A stretch of 64,000 nt of DNA. Origin: Halarcobacter sp. Its GTDB lineage: Bacteria; Campylobacterota; Campylobacteria; Campylobacterales; Arcobacteraceae. The translations under genes and the position numbers were made by a program. Location: the NCBI GenBank assembly GCA_963676565.1, contig OY781089.1, positions 3,264,001 through 3,328,000 of the forward strand. The letters run 5' to 3'. Below, in pieces: positions 1 through 64,000 of the stretch. Under the pieces are notes generated by a model that did not search any database, had not been told where the DNA came from, and was given only the letters and a program-made list of their open reading frames with translations. Each line of letters opens with the position of its first letter. The first letter of the stretch is position 1.

Positions 1-856
1 CTTCCGATTTGTTTTCAATTTCACTAATTAGATTATCAAACTCATCGGTTAAGCTTTCAAGTTTCTCTGAAGCTAGTTTTGATTGTTCTAAAGCATTTTG
101 TGAATAATTTACTGCACTAGAAACTTTAGAGATAAATTGATTATAGTTATTTGCCATTTCAACAAACTCTGTTTCACCTTCAACCTTTATTGGTGCCATT
201 TCATCAATGTTTTTGCTTCCAATCTCTTTAGCTTTTTCAATAAACTCATTTGCATGGGATTGTATTTGTCTTAACTGTATTAAAGAATATAGTGAAAAGA
301 TAAATAAAAAACCAAAGGCTGTATATTGAAAGTTTTTAATAAAATTTGTTTTCTCTTCAATATAATTAGTATAAAGGGTTACTATCTCATCTACTTCAAA
401 AAGTAGTTCATTATTTGCTTCATTAAAATAAAGTAATAATGAGTTGATTTTTTGTGTATCATTTTTTAAAATTGCTTCTTTAAACTCTAAAGAATTCTTA
501 TAAAAGACATTCCATAAAACTTGAACTTTTTCTATTTGAGATTTGATATCATGAACTGGAGCTTCAGTAATATCAAGACTTTTATTTCCATCTTTTAATG
601 TTGCTAATCCAAAGATAAATTGAGAAATAGCTTTATCCATCTCTGTAAAATTTTTTGATTTTGTTTGATTTATAAAATATATATTTTTAGTAATTCTTTG
701 AGTAAGCATTCTTTGCTTACCTGCAATATTTACAATCAAGGCATCTTTTGTATTTTTGTAATTTAAATGTATTGTAATTGAAATAACTGCAAATATTGTA
801 ATCATCAATAATGCACCTATAACTTTTATTTTATTACTTACACTTTGAGTTTTCAT
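1..856 (-). CDS. NarX/PilJ-type periplasmic nitrate/nitrite sensor membrane protein (TM-sensor-TM-HAMP-coiled coil); 3' end runs off window
   Basis: Not in ORF track; hand-translated MKTQSVSNKIKVIGALLMITIFAVISITIHL...IVNIAGKQRMLTQRI (P-box-like)...TAFGFLFIFSLYSLIQL...EGETEFVEMANNYNQFISKV; ATG overlaps the upstream TGA (ATGA 853-856). Confidence 0.8.
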   Translation of the reverse strand, partial: MKTQSVSNKIKVIGALLMITIFAVISITIHLNYKNTKDALIVNIAGKQRMLTQRITKNIYFINQTKSKNFTEMDKAISQFIFGLATLKDGNKSLDITEAPVHDIKSQIEKVQVLWNVFYKNSLEFKEAILKNDTQKINSLLLYFNEANNELLFEVDEIVTLYTNYIEEKTNFIKNFQYTAFGFLFIFSLYSLIQLRQIQSHANEFIEKAKEIGSKNIDEMAPIKVEGETEFVEMANNYNQFISKVSSAVNYSQNALEQSKLASEKLESLTDEFDNLISEIENKSE

Positions 857-1518
857 ATTCCAACTCCCATGTATATTCCTTTTAATTCATCATAATTATT
901 TATTATTATCTTTCCTCTTTCTATTTCAATGGTTCCATTTCTAGAAAGTCTTTTTAAAACCCTTGATAGAGTTTCTGGTTGGATATGTAATAGAAGTGAT
1001 ACTTCTGTTCTTTTTAAATCATTAAACATATCTAAATCATTTATCAACATAAATGCAACCTTTGATGTTGCATCAAAAACCAATTCTCGGTTTATAATAC
1101 ATTGAAGTTGCTGATTTTTATATATTAATTCTTCAACAAATTTCATCACAAGTTCATTTTGATACAAAAAACTCTCTTTAAATTTTTTATAATCAATTGA
1201 TAAAAGTGAACTCTCTTTTATAAATTCAGCATTTGAAAAACATCTAACTTGATTTTCTTCTAAACTAGAAAGTTCTGATATCATCGTATTGGCATATACA
1301 TAATATAAAAAAATCTCATTGTCATATTTATCAATTTTATAAACTTTTATTTGTCCCTCAAGCAAAAATAACAATTTATCCGTAGTATCAGCTTCGTAGT
1401 ATAAAATTGAATCTTTTTCATATCTTGAAATATGACTAATCTCTTTTAATACCTTTAATTCCTCTTCACTTATTTGTGAAAAAAGATTGATACTTTTTAT
1501 AGCTTCTTCTAATTTCAT
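853..1518 (-). CDS. Crp/Fnr family (Nss/Dnr-like) transcriptional regulator
   Basis: cNMP-binding-type domain plus HTH with PETLSR recognition helix; no FNR Cys cluster. Confidence 0.9.
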   Translation of the reverse strand: MKLEEAIKSINLFSQISEEELKVLKEISHISRYEKDSILYYEADTTDKLLFLLEGQIKVYKIDKYDNEIFLYYVYANTMISELSSLEENQVRCFSNAEFIKESSLLSIDYKKFKESFLYQNELVMKFVEELIYKNQQLQCIINRELVFDATSKVAFMLINDLDMFNDLKRTEVSLLLHIQPETLSRVLKRLSRNGTIEIERGKIIINNYDELKGIYMGVGI

Positions 1519-1545
1519 TTTTCTCCCTGTATCCCCAACTTATAT

Positions 1546-1587
1546 ATTGTATTAAAAAAAACTTTTAATGTCATTGACATATATCAA
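1546..1587 (-). promoter_or_regulatory. Nss/Fnr-type box (1574-1587) with -10 TACAAT (1546-1551)
   Basis: TTGAC-ATAT-ATCAA; 22 bp to -10 on minus strand. Confidence 0.75.
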
Positions 1588-1630
1588 CTTCAGAATAACA
1601 TTTTAAGGAATCTGTTTATATACTTCTTAC

Positions 1631-2272
1631 ATGAAAACAATAAATAGATTACAAAAGCATGAAATTTTTAATGGATTAGAGCAAAGTGAACTAGAAAAAA
1701 TTGCTCAAATAACAATAACAAAGAATTTTGAAAAAGACCAAATAATATTCTATGAAACAGAAGAGCCTATATACTTTTATTTTCTAAATAATGGTATAGC
1801 TAAAGTTTATAAGGTTGATTCTAAAGGGAATGAGATAGTCTTACATAATTTTGCAGCTCCAACTATGATAGCAGAAATGGCATCAATTGAAAACTTTAAA
1901 TTCCCTGCAACTTGTGTTGCTATGGATAATTGTGAGTTTCTTCTAGTAAAAAAAGAGGAGTTTGTAAATCTTTTAAAAACTAATCCTGATATCTCTTTTC
2001 ATGTGATAAAATCCCTAACAAGAAAAATTAGAGGAATGGAAGGTCTTTTAAATAGAAGTTTAATTTTTGATGCCACAACAAAAGTTGCCCACTATATTGA
2101 TGAACGTACCAATGATTTTATTACAAAAAAAAATAAAGAAGTGGCAAATGAACTTAATATGACTCCAGAAACTCTTTCAAGAGTTCTTAAAAAACTTAAA
2201 GATTTAAATATCTTAGATAAAGATAGAAACCTAATAAATAAAGATAAATTACAAACTTTCTTAGACTTTTAA
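1631..2272 (+). CDS. Crp/Fnr family NssR-like regulator
   Basis: cNMP-binding-type domain, FPATC motif, TPETLSRVLK helix. Confidence 0.9.
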   Translation: MKTINRLQKHEIFNGLEQSELEKIAQITITKNFEKDQIIFYETEEPIYFYFLNNGIAKVYKVDSKGNEIVLHNFAAPTMIAEMASIENFKFPATCVAMDNCEFLLVKKEEFVNLLKTNPDISFHVIKSLTRKIRGMEGLLNRSLIFDATTKVAHYIDERTNDFITKKNKEVANELNMTPETLSRVLKKLKDLNILDKDRNLINKDKLQTFLDF

Positions 2273-2276
2273 TTCA

Positions 2277-2318
2277 TTGATTTATATCAATGAAATTATT
2301 TATATTTTCATATATTAT
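2277..2318 (+). promoter_or_regulatory. Nss/Fnr-type box (2277-2290) with -10 TATTAT (2313-2318)
   Basis: TTGAT-TTAT-ATCAA inside a longer palindrome TTCATTGAT...ATCAATGAA. Confidence 0.85.
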
Positions 2319-2340
2319 TCTTATAAAAAAAGGATGATAT

Positions 2341-2766
2341 ATGAGTGTAAATGAATTTATGACAAATGACCACAGAGCTTGTGACGAACAATTTGCAAAT
2401 CTTGAAAATATGATTGACCAAGGAAATTTTGACAATGGAACATCTATGTTTGAAGAATTTCATGAGCATATGATTAGACACTTCGATATGGAAGAAAAAG
2501 TTATGTTCCCAATGTTTAATGATGCACAAAGTGAAGGTTGTAATCCAACTCAAGTTATGATAATGGAACATAATCAAATGAGAGCTTTATTAAATAAAAT
2601 GAAAAGTGCTCTCGAAGTAAAAGATAAAAACTCTTTTTTAGGTCTAAGTGAAAATCTAATGTTTTTAGCTCAACAACATAATATGAAAGAAGAACAAATT
2701 ATGTATAACATGGTTGATAATGCTTTAGATTCACAAGTAGTTATAGAAAAGATGAACGAGATTTAA
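2341..2766 (+). CDS. Hemerythrin-like (HHE) di-iron protein
   Basis: H / HFDMEE / EH / HNMKEE ligand pattern; SD AAGGA. Confidence 0.85.
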   Translation: MSVNEFMTNDHRACDEQFANLENMIDQGNFDNGTSMFEEFHEHMIRHFDMEEKVMFPMFNDAQSEGCNPTQVMIMEHNQMRALLNKMKSALEVKDKNSFLGLSENLMFLAQQHNMKEEQIMYNMVDNALDSQVVIEKMNEI

Positions 2767-2767
2767 A

Positions 2768-3028
2768 ATGTTAAAAGAGATTTTACTTGATTGTACAATG
2801 CTTGAATCACCAGAACCATTAAACTTGGTAGTTCAAAATCTTGGAAATATATCTGAAACAAGTTATATAAAAATGATTCATAGAATGCAACCAATGATGT
2901 TATTTAATATCTTAAATCAAAATGGTTTCAAATATATAACTTTAGAAAAAAACAATCAAGTTGAAATCTATATATTTAAAGAAGAATTTTTTAAGGAGCA
3001 AAAAAGATGTATACAGGACTTAGCTTAG
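2768..3028 (+). CDS. DUF2249-family small protein
   Basis: LDCTMLESPEPL...IHRMQPMMLFNILNQNGFKY resembles the DUF2249 consensus. Confidence 0.65.
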   Translation: MLKEILLDCTMLESPEPLNLVVQNLGNISETSYIKMIHRMQPMMLFNILNQNGFKYITLEKNNQVEIYIFKEEFFKEQKRCIQDLA

Positions 3029-4266
3029 ATCAAGCTCCACCATTTGAAGCACCTTTAAAATTTTTCTTAGCAGCTCCACTTTTTGCAGTTATTGCTGGCT
3101 TTATTCTATTTTTTTCAGATGATTTAAATATGTATACACGCCAAACAATCGCTATTGTTCATATTTTAACAATTGGATTTATTCTAATGACTATATTTGG
3201 AGCTTTACTTCAGATGCTTCCAGTAGTTGCAGGAGCCGTTATAAAAAAACCAAAAATTATAGCAAATACAACTTTTACTTTTTTAGTAATAGGAGTTATA
3301 ACATTTTCTCTAGGTTTTTATTTTTATGAAAAGATTGCTTTATTTATTTCATCAATATCATTACTAATAGCATCAATTGTTTTTTTAGGTATTTGTTTAT
3401 ATGAACTAATAAAAGTGAAACCTAAATCTTTTATTGTTCAAGGTATAATTTTTGCTATTTTTTTTGCACTAATAGCTATCTTAATTGGTGTTCATATGGG
3501 GATTTCCCATGCAAGAGAAAATATTAGTGCTTCATATTTTATTTTTACAAATATCCACTATAATTTTATTTTTGTAGGTTTTATTTTTTTACTTATTGCC
3601 TCTATTACCTTTCAAGTAGTTCCAATGTTTTGGGTAACTAATCCATTTGAAAAAACAAAACAAAAATTTATAATCTACTTTACAGTAAGCTTACTACTTG
3701 CATTTTCTGTATTTTTATTCTTAGGATTTGAAGAGTTGTTTTTTTATAAAATATCTTTATTTTCTATTTGTACATATTTTGCATATCAAACAATAAAAAC
3801 TATAATAAGTAGAAAAAGAAAATTAAAAGATTTATCTGTTTATTACTATATTACAAGTATGGTTTTTCTAATCCTTGGTTCTTTATATTTTTTAGTTTCT
3901 GAATATATAAATTTTAAAATTGAGATTTTAGGAGTGTTGTGGGGGATTGGTTTTATAATGTCACTGATGAATGGGATGTTATATAAAATAGTTCCTTTTT
4001 TAGCATGGTTTCATCTAAGCTCAAAAGGTTTTTTTGATATTCCAACAATAAGAGATATGATTCCACCAAAACATATTGAGTTTCAATTTTATTTACACCT
4101 AAGTGCAATTGTAATTTTTTTATTGTTTTTAATTTTTAATTATCTAATTTTATTAAAACTTGCTGCAATAATTTTTGCTATTTCAAATATATATTTGTTT
4201 TTTAATCTATTTAAAGCAGCAAAAGTATATTTAAATTTTGATACAAGTCAAAGTCAACTAAACTAA
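3007..4266 (+). CDS. Polytopic membrane protein of the type found with DUF2249/NnrS-like NO-response genes
   Basis: About 12 hydrophobic segments; His-containing motifs (VHILTIG, IHYN, YKIVPFLAWFH). Confidence 0.7.
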   Translation: MYTGLSLDQAPPFEAPLKFFLAAPLFAVIAGFILFFSDDLNMYTRQTIAIVHILTIGFILMTIFGALLQMLPVVAGAVIKKPKIIANTTFTFLVIGVITFSLGFYFYEKIALFISSISLLIASIVFLGICLYELIKVKPKSFIVQGIIFAIFFALIAILIGVHMGISHARENISASYFIFTNIHYNFIFVGFIFLLIASITFQVVPMFWVTNPFEKTKQKFIIYFTVSLLLAFSVFLFLGFEELFFYKISLFSICTYFAYQTIKTIISRKRKLKDLSVYYYITSMVFLILGSLYFLVSEYINFKIEILGVLWGIGFIMSLMNGMLYKIVPFLAWFHLSSKGFFDIPTIRDMIPPKHIEFQFYLHLSAIVIFLLFLIFNYLILLKLAAIIFAISNIYLFFNLFKAAKVYLNFDTSQSQLN

Positions 4267-4279
4267 TTTAGTATACAAT
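4238..4279 (+). promoter_or_regulatory. Nss/Fnr-type box (4238-4251) inside upstream CDS, with -10 TACAAT (4274-4279)
   Basis: TTGAT-ACAA-GTCAA; 22-bp gap. Confidence 0.65.
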
Positions 4280-4304
4280 TATTACATCCAAAGAAAGGAT
4301 TAAT

Positions 4305-4547
4305 ATGTATAAAATAGTTTTAGCAATAACTTTTATAATAGTTAGCTCTTTTGCAAATGATAATTTACATAAGAAAAACATTCAAAAACAAATGGAAAAA
4401 GAAAAAAAATATAAAGAAGAACAAAAATTCTATCAAGGGAAAAACTACGATTTGGATAGTTTTAAAGTTGATGAGAACTCTTTAAAGAACATCCCTGTTC
4501 AACCAAACTACAATGATGATTTTGATATGGATAATACCTATGACTAA
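4305..4547 (+). CDS. Small secreted hypothetical protein with acidic C-terminus
   Basis: Sec signal peptide (SFA|N), SD AAAGGA, followed by a terminator-like hairpin. Confidence 0.75.
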   Translation: MYKIVLAITFIIVSSFANDNLHKKNIQKQMEKEKKYKEEQKFYQGKNYDLDSFKVDENSLKNIPVQPNYNDDFDMDNTYD

Positions 4548-4576
4548 AAGTAGAAAACTAAATTTCCTACTTCTTT

Positions 4577-7237
4577 TTAATCAAAAATCTTTATACTAGG
4601 ATTGATATTTTCCCATCCCTCTTTTAATCCTTTTTCTAAGGTAAAGCTATCTTTTGGGCTTGCAACTTCATTATAATTATATGGTGTTACTACCATTAGA
4701 CCACCTTTTATCAAAGAAGTAAAAGTGTTTGTCTCAATTTCTGTTCCACTAAAAAGTGAAAATTTCATTTTAAAACCACTTATATCATGAAAAGTTGAGT
4801 TAGTTCTAACAAAGTGTTTATATTTATCATAAATCAAACAATAAATATATGTTTTTGAACCATCAAAACTAAGTTTTATTTTATTAACTTTCCCTATTTG
4901 AACATTTTTATAATAGATTGGTGCTTCTTTATTTATTTTTGTTGGTTCAACTGAGACAACAGTTAAAACCTCGCCACTTTCATTTGCATAAATATCCTCT
5001 AATGAGTCAACACCAGTAAATCTATTATCTGTTACTTTACTAGAACTTGTTACAACACCAATATTTACAGGCATGATAGTTGAACCTATATTTTGAATCT
5101 CATTTAATGAAATTTTAGGCTTCTTAAGATAAAAAATTGTTCCTTTTTTTGCAAATTTCTCATAATCTTTAGAAATCTGGATTTTTACTAAAACTTTATT
5201 TTTATTTGTTAAAGATATATTTGTAACTTTTCCAACCTCTACTCCCTTATAAAGTAGTTTAGAAAAGTGTGTTTTTAAGCCTTCAACATCGTCAAAAGTT
5301 ACATTTAAAGTATTTACAGAATTAATCATATCATCATAAGAAGCATAGATTTGATATCTTGAAAACTTTTGTTTTGAACTATTATCAAGGTTGATAGAGC
5401 CATTTAATAGTGAGCTTAGATTATCAAGTTCAAAAATAACACCCCCTAAAGAGGCATCAAATTTTATTGGAGCCTTTTTGTAAAATCTACTATTTTTATT
5501 TAGATATTTTTTATACTTGTTATAAATAAATATTTTTACTTTTGATTCTTTTTCACCAAAATCAATACTTTTTATATATCCAATCTCTTGGTTCTTGTAA
5601 TTTATTGTTTGTTTAGCTTTTAACTCAAAACTATTATCAAAATAAACATTAGCAACAAAACCTTTTGTTTTTAGTTTTTTTAATTCATCAACCTCTTTAT
5701 AGGTTTCAAAAAGTTTAAAAGTTCTTCTTTTTGATTTAAAATCTCCAATATTTACAAGGGAAATACCTCCATTTAAAAACGGTTTTACACCTGAAAAGTT
5801 GACATTAAAATCAAAGTTTTTTAACTCAATTAATCTTGAACTCATATCATAAAACATAGTTTTATCATTTACCAAAGATTTATATTTAGATTTTATAAGA
5901 ACTGATATTTTTACTTTTTTAAAATCATCACTTAAAGTATAATCTAAAACTTCTCCAATGGGAATATTTTTATAATAAATCTTGCTATCTTTTGTAATTG
6001 AATTTAAGCCATTACTATTTAGTGTAATGATTAAATCATCATCTTCTTTTGTAGTTTTTTTATTTTGAATTTCAAAAAAATACTTTGCTTTACCTTTTTT
6101 ATAATCTACTGATATATAGTTTCCACTAACAACTGTATTTAGATTTTTTATACCATCAATTCCAACTTCTACACTATTTAAGTAAAATTTTGAGTTTTCT
6201 GAAAGTAAATAGTCATAATCTTTATACACAAAAGCTTTTGCAATAACGCTGTTATTGTTTAAGTGAAACTCTTTTATTTTTCCAACTTCAATCCCTTTAT
6301 ACATGATTGAAGTTCTCTCTCCTATCCCATTTGCAGTATCAAACTTCAAGTTTAAAAAGGTTTTTTCTTCAAGTTCTTCTTTATTTTCATATAAAATATA
6401 AGACTCATCCTCTTTCATTTTATTAGCATCTTTTTCTAATGTTAAAACATTTATCCCACCAATTAAAGCAGAATAAAAAGAACTAACTTCTAGTTTCACT
6501 CCACCTGGACCAAAATTAACATCTAAAGCTTTATTCATATAAAACTTTGAACTACTATTTACAAGATGATTGTATCTATCATAAATATAAGCTTTTAAAT
6601 ATACTTGCTCATCTTTGAATACCTTTGAAACAATTTCACCAATTTGAAATTTATTATAAAAAATTGGTGTTTCAACCTCAACAAAATCAGCTCTATTTGA
6701 TAAGATTGAGACATAATAACCATTTCCATTTGTTTCTAAACTAGGTTTAGTATCAAGCCCTTCAAACTCATATTTAGCCTTAACATCTTTATACTTTTTC
6801 AAGTCATTGTATTTTGGAAGAACTTCAATTTTATTACCACTTAACAAAGTCCCTAATCCAGAAACCTTTGTTAAAGAGATAGTAGGTTTTTTAATCCAAA
6901 AACTTGAACCCTCTGTTGCAATAAAATCTGCAACATCACTATTTACAAGAATATTTACTTTGACACTATTTAAATCATTAATATGTATTTTGGTTACTTT
7001 CCCTAATTGAAGCCCTTTATATTCTAAAGGAGTAACTCCTTCTTTTAGACCTTCTGCACTTTTAAAAGTAACAGTAATATTAGTACCTTTTTTGGTATAA
7101 CTTTCATATGCAATCCACCCTAATATACTTAAAATTATCAATGGTAAAATCCAAATAAAAGAAAGAGTTTTTTTCTGTTTTTCTTTAGGTTTGTAAACTA
7201 CAGTTTCTATATTATCTTCAAATTTTTCACTACTCAT
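4577..7237 (-). CDS. pqiB: LetB/PqiB-type MCE lipid transport protein (7 MCE domains)
   Basis: N-terminal TM WILPLI; seven repeats of the Y(K/N)xxx(I/V/L)Gx(V/I) MCE motif; likely start ATG 7237. Confidence 0.85.
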   Translation of the reverse strand: MSSEKFEDNIETVVYKPKEKQKKTLSFIWILPLIILSILGWIAYESYTKKGTNITVTFKSAEGLKEGVTPLEYKGLQLGKVTKIHINDLNSVKVNILVNSDVADFIATEGSSFWIKKPTISLTKVSGLGTLLSGNKIEVLPKYNDLKKYKDVKAKYEFEGLDTKPSLETNGNGYYVSILSNRADFVEVETPIFYNKFQIGEIVSKVFKDEQVYLKAYIYDRYNHLVNSSSKFYMNKALDVNFGPGGVKLEVSSFYSALIGGINVLTLEKDANKMKEDESYILYENKEELEEKTFLNLKFDTANGIGERTSIMYKGIEVGKIKEFHLNNNSVIAKAFVYKDYDYLLSENSKFYLNSVEVGIDGIKNLNTVVSGNYISVDYKKGKAKYFFEIQNKKTTKEDDDLIITLNSNGLNSITKDSKIYYKNIPIGEVLDYTLSDDFKKVKISVLIKSKYKSLVNDKTMFYDMSSRLIELKNFDFNVNFSGVKPFLNGGISLVNIGDFKSKRRTFKLFETYKEVDELKKLKTKGFVANVYFDNSFELKAKQTINYKNQEIGYIKSIDFGEKESKVKIFIYNKYKKYLNKNSRFYKKAPIKFDASLGGVIFELDNLSSLLNGSINLDNSSKQKFSRYQIYASYDDMINSVNTLNVTFDDVEGLKTHFSKLLYKGVEVGKVTNISLTNKNKVLVKIQISKDYEKFAKKGTIFYLKKPKISLNEIQNIGSTIMPVNIGVVTSSSKVTDNRFTGVDSLEDIYANESGEVLTVVSVEPTKINKEAPIYYKNVQIGKVNKIKLSFDGSKTYIYCLIYDKYKHFVRTNSTFHDISGFKMKFSLFSGTEIETNTFTSLIKGGLMVVTPYNYNEVASPKDSFTLEKGLKEGWENINPSIKIFD

Positions 7238-7811
7238 CCCAAATAATCCTTGTGTCAAATCTACTTGCTGCAATCATTGTTAATATTACTACTAAGGCAA
7301 AAGATGTGGCAGCTATTCCACCTTTTATATTAAATATCTCATTTATTTGTACAGTTGAAACTAACAATGCAACAACATAAATATCTATCATAGACCACTT
7401 TCCAATTAATTCTATAAAATGAAACATTTTTAACTTTGTTTTATTCTTAAAAGGGGTTTCAATCCATAACGATATAAAAATAAACATCAATCCTAAAAGC
7501 TTAGTTAGTGGGATTATTACACTTGCAGTTAAAATTACAATTGCAATAAAATAATCCCCATGATTTAAAAAAGCGATTACCCCTTCAAAAATAGTACTAC
7601 TCTCATTTAAACCAAATCTTGTAACTTCCATCATAGGATAAATCATTGCTGGAATAAAAAGTAATAAAGCACTTATAACTAAAGCTAGGGATATTTGTAA
7701 TGAATCTTTAACCCTTTTTGTAACTGTGTGTTCACATCTATCACATTTAAATGGAGTATAGTCATCTCTTTTATATACTTTATGACAGTTTCTACAAGAT
7801 ATTAAAACCAT
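7230..7811 (-). CDS. pqiA: PqiA/LetA family protein (C-terminal half type)
   Basis: CxxC..CxxC zinc ribbon; GKWSMIDIYVV motif. Confidence 0.85.
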   Translation of the reverse strand: MVLISCRNCHKVYKRDDYTPFKCDRCEHTVTKRVKDSLQISLALVISALLLFIPAMIYPMMEVTRFGLNESSTIFEGVIAFLNHGDYFIAIVILTASVIIPLTKLLGLMFIFISLWIETPFKNKTKLKMFHFIELIGKWSMIDIYVVALLVSTVQINEIFNIKGGIAATSFALVVILTMIAASRFDTRIIWDE

Positions 7812-8383
7812 TATTTAAACACGCTTTTCACTTCAAATTTCTTGTTTGACATATAAAATAAAAATAGATAAAAAAGCATAATATAAAATCCAATATCAAA
7901 TCTTGTACTTGAAACCATACCAGCTAATTTTATATATGTAACTATAATACTTACTACAAAAACCTCAACAAAACCCCACGCTTTAAAAAAATGAAATCCA
8001 TTATATAAACTTTTATTGGAAAATATTTGGAACTTTTGATTTTCTTGAATAAATGCAAAGATTATAACAAGTGAATTTAATATTGGTGCTACTATAACTG
8101 TAAAAAAACCCAACATTGAGACAAAAATAAAACCTTCATCAAAAAGAGTTTGGAAGGTATTAAAAAGTGTTGTTTTTAAAATATTCCCATTAATAGAAAG
8201 ACTCATTAAGGGATAAATATTTAGAAGTATTAAAAGAAGTAAAGATGATAAGGCATAATACAAAGAATCTTTTGAGTGGGTATTAAATAGTTTTATTTTA
8301 CTAGAGCATCTAGGGCAAATTGCCCTTTTAGATTCAACTTTAATAAATAGACCACAGTTTTTACATTCTATAATTTCATTCAT
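7811..8383 (-). CDS. pqiA: PqiA/LetA family protein (N-terminal half type)
   Basis: CKNC..CPRC; WGFVEVF motif. Confidence 0.8.
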   Translation of the reverse strand: MNEIIECKNCGLFIKVESKRAICPRCSSKIKLFNTHSKDSLYYALSSLLLLILLNIYPLMSLSINGNILKTTLFNTFQTLFDEGFIFVSMLGFFTVIVAPILNSLVIIFAFIQENQKFQIFSNKSLYNGFHFFKAWGFVEVFVVSIIVTYIKLAGMVSSTRFDIGFYIMLFYLFLFYMSNKKFEVKSVFK

Positions 8384-8440
8384 AATTTATATTTTTTTAT
8401 AAATTATATCTTTTTTTTCTTCAATATTAATTTTTTAAAC

Positions 8441-11400
8441 TTATACTAACTTTCTATTTCTAAAAGATATTGCTATTAATGCTAAAACTACTATTATTGT
8501 AACTGGTACAAATGTTGGAATTGGTATAGGGTCACCTGCAGCATATGAATGTAATCCAGTTAAATAATAATTAACGCCAAAATATGTCATCACAATAGAA
8601 GCATAAGCAACTAAAGATAAAGATGAAAATAGATAATTTGAGGCTAAACCTTTGATATATTGTAAGTGTAAAATCACTGCATAAATCATAATTGAAACTA
8701 AAGTCCATGTTTCTTTTGGATCCCATCCCCAATATCTTCCCCAAGATTCATTTGCCCAAATTCCACCAAGAAAGTTTCCTATTACAAGTAAAACTATACC
8801 TATAATCATTGACATCTCATTTATTCTTCTAGCTTCTTTTATTGATACTTTTAAAGATTCTTGTTTTAAATCATCTTTATTTTTATCTAAAAAGATAAAT
8901 AAAACTAAAGTTAAAAAACCTAAAAGTGCACATAAAGCCAAAAAGCCATAGCTTGCAGTTATTACACTAACATGAATTGTTAGCCAATAAGATTTTAGAA
9001 CTGGTGTTAAGGTTGTAATTTGTGGTTCAAGCCATGAAAGATGTGCCACAAAAAGAGTAATACCACTTAACAGTGAAGTTGTTGCTAAAGCAAGAATTGA
9101 TTGTTTGGAAAAGATTATTCCAGATAAAACAATCGCCCAGCCAATATAAATCATAGATTCATAACCATTTGACCAAGGAGCATGTCCTGAAACATACCAT
9201 CTTAAAGCTAAGCCAAATGTATGGACAAAAAATAAAATTACAAATAGTGATAAAAAGATTTTTGAGATTTTTTCTAATTTTACCATTGGTTTAAATATTT
9301 TATAAAATACTAAGGCCAATAAAACAAGTCCTAAAATCAAATAAGCTGGTGTTAAATTCTTAAAAACATTATATTTATTAAACATCAACTCCGCATCTAT
9401 TTTAAACTCATTTGGCATTACATTTTTGCCATATTTATTTTGATAATCTACAATTTTTAATAAGGCATAATCAGCTTTTTCCCAAGTATCTTTATTTTCA
9501 TTTGCATCTTTTAAAGCAATAAAATAGTTATCCATTAAATTTGCAATTACCCTAGCCTCTTGCTTTTGTAAGGCTCCAACTCCATCATTTATAACTGAAA
9601 TTGCTAATGTTGGGTCTAACCATTTATTGTTTATATCTTCTACCTTTGGAAATAGTTTTAAAAAGGCTCCTGTAAAAAGATTATAAATGATATTTAATCT
9701 TTCATCTACTTTGATAAGTTCTTTATCAAATTTTGTTCTTTGTGAAGGCTTTTTTTGATTTGCTATTTCTAAATCATCTTCAAATTTATAGGTACCAAAC
9801 TGATTATATACATTATCAAAACTAAAGTACTTATCACTTAGGTCTATTCCCAATACTTTTTTTAACTGCTCATTTTTAACTTTTATTATCGGAAGTTTTT
9901 GCCAAGCTCTAGGATTTATTATCATACTTATAAAAAGTTGATTTGCATTTAATCCATATAAAGACTCTTTTCTAATAACCTTATTCATAATTTCAATTGC
10001 CAAAGAGTTTATTGGTTTAATTCTTCCTTGGTAATCTTGAATTAAAACTTTTCCTAATTTATTTGCATGGTTTATATCAATATTTTTTATAATCTTTAAA
10101 TCAGCTGTATTTTCCTGTGCTTTTAAATCTGAACCAAATAAAAATAAAATACTTAGAACTATAACTGTTGAGATATTTTTAAGTTCATATTTTTTATTTG
10201 CTAGTTTTCTAAATCGACTATTTTTCATAAATAAACTTAAGAATAATCCTGTAAATAATAAGGCATATCCGATATAAGTAGGAATCACACCTGGATCTTT
10301 ATTAACTGAAAGAATAGTTGCACTTTCATTCATAGTGTATGAACTTTGAAAAAATTTATACCCTTTGTAATATAAAGTATTATTCATAGAGATTGTTTGT
10401 TCAAAACTTATATCCTCTTTTGTATCATAAACTTTCACATCACTTGAATAAGCTGAAGGAGAGTTAGAACCAGGGTATCTTTCAAGTTTAAAATCTCCTA
10501 AATATATTGAAAAAGGAAGTTCTAAAATTTTTGCACCCCATGAAAGTTTTAAAATTTTCCCATCATTAAGTTTTATAGTTTTTGTATAACCTTCATTTGA
10601 ACCACCCTTTCCAAAAAGTGCCACATCTTGAGCTTTCCCCTTATTGTTAAGTTCAACTATAACTGCATTTAAAAGTTTTTCTTTTTTTACTAACTCTTTT
10701 TTTATACTTACAACCTCAACTTTCCCTGAAGCAGAAAAATCAGGAGTTGCAAATCTTGTTTGGGCAACTGTATAAATCACATCATCTCTTAAAGGCAATG
10801 CTTCATTTGCTTTTATAGTTCCTCTTCTTGTTCCATCCATATACTCAAATGAAAGAGCAATATTAGATTTAATATATATTTTTTTATCTTTTGTTATAAA
10901 ATAGATTTTTGATTTATTCTCATCTTTTATCTCTTTATTTAAAGAAAAATTTGCAAATTTTGATTCATGAATTTTTTCATTTTGTAAATCAATACTTTTT
11001 GCTCCAGCCATATTTGTGATAATTAGATTTACTAAAGGTTCCCCATCTTTTACAGTTATAATTTTTTCAGCGGCATTGGGAACAAATCTTTTAAACCTTA
11101 AATTGATATCTTCATTTATATCAAAATCAAAATCTGTTTGAGATAATTGTGTCATTAGAACTTTTTGATCTTTTTTTAAAAGTTCTTTATTATCTTTATT
11201 AAAAATTGTTGCTTGAATATATTCATCATTTGAAAGCATTTTATTCTGTATAGTTGATTCAGGAATTGTCATAATTGCTTCAAATCCTACATATCTTGTT
11301 AAAGCACTTCCTATAAGTAAAAAAGCAAAAGAGATATGGATAAAAAATATAAAAAACTTTTTAATTTTGTACATTTTAAACCATATGATATTTAATATAG

Positions 11401-11581
11401 AACCAATAGTTAAAACTACCATAATTAGTTCAAACCATGTTTGATTATATACAAAAGATCTAGCAGATAATGTACCATAATCGTTTTCAATAAAAGTTCC
11501 AACAGCACATGCGAATGCAAATAAAAGCATGAATACAGTCATAACTTCAATAGAAAAAAGATTTTTCAATAGTCTTTTCAA
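8441..11581 (-). CDS. nrfI: CcsBA-type (system II) cytochrome c synthase NrfI
   Basis: ResB-like periplasmic domain plus WWD motif WANESWGRYWGWDPKETW; downstream of nrfA; likely TTG start 11581 after AGGA. Confidence 0.88.
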   Translation of the reverse strand: MKRLLKNLFSIEVMTVFMLLFAFACAVGTFIENDYGTLSARSFVYNQTWFELIMVVLTIGSILNIIWFKMYKIKKFFIFFIHISFAFLLIGSALTRYVGFEAIMTIPESTIQNKMLSNDEYIQATIFNKDNKELLKKDQKVLMTQLSQTDFDFDINEDINLRFKRFVPNAAEKIITVKDGEPLVNLIITNMAGAKSIDLQNEKIHESKFANFSLNKEIKDENKSKIYFITKDKKIYIKSNIALSFEYMDGTRRGTIKANEALPLRDDVIYTVAQTRFATPDFSASGKVEVVSIKKELVKKEKLLNAVIVELNNKGKAQDVALFGKGGSNEGYTKTIKLNDGKILKLSWGAKILELPFSIYLGDFKLERYPGSNSPSAYSSDVKVYDTKEDISFEQTISMNNTLYYKGYKFFQSSYTMNESATILSVNKDPGVIPTYIGYALLFTGLFLSLFMKNSRFRKLANKKYELKNISTVIVLSILFLFGSDLKAQENTADLKIIKNIDINHANKLGKVLIQDYQGRIKPINSLAIEIMNKVIRKESLYGLNANQLFISMIINPRAWQKLPIIKVKNEQLKKVLGIDLSDKYFSFDNVYNQFGTYKFEDDLEIANQKKPSQRTKFDKELIKVDERLNIIYNLFTGAFLKLFPKVEDINNKWLDPTLAISVINDGVGALQKQEARVIANLMDNYFIALKDANENKDTWEKADYALLKIVDYQNKYGKNVMPNEFKIDAELMFNKYNVFKNLTPAYLILGLVLLALVFYKIFKPMVKLEKISKIFLSLFVILFFVHTFGLALRWYVSGHAPWSNGYESMIYIGWAIVLSGIIFSKQSILALATTSLLSGITLFVAHLSWLEPQITTLTPVLKSYWLTIHVSVITASYGFLALCALLGFLTLVLFIFLDKNKDDLKQESLKVSIKEARRINEMSMIIGIVLLVIGNFLGGIWANESWGRYWGWDPKETWTLVSIMIYAVILHLQYIKGLASNYLFSSLSLVAYASIVMTYFGVNYYLTGLHSYAAGDPIPIPTFVPVTIIVVLALIAISFRNRKLV

Positions 11582-11615
11582 TTTTTTTCCTAAATAATAT
11601 CTAAAATTAATTTTC

Positions 11616-11710
11616 TTAATAAATAACACCTAATATATCAATAGGAGGAGAATGACTAGGTGTTATTTATTAAAAACATTAGAAGAGAGGGATGAAATCC
11701 CCTCTTCTAA
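11616..11710 (-). other. Two stem-loops in the nrfA-nrfI intergenic region
   Basis: Hairpin 11679-11710 followed by a T-rich run; perfect 17-bp inverted repeat 11616-11632/11657-11673. Confidence 0.75.
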
Positions 11711-11730
11711 AACAGTAAGTTTTGGAAGGA

Positions 11731-13221
11731 TTAATCGTAAGATGTTTTATCTTCAATACCTTTTGTTGATTCTGGATTATAAATCCCTTTTTCTTGAGCT
11801 TCTTTTTTCCACTCAATTAAAAGACCATTTTTAAATTTCTTTTTATCTTCAACTAATTTGTCAAATGGTAAGCCAATAATTTCTTGAGCTTTCTCTTTAG
11901 AATCAATAGTTGGTGCTACATAATCTGCTGCTCCATGTTTAGCTAAAATTTTAGCTAATTTAATTCTTGCATTTCCTGCTTTTTCTAATGCAGTACCTAA
12001 AACTCTTAAAGTCTCTTCTGGTGCATGGAAGAATGCTGGGTGTGATGCAACTGCATAATCCCATCTCCATTGTGCATGTCTAATATCTTTTAACACAGGA
12101 GCCATTTCAGCTTCAGTTGCTCCAACTTCCCAAGCTTTTCCAGCTTCTAAGTGTGCAGCAGCAATTTGTGCCATAGATTTTTTATGTAACTCAGTTTTTC
12201 TTTCTTTTTTCTCTGCAATTGTTGCAAGTAAAGATTTTTCAGAAACTCTGTGACAAGTCATACAAGTATTTTCCATATTTTCTAATGGATTACCTATGTT
12301 ATGATCTGTATATTTAACTCCACCCTCTCTTTTGTAAGGCATGTGACAATCTGCACATGAAACGTTGTTTTTACCATGAGCACCAGTTAAATACATTTCA
12401 TAACCTGGGTGTTGTGCTTTTAGCATTGGAGTTTTAGAAATTTTATGTGTCCAATCTTTGAAATCAATATTATCATAATATCTTTCCATATCATCAACAG
12501 TTGTACCTTCAGCCCAAGGTAATGTAACTACTGCAGCTTTTCCACCGTTAGGAGTGTCAGTTTTTTTGAAATAATATTCTACGTGGCATTGTGCACAAAC
12601 CATTGTTCTCATCTCTTGATGAGTTGCATCAGCAAGTGATGTCATACCATTTGATTTTAATGCAGTATCTAGATATTTTCTGTTAACTTGCAGTTCCATA
12701 GTTTTAGGGTTATGACAATCCACACAACCAATAGGATTAATAATGTCAGAACCATATTTTGCCCATTTACCAGTGAAGTACTCTAAATCACCTTGCTCAT
12801 TCATAATTCTTGGTACATCTGGAGATTTACAAGTCCAACATGCAGTTGGCATAGGACCAGTTTTTGAGTCAACAGGAGCACCTGTTCTTAATGTATTTCT
12901 ATTATCTTCGATTGCATAGAAGTGCCCTCTTGGAGCATTATAATCTTTTGCAAATCCATATCCAGCCCATAATACGGCCAACTCTGGATACTCTTTTAAC
13001 ATATCATCTATGTCATCGCTTTCTTTTGTTTTTTTCCATGAGTCATATTGTCTTGGATAAAACTTTTTAAACTCTTCATTTTTTGTTTGCCATCTGTCAA
13101 CTTGTGGTACAGAGTTTATGATTTTTTGTTCTTCTTTCTTCTCATTAATAGATGCAATTAATGCTGTTAAACAACCAATTGCTATTAATGAAGCAGCAAG
13201 TAACACTTTAAACTTCTTCAT
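11731..13221 (-). CDS. nrfA: Pentaheme cytochrome c nitrite reductase NrfA
   Basis: CWTCK active-site heme motif plus four CxxCH; KAQHP motif. Confidence 0.97.
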   Translation of the reverse strand: MKKFKVLLAASLIAIGCLTALIASINEKKEEQKIINSVPQVDRWQTKNEEFKKFYPRQYDSWKKTKESDDIDDMLKEYPELAVLWAGYGFAKDYNAPRGHFYAIEDNRNTLRTGAPVDSKTGPMPTACWTCKSPDVPRIMNEQGDLEYFTGKWAKYGSDIINPIGCVDCHNPKTMELQVNRKYLDTALKSNGMTSLADATHQEMRTMVCAQCHVEYYFKKTDTPNGGKAAVVTLPWAEGTTVDDMERYYDNIDFKDWTHKISKTPMLKAQHPGYEMYLTGAHGKNNVSCADCHMPYKREGGVKYTDHNIGNPLENMENTCMTCHRVSEKSLLATIAEKKERKTELHKKSMAQIAAAHLEAGKAWEVGATEAEMAPVLKDIRHAQWRWDYAVASHPAFFHAPEETLRVLGTALEKAGNARIKLAKILAKHGAADYVAPTIDSKEKAQEIIGLPFDKLVEDKKKFKNGLLIEWKKEAQEKGIYNPESTKGIEDKTSYD

Positions 13222-13235
13222 CTTCCTTCCCCTTC

Positions 13236-13772
13236 TTATTTCATTCTTTCTTTAACACCAATACTATATGGAGTTGATGTTAAACTACGTACTTTGCCAT
13301 GAGGTGTGAACTTATGACAATCCCAACACTTTCGATCACTATTTAAACTATACTCATCACCACTATGGTAATTCTTTGCATTAGCCCCCATTTGAGATGT
13401 TAAATCTCCATGACATCTAATACAATTTGCTTGTACTCTACTTGCACCATCTTCACTTATGTCAATATTATTTTCATAAGTGTTCATTGTAAATGCTACC
13501 GAGTGATTCCATCCGTCAATTGCTTTTGCTTTGTATTTAGCAACCACATCTCCAACAGGCAAGTGACAATCAACACAGCTTGCAACATCTTTGTGTGAAC
13601 TTTTAGACCACGTTGCATATGCTGAGTTCATGGTGTGACAATTAATACATGCCTTTGGATCACTAGACAGATATGACAACATTTTAGATGCATATACCGT
13701 ATAACCAAATAAACCAACAGCGATAAGAAAACTTAAAATAGAACCGTAAACAACAATTTTGTTTCTTTCCAT
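13236..13772 (-). CDS. nrfH: Tetraheme quinol dehydrogenase NrfH
   Basis: TM anchor, four CxxCH; likely start ATG 13772 after AAAGGA. Confidence 0.95.
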   Translation of the reverse strand: MERNKIVVYGSILSFLIAVGLFGYTVYASKMLSYLSSDPKACINCHTMNSAYATWSKSSHKDVASCVDCHLPVGDVVAKYKAKAIDGWNHSVAFTMNTYENNIDISEDGASRVQANCIRCHGDLTSQMGANAKNYHSGDEYSLNSDRKCWDCHKFTPHGKVRSLTSTPYSIGVKERMK

Positions 13773-13797
13773 TCTTAATCCTTTAAACTGCATTGAA

Positions 13798-13839
13798 AGT
13801 ATAAGAATTTTTTAAAGAAGTTTCCTTGACCTAAATCAA
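13798..13839 (-). promoter_or_regulatory. nrfH promoter: Nss box (13826-13839) with -10 TATACT (13798-13803)
   Basis: TTGAC-CTAA-ATCAA; 22-bp gap. Confidence 0.8.
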
Positions 13840-14090
13840 GAATGAATAATTATTTATACTATAAAAAGGTGCTTTTTGATATAAATTATTTTTTACCTAA
13901 ATCTATATAATTTATAATAATCTCTTTTTAAGTTCTTGTTTTTTTATAAAAATACCTTTTTTTAGAGCTTTAGTAGAATTAAATATAAGTAAAGTTTATA
14001 CTAATATTTAAAGTAGTTTTTATAGTTGGATTTTTAATAATTTTTATAAATAATTTTTGATTAAAATTTTGAATTAAAAATTTCTTTTTC

Positions 14091-14132
14091 TTAACCTAAA
14101 TCAATTTTTATTTAATTTTATATTGTTATTAT
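14091..14132 (+). promoter_or_regulatory. Nss box (14091-14104) with extended -10 TGtTATTAT
   Basis: TTAAC-CTAA-ATCAA; 22-bp gap. Confidence 0.7.
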
Positions 14133-14162
14133 TATGAATAATTATTCACATAAAGGTAAATC

Positions 14163-14867
14163 ATGTTTAAAAAATTGACTTTAGGATGTTTATCAATCCT
14201 TTTATCAACAAACTTAGCGTATGCATTAAATGAACCCCATGAAGTAAAAGTTTTAGAAAGCATAAATAGTGGCGCTTATACTTACTTAAAAGTAGAAGAA
14301 AAAGGCGAACAATATTGGGCTGCTATTATGAAAACACCAATTAAAGTTGGTAGTTCAATCACTATAAAAGAGCAAGTTTGGATGAAAAACTTTAAAAGCA
14401 AAACATTAGATAAAACTTTCGATAAGATTTTATTTGCAATGTATCCTAAAAAAGCCATTTCAGGAGTTGATAATATTCACTCTATTCATGGAGATATGAT
14501 TAATAAAAAACAAAAACAAGCAATGAAACCAAATCCAAAATTTAATGAAAAAGTTGTTGTAGCTAAAGGTTCTGCTATAAAAACAACTATCTCTGAGATT
14601 TTTTCTAATAAAGACAAATTTAAAAACAAAAATGTAGAGATTCAAGGTGAGGTTTTACAAGTCTCTAATAAAGTTATGGGTAATACTTGGGTTAAAATTT
14701 ATGATGGCAAAGAAGCTGTTATTTTTAGATCACCTAATGAAGATGAAAAAATTGCAGTTGGAAACAAAGTAAAAGTTGTTGGGACAATTAATACAAATGT
14801 AGATTATGGTTTTGGTTATGCCTATGAAGTTATTGGAATAAATGGTAAATTTGAAGTAATTAACTAA
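14163..14867 (+). CDS. nrfJ: Periplasmic double OB-fold protein, NrfJ-like
   Basis: Signal peptide; KVLESINSGAYTYLKV...YWAA motif; C-terminal OB-fold VMGNTWVKIYDG..DYGFGYAY; next to nrfHAI. Confidence 0.6.
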   Translation: MFKKLTLGCLSILLSTNLAYALNEPHEVKVLESINSGAYTYLKVEEKGEQYWAAIMKTPIKVGSSITIKEQVWMKNFKSKTLDKTFDKILFAMYPKKAISGVDNIHSIHGDMINKKQKQAMKPNPKFNEKVVVAKGSAIKTTISEIFSNKDKFKNKNVEIQGEVLQVSNKVMGNTWVKIYDGKEAVIFRSPNEDEKIAVGNKVKVVGTINTNVDYGFGYAYEVIGINGKFEVIN

Positions 14868-14895
14868 AAAGTAGTAGAGATTTCTACTGCTTTTT
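14866..14895. terminator. Bidirectional intrinsic terminator
   Basis: AAAAAGTAGTAGA..TCTACTGCTTTTT between convergent genes. Confidence 0.75.
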
Positions 14896-16351
14896 ATACA
14901 TTTCTTATAACTTTATTTCTTCCTGTTCTTTTTGCGGTATATAGTAAATCATCTGCATTTTGAAGAATCTCATCAATATACTCTTCTTTATTTTTATTTG
15001 AACTAATTCCAATAGAGATTGTAAATTTTACCTCAATATTATTTATTTTCATTATATTTTCATCACATTTTTTTCTAATCTTTTCAGCTAAATAAGAAAC
15101 ATACTCTTCATCTTTATCAAATAAAGATATACAAAACTCTTCTCCCCCTATTCTTCCAAAAACTGCATCTTTATCAATTATTGATAAGATAGTTAAACAA
15201 AACTCTTGTAAAACACTATCTCCTATAGCATGACCATAATTATCATTTATCTTTTTAAAATGATCAATGTCAATTAATAATACAAAGTAATTTTTATTCT
15301 CTTCATTTGCTTTAGTTAAAAGATCTTTACTCTGTAGAAAAAAAGATCTTCTATTTTTGATATTAGTTAATGAATCTATGGTAGATAACTTATATAATTC
15401 TTTGTTTTTTTCTTCTATAAGTCTAATACTATTATCAAGGTTTTCAGTTCTTTTTTGAACTTCAAGTTCAAGTTTTTCATTGTATTGTTGTAATGTTTTT
15501 TGTTTTATATAAGATGAATACATAAATAAAGCTAAAAGAATAGTGATAATAAGATTATAATAATAAGTTACACGTAAACCATCATCTAATACCTCAGCAG
15601 TGTTTACAGTTTCTAAATTAAATAAAAATCTGTCCTTTGAGAAAAATCCAATATTACTATAGATTTTGTTATCTTCAAAATATGAATATGAATTTATTCT
15701 TTTAATATCTTTATTCTCAATAGTATTAACATAATTTTTTTCTGGTTTTAGCAAGCTTAATTTAGTTTGCTCAAAAACATTAGATATATTTTTAATATAC
15801 TCTTCATCAATAATTTTTAGAGAATATATAAATCCATTTGAGTCACCTTGCCCATCACTTTTTTTTACTTCAAGTTTAACAAGAATAAACAGCTTTTTAT
15901 TAATAGATTCAATTGAATAAAAATTATCAATATCTTTTAATAAATCAATTACTTTTATCATAAAACTATTCTTATCTAAAATATTCATATTTTTAGTATA
16001 TTTATTAAAAATAATATTATTGGCTTTATCAGTATAAAAAATCATATCGATATTTAAGTAAGATAAAGTAGATGTACCTTCTCTAAAATTTTCGTAAATA
16101 TAAGATCCATTTTTATCATTGATAAAGTTGTAAGTATCATCCCATTTACTGTAATCATTTATAACATTTTTTAGATTACTTATTTCTGTATCAAAATTAG
16201 ATAGCACTGCGTTTATATTTACATTATTTTTTTTAGTCTCAATATTTTTATAGTTTGGAATAATCATCCCATACGATATAAGCCATAGGATAATTATGAA
16301 AAAAATAAATATTAGTGTAAAATTTAATTTGATAATTTTTAACCCATTCAT
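14894..16351 (-). CDS. CHASE4-GGDEF diguanylate cyclase
   Basis: DYSKWDDTY (CHASE4), DIDHFKKINDNYGHAIGD, GGEEF; no RxxD I-site; likely start 16351. Confidence 0.9.
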   Translation of the reverse strand: MNGLKIIKLNFTLIFIFFIIILWLISYGMIIPNYKNIETKKNNVNINAVLSNFDTEISNLKNVINDYSKWDDTYNFINDKNGSYIYENFREGTSTLSYLNIDMIFYTDKANNIIFNKYTKNMNILDKNSFMIKVIDLLKDIDNFYSIESINKKLFILVKLEVKKSDGQGDSNGFIYSLKIIDEEYIKNISNVFEQTKLSLLKPEKNYVNTIENKDIKRINSYSYFEDNKIYSNIGFFSKDRFLFNLETVNTAEVLDDGLRVTYYYNLIITILLALFMYSSYIKQKTLQQYNEKLELEVQKRTENLDNSIRLIEEKNKELYKLSTIDSLTNIKNRRSFFLQSKDLLTKANEENKNYFVLLIDIDHFKKINDNYGHAIGDSVLQEFCLTILSIIDKDAVFGRIGGEEFCISLFDKDEEYVSYLAEKIRKKCDENIMKINNIEVKFTISIGISSNKNKEEYIDEILQNADDLLYTAKRTGRNKVIRNV

Positions 16352-16501
16352 TTTATTACCTTTTGATAAAATAATTATACTCATTAATAGTACTTAAATA
16401 GTATCATTTTAAAAATCTATCAAATAAAATAAAATCACAATTTTATTGGTTTTTTGATATGATTATAAATTATTATTTTAAATTAATTAAAAGTAACCCT
16501 C

Positions 16502-19102
16502 ATGAAAAAAGTTCTTATAACATTATTTTTTATTCTTTTTTTCTTTAAAGAATCCTATGCTTTAGAAAAAGTCACTCTTCAATTAAAATGGTTTCATCAA
16601 TTTCAATTTGCAGGATATTATGCCGCTAAAGAGAAAGGTTTTTATTCAGATGTGGGTCTAAATGTGGAAATCAAACAAAGAGACATAAACTTTAATAATA
16701 TTGAACAAGTAATAAATAATGAAGCTCAATATGGTGTAGCAGATTCAGTATTATTACTCTACAGAGCAAAAAAAGAACCTGTAATTATTGTTAGTCCTAT
16801 ATTTCAACATTCGCCAAGTATTTTATTTACTCTAAAAAGTAGTGGCATAAATTCACCATATAAACTAAACAACAAAGATGTTCTATTTTATGAAAATGAT
16901 ACTGATGGTTTTTCTATTTTAGCAATGTTAAATAAGCTTAATGTTAAAGCAAATTTAATAAGAAAAAGAGAAAAAAATGATTATACAAAAGTATTAAACA
17001 ATGAAGTAATATCTTCTGCAGGATATTTAAGTAATGAACCATTTTATTTAAAAGAAAGAAATATTGAATTTAATATCATAAATCCTATGAACTACGGTTT
17101 TGATTTATATGGAGATATGCTTTTTACAAATGAAAATGAGATTATCAATCATCCAAATAGAGTAAAAAAATTTAAAGAAGCAACTTTAAAAGGTTGGAAT
17201 TATGCCTTAGAAAATAAAGAAGAGATTATAAACTTAATTCATAAAAAATATAATAATGTAAAATCTATAAAACATCTAAGATATGAAGCAAATGTAATAG
17301 ATAAATTAATCTCTAAAGACACTGTGCCATTAGGTTCAATTGATGAAGGAAGGATTCAATATATTTCTAGTATTTATAAAGAATTTGGTTTAACAAAAAA
17401 AGATTTTAATATAAAAGATTTTATTTTTGAAAACTACAAAAAAGATGAAAATAAATTTTTAGATTTATCTGTAAAGGATAAAAAATCAAATGAAAATGAT
17501 AAACTTTATAATGAACTTACTCAAAAAGAAAAAGAGTTTTTAGAAAAACATTCTTTGATTAGATTTAAAGTGCCATCCAATAATCCACCTTTTTCTTTTC
17601 AAGAAAATGGCATTGCACAAGGTGTTGCTGTAGATTATGTTAGAGAAAGTGCTAAAAATGTAGGACTAGATGTTGAATTTATTATTAATGATGACCCTGT
17701 CTTTGAATCTTATGATCATATAAATACTACTAGAAAAAAGTATGATTCTGTTTTATATGCAGTTGAAAGTTCTGATAGAAAAAGAAAATTATCATTTGGT
17801 ATACCATATTTATCTTATCCTTTAATGATTGTAAGTAATAGTAATAATCCATTTATTTCATCATTAAAGGATTTAAAAAATAAAACAATTGTATTAGAAA
17901 AAAGATATTTAACTAATAATTGGATAAAAAAAGACTATCCTGATATTAAAATAATAAATGTAGAAAATACATTAGAAGCTCTGAAAATGTTAAATAAAAA
18001 TAAAGTAGATGCTTATGTAGGGAATGGTTTATTAACTAGCCATTTAAGTGCTATACATGAACTAAAAAATGTAAAAATAGTAGCACCTTCAGGATATGGA
18101 AATGTAAAGTTTAGTTTTACATCACCTAAACAATGGCCTGAATTAAGTTCTTTATTAAGTAAGGGGTATTCAAAAATATCTCAACTTGAACATAATAATA
18201 TTCGTCAAAAATGGTTATCTCTAAGAACTATTGAAAAAGTTAATTATACAATTATTTGGAATATTATATTAGTATCAATTTTGATATTAATAATATTCTT
18301 TTGGTGGAACAGAAAAATACATCAAGAGAAAAACAAAACGAAAAAAGTCTTAGAAGAGTTAAAAAAATCTCAAAAAAAATTGATACAACAACATGAATTA
18401 ATCCTAGTGCAGTCTAAAAATGTTGCAATTGGTGAAATGATAGGAAACATTGCTCATCAATGGAGACAACCATTATCCATAATATCAACTTCGGCAACAG
18501 GTCTTTTATTAGAAAAAGAGTCAGGTTTATTAACTGACAAAAGACTAATTCAGTCATTAAATAATATTCATGAACATACAAAATACTTATCTAAAACTAT
18601 AGATACTTTTAGAAACTATCTAAATACAAAAAAAGAGTATTGTGAAGTTATTTTACAAGATAGTATAAAAGAATCTTTAAATATTTTAGATGCTTCATTT
18701 AAAAACAATTTTATAACAATAAAAACAAACGTAGATGATATAGAACCTATTAAAATAAAACTGGTAAAGGGTGAGTTTTCTGAAGTATTGATTAATATAT
18801 TAAATAATGCAAAAGATGTCTTATTATCAGAAGAGATAAATTCACCTTGGATAGAGCTTTTAGTTCAAAAAGAACTTGATAAAATTATAGTTACAATTGA
18901 AGATAATGGGGGAGGTATTGATCCTAAAATAATTCATAGAATTTTTGAACCATATTTTACTACAAAGCATAAATCACAAGGTACAGGATTAGGACTTCAT
19001 ATGAGTTATAAAATTGTAACTGAAAGTTTAAAAGGCTCAATATATGTAAAAAATACAAATAATGGAGCCAAGTTTTTTATAGAAGTCCCTACAAGTTTTT
19101 AG
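16502..19102 (+). CDS. Sensor histidine kinase with NMT1/THI5-like and amino-acid SBP periplasmic domains
   Basis: LKWFHQFQFAGYYAA; H-box IAHQWRQPL; N, G1 (DNGGG), F and G2 (GTGLGL) boxes. Confidence 0.9.
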   Translation: MKKVLITLFFILFFFKESYALEKVTLQLKWFHQFQFAGYYAAKEKGFYSDVGLNVEIKQRDINFNNIEQVINNEAQYGVADSVLLLYRAKKEPVIIVSPIFQHSPSILFTLKSSGINSPYKLNNKDVLFYENDTDGFSILAMLNKLNVKANLIRKREKNDYTKVLNNEVISSAGYLSNEPFYLKERNIEFNIINPMNYGFDLYGDMLFTNENEIINHPNRVKKFKEATLKGWNYALENKEEIINLIHKKYNNVKSIKHLRYEANVIDKLISKDTVPLGSIDEGRIQYISSIYKEFGLTKKDFNIKDFIFENYKKDENKFLDLSVKDKKSNENDKLYNELTQKEKEFLEKHSLIRFKVPSNNPPFSFQENGIAQGVAVDYVRESAKNVGLDVEFIINDDPVFESYDHINTTRKKYDSVLYAVESSDRKRKLSFGIPYLSYPLMIVSNSNNPFISSLKDLKNKTIVLEKRYLTNNWIKKDYPDIKIINVENTLEALKMLNKNKVDAYVGNGLLTSHLSAIHELKNVKIVAPSGYGNVKFSFTSPKQWPELSSLLSKGYSKISQLEHNNIRQKWLSLRTIEKVNYTIIWNIILVSILILIIFFWWNRKIHQEKNKTKKVLEELKKSQKKLIQQHELILVQSKNVAIGEMIGNIAHQWRQPLSIISTSATGLLLEKESGLLTDKRLIQSLNNIHEHTKYLSKTIDTFRNYLNTKKEYCEVILQDSIKESLNILDASFKNNFITIKTNVDDIEPIKIKLVKGEFSEVLINILNNAKDVLLSEEINSPWIELLVQKELDKIIVTIEDNGGGIDPKIIHRIFEPYFTTKHKSQGTGLGLHMSYKIVTESLKGSIYVKNTNNGAKFFIEVPTSF

Positions 19103-19131
19103 TTTGATTAAAATTTATTAGTTGATTCTTC

Positions 19132-20304
19132 TTATGATTTAATTCTAATCAATGTTTTTGCATATCTTATGCTCCAGATAATAAACATAAATATCCACAG
19201 CCATGAACTAAGATGTAAAAATCCCATATAAAAAGAAGATTCATTTAAAAATAAGACAGAAGCTAGAACTCTTGTAACAACAACTACCTGAGTTAATCCA
19301 AACACAAATTTTGTAATTTTATCAGCAACTATTTTTTGAGCAGGAACTGCATGTCCCATCACCACCCTACTTCCAAAGCCTATAAGCAATGTTGCTACGA
19401 ATCCTAAAGCAAAAATATGAAGTGCTAGTTTTAAAGAATAAATTTCAAATATAGATTCAATAAATAATGCAACAAAACCAATAATAAGCCAAATAAATGA
19501 TATAACCAATATAAAAATAATAGCAGGCGATTTTTTATAAATATTTAGATTCATCACAATATATGTAAAAAACAATGTAGATATAAAAGATGTGATTTTT
19601 AACAGAAATAAAAATTCAAACTCTAAAGAGATACCTAATGCCAAAAATAGCCCTACAGAAATCTCCCTTATATATTTTGGCTTATCCCAAGAGATTGTTT
19701 GCATATATGAACTATAAAAGGCTGGTATCATTCTTTGTGCAACTAAAAATACCAAACTAACTAGATATGCAAAAAATATTAATAAAGATAGGTTCTTTTG
19801 AAAAAGAACTTCTAAAATTAAAAAAATAGCTCCAAATAAAAAAACTAGATTTAAATATATACTATCCTTTTTAAATGAAACATGACCTTGTTTTATAGTA
19901 TAATAGAATACTTTCACAAAATAAAACATTGTAAAAGATACTAAAATCTTACCTATATTTGTAAAACCTAATAAAGATAAAATAATTCCTATTTGAAAGA
20001 CAAACCATGTATTTAAATAAATCTTCTTATCAATCTCTTTAGAGCCATTAAATTTTGGCATTACTGTTATTAAAAAACCTAAAAAAGCATTTGTAAATAC
20101 TGCATAGTTTAATCCAAAGCCATGTATTAATGAAAAATCTAAAGAGACTTTTCCTAAAAATGAAATAAATGTTAAAAGCATAATAACTAATGCGAAAAAT
20201 ATTGAACTAATAAAATATAATTGATGGGATTGAGAAGTAAATCTATCCCACCATTTCTCTTCTATTTTTGGTGTAAAACCATTGGGGTTTGCTGAAAATT
20301 GCAT
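19132..20304 (-). CDS. nnrS: NnrS family NO-response membrane protein
   Basis: IHGFG, FLGFLIT, RMIPAF, ALHIFALG, SRVVMGH motifs. Confidence 0.8.
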   Translation of the reverse strand: MQFSANPNGFTPKIEEKWWDRFTSQSHQLYFISSIFFALVIMLLTFISFLGKVSLDFSLIHGFGLNYAVFTNAFLGFLITVMPKFNGSKEIDKKIYLNTWFVFQIGIILSLLGFTNIGKILVSFTMFYFVKVFYYTIKQGHVSFKKDSIYLNLVFLFGAIFLILEVLFQKNLSLLIFFAYLVSLVFLVAQRMIPAFYSSYMQTISWDKPKYIREISVGLFLALGISLEFEFLFLLKITSFISTLFFTYIVMNLNIYKKSPAIIFILVISFIWLIIGFVALFIESIFEIYSLKLALHIFALGFVATLLIGFGSRVVMGHAVPAQKIVADKITKFVFGLTQVVVVTRVLASVLFLNESSFYMGFLHLSSWLWIFMFIIWSIRYAKTLIRIKS

Positions 20305-20336
20305 TTTAAATTCCTTAAATGAAAAACATTGATAGG

Positions 20337-20378
20337 ATAATAACAGTATTGATAATGTTTATCATTGATATAAATCAA
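20337..20378 (-). promoter_or_regulatory. nnrS promoter: Nss box 20365-20378, Fur-like box 20350-20364, extended -10 20337-20345
   Basis: TTGAT-ATAA-ATCAA; TGATAAT-G-TTTATCA; TGtTATTAT. Confidence 0.75.
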
Positions 20379-20396
20379 GATGATTTAGATAAGGCT

Positions 20397-20438
20397 TTGA
20401 TTACAATCAATAGTTTTTTTAGATTTTTATATTATGAT
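20397..20438 (+). promoter_or_regulatory. Nss box (20397-20410) with -10 TATGAT (20433-20438)
   Basis: TTGAT-TACA-ATCAA; 22-bp gap. Confidence 0.78.
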
Positions 20439-20461
20439 ATTAAAAATACATTAGGATAGTT

Positions 20462-20644
20462 ATGTTTTTTAATTTATTTAAGAAAAAAGAATGGAAGAAT
20501 GAAAAAAAACCAATTTATGTTTGTAAACATTGTAAACTAACATGTAAATCATGTGATTCTATTTATTGTTTTACATGTTATGTAAATAATGCAAACCCAT
20601 GTCCTAGATGTGGAAAAAGGAACATTGACTACAAAGCCAATTGA
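20462..20644 (+). CDS. 60-aa cysteine-rich (4x CxxC) metal-binding miniprotein
   Basis: CKHC-x3-CKSC-x4-CFTC-x7-CPRC; SD AGGA; own promoter. Confidence 0.75.
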   Translation: MFFNLFKKKEWKNEKKPIYVCKHCKLTCKSCDSIYCFTCYVNNANPCPRCGKRNIDYKAN

Positions 20645-20666
20645 CCTTTTTTATTTAGCTTTTATT

Positions 20667-21446
20667 TTATTTATTTGTAAAAGTAGCTTTTCTTTTTTCA
20701 ATAAAAGCATTCATTCCTTCAGTTTTATCTTCTAAAGAAAAAGTTGAATAAAAAGACTTTCTTTCATTTTTAAGTCCCACTTCTAAGCTAGATTCATAAG
20801 CATTATCTATTGATTCTTTTATTAGTTTTACAACTGGTTGACTCATTGATGCAATCTTTGAAGCAATTTCAATTGCATCATCTATTACTTCTCCTTTAGT
20901 ACTAACTTTTGCAACAACTCCATAATCTTTTGCTTCATTTGCATCTATTGTTTCTCCTGTTAAGCACATAAGCATAGCTTTTGATTTTCCTACAGCTCTT
21001 GTTAATCTTTGAGTTCCACCAATTCCTGGCATAGTCCCTATTGTGATTTCAGGTTGTCCAAACTTTGCACTTGTATCACAAATGGTAATATCACATAAAA
21101 GAGCCAATTCACAACCTCCACCAAGGGCAACTCCAGAGACTGCTGCAATGATTGGTTTTTTATGATTTTCTAGATTATTCCACTCTTTAGTTATGAAATC
21201 ATTGTTATATGCAGTTGCAAAATCTAAAGTTGATAACTCTTTTATATCTGCTCCAGCTGCAAATACATTTTCTCCACCTGTTAAAACAATTGCACCTATG
21301 CTTTTATCTTCTTCAAATTTTTTAATTGCATCTGAAACTTCATTTATCAATGCAGATGATAATGCATTATAAGCTTTAGGTCTATTTAGGGTAATTAAGC
21401 CAACAGTGTTATTCCTCTTTTCAACTATAATGTATTTATATTCCAT
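20667..21446 (-). CDS. Enoyl-CoA hydratase, probable acryloyl-CoA hydratase (AcuK/AcuH-like)
   Basis: FAAGADIKE, GGGCELA and FGQPE with both catalytic Glu; directly downstream of dddY. Confidence 0.85.
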   Translation of the reverse strand: MEYKYIIVEKRNNTVGLITLNRPKAYNALSSALINEVSDAIKKFEEDKSIGAIVLTGGENVFAAGADIKELSTLDFATAYNNDFITKEWNNLENHKKPIIAAVSGVALGGGCELALLCDITICDTSAKFGQPEITIGTMPGIGGTQRLTRAVGKSKAMLMCLTGETIDANEAKDYGVVAKVSTKGEVIDDAIEIASKIASMSQPVVKLIKESIDNAYESSLEVGLKNERKSFYSTFSLEDKTEGMNAFIEKRKATFTNK

Positions 21447-21469
21447 CTCTTTGCCCCTTAAGTTTTTTA

Positions 21470-21506
21470 ATTAGTATGAATTAATAGATTATTAATCCAT
21501 ACTAAT
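21470..21506 (-). other. Intercistronic hairpin between dddY and the hydratase gene
   Basis: 17-bp inverted repeat whose single mismatch is a G-U pair on the minus-strand RNA. Confidence 0.6.
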
Positions 21507-21529
21507 ATATTAAATTATAACTTAATCTA

Positions 21530-22810
21530 TTACCATTTAGTATGAGTTAAATCACACTGTATCATTTCACCTCTATGTGCTGGAGTTCCAGGTTTTTCAG
21601 CAGATTCACATAATAAAGTTGTGCCATAATCATTTCTTTTATCATGTGCATTACTTCTTGCCCATACTGAAACTATTGCTCTTTCTTCTGGTTTTGCTTC
21701 ACAATCACCATCTACTTCAAAAGCATGAATAGTATTTTGATGGAAATACATTAATGGGTCTTTATCATAGCTTCCTTCTGCCCACATCTCATGTTCGTGC
21801 TCTTGTCCTGCATCAAATTGAACTCTTCTCATTTTATCATCAACTTTTACAGTTTTTAATAGCTTTGAATCCTCTTTTATTGCAAAACTTTTAAACTGTT
21901 TTGTACAAGCTGGAACTCTCATATTATAATAGATTTCAGAGATTGCATGATTATGATAAGGGTATAGTGTGTCTACTGATTGTACAGTCATACCAACCTC
22001 TGCACCCACTTTTTGTCCATTTATTTCGTCTATTCTTAAAAGACCCCAATGTCCAAAAATTTCTGCATATGCATATCCTCCACGAATATTAAAAAAGTTT
22101 TTGTCATTTCTTTTGCTCTCTTCAGCATACATTGGGAACCAACCTGCTGCTGCCCATAGGTTTGGTAATGCATTTGCACTTATATCATAAGGAAAAGCTG
22201 AAGGCATTTTAACTTCATCTCCTGTTACCATTTTATGAAAGTTTTGAGTAAAACTTTTTCCTAATTTTTGTACCTCTTTATTTGTAACTTTTTCTTTGAA
22301 AAACTCTTTAAATGTCGTACGATTAAGCCATTTTGCCACAGGTGAAGATTTTTCCATCTCTTTACTTGGACTATATATCCAATTAACATCTTCTCTTGCA
22401 CTAAAGCATGCTTTTGCTTTATCTGGATTGTTTACTACTTGATAGATGTTTTTTACCATTAGTTTCATATCTCTTCTATCCATAATACACATTTTTCTGT
22501 TTCCATTAGTTGTGTCAATTACAGCTTCATCTGAATTTAAACATTCACTATTTTCAGGTGTTGTTAACGCTATGGCATAGGCATTTAAATATTGAAGTGT
22601 TTCATCCCATAAAATATCTATGTATTTCTGTTCTTCTTTAGAATAATCATTTTTTGTAGGTAAACATTTAAACTCTGCATTAATGATGTCATTTTTATCC
22701 AAAAAATTTGGAAGTTCACTTGCTTGTGAATTAACCATCAATGATAAGCCCAATATCAAAGATGATACACCTTTTACATAAATTTTTTTTAACTTTTCTT
22801 CTTTTCTCAT
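21530..22810 (-). CDS. dddY: Periplasmic DMSP lyase DddY (cupin)
   Basis: Signal peptide, Cys-containing N-terminal cap, YPYHNHAISEIYY (HxHxxxExY) and HQNTIHAF cupin motifs; about 400 aa mature. Confidence 0.85.
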   Translation of the reverse strand: MRKEEKLKKIYVKGVSSLILGLSLMVNSQASELPNFLDKNDIINAEFKCLPTKNDYSKEEQKYIDILWDETLQYLNAYAIALTTPENSECLNSDEAVIDTTNGNRKMCIMDRRDMKLMVKNIYQVVNNPDKAKACFSAREDVNWIYSPSKEMEKSSPVAKWLNRTTFKEFFKEKVTNKEVQKLGKSFTQNFHKMVTGDEVKMPSAFPYDISANALPNLWAAAGWFPMYAEESKRNDKNFFNIRGGYAYAEIFGHWGLLRIDEINGQKVGAEVGMTVQSVDTLYPYHNHAISEIYYNMRVPACTKQFKSFAIKEDSKLLKTVKVDDKMRRVQFDAGQEHEHEMWAEGSYDKDPLMYFHQNTIHAFEVDGDCEAKPEERAIVSVWARSNAHDKRNDYGTTLLCESAEKPGTPAHRGEMIQCDLTHTKW

Positions 22811-22838
22811 AATTTCCCCTTAAAGTTTTATCAAGAAA

Positions 22839-22895
22839 AGTCTAACTCATTTAAATTAGAAAAGCAAGTACTTACTAAAAAGATAGGTACTATCT
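22839..22895 (-). promoter_or_regulatory. dddY promoter TTGCTT-17-TAGACT with upstream overlapping palindromes
   Basis: -10 at 22839-22844, -35 at 22862-22867; inverted repeats at 22867-22890 and 22879-22895. Confidence 0.5.
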
Positions 22896-23224
22896 TAAAA
22901 GATACTTTTGAATAAGATTTGTATTAGTATTTCCTATAAAAAGGGGGAATTTACTATATTATATTTAGTTTAAATTTTTTTAAATAAATAGATATTATTA
23001 AGACTAATATTAATGAAAACAATAAATTAAAGTTTAAAATGTTTAATTTTTATTAGAAAAAAATTAATTAAATGAAACTTATTGTAGAAGTCATTAATAA
23101 TAAATATATATAACTATTATTTAGTTCTATTTAAAAGAAGATAATATAAAGCCTTGTATTTAAAAACTCTATGATTAAGTAATAATACAATTTTATTTTT
23201 CTTAATATAAAAGAAAGAGAGATT

Positions 23225-23248
23225 AAATAAGCCTATAAAGGCTTATTT
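23225..23248 (-). terminator. Intrinsic terminator after yciI-like gene
   Basis: AAATAAGCCT-ATAA-AGGCTTATTT. Confidence 0.7.
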
Positions 23249-23251
23249 TAT

Positions 23252-23542
23252 TTATTGGTTTTTTGGAAGTAACTTTACTGGAACGATTTGGAAATCTTCC
23301 ATATTCCAAACGCCATTAGTTACATATGGTTCATTTTCTAACCACTCATTGATTTCATCGTCATTTTCAAAATCCACAAAAAGTGTAGAACCAACCATTT
23401 TATCTTCTTCTATAAGAGCCCCTGCTTCTATAATCTTACCTTCAGACATAAGTTTTTTTGCTCCTTCTACGTGAGCATCTCTAACTTCAAGTCTTTTCTC
23501 TAAAGCACCATCATTGTCATACGCGATTACTAAATATTGCAT
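23252..23542 (-). CDS. YciI family protein
   Basis: RLEVRDAH, AGAL..GS, EPYVTNGVW motifs; likely start ATG 23542 after AGGAG. Confidence 0.8.
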   Translation of the reverse strand: MQYLVIAYDNDGALEKRLEVRDAHVEGAKKLMSEGKIIEAGALIEEDKMVGSTLFVDFENDDEINEWLENEPYVTNGVWNMEDFQIVPVKLLPKNQ

Positions 23543-23635
23543 TGGCAACTCCTATATAATTTGTTGAAGGAAGTATAACATAGTAACTTAAAAAGAAAAG
23601 GATAGATGAGATTTTTTTAAAGAAAATATTAAAAC

Positions 23636-24019
23636 TTAGAAATAACTAACTGCAAAAAGAAAGGTGATTGGATATATTAAAGCGTTCATATATCTAAATA
23701 AAAAGTTCATTTGTATATTTGGCATAATATCTTGTAAATCAATACCTTGAGACATTTTAGTTAAAAGATTTAATTTAAATGCAATATCTAAAAATTTCAA
23801 TCCAACTATACTTAACATCAAAAAACCATTATTTTGTAAAAAAATTACTAAAAAAATAGAATAGATAAAACTTGGATTTAATAAGAAAAAGTAGATTATT
23901 CCCTTTTGATAAATAGAATAATTGTTATATAAAACTCCGTGAAGAGTATCAGATTTTTGCCAATTTGACTCAAAAAGTTCTAAGGCTATAAAGATTAAAA
24001 ATAAAGATAAAAAATCCAT
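23636..24019 (-). CDS. Hypothetical membrane protein
   Basis: Four hydrophobic segments; follows rpoC. Confidence 0.65.
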   Translation of the reverse strand: MDFLSLFLIFIALELFESNWQKSDTLHGVLYNNYSIYQKGIIYFFLLNPSFIYSIFLVIFLQNNGFLMLSIVGLKFLDIAFKLNLLTKMSQGIDLQDIMPNIQMNFLFRYMNALIYPITFLFAVSYF

Positions 24020-24024
24020 AGTTT

Positions 24025-24048
24025 AACATTAGGGTTACCCCTAATGTT
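24025..24048 (-). terminator. Hairpin after rpoC
   Basis: AACATTAGGG/CCCTAATGTT inverted repeat. Confidence 0.55.
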
Positions 24049-32794
<8,746 letters not shown>

Positions 32795-32844
32795 TTAAAA
32801 TTCGTCCTAAAATTCTAACCTTAGCCCTCAAAGATGCTAGTCTT

Positions 32845-32871
32845 TATACAAGGCAAAAAATGCCTTGTATA
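32845..32871 (-). terminator. rplL-rpoB intergenic hairpin/attenuator
   Basis: TATACAAGGCA-AAAAA-TGCCTTGTATA. Confidence 0.55.
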
Positions 32872-32893
32872 CGAATAAAATTTGCAGTAGAAA

Positions 32894-33265
32894 TTATGCT
32901 AATTCTACAGTTGCTCCTGCACCTTCTAATGCAGCTTTAGCAGCTTCAGCGTCTTCTTTAGAAACACCTTCTTTTACTTTTGCTCCAGCTTCTTCAGCCA
33001 TAGCTTTTGCTTCTTTTAATCCAAGACCAGTTAATGCTCTGATCTCTTTAATTACGTTGATTTTCTTAGCTCCAGCATCTTTTAAGATTACATCGAACTC
33101 AGTTTTTTCTTCAGCAGCTTCAGCAGCAACTGCAGCTCCACCAGCAACTGCAACAGGTTGTGCAGATACACCAAATTTTTCTTCAAATTCTTTAACTAAT
33201 TCTGATAATTCTAATACAGATAAACCAGAGATATATTCTAAAACGTCTTCTTTAGAAATTGCCAT
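32894..33265 (-). CDS. rplL: 50S ribosomal protein L7/L12
   Basis: [18 protein letters not shown]. Confidence 0.98.
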
Positions 33266-33321
33266 TTCTTTTCCTTATTATTTTTTTATTTTTAATTATA
33301 TTTTATATAACGCTTAAGTAA

Positions 33322-33810
33322 TTAAGCAGCCTCTTCTTCTTTTTTAATTCTAAGAGCATCAAGCCCAATTGTAAAGTTTCTAACTGGTCCCATCCATACA
33401 GATGCAAGCATTCCAAGAAGCTCTTCTCTAGATGGTAATTTAGCAAATGCCATAACTGTATTAAGATCAGCGATTTCACCTTCGATGATACCTGATTTAA
33501 TTTCAAATTTATCTTTGTTAGCAGATGCAAATTTATCAGCAACTTTACAAGCAGAGATTTGATCTTCAGACCATAAGAAAATGTTATTTCCAGTTAATTC
33601 AACGTCACCTAATTCAGCGTTTTTAACAGCAACAGTAACTAATGAATTTTTAGCAACTTGTACTTTAACACCATTATCTTTAGCATCTTTTCTTAAACTT
33701 TCAAGTTCTTTGTGTGAAACACCATTATATCCACATACTACTACAGCTTGTGAACCTTTGAACTCAGCAGATAAGAAATCAATTACTTCAGCTTTTTGTT
33801 GTTTAGTCAT
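33322..33810 (-). CDS. rplJ: 50S ribosomal protein L10
   Basis: VAKNSL, LPSREELL; start ATG 33810 after AGGAG. Confidence 0.97.
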   Translation of the reverse strand: MTKQQKAEVIDFLSAEFKGSQAVVVCGYNGVSHKELESLRKDAKDNGVKVQVAKNSLVTVAVKNAELGDVELTGNNIFLWSEDQISACKVADKFASANKDKFEIKSGIIEGEIADLNTVMAFAKLPSREELLGMLASVWMGPVRNFTIGLDALRIKKEEEAA

Positions 33811-33835
33811 TTTATATTCTCCTTTCAAAACATCC

Positions 33836-33890
33836 AACTTCGGCAGGTTTTACAAGAATCAGGAGTAGATTCTAACCCACTATCTTCAGT
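33836..33890 (-). promoter_or_regulatory. L10 leader autoregulatory RNA
   Basis: AAGATAGTGGG...AAAACCTGCCGAAG upstream of rplJ. Confidence 0.65.
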
Positions 33891-33922
33891 TTTTAGTGTA
33901 GTGCTTTGATTAACACTCAAAC

Positions 33923-33944
33923 GTGGGGATAAAACTATCCCCAC
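33923..33944 (-). terminator. Hairpin after rplA
   Basis: GTGGGGATA-AAAC-TATCCCCAC. Confidence 0.55.
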
Positions 33945-33966
33945 TATTGAATGTTATAAATAAATA

Positions 33967-34665
33967 TTATTTAATATCCATTAATTCTAATACATCAATA
34001 TTAACAGATGGTGACATTGTTAATGAGATTGCTGCATTAGTGATATATCTACCTTTAGCAGATGCTGGTTTAGCTTTGTTAATAGCTGAAACAAATGCTG
34101 CAATGTTTTCTTTAATTGCTTCTTCTGAGAAAGAAACTTTCCCAACTGCAGCTTGCATGTTACCTTTTTTATCAACTCTATATGCAACTTGACCACCTTT
34201 AGCATCGTTAACTGCTTTAGTTACGTCCATAGTTACAGTTCCAGTTTTAGGATTTGGCATTAAACCTTTTGGTCCTAAAATTCTACCTAATTTACCTACA
34301 AGTCCCATACAATCTGGAGTAGCAATTAAAACATCAAAGTTAATCTCTCCACCTTGTACAGTTTCAACTAAATCATCATTACCAACAATATCAGCACCAG
34401 CAGCTTTAGCTTCGTCCATTTTTGCACCTTTAGCAAAAACAGCAACTCTAACAGTCTTACCAGTACCATTTGGAAGTACAACAGCACCTCTAATCATTTG
34501 ATCAGCATGTCTTGGGTCAACGTTTAAGTTTAATGCAACTTCAACAGATTCATCAAATTTTGCTGATTTTAATTCTTTTACAGTTTTACAAGCTTCTGCT
34601 AGTGAATAATTTTTATCTTCAATTTTTTCAGCTAAAGCTTTATATCTTTTTGAAACTTTTCCCAT
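33967..34665 (-). CDS. rplA: 50S ribosomal protein L1
   Basis: [19 protein letters not shown]. Confidence 0.98.
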
Positions 34666-34739
34666 ATTTATCTCCGCAATTAATTTTTTTGTTTGCTACC
34701 GCTATATAAGCCAAGTGGTCAGGCTAGATATTTAACAGA

Positions 34740-35165
34740 TTAAATTTCTGTTTCAATTCCCATTGATCTTGCAGATCCAGCAACAATTTTTGCAGCTTGG
34801 TCTTTATCATCAGTATTTAAATCAGCGATTTTCATATCAACGATTTCCATAATCTGATCTTTAGTTAATTTTCCAACTTTGTTTTTAAGTGCATTGTCAG
34901 AACCTTTTTTAACACCAGAAACTTTCTTAATTAAATCTGTCATTGGTGGTTGTTTAGTTACAAATGTAAAACTTTTATCACTATAATAAGAAATTTCTAC
35001 AGGGATTGAAAAACCTGCTTTATCTCTTGTTTTTTCGTTAAATGCTTTACAAAATTCCATAATGTTAATCCCTCTTTGACCTAGAGCTGGACCAACTGGT
35101 GGTGATGGGTTAGCAGCACCAGCAGGAATTTGAAGTTTAAGTACACCTTCTACTTTTTTAGCCAT
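34740..35165 (-). CDS. rplK: 50S ribosomal protein L11
   Basis: [12 protein letters not shown]. Confidence 0.98.
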
Positions 35166-35200
35166 GCTATTTCCTTTTTTTAATTTTGTTGTTTAATGAT

Positions 35201-35256
35201 TTAGGCATTAGGCAAGAAAACTCTTAGGAAGCGAAGTTTTTTTGCCTAATGCCTAA
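35201..35256. repeat. 22-bp inverted repeat built from tandem TTAGGCA heptamers
   Basis: TTAGGCATTAGGCAAGAAAACT / AGTTTTTTTGCCTAATGCCTAA. Confidence 0.8.
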
Positions 35257-35267
35257 TAAAAGTAGTT

Positions 35268-35795
35268 TTAAACTACTCTTTCTACTTGTGTATATGTAAT
35301 CTCTACTGGAGTATTTCTTCCAAAAATAGATACATTTAGTTTTAAAATACCAGATGCCATATCAAAGTCTTCAACTACACCATTAAAGTTTGCAAATGGA
35401 CCTTCATTGATTCTTACCATTTCACCTTCATCAAATGAAATTTTTGGCTTAGCAGCAGCTCTATTTTGAACCTTATCTAAAATTGAATCAATATCTTTTT
35501 TTGATAATGGAGTAGGTTTTTTAGACTCACCAATGAATCTTCCTACTTTTGGCATTGATTGAATTCTATGCCATAGTGCTGTATCTAAATCAATTTTTGC
35601 AAATGCATATGCAGGATATAAAGGTCTTTCAACAATAGATTTATTACCTTTTTTTACTTCAATTAAATCCTCAGTTGGAACTAATACTTCTGAGATTCTT
35701 TCATCAGCCATCTCTTCAGCTAATCTCTCAAGTGCTCTTTTTACTGCTAATTCACTACCTGAGTGTGTTTGAATCGCATACCATTGATGTGCCAT
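35268..35795 (-). CDS. nusG: Transcription termination/antitermination factor NusG
   Basis: NGN domain plus KOW (GPFANFNG, IFGRNTPVE). Confidence 0.97.
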   Translation of the reverse strand: MAHQWYAIQTHSGSELAVKRALERLAEEMADERISEVLVPTEDLIEVKKGNKSIVERPLYPAYAFAKIDLDTALWHRIQSMPKVGRFIGESKKPTPLSKKDIDSILDKVQNRAAAKPKISFDEGEMVRINEGPFANFNGVVEDFDMASGILKLNVSIFGRNTPVEITYTQVERVV

Positions 35796-35804
35796 TTATT
35801 ATCC

Positions 35805-35987
35805 TTAATTTATTACAGCTGATAAGCTTAGAGACATAATTGCATCAATTAATGCTAAAAATAATGATATTACTGTTACAACTACAAATACCGATAGGTA
35901 TGCAGATCTAATTTGTTCTTTAATAGGGAAAATTACTTTAAAAAGTTCTTCTTTAGCATTTTTATAATATGTTTTAAATTTGTTCAC
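35805..35987 (-). CDS. secE: Preprotein translocase SecE
   Basis: ELFKVIFP plus one TM; GTG start after GGAG; synteny. Confidence 0.9.
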   Translation of the reverse strand: MNKFKTYYKNAKEELFKVIFPIKEQIRSAYLSVFVVVTVISLFLALIDAIMSLSLSAVIN

Positions 35988-36222
35988 AATCGACTCCAAA
36001 AATTTCTAAGCTCATAAATTCTTTTAAAAAAAGTCATAACTACTTTTAAAAAAATTTAGTGATTTCTTTGTAGGATTAACACCTACAACTTACAGACAAG
36101 GAAATTCAATTTCCAACTAGGACACGAATATTATCTAAATAAAGCTTTAAATAAGCTTAGTTAAGATGTTTTTAATTTAAATTGTATTAGATAGTTTTTT
36201 TTGAAATTTAATTAGTGAAAAG

Positions 36223-36298
36223 TGGCAGGCCAGACAGGACTCGAACCCGTAACCATCGGATTTGGAATCCGGCGCTCTACCATTGGAGCTACTGACCT
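36223..36298 (-). tRNA. tRNA-Trp (CCA)
   Basis: Cloverleaf AGGTCAG...GTTCGAGTCC...CCTGCCA; anticodon loop TTCCAAA. Confidence 0.95.
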
Positions 36299-36329
36299 GG
36301 TTACAAAACCATAAAGGTTAAGTAAAGTC

Positions 36330-36500
36330 TTACGACTTTAGCTTAACTTCTTTATGAGTTGTGTGTTTTTTTAATCTTGGGCTATATTTTTTAATAGCCA
36401 TTTTTTCTGTATAAGTTTTTGGATTTTTGTAAGTAGTGTAATTAATATCACCACACTCTTCACATTTTAGTCCAATTTTAATGCTAACTCCGTTACCCAT
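36330..36500 (-). CDS. rpmG: 50S ribosomal protein L33 (56 aa, below ORF-track cutoff)
   Basis: [56 protein letters not shown]. Confidence 0.95.
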
Positions 36501-36509
36501 AAGTTATCC

Positions 36510-37718
36510 TTATTCGATTACTTCAGCAACAACTCCAGCACCTACAGTTCTACCACCTTCTCTGATAGCGAACTTAGTTCCCTTTTCAAGAGCAATTGGA
36601 GCAACTAATGAAACTGTCATTTCAACGTTATCACCTGGCATAACCATTTCAGTACCTTCTGGTAATTCACAAGAACCAGTAACGTCAGTTGTTCTTACAT
36701 AGAACTGTGGTCTATATCCTGAGAAGAATGGAGTATGTCTACCACCTTCCTCTTTAGAAAGAATATATACTTCCGCTCTAAATTTAGTGTGTGGAGTAAT
36801 TGATCCTGGCTTAACAAGAACTTGTCCTCTTTGAACTTCTTCTTTTTTAATACCTCTTAAAAGGATACCAGCATTATCACCAGCAACACCCTCGTCCATC
36901 TCTTTTCTAAACATTTCGATACCAGTAACAGTAGTTTTCATAGTATCTTTGAAACCTACGATTTCAATCTCTTCGTTTAGTTTAATTGTACCTTTTTCAA
37001 TTCTACCAGTAACAACTGTACCTCTACCTTGGATAGTAAATACATCTTCTACAGGCATTAAGAAATCTTGATCAGCATCTCTTTCTGGAGTTGGAATATA
37101 AGCATCAACTTCGTCCATTAATTTATAGATTTTTTCAGCCCATTCACCAGCAGTTCCAGCTTTAGCTTCTTCTAATGCTTGGAATGCAGAACCAGCAACG
37201 ATTGGAGTGTCATCACCTGGGAAATCATACTCAGAAAGTAATTCTCTTACTTCCATTTCAACTAATTCTAACATCTCTTCTTTATCTTCATCATCAAGTT
37301 GATCTTCTTTGTTTAAGAATACAACGATGTATGGTACACCTACTTGTTTAGATAATAAGATGTGCTCTCTTGTTTGAGCCATTGGTCCATCAGTAGAAGC
37401 AATAACTAAGATAGCTCCGTCCATTTGTGCAGCACCAGTAATCATGTTTTTAACATAATCGGCGTGACCTGGACAGTCTACGTGAGCGTAGTGTCTAGTT
37501 TCAGTTTCATATTCTACGTGAGAAGTAGCAATTGTAATACCTCTTTCTCTTTCTTCTGGAGCATTATCAATTTGATCATAATCCATAGTAGCTTGACCAT
37601 TTTTAAGCCCTAAACACATAGTAATAGCAGCTGTTAATGTAGTTTTACCGTGGTCAACGTGACCAATAGTACCAATGTTTACGTGCGGTTTACTTCGCTC
37701 GAATTTTTCTTTTGCCAT
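36510..37718 (-). CDS. tuf: Elongation factor Tu
   Basis: [17 protein letters not shown]. Confidence 0.99.
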
Positions 37719-37953
37719 AAAATTCCCCTTAAAAAATTTTGGTTAATAGCCCTCTGAGTAGATAAGTCCAATAACTTCTCTATTCAGAGGGGATTTATTT
37801 TATAAATTTTGTACAAAAAAAGTACTTAACTTTTTTGTGGATGGTATTTTAATTAAAAAATACTAAAAAAAACTTTAATGGGAGATTATTTGTATAAAAT
37901 AAGGAGTTATAAGTATGCGTTATAACTCAGCTCCCAGTAATCAATAAATCAAA

Positions 37954-38030
37954 TGGAGCGGGAGACGAGACTCGAACTCGCGACAATCTGCTTGGAAGGC
38001 AGAGGCTCTAGCCAACTGAGCTACTCCCGC
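37954..38030 (-). tRNA. tRNA-Gly (TCC)
   Basis: GCGGGAG...CTTCCAA...CCCGCTCCA. Confidence 0.95.
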
Positions 38031-38039
38031 AACATTTAG

Positions 38040-38124
38040 TGGTGGTGAGAGAAGGATTTGAACCTTCGAAGCCATAGGCGGGAGATTTACAGTCTCCTGG
38101 ATTTGACCACTCTCCAACCTCACC
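38040..38124 (-). tRNA. tRNA-Tyr (GTA)
   Basis: 85 nt with long variable arm; anticodon loop CTGTAAA. Confidence 0.95.
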
Positions 38125-38186
38125 GTTGAAAAATTATTGTTCTGGTCAAGCGCTGGTCTTAAGACTTACGCACGACAATAAAAAAA

Positions 38187-38263
38187 TGGAGCTGGTGAAG
38201 GGAGTCGAACCCCCGACCTGCTGATTACAAATCAGCTGCTCTAGCCAACTGAGCTACACCAGC
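38187..38263 (-). tRNA. tRNA-Thr (TGT)
   Basis: Anticodon loop TTTGTAA; CCA end. Confidence 0.95.
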
Positions 38264-38299
38264 GTCCAAGATTTAAAAAACTTTTTGCAAAACAAAAAG

Positions 38300-38375
38300 T
38301 GGTGGCGCGGGGCAGAATCGAACTGCCGACACAAGGATTTTCAGTCCTTTGCTCTACCGACTGAGCTACCGAGCC
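38300..38375 (-). tRNA. tRNA-Phe (GAA)
   Basis: Anticodon loop CTGAAAA; CCA end. Confidence 0.95.
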
Positions 38376-38432
38376 AAGTGATTTAAGTAAGCGTCCTACT
38401 TAAATTGGAGTGAAATTATATACAGAACATTA

Positions 38433-39593
38433 TTAATTTAAGCTTAAATTGAAAACAAATTGTTTAAATTCTTTTCCCCTTTGCTTATATGAACTAAATT
38501 GATCAAGTGATGCAGCAGCTGGAGACAGCATTGCAACTTCGTTTTCTTGGTGCTTTTGAGCAATTTTTAAAACTGCTGCTTCAAGTATTTCACACGAAAT
38601 AAATTTTATAGAAAATTTTTCACATAAAGAATTTATTCTTTTAAAATTACTTCCTACAGAAAAAACCTCAACATTTAAATCTTTTAAATATTCAAATAAA
38701 GGTAATAAATTTGCACCCTTATCATCTCCCCCTAATATTAAATATATCTTTTTTTCTTTATATGGTATAAGTGCATTTATAGTTGCATCAACATTTGTAG
38801 CTTTAGAATCATCAATCCATAATCTATTTTTTTTATCAAAAAACTCTTCTACTTTATGTTCATCAACTTTAAAGGAGTTAATTGTTTCATAATCAATTTC
38901 ATCGAATATAATCTTTTTTGAAGATAAAGCTAATATTGAGTCTAATAAAAAAGGTTCTTTAAAATTAATCCTTTTTTTATCTATATTAAAATATTTACAT
39001 AAATCATCACTATCTTTGTAAGTTATTTTCATAGCACTTGTTGGATAATCTTTGAATTCTTCTGGAATAATTGCAACTTCACCTTCTGTCATCATATCAA
39101 GTGGTTTTAATTTTGCTTTTTTATACTCTTCAAAACTTCCATGCCAAGAGATATGATCTTCTGATATAGGAAGAAGTAAATACAATGATGGTTTTGCTTT
39201 AGTTATATAGTGAAAAGTAAAAGAAGAAGTTTCTAAAATCCATATGGGAGCATTTAAATCAAGTTTTGATATTGGCGTTCCAATATTACCTCCACAAAGG
39301 CTTCCTTTATCTTCTAAAAGGTGTTGAATCATTTGTGTTGTAGTTGTTTTACCATTTGTTCCACTTATCCAGATGGAAAAAGGCATAGTATCCGCAAAAA
39401 GATCATAATCACTTTGTATGTTGTTTGATTGTTTTACCATATCATTAAAAGGTGGAATCCCTGGACTAACTATAGTTATAGCATTGGACTCTTTATCATA
39501 GTTTGAAAAATCTTTATCATCATACAATATAACCTCATCAAACTTTTCTTTTATTGCTTGGGCTGTAATTCCTTTTCCTAGTACTCTTATCAT
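38433..39593 (-). CDS. murD: UDP-MurNAc-L-Ala:D-Glu ligase
   Basis: SGTNGKTTT, GGNIG, DDSKATN, LSPAAASLDQF. Confidence 0.95.
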   Translation of the reverse strand: MIRVLGKGITAQAIKEKFDEVILYDDKDFSNYDKESNAITIVSPGIPPFNDMVKQSNNIQSDYDLFADTMPFSIWISGTNGKTTTTQMIQHLLEDKGSLCGGNIGTPISKLDLNAPIWILETSSFTFHYITKAKPSLYLLLPISEDHISWHGSFEEYKKAKLKPLDMMTEGEVAIIPEEFKDYPTSAMKITYKDSDDLCKYFNIDKKRINFKEPFLLDSILALSSKKIIFDEIDYETINSFKVDEHKVEEFFDKKNRLWIDDSKATNVDATINALIPYKEKKIYLILGGDDKGANLLPLFEYLKDLNVEVFSVGSNFKRINSLCEKFSIKFISCEILEAAVLKIAQKHQENEVAMLSPAAASLDQFSSYKQRGKEFKQFVFNLSLN

Positions 39594-39597
39594 ATTA

Positions 39598-40659
39598 TTA
39601 CCGTATTTTTAAACTTAATAAAGCTAATAAATTTGCCATAAAAGATATTATCCAAAATCTTACAATGATTTTATTTTCTTTCCAGCCCTTCTCTTCAAAG
39701 TGATGGTGTATTGGAGCCATTAAAAAAACCCTCTTTTTTCTAAGTTTATAAGAACCAACTTGTAATATAACTGATACGGTTTCTATTACAAAGATTAAGC
39801 CTATTAAAACCAATAATATCTCTGACTTGGCAACAATTGCCATAAAACCCATAAATGCTCCAATTGGCAAAGACCCACTATCTCCCATAAATACTTGTGC
39901 AGGATGGCAGTTATACCAAAGGAATGCAATTAAAGAACCAATTAATGCAATACCAACAATGGTTAATTCCCCTGATGTTTTTATGTTTGGTAATAAAAGA
40001 TAAGATGAGAAAATTGCATGTCCTGAAACATAAACAATTCCTGATAATGTTACAAAAGCCATAATAGAAGGAACTGTTGCAAGCCCATCAAGTCCATCTG
40101 TTAAATTTACTGCATTAGATGCAGCTACCATAACCAATATCCAAAAGGCTATTGCAAAATAACCCATATCAAATAATGGAAATTTATAAAATGGGGTATA
40201 TAAAGTTGTTGTATGATTAAAATAAAATAATATAAAAGAAACTAGAAATGCAAATAAAATCTGATAGACTAACTTTGCCCTTGGACTTAAACCTGCATTG
40301 TTTTTATTTTTGGCAATCTTTGAATAATCATCCCTAAAACCTATATAAGAGAAAAATAAAATGGTTAATATTCCAGCTATTGCATAAAAGTTGTCTAATT
40401 TTATAGTTAATAAAGAGGATACAATTGTTGATATTATAAAAATCACTCCACCCATAGTTGGAGTTCCCATCTTATCTTTGTGGGAATCTGGAGCATATTC
40501 ATAAATTGGTTGTGAAGCTTTTTTCGACCTAGCCCACCTTACAAATTTTGGTAAAAGATACATTGTCAAAATAAAAGAGATAAAAAAAGCAATACCAGCT
40601 CTTACTGATATATATTGAAAGATATTTATATTAAATTGTTCATAAAGCCAATAAAACAA
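39598..40659 (-). CDS. mraY: Phospho-MurNAc-pentapeptide transferase
   Basis: [29 protein letters not shown]. Confidence 0.97.
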
Positions 40660-40728
40660 ATTTTTTCCTCAAAGTAATAGAATAATTAAGATTCAACAAA
40701 CTTACTTATCTTAAAAAAATAGTAGTAA

Positions 40729-40827
40729 GTTTTCATAGAAATATAAGCTGAAGCTTTCAGCAAATATATCTCTATGTTTTCACAGAAACATAACTTGAAG
40801 CTTTCAGCAAATATATCTCTATGTTTT
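40729..40827. repeat. Tandem duplication of a 47-bp internally palindromic unit (REP-like)
   Basis: Copies start at 40729 and 40776; 32 bp identical (40749-40780 = 40796-40827); core GCTGAAGCTTTCAGC. Confidence 0.85.
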
Positions 40828-40878
40828 GATATAATCGCGCAGATTATAGTACAATATATATTTTAAAAGGTTTAAACA

Positions 40879-42354
40879 ATGAGCAAAAAAACATTACTTG
40901 TGATAACTGATGGTATAGGATTTAACGAGTCTTCAAATCATAATGCTTTTAAAAATGCAGATACACCAACATATGATTATTTATTTGAAAATGTTCCATA
41001 TTCTTTAATTCATACATATGGTGAACATGTAGGATTACCAGATGGGCAAATGGGAAATAGTGAAGTTGGGCACATGACAATAGGAAGTGGTAGAGTACTT
41101 TATCAAGATTTAGTAAAAATCAATATTGCTATTGAAAATGACACTCTAAAAGAGAATGAAGTGGTTAAATCTACAGTAGAAAACTCTAATAATATCCATT
41201 TAATAGGACTTGTTAGTGATGGTGGTGTTCATTCACATATTAATCATATTATAGCTTTAGCAAAAATATCAAAAGTAATGGGTAAAAAAGTTTTTATTCA
41301 TGTTATAACTGATGGTAGAGACGTTGCGCCTAATTGTGCTGGTAAATATGTACAACAGATTATTGATATTTGTGATGAAGATATAAAAATCGCTACTATT
41401 TCTGGAAGATATTACTCTATGGATAGAGATAATAGATGGGAAAGGGTTCAAAAAGGTTATGATGCAATTGTTTTTGCAACACCTAAAACAAATGAAAATA
41501 TTTTAGATTTAATTGAAAACTCTTACAAAGAAGATATCTTTGATGAATTTATAGTTCCAACTGCCTTTGAAGGGTATGAAGGATTTAGTGAAAATGATGG
41601 AGTAATTTTCTGTAACTTTAGAAGTGATAGAGCAAGGGAATTATCAACTGCAATAGCAAGCTCAGACTTTGAAGAGTTTAAAACTTTTAAAGGTGCTTTA
41701 AATGTTGCAACAATGACACAATATGATAAGAACCTTCCTTTACCAATTATCTTCCCAAAAGAGACACCAAAAAATACCTTAGCAGAAGTTATATCTAATG
41801 CAGGTTTATCACAACTTCATACAGCTGAAACAGAAAAATATGCCCATGTTACATTTTTCTTTAATGGAGGAGTTGAAGAACCAGTATTAAATGAAACAAG
41901 AGTTTTAATCCCAAGTCCAAAGGTTGCTACATATGATGAAAAACCTGAGATGAGTGCACCAGAAGTTGGAGTTGAAGTTCAAAAAGCAATGGACAATGAA
42001 ACAGATTTTATTGTAGTAAACTTTGCAAATGGTGATATGGTTGGACACACTGGCGTTTATGAAGCAGGAGTTAAAGCTGTTGAAGCTGTTGATAAAGAGT
42101 TAGGATTAATTATTCAAAAAGCAAAAGAGAAAGATTACAATCTAATATTAACAAGTGACCATGGAAATTGTGAAATGATGAAAGATGAAAGTGGAAAAAC
42201 TTTAACAAACCACACAGTTGGAGATGTGTTTTGTTTTGTAATGGCAAAAAATGTAGATAAAGTAAATACAGGTAGCTTAAATAATATTGCACCAACTGTT
42301 TTAAAATTAATGGATTTAGAGATTCCAGCAGAAATGGATGAGGCTTTAGTTTAA
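40879..42354 (+). CDS. gpmI: 2,3-bisphosphoglycerate-independent phosphoglycerate mutase
   Basis: GQMGNSEVGH, SDGGVHSH, DMVGHTG, SDHGN. Confidence 0.97.
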   Translation: MSKKTLLVITDGIGFNESSNHNAFKNADTPTYDYLFENVPYSLIHTYGEHVGLPDGQMGNSEVGHMTIGSGRVLYQDLVKINIAIENDTLKENEVVKSTVENSNNIHLIGLVSDGGVHSHINHIIALAKISKVMGKKVFIHVITDGRDVAPNCAGKYVQQIIDICDEDIKIATISGRYYSMDRDNRWERVQKGYDAIVFATPKTNENILDLIENSYKEDIFDEFIVPTAFEGYEGFSENDGVIFCNFRSDRARELSTAIASSDFEEFKTFKGALNVATMTQYDKNLPLPIIFPKETPKNTLAEVISNAGLSQLHTAETEKYAHVTFFFNGGVEEPVLNETRVLIPSPKVATYDEKPEMSAPEVGVEVQKAMDNETDFIVVNFANGDMVGHTGVYEAGVKAVEAVDKELGLIIQKAKEKDYNLILTSDHGNCEMMKDESGKTLTNHTVGDVFCFVMAKNVDKVNTGSLNNIAPTVLKLMDLEIPAEMDEALV

Positions 42355-42358
42355 ATTT

Positions 42359-43057
42359 ATGATTAATGCTGTAGAAATAAAAAAACTAAAAATTACTACT
42401 AAAGAGCAAGAGTTAGTAAATATAGATTTTAAGATAGAAGACTCTACAGCTTTAATAGGTCAAAGTGGAAGTGGTAAATCTTTAACACTAAAAACTATTT
42501 TAAATCTACTGCCCTCAAATTTAAAACTTGATTTTGATGTGAATTCAAGTTTTGAATTAAATAGTTCAAATATAGGATTTATTCCTCAAAATCCATTTAC
42601 TTCTTTATCCCCCATGACAAAAATTAAAAATCAGTTCTTTTGTGAGGAAAATAAGAAAAAAGAGCTTTTTCAGATTGTAGGTCTAGAAGAAAAGTTCTTA
42701 GAAAGATTCCCTTCTCAATTAAGTGGAGGGCAACTTCAAAGAGTAGTTATTGCAATAGCATTAAGTAATGATATAAAACTACTTTTATTGGATGAACCTA
42801 CAACAGCTTTAGATGAAAAATCAAAACAAATAGTTTTAGACTTGATAAAAAAACTTCAAGATGAACTAAATATTTTAATACTTTTTGTTACACACGATAT
42901 TAACTCCATAAGAGATATTTGTAAAAATATTGTTATTATAAAAGATGGAACTGTAATAGAAAAAGGTAAAACAATTGAAATTTTATCTTTACCAAAAACA
43001 GAATATACAAAAGCATTAATCAACTCAACTTTTGAAAACAAAGAATTTAGGAAATAA
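42359..43057 (+). CDS. ABC transporter ATP-binding protein (peptide/nickel family)
   Basis: Walker A GQSGSGKS, LSGGQ signature, LLDEPT, THD. Confidence 0.9.
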   Translation: MINAVEIKKLKITTKEQELVNIDFKIEDSTALIGQSGSGKSLTLKTILNLLPSNLKLDFDVNSSFELNSSNIGFIPQNPFTSLSPMTKIKNQFFCEENKKKELFQIVGLEEKFLERFPSQLSGGQLQRVVIAIALSNDIKLLLLDEPTTALDEKSKQIVLDLIKKLQDELNILILFVTHDINSIRDICKNIVIIKDGTVIEKGKTIEILSLPKTEYTKALINSTFENKEFRK

Positions 43058-43059
43058 GT

Positions 43060-45063
43060 ATGATGAAATATATTTTCACCTTTATATTATTAATTACAAT
43101 TGGTGTAGCTGTATGGCTACTAAACTTATATAATGATATTAGATTTGATATTAATCAGGTAGTTAACTATAACCCGAAAAAAACTACTCAAATTTTTGAT
43201 AAAAAAGGGAAACTAATTGCAAATATTTTTGACAAAGAGCATAGACTTTATGTTAAATACGAAGATATACCAGCAAGGGTTATTGAAGCTTTAGTTGCCA
43301 TTGAAGATACACAATTTTTTGAACACTCAGGAGTAAATCCTGATGCAATTTCAAGAGCAATGATAAAAAATATAAAAGCTGGTGGATACGCTGAGGGAGC
43401 AAGTACATTAACACAACAATTAATTAAACAAGTTGTTCTTAGTAGAGAAAAAAAATTAATTAGAAAAATAAAAGAAGCTCTACTTGCTATTAGATTAGAA
43501 ACCATTTTAACAAAAGAAGAGATTTTAGAGCGATATTTAAATCAAGTTTATTTTGGACATAGTTATTATGGGATAAAAACTGCTTCGCAAGGATATTTTA
43601 GAAAAAATCTTTATGAACTAAATATCAAAGAGATTGCTATATTAGTTGGACTTCCTAAAGCACCAAGTTTTTATGACCCAACAAGAAATTTAAAATTTAC
43701 CTTAACAAGAGCAAATCAAGTTGTTAAAAGAATGCATACTTTAGGATGGATTAATAAATCTGAATATGAATATGCAATTAATTATGTTCCAGAAGTTTTT
43801 GATGATACATTAACAAAAAATAAGGCACCTTATGTAGTTGATTACACCTTAAAACTTTTAAAAGATGATATTCCAGATATTAAAACTGGGGGATATAAAG
43901 TAAACCTAACCATAGATTTAGATGCACAAGAGATTGCACGAGAGGCTTTAACATTTGGTTATAATGGTATATTAAAAAGGGATGAAAAACTTCAAAAAAA
44001 TCCTAGAAATAATGTTGATAAAAACGGTCAAGCTGTTGAAGAAAAGTATTTTGTTAACTCTCTAAATGGTGCTATGATTTCAATAGAAAATGATACAGGA
44101 AAAATTTTAGCTTTAGTTGGTGGTGTTGATTATCAAGAATCATCTTTTAATAGAGTTATTCAAAGTAGAAGGCAACCTGGATCTGCAGTTAAACCATTTC
44201 TATACCAAACAGCATTAGATGTAGGATATTCTCCAGCTTCACAATTAGTTGATATTGGTAGAACTTATGATTATAAAGACAATGAAGGTAATGAAAAAAA
44301 ATGGCAACCTAAAAATTATGGTGGAAAATTCAAAGGTTTAATTACTCTAAGAGAATCATTAATTAAATCAAGAAACCTTGCAACAATTAACCTTGTAACT
44401 GATGTTGGTATCAATGAGATGTATAAAGGATTAGAATCTTTTGGAATAACTGATATGCCTAGAGATTTATCAATAACATTAGGTTCTTTTTCAATTTCTC
44501 CAATTAATTTAAGTAAAGCATATAGTGTATTTTCAAATGATGGTGTTCAAGTTACACCATATATTATAAACTCAATTGTTGATTTTAAAGATAATATTAT
44601 AAACTTTGAACCTCAAACAAAATTTATAAAATCTCCCGAACAAATCTTTTTAATGAAATCTATTTTACAAGATGTCGTAAAAAGAGGAACAGGAAGAAGA
44701 GCAAATGTTGAGGGGATAGAACTTGCAGGAAAAACTGGTACTACAAATGATAATATAGATGCATGGTTTTGTGGATTTTCACCTTCAATTCAAACTATAG
44801 TTTGGTATGGAAATGACGATAATACACCAATGAGGAAAAGTGAAGGGGGTGGAACAACTGCTGCTCCTGCTTTTTCTTACTTTTACAATAAATATTTAGA
44901 GGTTCATCCTGAAATAAGAAGAGAATTTTCTAAACCTGAGGGTGTAAAAACTTCAATTATCAACGGTAAAGAAGAGTATTATACAAAGCAATCTCCACTT
45001 CCTGAAATTGAAACACCACAAGTTATAGAAAAAAATATCCAAGGTGAAGTTATAGAATTTTAA
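43060..45063 (+). CDS. mrcA: Class A penicillin-binding protein 1A
   Basis: EDTQFFEH, GASTLTQQ; SAVK, SRN, KTG. Confidence 0.93.
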   Translation: MMKYIFTFILLITIGVAVWLLNLYNDIRFDINQVVNYNPKKTTQIFDKKGKLIANIFDKEHRLYVKYEDIPARVIEALVAIEDTQFFEHSGVNPDAISRAMIKNIKAGGYAEGASTLTQQLIKQVVLSREKKLIRKIKEALLAIRLETILTKEEILERYLNQVYFGHSYYGIKTASQGYFRKNLYELNIKEIAILVGLPKAPSFYDPTRNLKFTLTRANQVVKRMHTLGWINKSEYEYAINYVPEVFDDTLTKNKAPYVVDYTLKLLKDDIPDIKTGGYKVNLTIDLDAQEIAREALTFGYNGILKRDEKLQKNPRNNVDKNGQAVEEKYFVNSLNGAMISIENDTGKILALVGGVDYQESSFNRVIQSRRQPGSAVKPFLYQTALDVGYSPASQLVDIGRTYDYKDNEGNEKKWQPKNYGGKFKGLITLRESLIKSRNLATINLVTDVGINEMYKGLESFGITDMPRDLSITLGSFSISPINLSKAYSVFSNDGVQVTPYIINSIVDFKDNIINFEPQTKFIKSPEQIFLMKSILQDVVKRGTGRRANVEGIELAGKTGTTNDNIDAWFCGFSPSIQTIVWYGNDDNTPMRKSEGGGTTAAPAFSYFYNKYLEVHPEIRREFSKPEGVKTSIINGKEEYYTKQSPLPEIETPQVIEKNIQGEVIEF

Positions 45064-45087
45064 TGAATTTAGAAAAATTGAACATAA

Positions 45088-45119
45088 AAAAAGGCTAGTC
45101 TAAATAGACTAGCCTTTTT
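45088..45119. terminator. Bidirectional intrinsic terminator
   Basis: AAAAAGGCTAGTCTA-AA-TAGACTAGCCTTTTT. Confidence 0.85.
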
Positions 45120-45138
45120 AATTTCTATTCTTAAATTA

Positions 45139-46566
45139 TTAACAAGAATAAGTTGATTTAAACTCGAATGCAGTTGGTCTAGCTTCGTCTGGCCAAACTT
45201 GTGTTTCAAATTTATAATGTTGATATGTATCAATCATATCTTGTGAGAATACAGGTTGTAAGAACTCATTATCTCTAATTAATGCTTCTAATGAACCTCT
45301 TAATGTATGAGGCATTTGAGGAATTTTTCTCTCTCTAATTTCATCTAATTCTAATTCAAATAAATCGTCATCCATTGGACCAACAGGTTCATATTTATTA
45401 TTAATTCCATCAAGACCAGCCATTAACATAGCAGCAAATGCTAAATATGGGCAAGCAGTTGAATCTGGGAATCTCATCTCAATTCTTGTTGCCATTTCAC
45501 CTGCACCATAAGGAATTCTACAAGATGCAGATCTGTTTTGTGAAGAATAAGTTAAAATTGAAGGAGCTTCAAATCCTGGAATTAATCTTTTGTATGAGTT
45601 TGTTGAAGGATTTGTGAATGCTGCAACAGCTCTTGCATGTTTAAATACACCACCAATATAGTGTCTTGCAGTTTCACTTAAGTTACCATATTCACCTTCA
45701 GAATAGAATGTATTTTTACCATCTTTCCATACAGATTGGTGTACGTGCATTCCGTTTCCATTATCTCCAAATAGTGGTTTTGGCATAAATGTACAAGATT
45801 TACCATTTAAGTGAGCTACCATTTTACATACATATTTATATTTTTGTACGTTGTCTGCTGCTTCAACTAGAGTTCCAAATTTAACTCCAATTTCACCTTG
45901 TGCTTGAGCAACTTCGTGGTGTCCTAAAGTAACTTCTAATCCAACTTGCTCTAATACTTGCATCATTTCTGCTCTTAAGTCTACCATTGAGTCAGTTGGT
46001 TGAACTGGGAAATATCCACCTTTAGTTCTAGGTCTATGACCCATATTACCACCTTCATAATCAGTAGCATCTGACCAACAACCCTCTTCTGAATCTACTC
46101 TATAATAAGATTCATTGATATCATCAACAATTTTTACATCATCAAAAATAAAGAATTCATTTTCAGGTCCAAAATATGCTACGTCTCCTAATCCAGACTC
46201 AGAAAGATGAGTTAATGCTTTTTTAGCAATTGATCTTGGACATTTTTCATACATTTCACCTTTGTAGATATCATAAACATCACAAAATAAAATAATTGTA
46301 GAATCAGCAGTAAATGGATCTAAGAAAGCAGTTTCAACATCTGGCTTTAAAATCATATCTGATTTGTTAATTGGTTGCCAAGCATCAACAGAAGAACCAT
46401 CAAATGGCATACCATTTTCTAACATTTTTTCATCAATAGCACTTAACATATAAGTTAAGTGATGCCACATACCTTTCATATCTGTAAATCTAAGATCTAC
46501 AAATTTAACTTCGTTTTCCTCACAATATTTGAAAAATTCTTCAGTATTGTTAACAAATTTACCCAT
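45139..46566 (-). CDS. glnA: Glutamine synthetase type I
   Basis: [31 protein letters not shown]. Confidence 0.97.
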
Positions 46567-46688
46567 GTTTTAAACTCCTATAAAATTATTAGGAATATTG
46601 TATCCAAATAAAAGAAAACTAAGATAAATTATCTGTATAAAAAATATACAAAGAAATATTTTTTATAATATTTTTTCAACTAATATGT

Positions 46689-47483
46689 CTAAAAATTAAC
46701 TAACTTTATATCTCTATTTTTGAAGATTGCACATTGTTTATAACCTATATTTTGTGCAATTTTTATCACTTCATCATATTTAAAACCAATTTGGTCAATA
46801 CTATGTGCATCTGAAGAGAAAGTTATTGGTATGTTAAGTTCAAATGCCAGTTCTAATAAATCATAAGATGGGTATTGTTCTTTTACTGGTTTTCTAAGTC
46901 CAGCGGCATTAATTTCAATAACCATATTTGATTTTTTTATTTCAGCCATTGCGTCTTGTGCAAGAAGTTTTATATCTTTTGTGGGAAGAAAGTTAAATAC
47001 TTTTATTAAATCTAAGTGACCAACAATGTCAAATTTTCCAGATTTTGCAAGAAGTTTTAAAGCGTAAAAATATTCTTCCCAAATTTTATTAATATCTCTA
47101 TTTTTGTATTCAGAAATAAACTCAGGATTATCAAATCCCCATTTCCCAAGATAATGAACAGAACCAATTAAATAGTCAACCTTTGAATTAATCACCTCAT
47201 CTAAAAGATAATCACCCTCAATAAAGTCAACTTCATAACCAAGTAAAATATTGATTTGATTTTCATATTTCTTTTTAATATCTATAATAGAAGATTCATA
47301 AAAATCTTTTTTTTCAATTACTAATCTATATCCATCTTCAAAATTCTTCATTGGTGCATGTTCAGAAAAACCATAAAAATCTATTCCTAAATCTATAGCT
47401 TTTTGAACATACTCTTCAATTGAACCTTGGGCATGATTACATAGTGTAGTATGGTTATGAAGATCTACTCTAAATTTTTCCAT
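46689..47483 (-). CDS. hisJ: Histidinol-phosphatase, PHP family
   Basis: DLHNHT, SEHAP, GHLD, SDAH. Confidence 0.8.
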   Translation of the reverse strand: MEKFRVDLHNHTTLCNHAQGSIEEYVQKAIDLGIDFYGFSEHAPMKNFEDGYRLVIEKKDFYESSIIDIKKKYENQINILLGYEVDFIEGDYLLDEVINSKVDYLIGSVHYLGKWGFDNPEFISEYKNRDINKIWEEYFYALKLLAKSGKFDIVGHLDLIKVFNFLPTKDIKLLAQDAMAEIKKSNMVIEINAAGLRKPVKEQYPSYDLLELAFELNIPITFSSDAHSIDQIGFKYDEVIKIAQNIGYKQCAIFKNRDIKLVNF

Positions 47484-47491
47484 TAATTATC

Positions 47492-47938
47492 CTAGTTTAG
47501 TAAGCCTGCACCATTAATTGCTGTACTTCTATCTTTTGCATATACTCTTTTTCCATCAATAATGTCATATTTCCAAATGGGAGCAGCAGCTTTAAAATCT
47601 TCAACAAACTCATCAATCATTTCTAAAGCAACTCTTCGTTTAGGTGAACAAACAGCAGCTATATATGAACTTTCATGGTTTAATACATCTCCCCTACTAT
47701 GAGCCATTAAAACTATTGCATTTTTTTCATTCGCTTTTTTTTGCCATGAATCAAACCAAGATTGTAAAATTGGTTCATAAATATCAAAACTTAAACCATC
47801 AATTCCATTCTCATCTCTTACAACACCATTAAATGTAATAATTGCTCCAAAATTAGAATTTTTAAATTCATCAAACCATTGTGAATTTATCTTATTTACA
47901 TCAAGTGGACCATCACAAAGAATTAGTTTATCTTCCAT
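47492..47938 (-). CDS. moaE: Molybdopterin synthase catalytic subunit
   Basis: FNGVVR, KAAAPIWK; start ATG 47938. Confidence 0.9.
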   Translation of the reverse strand: MEDKLILCDGPLDVNKINSQWFDEFKNSNFGAIITFNGVVRDENGIDGLSFDIYEPILQSWFDSWQKKANEKNAIVLMAHSRGDVLNHESSYIAAVCSPKRRVALEMIDEFVEDFKAAAPIWKYDIIDGKRVYAKDRSTAINGAGLLN

Positions 47939-47939
47939 T

Positions 47940-48161
47940 TTATCCACCACATACAGGAGGAAGTAAAGATACTTTGTCACCATCATTCAAAGAAATATCT
48001 TTTGAAGAAACCATAGTATCATTAACTGCCACAGCACAAGTTTCTAACCATGTTGAAACCTCACTATCACTTTTCAATATTTCACTTAACTCAACAAGAT
48101 TTTTTATCTCTACTTTAATAGGCTCTTTATTTATTGGTCCTAAAAATTCTACAGTTACCAA
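47940..48161 (-). CDS. moaD: Molybdopterin synthase sulfur carrier
   Basis: C-terminal LPPVCGG. Confidence 0.92.
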   Translation of the reverse strand: MVTVEFLGPINKEPIKVEIKNLVELSEILKSDSEVSTWLETCAVAVNDTMVSSKDISLNDGDKVSLLPPVCGG

Positions 48162-48231
48162 ATTAACCCCTTATTTACATATTTTGGAGTATTATATCGA
48201 ATTTAATTTAATCTAAGGATGACACAAGTCA

Positions 48232-48891
48232 ATGAAATTTGCTAAAATAGATTTTATAAACCTTTTACCTTTTCACATATATATTAAGAAAAGAATTCAA
48301 TCAAGTCAAGTTAAATCAATAATTCAATATAAAAAATCTTACCCATCGTATATAAATAAAAAGTTCAAAACTAGAAAAGTTGATTCTGCATTTATCTCAT
48401 CAATTGCATCAAGGGGAGAAAAAAAATTAGACCTTGGAATTATTGCAAGAAAAGATGTACAATCAGTTATTGTAGTCCCAGGGAAGAAAAAAGATGATTA
48501 CCAAAGTGAAACCTCAAATGCTTTAGCAAAAATTTTAAAACTTGAAGGTCAAGTTTTAATTGGAGATAAAGCATTAAAGTTTTTTCATGATAATCCAGAT
48601 GTTGAAGTGATTGACCTTGCAATAGCATGGCAAAATAAATATAATTTGCCATTTGTTTTTGCAACACTATGTTATTGCAAAAATAGAAAAATACTAGAAA
48701 AAATTATTCGTAACTTTAATAAAAAACATATTAAAATTCCGCAATATATTTTAGAGCAATACTCCAAAAGATCTGGTGTCTCAAAAAAACACATAATTGA
48801 ATACCTAAAAAGAATTGATTATGATATTGGTATAAAAGAGAAAAGAGCACTTAAAAAGTTTTTGAGTTTAGCCAAAAAAGAAGGGATTTAA
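48232..48891 (+). CDS. mqnA: Chorismate dehydratase MqnA (futalosine pathway)
   Basis: [22 protein letters not shown]. Confidence 0.8.
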
Positions 48892-49658
48892 TGACATTTT
48901 ATGACTCAATTATATTAGGTATTATTGAAGGTGTTACAGAGTTTTTACCAATTTCATCAACTGGACATTTGATTGTTGCAAGTGAATTTCTTGGAATTGA
49001 CCAAACAAATGTAAATAAAGCTTATGAAGTAATTATTCAATTTGCTGCTATTTTAGCAGTAATATTAAACTATCCATCAAAGTTTACTTTTAAACATATT
49101 GATCTTTGGACAAAAGTTTTAATTGCATTTTTACCAATTGCAGCTATCGGATTTATTTTTTCAAAACAAGTTAAGGCTATGTTTTCCCTTGAAATTGTAG
49201 CAGTTATGTTTATAGTTGGGGGAATTGTCTTTTTAATAGTTGAAAAATTTTATGATGAATCAAAACACACTACAAGTGATGTTGAAGATGTAACATACAA
49301 ACAATCATTATATATTGGACTTGCTCAAATTTTTGCATTAATACCTGGTACATCAAGAGCTGGGTCTTCAATAATTGGAGCGATGTTAGTAGGACTAAAT
49401 AGAAAAGCAAGTGCTGAATTTAGTTTCTTACTTGCCTTTCCTGTAATGTGTGCAACTACAGGTTATGATTTATTAAAACACCATGAAGAATTACTTATTT
49501 CTGGGAATCTTTTAAATCTTGCAATTGGTTTTATTGTCTCTTTTATAGTTGCCTTTTTAGCGATTAAAGTATTCCTGAAATTCTTGGAAAATTTTACCTT
49601 TGTAGCCTTTGGTATCTATAGAATAATATTTGGTATTCTTTTATTAACTTTTGCTTAA
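48891..49658 (+). CDS. uppP: Undecaprenyl-diphosphatase
   Basis: [21 protein letters not shown]. Confidence 0.95.
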
Positions 49659-50663
49659 TATATAATTCACAATTGACTCAGCTCCATTACAATGGATTGA
49701 GTCAACTAACCTTTTGCTAAGTTTAAAATTATCCTTTTTTAAAACATCAATTAAAACATCTTCAGTCAAATCATTTTCTCTACAAATATAGCAAAAATCT
49801 TTTTCTTCTAAGAATTTGGCATTTGTATATTGGTGGTCTTTTGCTGCATATGGATAAGGTATAAATAAAGTTGGTAGAGAGTTTGCACATAATTCCCATA
49901 ATGTTGAAGCCCCTGCCCTACTTACTGCAAAGTCTGCTTCATTCATTTTTTTTGAAAGTTCTTTTGTAAAAGCAAAAACATCTGCCTCTATTTCAAGTTT
50001 TTTATACTCTTCTTGTACTCTTTCAAAATCACTACTACCTGTTTGATGAATAATCTTTATTCCTATACTATTTAGTTTTAAAGCTGTTTTTAAAGCAAAG
50101 TTATTAATTGCATGTGCTCCTTGAGAGCCCCCTAAAAATATTATTGTTCTAAATTGATCTCTAATTCTAGCATTATCAAAAAACTCATTTGAAACAGGAT
50201 AATCTTTTATTACAGAATTAGGATCAAAAGATGAAAAAACTTCACTTGCAAATTTTGAAGTGATTTGATTTAATCTTCCCATTACTGAGTTTTGTTCATG
50301 GATATAAAGTTTGCAACCAAATGCTAAAATTGAAGCAAAGGTTGCAGGAGCTGCAGAAAAACCACCAACAGAAATCACAGTTCCAACATCATACTTATCA
50401 AAGATATCAAAACATCTATTCATGGCTTTTAAAATTGCAAAAAGTGATTTTATTTTTCCAAAACCTTTTTTATTTACTACACCCTTTGTATCTAAAAAAA
50501 ATGCTTTTTTTAATCTTTTGTCATTTTCAAACCATTGTTTATCTTGTCCATTTACTGAACCAATAAAAATTGGTTTTATTCCTCTATTTGAATACTCCTC
50601 GATTAAAGAGTCAGCAACTTTAAGATGCCCTCCTGTTCCACCACCTGTAATTACAACTCTCAT
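49644..50663 (-). CDS. murG: MurG glycosyltransferase
   Basis: GGGTGGH, HEQN, GGSQGA, RAGAST. Confidence 0.96.
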
Positions 50664-51899
50664 TTATTTATTAACCTTTTCCTTCAAATTTACAGACTTA
50701 CTTATTGATAACACAAGTCCAATAGCAATAGCCATAGAAAGCATTGATGAACCACCATAACTTAAAAGTGGTACTGCTATACCTTTAATTGGAATCATCC
50801 CTGAAATACCATATGAATTTATTAAAAATGCAATTATTATCATTAAAGCAATTCCAATTGTAAAAAGATGATAAATCTTATTATCAACCCTTCTACTTAT
50901 TTTAAAAATTCTTAATATAATTAAAAACATAATAGAAACAATAACTGCAAGACCTAAAAGCCCAATTTCTTCTGTAATACCTGCTAAAACAAAGTCAGTA
51001 TGTACCTCACTTAGAAACCCCAGCTTTAAATCCCCTAGTCCTAAACCTTGTCCAAAAATTCCACCATTGTGAATTGCATTTAAAGAGTGAGATACTTGAT
51101 ATGGTTCTGGTAATTCATCAATTCTTAAATAATTATCTGCCCAATCTGGCAAGATAGAAAGAATTTTATCTTGTACCATTGCCCACCAAGAATAGATTCT
51201 TTGTATCCTATGGGGAGCTGCTACAATTAAACCTATAAATCCAACAATACCTATAATACCTAAAGAAACAAAAACCTTATAACTTCTATTTGCAAAAATC
51301 AGTAATATAAATAAAATACCACCTAATAATGCAACTTGACCAAAATCTTTTTGTAAGAATGCAACTATAAATACTACAAGTAAGAAAGTAAGAAAATATG
51401 GTGCTAATAAAAGCATCTCTTGTTTTAAACCAATACGCCTAGGAACTTCAATCAATCTTCTATGAAAAGACCATGATAAAAAATATATAAAACCTATTTT
51501 AAAAAACTCAACAGGTGAAAGTGAAAATCCAGGTAATCTAATCCACCTATTTGCACCACCTGAAGCTGTTACTAATGAACTTGGAAGAACTGGCATAATT
51601 GACATAAGAACAAAAAATAAAATAAATAATCCCATACCAACTTTATTTACAATTTTGTCTGGATTAATTAAAGAAAATCCCCACATTATAAATATTGACA
51701 AAACACCAACAAAAAGCTGTCTTATAAAAAAGTGAAATTGATTGTATCCATAAAATTCCACAGTATATACCGTTAGTGAATATGAAAATATTATGCTAGT
51801 AATAATAAGTGAGGATACAAGTAAAAAAAGTACATAATCTGCTTCATGTAACTTCACTTTATTAATCTTATTTTTAATTTGATTTTTGTTAGAATGCAT
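50664..51899 (-). CDS. ftsW: SEDS peptidoglycan polymerase FtsW
   Basis: GANRWI, HTDF, PLLSYGGSS; upstream of murG. Confidence 0.9.
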   Translation of the reverse strand: MHSNKNQIKNKINKVKLHEADYVLFLLVSSLIITSIIFSYSLTVYTVEFYGYNQFHFFIRQLFVGVLSIFIMWGFSLINPDKIVNKVGMGLFILFFVLMSIMPVLPSSLVTASGGANRWIRLPGFSLSPVEFFKIGFIYFLSWSFHRRLIEVPRRIGLKQEMLLLAPYFLTFLLVVFIVAFLQKDFGQVALLGGILFILLIFANRSYKVFVSLGIIGIVGFIGLIVAAPHRIQRIYSWWAMVQDKILSILPDWADNYLRIDELPEPYQVSHSLNAIHNGGIFGQGLGLGDLKLGFLSEVHTDFVLAGITEEIGLLGLAVIVSIMFLIILRIFKISRRVDNKIYHLFTIGIALMIIIAFLINSYGISGMIPIKGIAVPLLSYGGSSMLSMAIAIGLVLSISKSVNLKEKVNK

Positions 51900-51927
51900 C
51901 TGCTATTATATTACATTATGGATAAAT

Positions 51928-53805
51928 ATGTCTTCAAAATTCATCGAAAAAGATAACAAAATCAAAAAAATTATGATTCTATTTTTTTTCATACTTTTTT
52001 TACTAATTATATTGCTAATTTCAATCTTTGATACAATGAAAAGTTTTAGGCAGTTACCCTCTTTAGAAACTTCAAAAAAAGAGTTATCAGTTAGAGGAGA
52101 TATAATAAGTAAAGATAACTTTAAAATTACTGCATCAAAGAAAATCTATAAAGCATCTATAGATACTAGACATCTTGACTTAAATAAAAAAGAATTATTT
52201 ATAAAATTATTTTCTATTTATAGTAATATCCCTTATTCAAAACTAGAAAAGAAAATTAATGAATCAATAAAAAATCCTGGGAATCTTGTATTATCTTATA
52301 ATATTGATTCAAAAACTGCAAAAAACTTAAAAGAGTTAGGATTTAAGCTTAGACGTCTAGGAGTTTTTATCTCTAGAAAAGTTCAAGGTGGAAAAATCCT
52401 AAGGGGTTTAAGTGTTATTGAAAGTGGAGAGAAAAGATTATATTCCTATGAAGATACGTTAACTCCTGTTGTTGGGTATATTACAAAATTTGAATCAAAA
52501 AACGGGAAAACAAAAGTAAAAGGAATTAAAGGTTTAGAAAAAAAATATGATGATTTGCTAAACAATTCAAAAGATGGAATATTAAGTGGGAATAGAGATG
52601 TATTATCGTATATATCTTTTAATAAAAATTCTACTATCAAACAAAGAGTTGATGGTGCGAACTTAGTATTAAATATCCCTTTAAAACTTCAAAAAAACAA
52701 TGAGATGATTCTTGATATCTATAAAGAGAAACTAAAAGCTCAAGAGATTATTGTTTCAATTATGGATAGTAAAACTGGTGAGATTATCTCTTTAGCTTCA
52801 TCTAATAGATTTAACCCAGAAAGAATTTATCAAAAAGACATACCTTCACTTAATGTTAATGCAATAGAATATCAATATGAACCAGGATCTGTTATAAAAC
52901 CTATTTCTATTGCACTTGTACTAGATAAAGGAAGAATAAAAAAAGATGAGTTATTGTTTGCATACAATACAAAAGGTCGTCCAAATAATAAAGGTGAATT
53001 TCCAAGGGGTAGATATAAATTAGGTAGATTTACAATTAAAGATGACCACCAATTTAAAAAGCACTATTTAACACTAGATGATATTGTAATATTTTCTTCA
53101 AATATTGGGACATTGCAATATGCCCAAAGATTATCTGGTCGTGAATTTTATGAGGGTATGAAAAAGTTTGGATTTACTAAAAAAACAGGTATAGATTTGC
53201 CCTATGAAAAAGTTGGAGTTATTCCAAAGGTTTGGCAATTTGCTGCAAATGATAAAAAAAATGAAGATAATGTATTTAAAGCAACAGTATCATATGGTCA
53301 AGGTATGACTGCAACTTTTATGCAAATTTTAAAGGCATATTCAGCCTTTAACAATGATGGGGTTATGGTAACACCTAAAATAGTTTCATATGTTGAAGTT
53401 GAAGGAAATAAATATATTGATAAAACTATTAAAAATGAACAAATAATATCTAAAAAAACAGCTGATGAAATAAAAAGACTTTTAATAAAAACAGTTAATG
53501 AAGGAACAGGTAAAGCTGCTAAAATTGAAGGTTTAGAAATTGGAGGGAAAACAGGAACTGCACAAATTGCAAGAAGAGGTAAGTATTTAAAAGAATATAT
53601 TTCATCATTTTTTGGTTTTGTAAATGATGGAGAAAATTCATATACAATTGGTGTTACCGTAATGGATCCAATTTCAACAGGAAAAAACTGGTATTACCAT
53701 TATGCCTCTTGGTCTGCTGTTCCAGTATTTAAAGAAGTTATTGATAATTTGGTAAAATTAAATTATCTAAGACCTAAAAATGATATAATTTCAAATCAAA
53801 AATAA
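51928..53805 (+). CDS. ftsI: Class B PBP (FtsI-like)
   Basis: RGDII, EPGSVIK, SSNIG, KTGTAQ; likely start ATG 51928. Confidence 0.85.
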   Translation: MSSKFIEKDNKIKKIMILFFFILFLLIILLISIFDTMKSFRQLPSLETSKKELSVRGDIISKDNFKITASKKIYKASIDTRHLDLNKKELFIKLFSIYSNIPYSKLEKKINESIKNPGNLVLSYNIDSKTAKNLKELGFKLRRLGVFISRKVQGGKILRGLSVIESGEKRLYSYEDTLTPVVGYITKFESKNGKTKVKGIKGLEKKYDDLLNNSKDGILSGNRDVLSYISFNKNSTIKQRVDGANLVLNIPLKLQKNNEMILDIYKEKLKAQEIIVSIMDSKTGEIISLASSNRFNPERIYQKDIPSLNVNAIEYQYEPGSVIKPISIALVLDKGRIKKDELLFAYNTKGRPNNKGEFPRGRYKLGRFTIKDDHQFKKHYLTLDDIVIFSSNIGTLQYAQRLSGREFYEGMKKFGFTKKTGIDLPYEKVGVIPKVWQFAANDKKNEDNVFKATVSYGQGMTATFMQILKAYSAFNNDGVMVTPKIVSYVEVEGNKYIDKTIKNEQIISKKTADEIKRLLIKTVNEGTGKAAKIEGLEIGGKTGTAQIARRGKYLKEYISSFFGFVNDGENSYTIGVTVMDPISTGKNWYYHYASWSAVPVFKEVIDNLVKLNYLRPKNDIISNQK

Positions 53806-53815
53806 AAGGAAAAAA

Positions 53816-54325
53816 ATGTTCGGATTCGGAAAAAAAGAATTAAAAGAGTATGATTATTCAAAAGAAGAATTAGCAAAATTCAATTATGCAAAGATTACAA
53901 CTGAAAAAGGTGTAATATTTATAAAACTATTTAATAAAGAAACACCTAATACAGTTTCAAATTTTGCTACACTTGCAAATGACGGTTTTTATAATAACTT
54001 AAACTTCCATAGAGTTATTCCAGGTTTTATGGCACAAGGTGGATGTCCTGAAGGTTCAGGTATGGGTGGTCCCGATTGGGCTATTGCTTGTGAAACAGAT
54101 GCTCCTAAACAAGTACATAATAAAGGTTCTTTATCTATGGCTCATGCAGGTCCAAATACTGGAGGGAGTCAATTTTTTATTTGTTTTGATTCACAACCAC
54201 ATCTAGATAGACAACATACTGTTTTTGGTGAAATAGAAGCTGATGATACTGATAGTTTTGAAGTTTTAGATAGCATTAGACAAAATGATAAAATAGAATC
54301 TATAGAAATCTTAGAGAAGAGATAA
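53816..54325 (+). CDS. ppiB: Cyclophilin-type peptidyl-prolyl isomerase
   Basis: FHRVIPGFMAQGG, SMAHAG, SQFFI. Confidence 0.9.
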   Translation: MFGFGKKELKEYDYSKEELAKFNYAKITTEKGVIFIKLFNKETPNTVSNFATLANDGFYNNLNFHRVIPGFMAQGGCPEGSGMGGPDWAIACETDAPKQVHNKGSLSMAHAGPNTGGSQFFICFDSQPHLDRQHTVFGEIEADDTDSFEVLDSIRQNDKIESIEILEKR

Positions 54326-54331
54326 TATAAC

Positions 54332-54361
54332 TTTTAAGGCAAGTAATAAACTTGTCTTAAA
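54332..54361. terminator. Hairpin terminator between convergent genes
   Basis: TTTAAGGCAAGT-AATAA-ACTTGTCTTAAA. Confidence 0.65.
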
Positions 54362-54378
54362 CAGTAAATTTAATTAAT

Positions 54379-54507
54379 TCAAAATTTATATTGAACACCA
54401 ATAACGTGACCTTCTAACATAATATAAAACTTATTTTCGTCTTTTTTATCAGCTACTAATGTAACTCCAAAAGAATTATGTTTATCTATCATATGATTAA
54501 AATCCAT
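54379..54507 (-). CDS. 42-aa small protein (not in ORF track)
   Basis: MDFNHMIDKHNSFGVTLVADKKDENKFYIMLEGHVIGVQYKF; perfect SD AAGGAGGT 7 nt upstream; TATAAT at 54539-54544. Confidence 0.7.
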   Translation of the reverse strand: MDFNHMIDKHNSFGVTLVADKKDENKFYIMLEGHVIGVQYKF

Positions 54508-54670
54508 TTTTTTTACCTCCTTATAAATATATAAATACATTATATACTAATTTTATTACAATTAGATTACTATATAGCATATTTTTTAAACAATTATAAA
54601 GAAAAGTATTAAATATATATTTTATAACTTTTTCTATGATACAATTTATAAAAATTAATTAAGTATAATA

Positions 54671-55417
54671 ATGACACTATTAAAAAATGATATTAACATA
54701 CCTTTAAATAATGAAATTGTAAACATTCAAATTGAAGAAAATGATTACATAAAAATCAATGAGTATGTGAGATTTTTTGAACCTAAACTAGAATTAGGCT
54801 CTTTAATATTAATAGATGATAATAAACAAATTAAAATAGAAAATATAACTAATGTTTTAAACTCATCAGATGCTAGAGTTGTTTTTAATGACTTTGTCGT
54901 TGATTCCATGGATCAATTATTCGAATTAGTTAAACACTCATTAGATAGTAGTTTTAGTATTGATTTTAATGATATTATCAATGATAATGATGATGATTTT
55001 ACCCTAAACTTATTTGAAAATGCAGAAGAAATTCGAGATGAACAAAATACTCAAAAAATTGAAGTTGAATTAGAAAAAGACAATAATAACTTACTAATTG
55101 TTATATATACAAATTCAATAGATTCTATACTAACCTTTCCACTAATTTATGCAAAAGAATCTATGTTAAATAATAGATGGAATAATATCAATATATTATT
55201 TTGGGATATAGCTGTTAATTGTATTATTGAATCTGAAAAAATTAAAACAGAAATAGAAGAATTAAAAAAATATCAAATTAAATTTAATTACACACTTAAT
55301 CAACAAAATGAACAAACTAGTTCATATCTAAAAGATTTAGATATTAAACATCTAATAGGAGAGGAGTTGTTAAGTTCAGCGTTAAGATCAAATAGATGGA
55401 CAGTAATGAGTATATAG
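54671..55417 (+). CDS. Hypothetical protein: acidic N-terminal region plus degenerate DsrE-like C-terminal domain
   Basis: LLIVIYT...LIYAKES...WNNINILFW...GEELLSSALRSNRWTVMSI. Confidence 0.55.
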   Translation: MTLLKNDINIPLNNEIVNIQIEENDYIKINEYVRFFEPKLELGSLILIDDNKQIKIENITNVLNSSDARVVFNDFVVDSMDQLFELVKHSLDSSFSIDFNDIINDNDDDFTLNLFENAEEIRDEQNTQKIEVELEKDNNNLLIVIYTNSIDSILTFPLIYAKESMLNNRWNNINILFWDIAVNCIIESEKIKTEIEELKKYQIKFNYTLNQQNEQTSSYLKDLDIKHLIGEELLSSALRSNRWTVMSI

Positions 55418-55564
55418 AATTAATTTTAATGGATATGAGATACATTAATAACCTTGTTGATGAGAAGAAGGTAGCAAATAGTAAAAACTAATTACGAGAA
55501 TATAAAAAAGATAAGAAGTAAAAATAAAAAAGATAAAGATTATGAGGGGGAAAAGGCTAAAAAA

Positions 55565-55654
55565 AAAGCTTCACCCAGATCAACTAAAAAAAGTTAACTA
55601 GAATGAAGCTTCAGAATTTGTCCCTGAAAAAGATGATAATCTTTTTTAGTACAA
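55565..55654 (-). terminator. rRNA operon terminator hairpins
   Basis: AAGCTTCA..TGAAGCTT and AAAAAGAT..ATCTTTTT inverted repeats downstream of 5S. Confidence 0.5.
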
Positions 55655-55667
55655 ATATATACTCAAG

Positions 55668-55785
55668 AGCTGGCAGCGGCCTACGTTTCCACAAGGGGAC
55701 CCTGCAGTATTATCAGCGCAGAAGTGCTTGACTTCCAGGTTCGGAATGGAGCTGGGTATTTCCACTTCGCTAAAACCACCAGCAA
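55668..55785 (-). rRNA. rrf: 5S rRNA (ends approximate)
   Basis: Conserved CCATTCCGAACCTGGAAGTCAAG; terminal helix GCTGGTGG/CTGCCAGC. Confidence 0.93.
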
Positions 55786-55970
55786 TATGAGTAAAGAAAG
55801 TAATTAGTAATTGGTTACTAGTAATTAGTAACGTTACTCTCTTTACTCACATTAGGTTCTATGAGTTTTAAAAGTTAAATGTTAAAAGTCTTTGCGTTAT
55901 TGCTAACGTCTTACACAATTTGTATTAAATGCTATACATTTAATAAGATAGTAAACCAAGAAATATATAA

Positions 55971-58848
<2,878 letters not shown>

Positions 58849-59222
58849 TAAAAGTATCTCTACTTCTACCTTATTTGAGAAATTAACTAATTAAAGTTAA
58901 TTGCTTTTTTGAATAATTATTCCTTGGCTACTATCTTATTAAACATATTGCTATATTAAATAAAACAGTTGTGTCTATCATTAATTAGATATTTAATTAA
59001 AAATATCTGATTTAGATATGAAATTTTTTATTTTTTAAATCATCTTCATACGAAAGATTAATTTAAACGAAAAAAATTAAAGACTTTAACATTAAATTTT
59101 TAAATAACATAATCATTTTTCAATGATTGTTTAGATCATAAGATCTAATATAAATTCAAATTCATTTGAACTTATATTAAATCTATTTATTTGATTTTTA
59201 CTTTTATAGTTTATTTAATAGA

Positions 59223-59298
59223 TGGTGGAGATAAGCGGGATCGAACCGCTGACCTCCTGCGTGCAAGGCAGGCGCTCTCCCAGCTGAGCTATATCCCC
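59223..59298 (-). tRNA. tRNA-Ala (TGC), ITS
   Basis: GGGGATATAGCTCAG...TTGCACG...TCCACCA. Confidence 0.96.
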
Positions 59299-59332
59299 AC
59301 ATATAATCTTATTATCAAAGATTATTTAATAA

Positions 59333-59409
59333 TGGTGGGCCTACCAGGACTTGAACCTGGGACCTCACGATTATCAGTCGAGCGCTCTAGCCAGCTGAGC
59401 TATAGGCCC
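59333..59409 (-). tRNA. tRNA-Ile (GAT), ITS
   Basis: GGGCCTATAGCTCAG...CTGATAA...CCCACCA. Confidence 0.96.
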
Positions 59410-59577
59410 ATTTGTCACCTATTTTTTAAATAATCTTTATAAACCGAACACAATAAACTATCTATTTTTTTTCTCATCTTATTTGCTACATTTGTACGCT
59501 TAAAAAATCTACGATTTTCCAAGGTAACTGTCGTGTTGTAGCTTCTGAGCTAAGAAACGAATCTTAGCTCTTTCTCT

Positions 59578-61096
<1,519 letters not shown>

Positions 61097-61298
61097 AAAA
61101 AGTTTAATCTTGACTTTATTTTAGTAACTCTAAAGTTACAAAATAAATCTCAATTTGTAAAGCTAAGCTTTATGTTAAATAGACAAGGATATGTTATTAC
61201 CATATTCTTGTTTCGTGTTTATTTCTCTACATCTTCATGTAGTAAATAGTTTTATCATATTCGGTTTATAAAGATTATTATCTTAACAAACCTTTTAT

Positions 61299-61396
61299 TG
61301 TTAAAGAACGTTTGAATCGATACTCTCAACCTTGTTTCGTTAAGTGTGTCACTCAAATTGGACGGGAATTATAATAGAATTTTTACCCCTTGTCAA
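61299..61396 (-). promoter_or_regulatory. rRNA operon sigma70 promoter and boxA-like element
   Basis: TTGACA(61391-61396)-17-TATAAT(61368-61373); GC-rich discriminator; CGTTCTTTAACA at 61299-61310. Confidence 0.85.
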
Positions 61397-61441
61397 GGGT
61401 TTTTTATTAATATTCGCTTAAATTTTGAAATTCTTTGAAAT

Positions 61442-62068
61442 TTAGTTTTTATTTCTTGTTGTAAAACCTGTTTTTCCTTCAATTATAATTGTAGAAGTCC
61501 CTTCTTTTGGAGATTTTAATTCTATAGTACATACATCTTGTAATTTATATTCATTTGCTGAATTTTCAAAATTACTTAATTTTGTATATACATTACCATC
61601 ATCTCCAAAGGAGATTTGACCAATTGAACTAGTATCATTACAGCTAATATTAACTTCTTCTATACCAAATTCTTTTGTTAATAATACATATTTACTTGTA
61701 TTTGGTCTATATTCACATTTATTTGTTGAATAAATTTTTTTATTTGTTAAAGGATCAGCTAAACTCTCTTCTAAACCTGGTTGACCAGTCATATTTGTAT
61801 CACTATATATAACATAATAGACACCACCAATATTTTTATTACAATTTAAAAACTTTAAGCTCCATCTTTTTTTATGCCAAAATAGTTCATCATTATCTCT
61901 TTTTGAATCTATTAAAGCTTGATACCTAAGTTCTTTTAAATAAAGTACTAGTCTATTTGTTGCTTTTTCTAAGTTGTTATCTTCATATTTGTATATAGTA
62001 AAGGTTGACACGATAATTAAAATTGCTATTACTATTAACAATTCAAATAATGTGAAACTCTTTTTCAT
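61442..62068 (-). CDS. Prepilin-type N-terminal cleavage/methylation (pseudopilin) protein
   Basis: MKKS|FTLFELLIVIAIL. Confidence 0.8.
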   Translation of the reverse strand: MKKSFTLFELLIVIAILIIVSTFTIYKYEDNNLEKATNRLVLYLKELRYQALIDSKRDNDELFWHKKRWSLKFLNCNKNIGGVYYVIYSDTNMTGQPGLEESLADPLTNKKIYSTNKCEYRPNTSKYVLLTKEFGIEEVNISCNDTSSIGQISFGDDGNVYTKLSNFENSANEYKLQDVCTIELKSPKEGTSTIIIEGKTGFTTRNKN

Positions 62069-63264
62069 ATCTTTTTTATAACATAAGCGGTATATATAAC
62101 TTTTCCATAATATTTAATCTCAAATTTATAGTCATATATTTTTAAATCTTTTGTACTAAGGTAAAACTTATCACCAGAATTAATATCATAAAACTTCAAT
62201 CTTAGTAATAGTTTTTTATCATCAGTGTAAATATCATTTATATGATTCTCTTTTAAATCTTTTGCTAATTGCTTAACATAATCATATTTATAAATAAAAT
62301 GTTTTTTAGGATCTTCAACTAACATATATAATGGCTTATTAACAATTGTAAAAAACAGATTTATAAAAAGAACAATTAAAACTAAACTACTAATAAGATA
62401 ATGTTTATTTCTAAACTGAGGAAGTCGCACTCTAATTGTATGTAGAAAAGTTCTAACCATATATGGTAAAAAGATTACAACATAAGGTGCATAATCTTCG
62501 ATATTGATTCTTTGTCTAAAAGATAAAACAAAGGAGAATATTAAAGATGTTGTAGCTATATACCAAATAAGTCCCCTTTCTTTTTTTATACCGCTTCTAT
62601 AAACAGTATAAAAAAAATATATAAAAAGTAAGGGTGAAAATATTGTTGCATAAATTGCAAAGGTGTCAACTAAAAATCCCCTTGGCTTCCCAGATGAATC
62701 AAATCCATAAATACTCATTGAGATAAAAAACAATAGTAAACTAATTATTAGTAGTTTTTTATCTTTATGTCTTAAAGAAAAGAAAAAAAGTGCTAGATAT
62801 AAAATTGCAAAAGAGTTGTCAACAAATAAAAAAAGAACTAATAAAGCATAACAGTGTTTTTTCCATTTCTGATAATATAAAACATATAACAAAACTAAAA
62901 AAGTAACTACAATTGCACTATTAACCAATAAAGAAGCACTTATCAGACCTGGAAGTATCATAAAAATACTCAAAGATATGTATCTATCACTTTGTTTATT
63001 AAAAAAATCTCTAGTTAGAAGAAACATTAATAGCAGGCTTAATAGATAAAACAATATAAATGGCAATCTTAAAGCTATATCGTTTTGTCCAAAAATATAT
63101 ATTGAAGAGTTAGTTAAAATAGTTAATAAAGAGGTGTTTTTAAATACATTTAGTGCCTCACCATATGAGATACTCATAGAGTTAGCACTATAAAATAAAG
63201 ATAATAGTACTACAAAAAAAAGTGAATAAAAAATATTTTTGTAACTATTATCGTTTAAACTCAT
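62065..63264 (-). CDS. Membrane protein, GT-C (ArnT/PMT, family 39-like) glycosyltransferase
   Basis: Many TM segments; FGQNDIALRLP motif. Confidence 0.55.
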   Translation of the reverse strand: MSLNDNSYKNIFYSLFFVVLLSLFYSANSMSISYGEALNVFKNTSLLTILTNSSIYIFGQNDIALRLPFILFYLLSLLLMFLLTRDFFNKQSDRYISLSIFMILPGLISASLLVNSAIVVTFLVLLYVLYYQKWKKHCYALLVLFLFVDNSFAILYLALFFFSLRHKDKKLLIISLLLFFISMSIYGFDSSGKPRGFLVDTFAIYATIFSPLLFIYFFYTVYRSGIKKERGLIWYIATTSLIFSFVLSFRQRINIEDYAPYVVIFLPYMVRTFLHTIRVRLPQFRNKHYLISSLVLIVLFINLFFTIVNKPLYMLVEDPKKHFIYKYDYVKQLAKDLKENHINDIYTDDKKLLLRLKFYDINSGDKFYLSTKDLKIYDYKFEIKYYGKVIYTAYVIKKI

Positions 63265-63830
63265 AATTTTAAGAAATTATCTATTATTTTAAATCCATGC
63301 TCACTCATAATCGATTCTGGGTGAAACTGAACTCCATAAACTTGTTTATCTTTAATCTCTAAAGACATAATCTCATTATCATCCATACTATATGAAGTGG
63401 GTACAATTATTTCAGGTAAATTTTCTTTTTTTACCGTTAAAGAATGGTATCTAGTTTGAGTAAACTCATCAGGAAGAGTGTCAAAGATTTTTGTTTCTTT
63501 AACCCTTTTCATTTTAGAAGTTTTACCATGCATCATATTATCTGCCTTGATTACCTCAGCACCAAAAACTTGAGCAATACTTTGATGACCTAAACAAATA
63601 CCAAATATTGGTTTTTTATCAGCAAAATGCTTTATTACGTCTAAACAAATACCTGCATCATCAGGAGTTGCAGGTCCTGGAGATATAATTATCTTTTCAG
63701 GGTTTAAAGCTTCTATCTCTTCTACACTTAATTCATCATTTCTAATTACTTTTAAATCAGCACCTAATTCTAGGCAATACTGAACAATATTGTAAGTGAA
63801 TGAGTCATAATTATCAATCATTAGAATCAT
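63261..63830 (-). CDS. pabA: Anthranilate/aminodeoxychorismate synthase component II
   Basis: IDNYDSFTYN, SPGP, GICLGHQ, QFHPES. Confidence 0.88.
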   Translation of the reverse strand: MILMIDNYDSFTYNIVQYCLELGADLKVIRNDELSVEEIEALNPEKIIISPGPATPDDAGICLDVIKHFADKKPIFGICLGHQSIAQVFGAEVIKADNMMHGKTSKMKRVKETKIFDTLPDEFTQTRYHSLTVKKENLPEIIVPTSYSMDDNEIMSLEIKDKQVYGVQFHPESIMSEHGFKIIDNFLKL

Positions 63831-63965
63831 CTATTATATTCCTCTATTAGAAAATACATTCTATATTTAAGGCGATATTATATCAATATTAACATTAAAA
63901 TGTATTTTTTAAAAAAGTAATAAAACTGTAAAACTATATTTAAATAATTAAGCTATAATTTGATT

Positions 63966-64000
63966 ATGAAAATTCTAAAAACAATAACAATACTATTAAT
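63966..64000 (+). CDS. Start of a probable exported protein (partial)
   Basis: MKILKTITILL...; TATAAT ends 6 nt upstream. Confidence 0.4.
   Translation, partial: MKILKTITILL

Follow-up and report, generated by a model that had tools for sequence, protein, structure and literature searches.

In sulfidic habitats, marine as well as subsurface, Sulfurimonas and the Arcobacteraceae are major reducers of nitrate. The sole regulators studied in Campylobacterota of this type are the Nss Crp/Fnr proteins; for NssA, NssB and NssC, a 2021 review describes the mode of sensing of nitrate, NO and N2O as unknown (PMC8139620). The window analysed here, a 64-kb stretch of Halarcobacter DNA, begins with a gene pair that bears on this question: a gene for a Crp/Fnr-family regulator, crpA, is followed by an ORF for a membrane receptor that runs off the sequence. 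An initial annotation had proposed that this receptor, described as a NarX-type sensor without a kinase, might act on the Crp protein directly.

The receptor gene and its Crp partner

The genes discussed in this work are located as follows.

2 to 856, minus strand: receptor gene, codons 1-285 of 331 (ORF, PF13675 match, identity to P0029)
853 to 856, minus strand: ATGA start/stop overlap, with the crpA TGA at 855-853 and the receptor ATG at 856-854 (read from the sequence)
853 to 1518, minus strand: crpA, encoding a Crp/Fnr-family (Dnr-like) regulator of 221 amino acids, the receptor partner (domains, DNR match, AF2 model)
1631 to 2272, plus strand: crpB, a second, divergent Crp/Fnr regulator gene (about 33% identity to crpA)

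The receptor ORF on the minus strand runs from the ATG at 856, which has a GGAG sequence 9 nt upstream, to the window edge, giving 285 amino acids with an open 3' end. The missing end could be read in P0029, a protein of 331 amino acids that is 100% identical to all 285 residues of the fragment; judged from this full-length sequence, 46 receptor residues lie off the window. A search at E ≤ 1e-3 gave 170 receptor homologues, and the 120 among the matches listed span 325-335 amino acids. Two-PilJ variants of about 450 amino acids occur as well. The PilJ match, the Crp-domain matches of the partner and the existence of a 331-residue protein identical over 285 residues show that the ORF is not due to chance. 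The observation behind the initial annotation is confirmed: TM1, P-box, TM2 and a helical tail, the ATGA overlap and a box-bearing promoter were recovered.

PilJ was the sole Pfam match of P0029 at E ≤ 10, and at the same threshold no HisKA, HATPase, MCPsignal or GGDEF domain was detected in the full-length 331-residue protein. The lack of a kinase or MCP domain, noted earlier on the truncated ORF, therefore extends to the C-terminus, and the receptor is predicted to be a two-TM protein with a PilJ/N-box domain and without enzymatic output.

The crpA product consists of a cNMP_binding domain (PF00027, E 4e-10) and an HTH_Crp_2 domain (PF13545, E 1e-8). Pfam detected no receiver domain in CrpA, in agreement with the earlier description of the partner. 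Its best PDB sequence match was DNR (3dkw, E 3e-11), and in the AF2 model (pLDDT 86.7) the effector-domain fold is intact. Cys93, which lies in the pocket region, is invariant and Cys140 near-invariant. Given the likeness to DNR and the conservation of Cys93, CrpA may by itself sense some signal. The 120 crpA homologues among the matches listed carry generic Crp/Fnr names alone, none naming NssA.

The periplasmic sensor domain

The N-terminal part of the receptor is organized as follows.

764 to 823, minus strand: TM1, about residues 12-31 (sequence; continuous helix in the AF2 model; Foldseek match to a NarQ sensor-TM-HAMP fragment)
698 to 733, minus strand: N-box/P-box VNIAGKQRMLTQ, residues 42-53 (exact consensus match; Arg49 in the position of the Arg that binds nitrate)
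332 to 763, minus strand: periplasmic four-helix-bundle sensor, residues 32-175 (Pfam PilJ at residues 34-135, AF2, Foldseek)
275 to 331, minus strand: TM2, about residues 176-194 (sequence; helix 134-214 in the AF2 model)

The segment ahead of TM1, MKTQSVSNKIK, is positively charged and the N-terminus is therefore predicted to be cytoplasmic. The stretch between TM1 and TM2 includes VNIAGKQRMLTQRI. PF13675 (PilJ) matched the window fragment with 62 bits (E 7e-17) and P0029 with 65.4 bits, the gathering cut-off being 26.6. The N-box consensus given in PMC6381276 is [IVL]-[ND]-x-A-G-x-Q-R-M-L-[ST]-Q, which VNIAGKQRMLTQ fits exactly, the nitrate-binding Arg included. Among 70 aligned receptor sequences N43, A45, G46, K47, R49, M50, L51 and Q53 are invariant, and the mean majority fraction over the N-box is 0.96.

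The AF2 model has a four-helix bundle between the two TM helices, with a pLDDT of 80-90 over residues 20-190. Foldseek aligned it to nitrate-bound NarQ (5jgp/5iji) with a TM-score of 0.77 and to McpN's ligand-binding domain (LBD; 6gcv) with a TM-score of about 0.8. By profile, motif and predicted fold the sensor domain would be of the PilJ/N-box nitrate type, as in McpN, with the fold of the NarX/NarQ sensor. The NarX-type kinship assigned by the initial annotation has to be revised, since the closest relatives with known output are PilJ-HAMP-MCP chemoreceptors of the McpN type and not NarX kinases. A complete N-box within a periplasmic bundle suggests nitrate, and possibly nitrite, as the ligand; judged from this motif, nitrate binding by the receptor is most likely.

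The cytoplasmic tail

Two segments follow TM2 in the window.

116 to 274, minus strand: degenerate HAMP-like segment, residues 195-247 (colinear with the P0292 HAMP; Foldseek)
2 to 115, minus strand: first part of the helical C-terminal output tail, residues 248-285 (P0029 sequence, model helices, conservation)

Pfam did not detect a HAMP domain in P0029 at E ≤ 10. The assignment comes from the colinear alignment of residues 195-247 with the HAMP that Pfam assigns to residues 197-249 of P0292, a PilJ-HAMP-MCP protein, and from the Foldseek alignment to the NarQ sensor-TM-HAMP fragment, which extends over 248 columns. E230, N239 and F241 in this segment are invariant in the 70 sequences. The alignment with P0292 stops at residue 315 of that protein, and its MCPsignal domain begins at 331.

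The S-E-D turn at 293-295, which is invariant, and the final tail helix lie off the window and were read in P0029. The model has tail helices at 229-287 and 294-323, and due to its low confidence in this region (pLDDT 40-60) the predicted hairpin is uncertain, as is the description of the whole tail as a degenerate HAMP followed by a short helical hairpin. The last helix (298-323) has a majority fraction of 0.74 versus 0.62 for the periplasmic domain, second only to the N-box. Prediction of a complex of two CrpA chains and two tails (residues 195-331) with paired 70-row alignments scored 0.07, the mark being 0.32; the fold of the partner was itself uncertain, and the value counts neither for nor against binding.

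Conservation of the gene pair

The locus survey comprised the best 80 of 329 receptor relatives in genome_contigs. In 73 of the 80 loci a Crp orthologue directly precedes the receptor gene on its strand, and in the remaining 7 the receptor gene is at a contig edge. The linkage to a Crp gene, seen before at a single locus, is thus present wherever there is room upstream (73/73). These upstream Crp proteins are 51-95% identical to the crpA product and just 29-39% to that of crpB. The receptor start lies -8 to +8 nt from the Crp stop in 73/73 loci; the genes overlap in 40/73, with the same 4-nt overlap in 31/73. A crpB-like gene occurs near the pair in L001-L004 (61-95% identity to crpB), with a weaker one (39%) in L058, and crpB is not kept beside the pair across the surveyed loci. 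No conserved signalling gene, response regulators included, adjoins the pair in these loci; beyond the pair itself, nap genes alone recur in more than 25 of them.

The crpA and receptor ORFs are separate in the window and in 73/73 loci. One protein, P0001 (551 amino acids), has Crp and receptor in one chain, and its topology is compatible; it is the one fusion among 28 proteins of 500-2000 amino acids found at E ≤ 1e-3. We did not accept it as strong Rosetta-stone evidence, as its junction (LGYKMKK) equals an L008-type junction minus one T and there is just this one sequence, on one contig. A sequencing error or frameshift is just as likely an origin of this fusion.

Linkage to nap genes and TTGA-N6-TCAA boxes

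In 37/73 loci the receptor gene is directly followed by napA, napG, napH and napB (napA identified by NF010055, 1425 bits), and 12 further loci of the 73 have nap genes elsewhere in the flank. No nap genes are present in the available flank of the other 24/73 loci, 11 of which have less than 2.2 kb of downstream sequence. The position of the pair directly upstream of napAGHB in relatives supports a role in the response to nitrate. One of the 37 nap loci is the closest relative of the window, L001, which is colinear with positions 1-6853 at 89.8% nucleotide identity; by analogy, a nap operon probably also lies beside the pair in the window's own genome. In 25/37 loci napA is preceded by an exact TTGA-N6-TCAA box located downstream of the receptor stop. 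An inverted repeat with a T-run is visible after the L001 receptor gene, and with no call from the terminator scan we did not assign an intrinsic terminator there.

The boxes in the window that precede genes of interest are the following, with no strand assigned.

1574 to 1587: TTGACATATATCAA, palindromic Crp/Fnr (Nss/Dnr-type) box common to the divergent crpA/crpB promoters (intergenic region 1519-1630)
2277 to 2290: TTGA-N6-TCAA box upstream of a hemerythrin / DUF2249 / membrane-protein operon
13826 to 13839: TTGA-N6-TCAA box just upstream of nrfH-nrfA-ccsBA(nrfI-like)
20365 to 20410: two TTGA-N6-TCAA boxes, located upstream of the NnrS gene at 19135-20304 (minus strand)

TTGA-N6-TCAA is the Nss/Dnr-type consensus in PMC11539149. 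Exact boxes occur 7 times in the 64-kb window versus 3.8 expected, and since 11/100 shuffled sequences also reach 7 the box by itself is weaker evidence. Five of the 7 are intergenic, with intergenic DNA making up 15% of the window (binomial P = 0.0014). Across the surveyed relatives an exact box precedes crpA in only 18/71 loci. The nrf genes of the window were identified by TIGR03153 (NrfH, 162 bits) and NF008339 (NrfA, 705 bits), and nrfH-nrfA-ccsBA is a candidate regulon member. The NnrS gene product matches PF05940 (E 8e-40). The hemerythrin/YtfE-like and NnrS genes behind boxes are of the NO-stress type.

At the crpA promoter a -10-like TACAAT (1551-1546, minus strand) was recognized as a consensus match only, and it would place the centre of TTGACATATATCAA upstream of the inferred start of transcription by about 41.5 nt. 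A sigma-70 promoter scan around 1400-2400 gave 8 matches versus 6.5 expected, i.e. no enrichment. The boxes at promoters of N-oxide respiration genes are putative CrpA targets.

Proposed mechanism and alternatives

We propose that CrpA and the receptor form a two-protein, phosphorylation-free nitrate switch for nap and nrf, to which we assign a probability of roughly 60%, and we favor an anti-sigma-like version of it. The two genes would form an operon. Nitrate would be bound at the dimer interface of the four-helix bundle of a receptor dimer, as in McpN, NarX and NarQ, and the signal would pass through TM2 and the degenerate HAMP to the short, highly conserved helical hairpin that takes the usual place of a kinase or MCP signalling domain. 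We infer that this hairpin directly contacts the co-translated Crp dimer. Without nitrate the receptor would keep CrpA inactive at the membrane; nitrate binding would release it, and free CrpA could then act at TTGA-N6-TCAA boxes to activate napAGHB, nrfHA and its own promoter. The further claim that an output-less N-box receptor passes a periplasmic nitrate signal to a Crp/Fnr factor by contact, which would be a new mode of transmembrane signalling, is tentative, and we consider its chance to be slightly below even.

While sensing nitrate, the receptor could also signal via a third protein, such as an orphan histidine kinase, a chemoreceptor array joined through mixed dimers, or a diguanylate cyclase, with the Crp protein tied in by co-expression or a second messenger. 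The nearest relatives with known output, being PilJ-HAMP-MCP chemoreceptors, fit such a route. In 25 Sulfurimonas-type loci a divergent 4HB-GGDEF gene lies upstream of crpA, which points the same way, and c-di-GMP is bound by some Crp-family proteins. However, this gene is missing from the Arcobacteraceae loci, no third signalling gene is common to both Arcobacteraceae and Sulfurimonas loci, and the receptor lacks the MCP hairpin needed for CheA/CheW arrays. The start/stop overlap in 40/73 loci and the gaps of at most 8 nt in 73/73 are moreover typical of fixed-ratio binding partners, and we consider a third protein unlikely.

A different explanation leaves the receptor out of the signal path: CrpA would sense NO, haem or redox state on its own, as a DNR/NssR-like protein, and the receptor would be a target gene or accessory, e.g. 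a truncated chemoreceptor remnant or a modulator, with no nitrate input to Crp. DNR as the best PDB match, the intact effector-domain fold with its invariant Cys93 and near-invariant Cys140, and the boxes that also precede NO-stress-type genes (hemerythrin/YtfE-like and NnrS) all agree with this. Yet in a remnant the N-box would not stay invariant, nor the tail better conserved than the sensor, in sequences that are only 42-64% identical, and a remnant would not remain translationally coupled to one Crp orthologue in 73/73 loci. The place directly upstream of nap favors nitrate, and a self-contained CrpA is improbable. The Crp protein might finally stay receptor-bound and be switched on at the membrane without release, as a ToxR/CadC-like anchored complex. 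Both its C-terminus and the N-terminus of the receptor would face the cytoplasm, and P0001 carries the two in one chain with compatible topology. Against this, the fusion is one case among the 28 long proteins, with a junction that differs from the L008 type by one T, and the ORFs are separate in all 73 genome loci; permanent anchoring is very unlikely.

If the signal does pass by contact, the pair would be the missing nitrate sensor of Campylobacterota without NarXL/NarQP, which would explain nitrate "sensing" by an Nss-type regulator, and CrpA would be the first Crp-family member with a membrane receptor instead of a small molecule as effector. Signalling by contact would give N-box/P-box nitrate sensors a third type of output, besides kinases and chemoreceptors, would add a new mode of Crp-family control, and would offer a compact nitrate-responsive module for synthetic biology. 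The pair is a concrete two-gene candidate with Arg49 as the evident point mutant and the nap/nrf box promoters as reporters.

Comparison with known systems

No paper describing the Crp/receptor pair was found in the literature outside subscription journals, bioRxiv supplements and the supplements of PMC6381276 (Table S1; list of 941 N-box proteins). The receptor resembles NarX/NarQ in its order of TM1, four-helix periplasmic sensor with the P-box Arg, TM2 and a HAMP-like segment, and its top Foldseek matches are NarQ sensor-TM-HAMP fragments. NarX/NarQ with NarL/NarP control nap and nrf, the same genes that are proposed for the pair. Unlike these kinases the receptor has no S-helix, GAF-like, DHp or HATPase domain (Pfam, E ≤ 10), and its partner is a Crp-family protein without receiver domain instead of a NarL/NarP-type response regulator. 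The NarQ NCBIfam equivalog gave 24.6 bits versus a cut-off of 553, over the N-terminal part only. With the nitrate chemoreceptor McpN (PA2788) the receptor shares the PilJ domain, the exactly matched N-box and the LBD fold (TM-score about 0.8), and its closest full-length relatives with known output are PilJ-HAMP-MCP proteins. In contrast to McpN it ends at about the MCPsignal start, without signalling hairpin or CheA/CheW interface, and MCPsignal (PF00015) is absent at E ≤ 10.

Kinase-free nitrate signalling by direct protein-protein or intramolecular coupling is known from NasS-NasT, where a nitrate-binding protein sequesters an ANTAR antiterminator, and from NasR, a NIT-ANTAR protein. These systems differ from the pair in having cytoplasmic sensors, other sensor and regulator folds, and RNA as the target. 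NasR is mentioned in PMC8199190.

NssA/NssB/NssC of Wolinella succinogenes and NssR of Campylobacter jejuni are, like CrpA, Crp/Fnr proteins of Campylobacterota with TTGA-N6-TCAA before nap and nrf, and an NssA-like Crp is located upstream of nap in Nitrosophilus labii, according to PMC11539149. Unlike for CrpA, no sensor partner is mentioned for Nss proteins in the accessible parts of PMC11539149 and PMC8139620. ToxR/CadC one-component regulators have the DNA-binding domain, TM helix and periplasmic sensor in one chain, whereas CrpA and the receptor are two ORFs.

Signalling by binding and release is used by FecR-FecI anti-sigma/ECF pairs and in membrane sequestration by Mlc-PtsG and MtlR-EIIMtl. 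We know of no Crp-family member under anti-sigma-like or sequestration control. Like the pair, the binding-and-release systems have a membrane sensor encoded on one transcript with its transcription factor, often with translational coupling, and are autoregulated; they differ from it in the transcription-factor family and in the fold of the sensor.

A receptor gene coupled to a Crp gene

The initial annotation described a minus-strand ORF at the window edge that overlaps a Crp gene by ATGA, downstream of an Nss-type box. This account was accurate, since ORF calling, Pfam and a box scan recovered the ORFs, the overlap, the Pfam domains and the box:

856 to 2, minus strand: receptor ORF with its ATG at 856, open at the window edge (base 2; 285 aa, ORF call)
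853 to 856, minus strand: ATGA overlap of the crpA TGA with the receptor ATG
1518 to 853, minus strand: crpA ORF (221 aa), directly upstream of the receptor ORF on the same strand
1574 to 1587: box TTGACATATATCAA, between crpA and crpB
1631 to 2272: crpB, a second Crp gene, divergent from crpA

A GGAG sequence lies 9 nt upstream of the receptor ATG. Pfam assigns the crpA product a cNMP_binding domain (E 4e-10) and an HTH_Crp_2 domain (E 1e-8). The receptor fragment has a single Pfam domain, PilJ (PF13675, residues 34-135, E 7e-17), and the NarQ equivalog model matched its N-terminal part weakly (24.6 bits; cut-off 553).

A protein collection search identified P0029, a 331-aa protein encoded on a 3.34-Mb contig, which is 100% identical to all 285 window residues; by this measure only 46 receptor residues lie outside the window. 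The initial proposal that the receptor has no kinase or MCP domain held when the missing C-terminus was read from P0029: at E≤10 Pfam found PilJ as the sole match and no HisKA, HATPase, MCPsignal, GGDEF or HAMP domain. At E≤1e-3 there were 170 receptor homologues; lengths among the 120 listed range from 325 to 335 aa, with PF13675 as the only domain. Because P0029 and homologues of the same length carry only this domain, the receptor is, as judged by domain content, genuinely kinase-free and MCP-free. Source records give the protein no name other than 'type IV pili methyl-accepting chemotaxis transducer N-terminal domain-containing protein' or, incorrectly, 'nitrate/nitrite-specific signal transduction histidine kinase'.

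Conservation of the linkage

To the pairing noted initially, a scan covering one genome for each species added 329 receptor relatives, and the best 80 of these 329 loci were inspected. Their labels are Arcobacteraceae, Halarcobacter, Aliarcobacter, Malaciobacter and Sulfurimonas, with a few implausible bin labels. Three loci with a Campylobacterota-type pair (L006, L011, L027) are labelled Bacteroidales, Helicobacter pylori PMSS1 (MAG) and Desulfosporosinus, which are probably binning errors. The linkage is conserved: a Crp gene lies directly upstream of the receptor on the same strand in 73 of the best 80 loci, and in the remaining seven (L006, L023, L024, L045, L052, L063, L073) the receptor begins at a contig edge. 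The upstream Crp proteins are 51-95% identical to crpA versus 29-39% to crpB. Receptor identity among these loci is only 42-64%, yet the coupling is unbroken in 73/73.

Distance from Crp stop to receptor start in the 73 loci
Gap (nt): loci
-8: 1
-4: 31
-1: 8
0: 5
+1: 4
+2: 12
+3: 4
+4: 1
+5: 1
+6: 1
+8: 5

A single relative, P0001 (551 aa), joins Crp and receptor in one polypeptide. Its junction LGYKMKK corresponds to the L008-type junction TTAGGATTATAAGATG (L008:5970-5990) minus one T; the two parts were joined either by a natural frameshift or by an error in sequencing. In three Arcobacteraceae loci (L005, L007, L013; 7048-8073) a 341-aa protein with a Crp-like part directly follows the receptor, so that the genes are arranged as crp, receptor, crp-like. 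L029 (3838-5091) and 24 other Sulfurimonas-type loci have a 4HB_MCP-GGDEF diguanylate cyclase gene upstream of, and divergent from, crpA; among the loci inspected this gene is absent from those of Arcobacteraceae. This neighbour may indicate a link to c-di-GMP signalling.

Sensor domain and cytoplasmic tail

The stretch VNIAGKQRMLTQ at receptor residues 42-53 is an exact instance of the N-box [IVL]-[ND]-x-A-G-x-Q-R-M-L-[ST]-Q, a motif defined on nitrate-binding PilJ domains, among which Arg61 of McpN hydrogen bonds to nitrate (PMC6381276). The P-box of NarX/NarQ has the same G-x-x-R core (PMC8199190). In an alignment of 70 family members N43, A45, G46, K47, R49, M50, L51 and Q53 are invariant. 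The AF2 model of the receptor (mean pLDDT 71.5; 80-90 across residues 20-190) places a four-helix bundle between two TM helices. Its best Foldseek matches comprise the NarQ sensor-TM-HAMP fragments 5jgp and 5iji, aligned over 248 columns with a TM-score of 0.77, and the ligand-binding domain of McpN (6gcv, TM-score about 0.8). The sensor domain belongs to the PilJ/N-box family. Campylobacterota-type proteins of ~560 aa (P0002-P0028) consist of four N-box PilJ domains in tandem behind a signal peptide, without a TM segment or output.

For the tail, a profile built from 36 receptor family members was searched against 1.84 billion representatives, giving 4599 matches at E≤1e-3, of which 112 reached E≤1e-30; 18 of the 150 profile matches listed were scanned with Pfam. 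Ten of the 18 are PilJ-HAMP-MCPsignal chemoreceptors. P0164 (320 aa), of the receptor's length class, has PilJ only, and in P0243 and P0272, of similar length, Pfam found no PilJ match. P0159 and P0160 (~450 aa) have two PilJ domains each, and the receptor-type tail of P0159 was matched by the profile; the ~450-aa proteins among P0159-P0223 have two PilJ domains followed by such a tail.

Residues 4-325 of P0029 are colinear with residues 3-315 of the MCP P0292 (26% identity, E 9e-22). The Pfam HAMP domain of P0292 (197-249) corresponds to receptor residues 195-247, and its MCPsignal domain begins at 331. Because of this colinear alignment, the tail is best read as a degenerate HAMP followed by the membrane-proximal stretch of an MCP-like coil that stops short of the signalling hairpin. 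The AF2 model places tail helices at 229-287 and 294-323 with low confidence (pLDDT 40-60), joined by a turn with the invariant S293-E294-D295. The last helix (298-323) is second in conservation behind the N-box, with majority fractions of 0.74 and 0.96, respectively, and 0.62 for the periplasmic domain. Such a pattern would be expected of an output or interaction surface and not of a decaying remnant. In 'Candidatus Sulfurimonas ponti' (L080:5992-7152) the receptor ORF encodes 386 aa and the family match ends at residue 234; this tail is either diverged or frameshifted, and L080 was excluded from the alignments.

Nitrate reductase context and boxes

When all flanking ORFs of the loci were clustered, the only widely recurring clusters were the two of the pair (80 and 70 loci) plus four others (43-52 loci): NapA (NF010055, 1425 bits), NapG, NapH and NapB. 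In 37/73 loci napA directly follows the receptor on the same strand, and nap genes occur elsewhere within the 6-kb flanks in 12 more; none were found in the flanks of 24/73, 11 of which have <2.2 kb downstream. Where nap is convergent to the pair (L002:7001-7441 and similar), a gene for a 147-aa PAS-domain protein comes after napD and napL. The denitrification cluster drawn for Nitrosophilus labii likewise includes a PAS protein (PMC11539149, Figure 5 legend).

Locus L001 is colinear with window positions 1-6853 (89.8% nt identity) and has the same upstream genes (crpB, hemerythrin, DUF2249, membrane protein). There the receptor ends at 6996, followed by boxes TTGACTTAAGTCAA (7087) and TTGACACAGGTCAA (7176) and by napA, which begins with a twin-arginine signal. 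By comparison with L001, the nap operon of this genome is very likely situated immediately beyond the left edge of the window. An exact TTGA-N6-TCAA box separates receptor and napA in 25 of the 37 loci, with ~0.02 expected per 350 nt at the window background rate. TTGA-N6-TCAA is the consensus for Nss/Dnr-type sites, and an NssA-like Crp gene also lies upstream of nap in N. labii (PMC11539149).

In the exact-box scan, window boxes precede crpA/crpB, the hemerythrin operon, nrfH and nnrS; five of seven are intergenic (P = 0.0014). Features beyond the pair are:

2277: box before the hemerythrin operon
2341 to 4266: operon for a hemerythrin/YtfE-like protein, DUF2249 and a 419-aa polytopic membrane protein, behind crpB
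13826, within 13793 to 13839: box before nrfH
19135 to 20410: NnrS gene (PF05940, E 8e-40) with two upstream boxes
20365 and 20397: the exact nnrS boxes, 32 nt apart

The operon at 2341-4266 looks like a nitrosative-stress module; its membrane protein gave a weak COX1-like match and no confident family. Only ~40 nt separate the centre of the nrfH box from the first ATG of the nrfH ORF downstream of it. Because alignment to the NrfH model begins at residue 21 of this ORF, translation probably starts at a later position. Elsewhere, the window encodes a DddY-type DMSP lyase (21533-22810; NF053571, 783 bits), which fits a marine Arcobacteraceae host, and a complete rRNA operon (55668-61096, minus strand; 16S, two tRNAs, 23S, 5S), over which the short ORFs called are spurious.

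CrpA and the proposed mechanism

CrpA is DNR-like, with DNR as its best solved relative. Cys93 is invariant and Cys140 near-invariant in alignment A2, which contains CrpA. In the profile alignment Cys93 takes the place of the cAMP-site Ser83 of E. coli CRP, and the position of Arg82 is not conserved. Because the Arg is lost and an invariant Cys occupies the cAMP site, CrpA is unlikely to bind cAMP and may integrate a second signal through a thiol- or haem-based input.

The analysis shows an N-box receptor without enzymatic output that is translated together with a single Crp orthologue. The pair lies ahead of nap, and Crp-type boxes occur at nap, at nrf and at the pair's own promoter. In the proposed mechanism, nitrate would bind at the receptor dimer interface, and TM2 and the HAMP-like segment would carry the signal to the conserved hairpin; this hairpin would contact CrpA. 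CrpA could either be released from sequestration or be activated at the membrane. The box centre lies ~41.5 nt upstream of the transcription start inferred from TACAAT at 1551-1546, and the pair is co-transcribed, translationally coupled and probably autoregulated. We favour release from sequestration because this gene organisation is that of sigma/anti-sigma pairs.

Comparison with known systems

Literature searches returned no published description of the receptor-Crp pair. According to a 2021 review, the way in which Nss factors perceive nitrate, NO and N2O calls for more work (PMC8139620). The receptor is neither a NarX/NarQ kinase nor an MCP, since the output domains that define these proteins, including MCPsignal, were looked for and are absent. 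Its partner belongs to the Crp/Fnr family. Nitrate sensing without a kinase has precedents in NasS-NasT and NasR. Unlike the receptor-CrpA pair, these systems are cytoplasmic and act on RNA. The pair unites a sensor domain and a transcription-factor family that are each known, through a coupling that is undescribed and probably direct.
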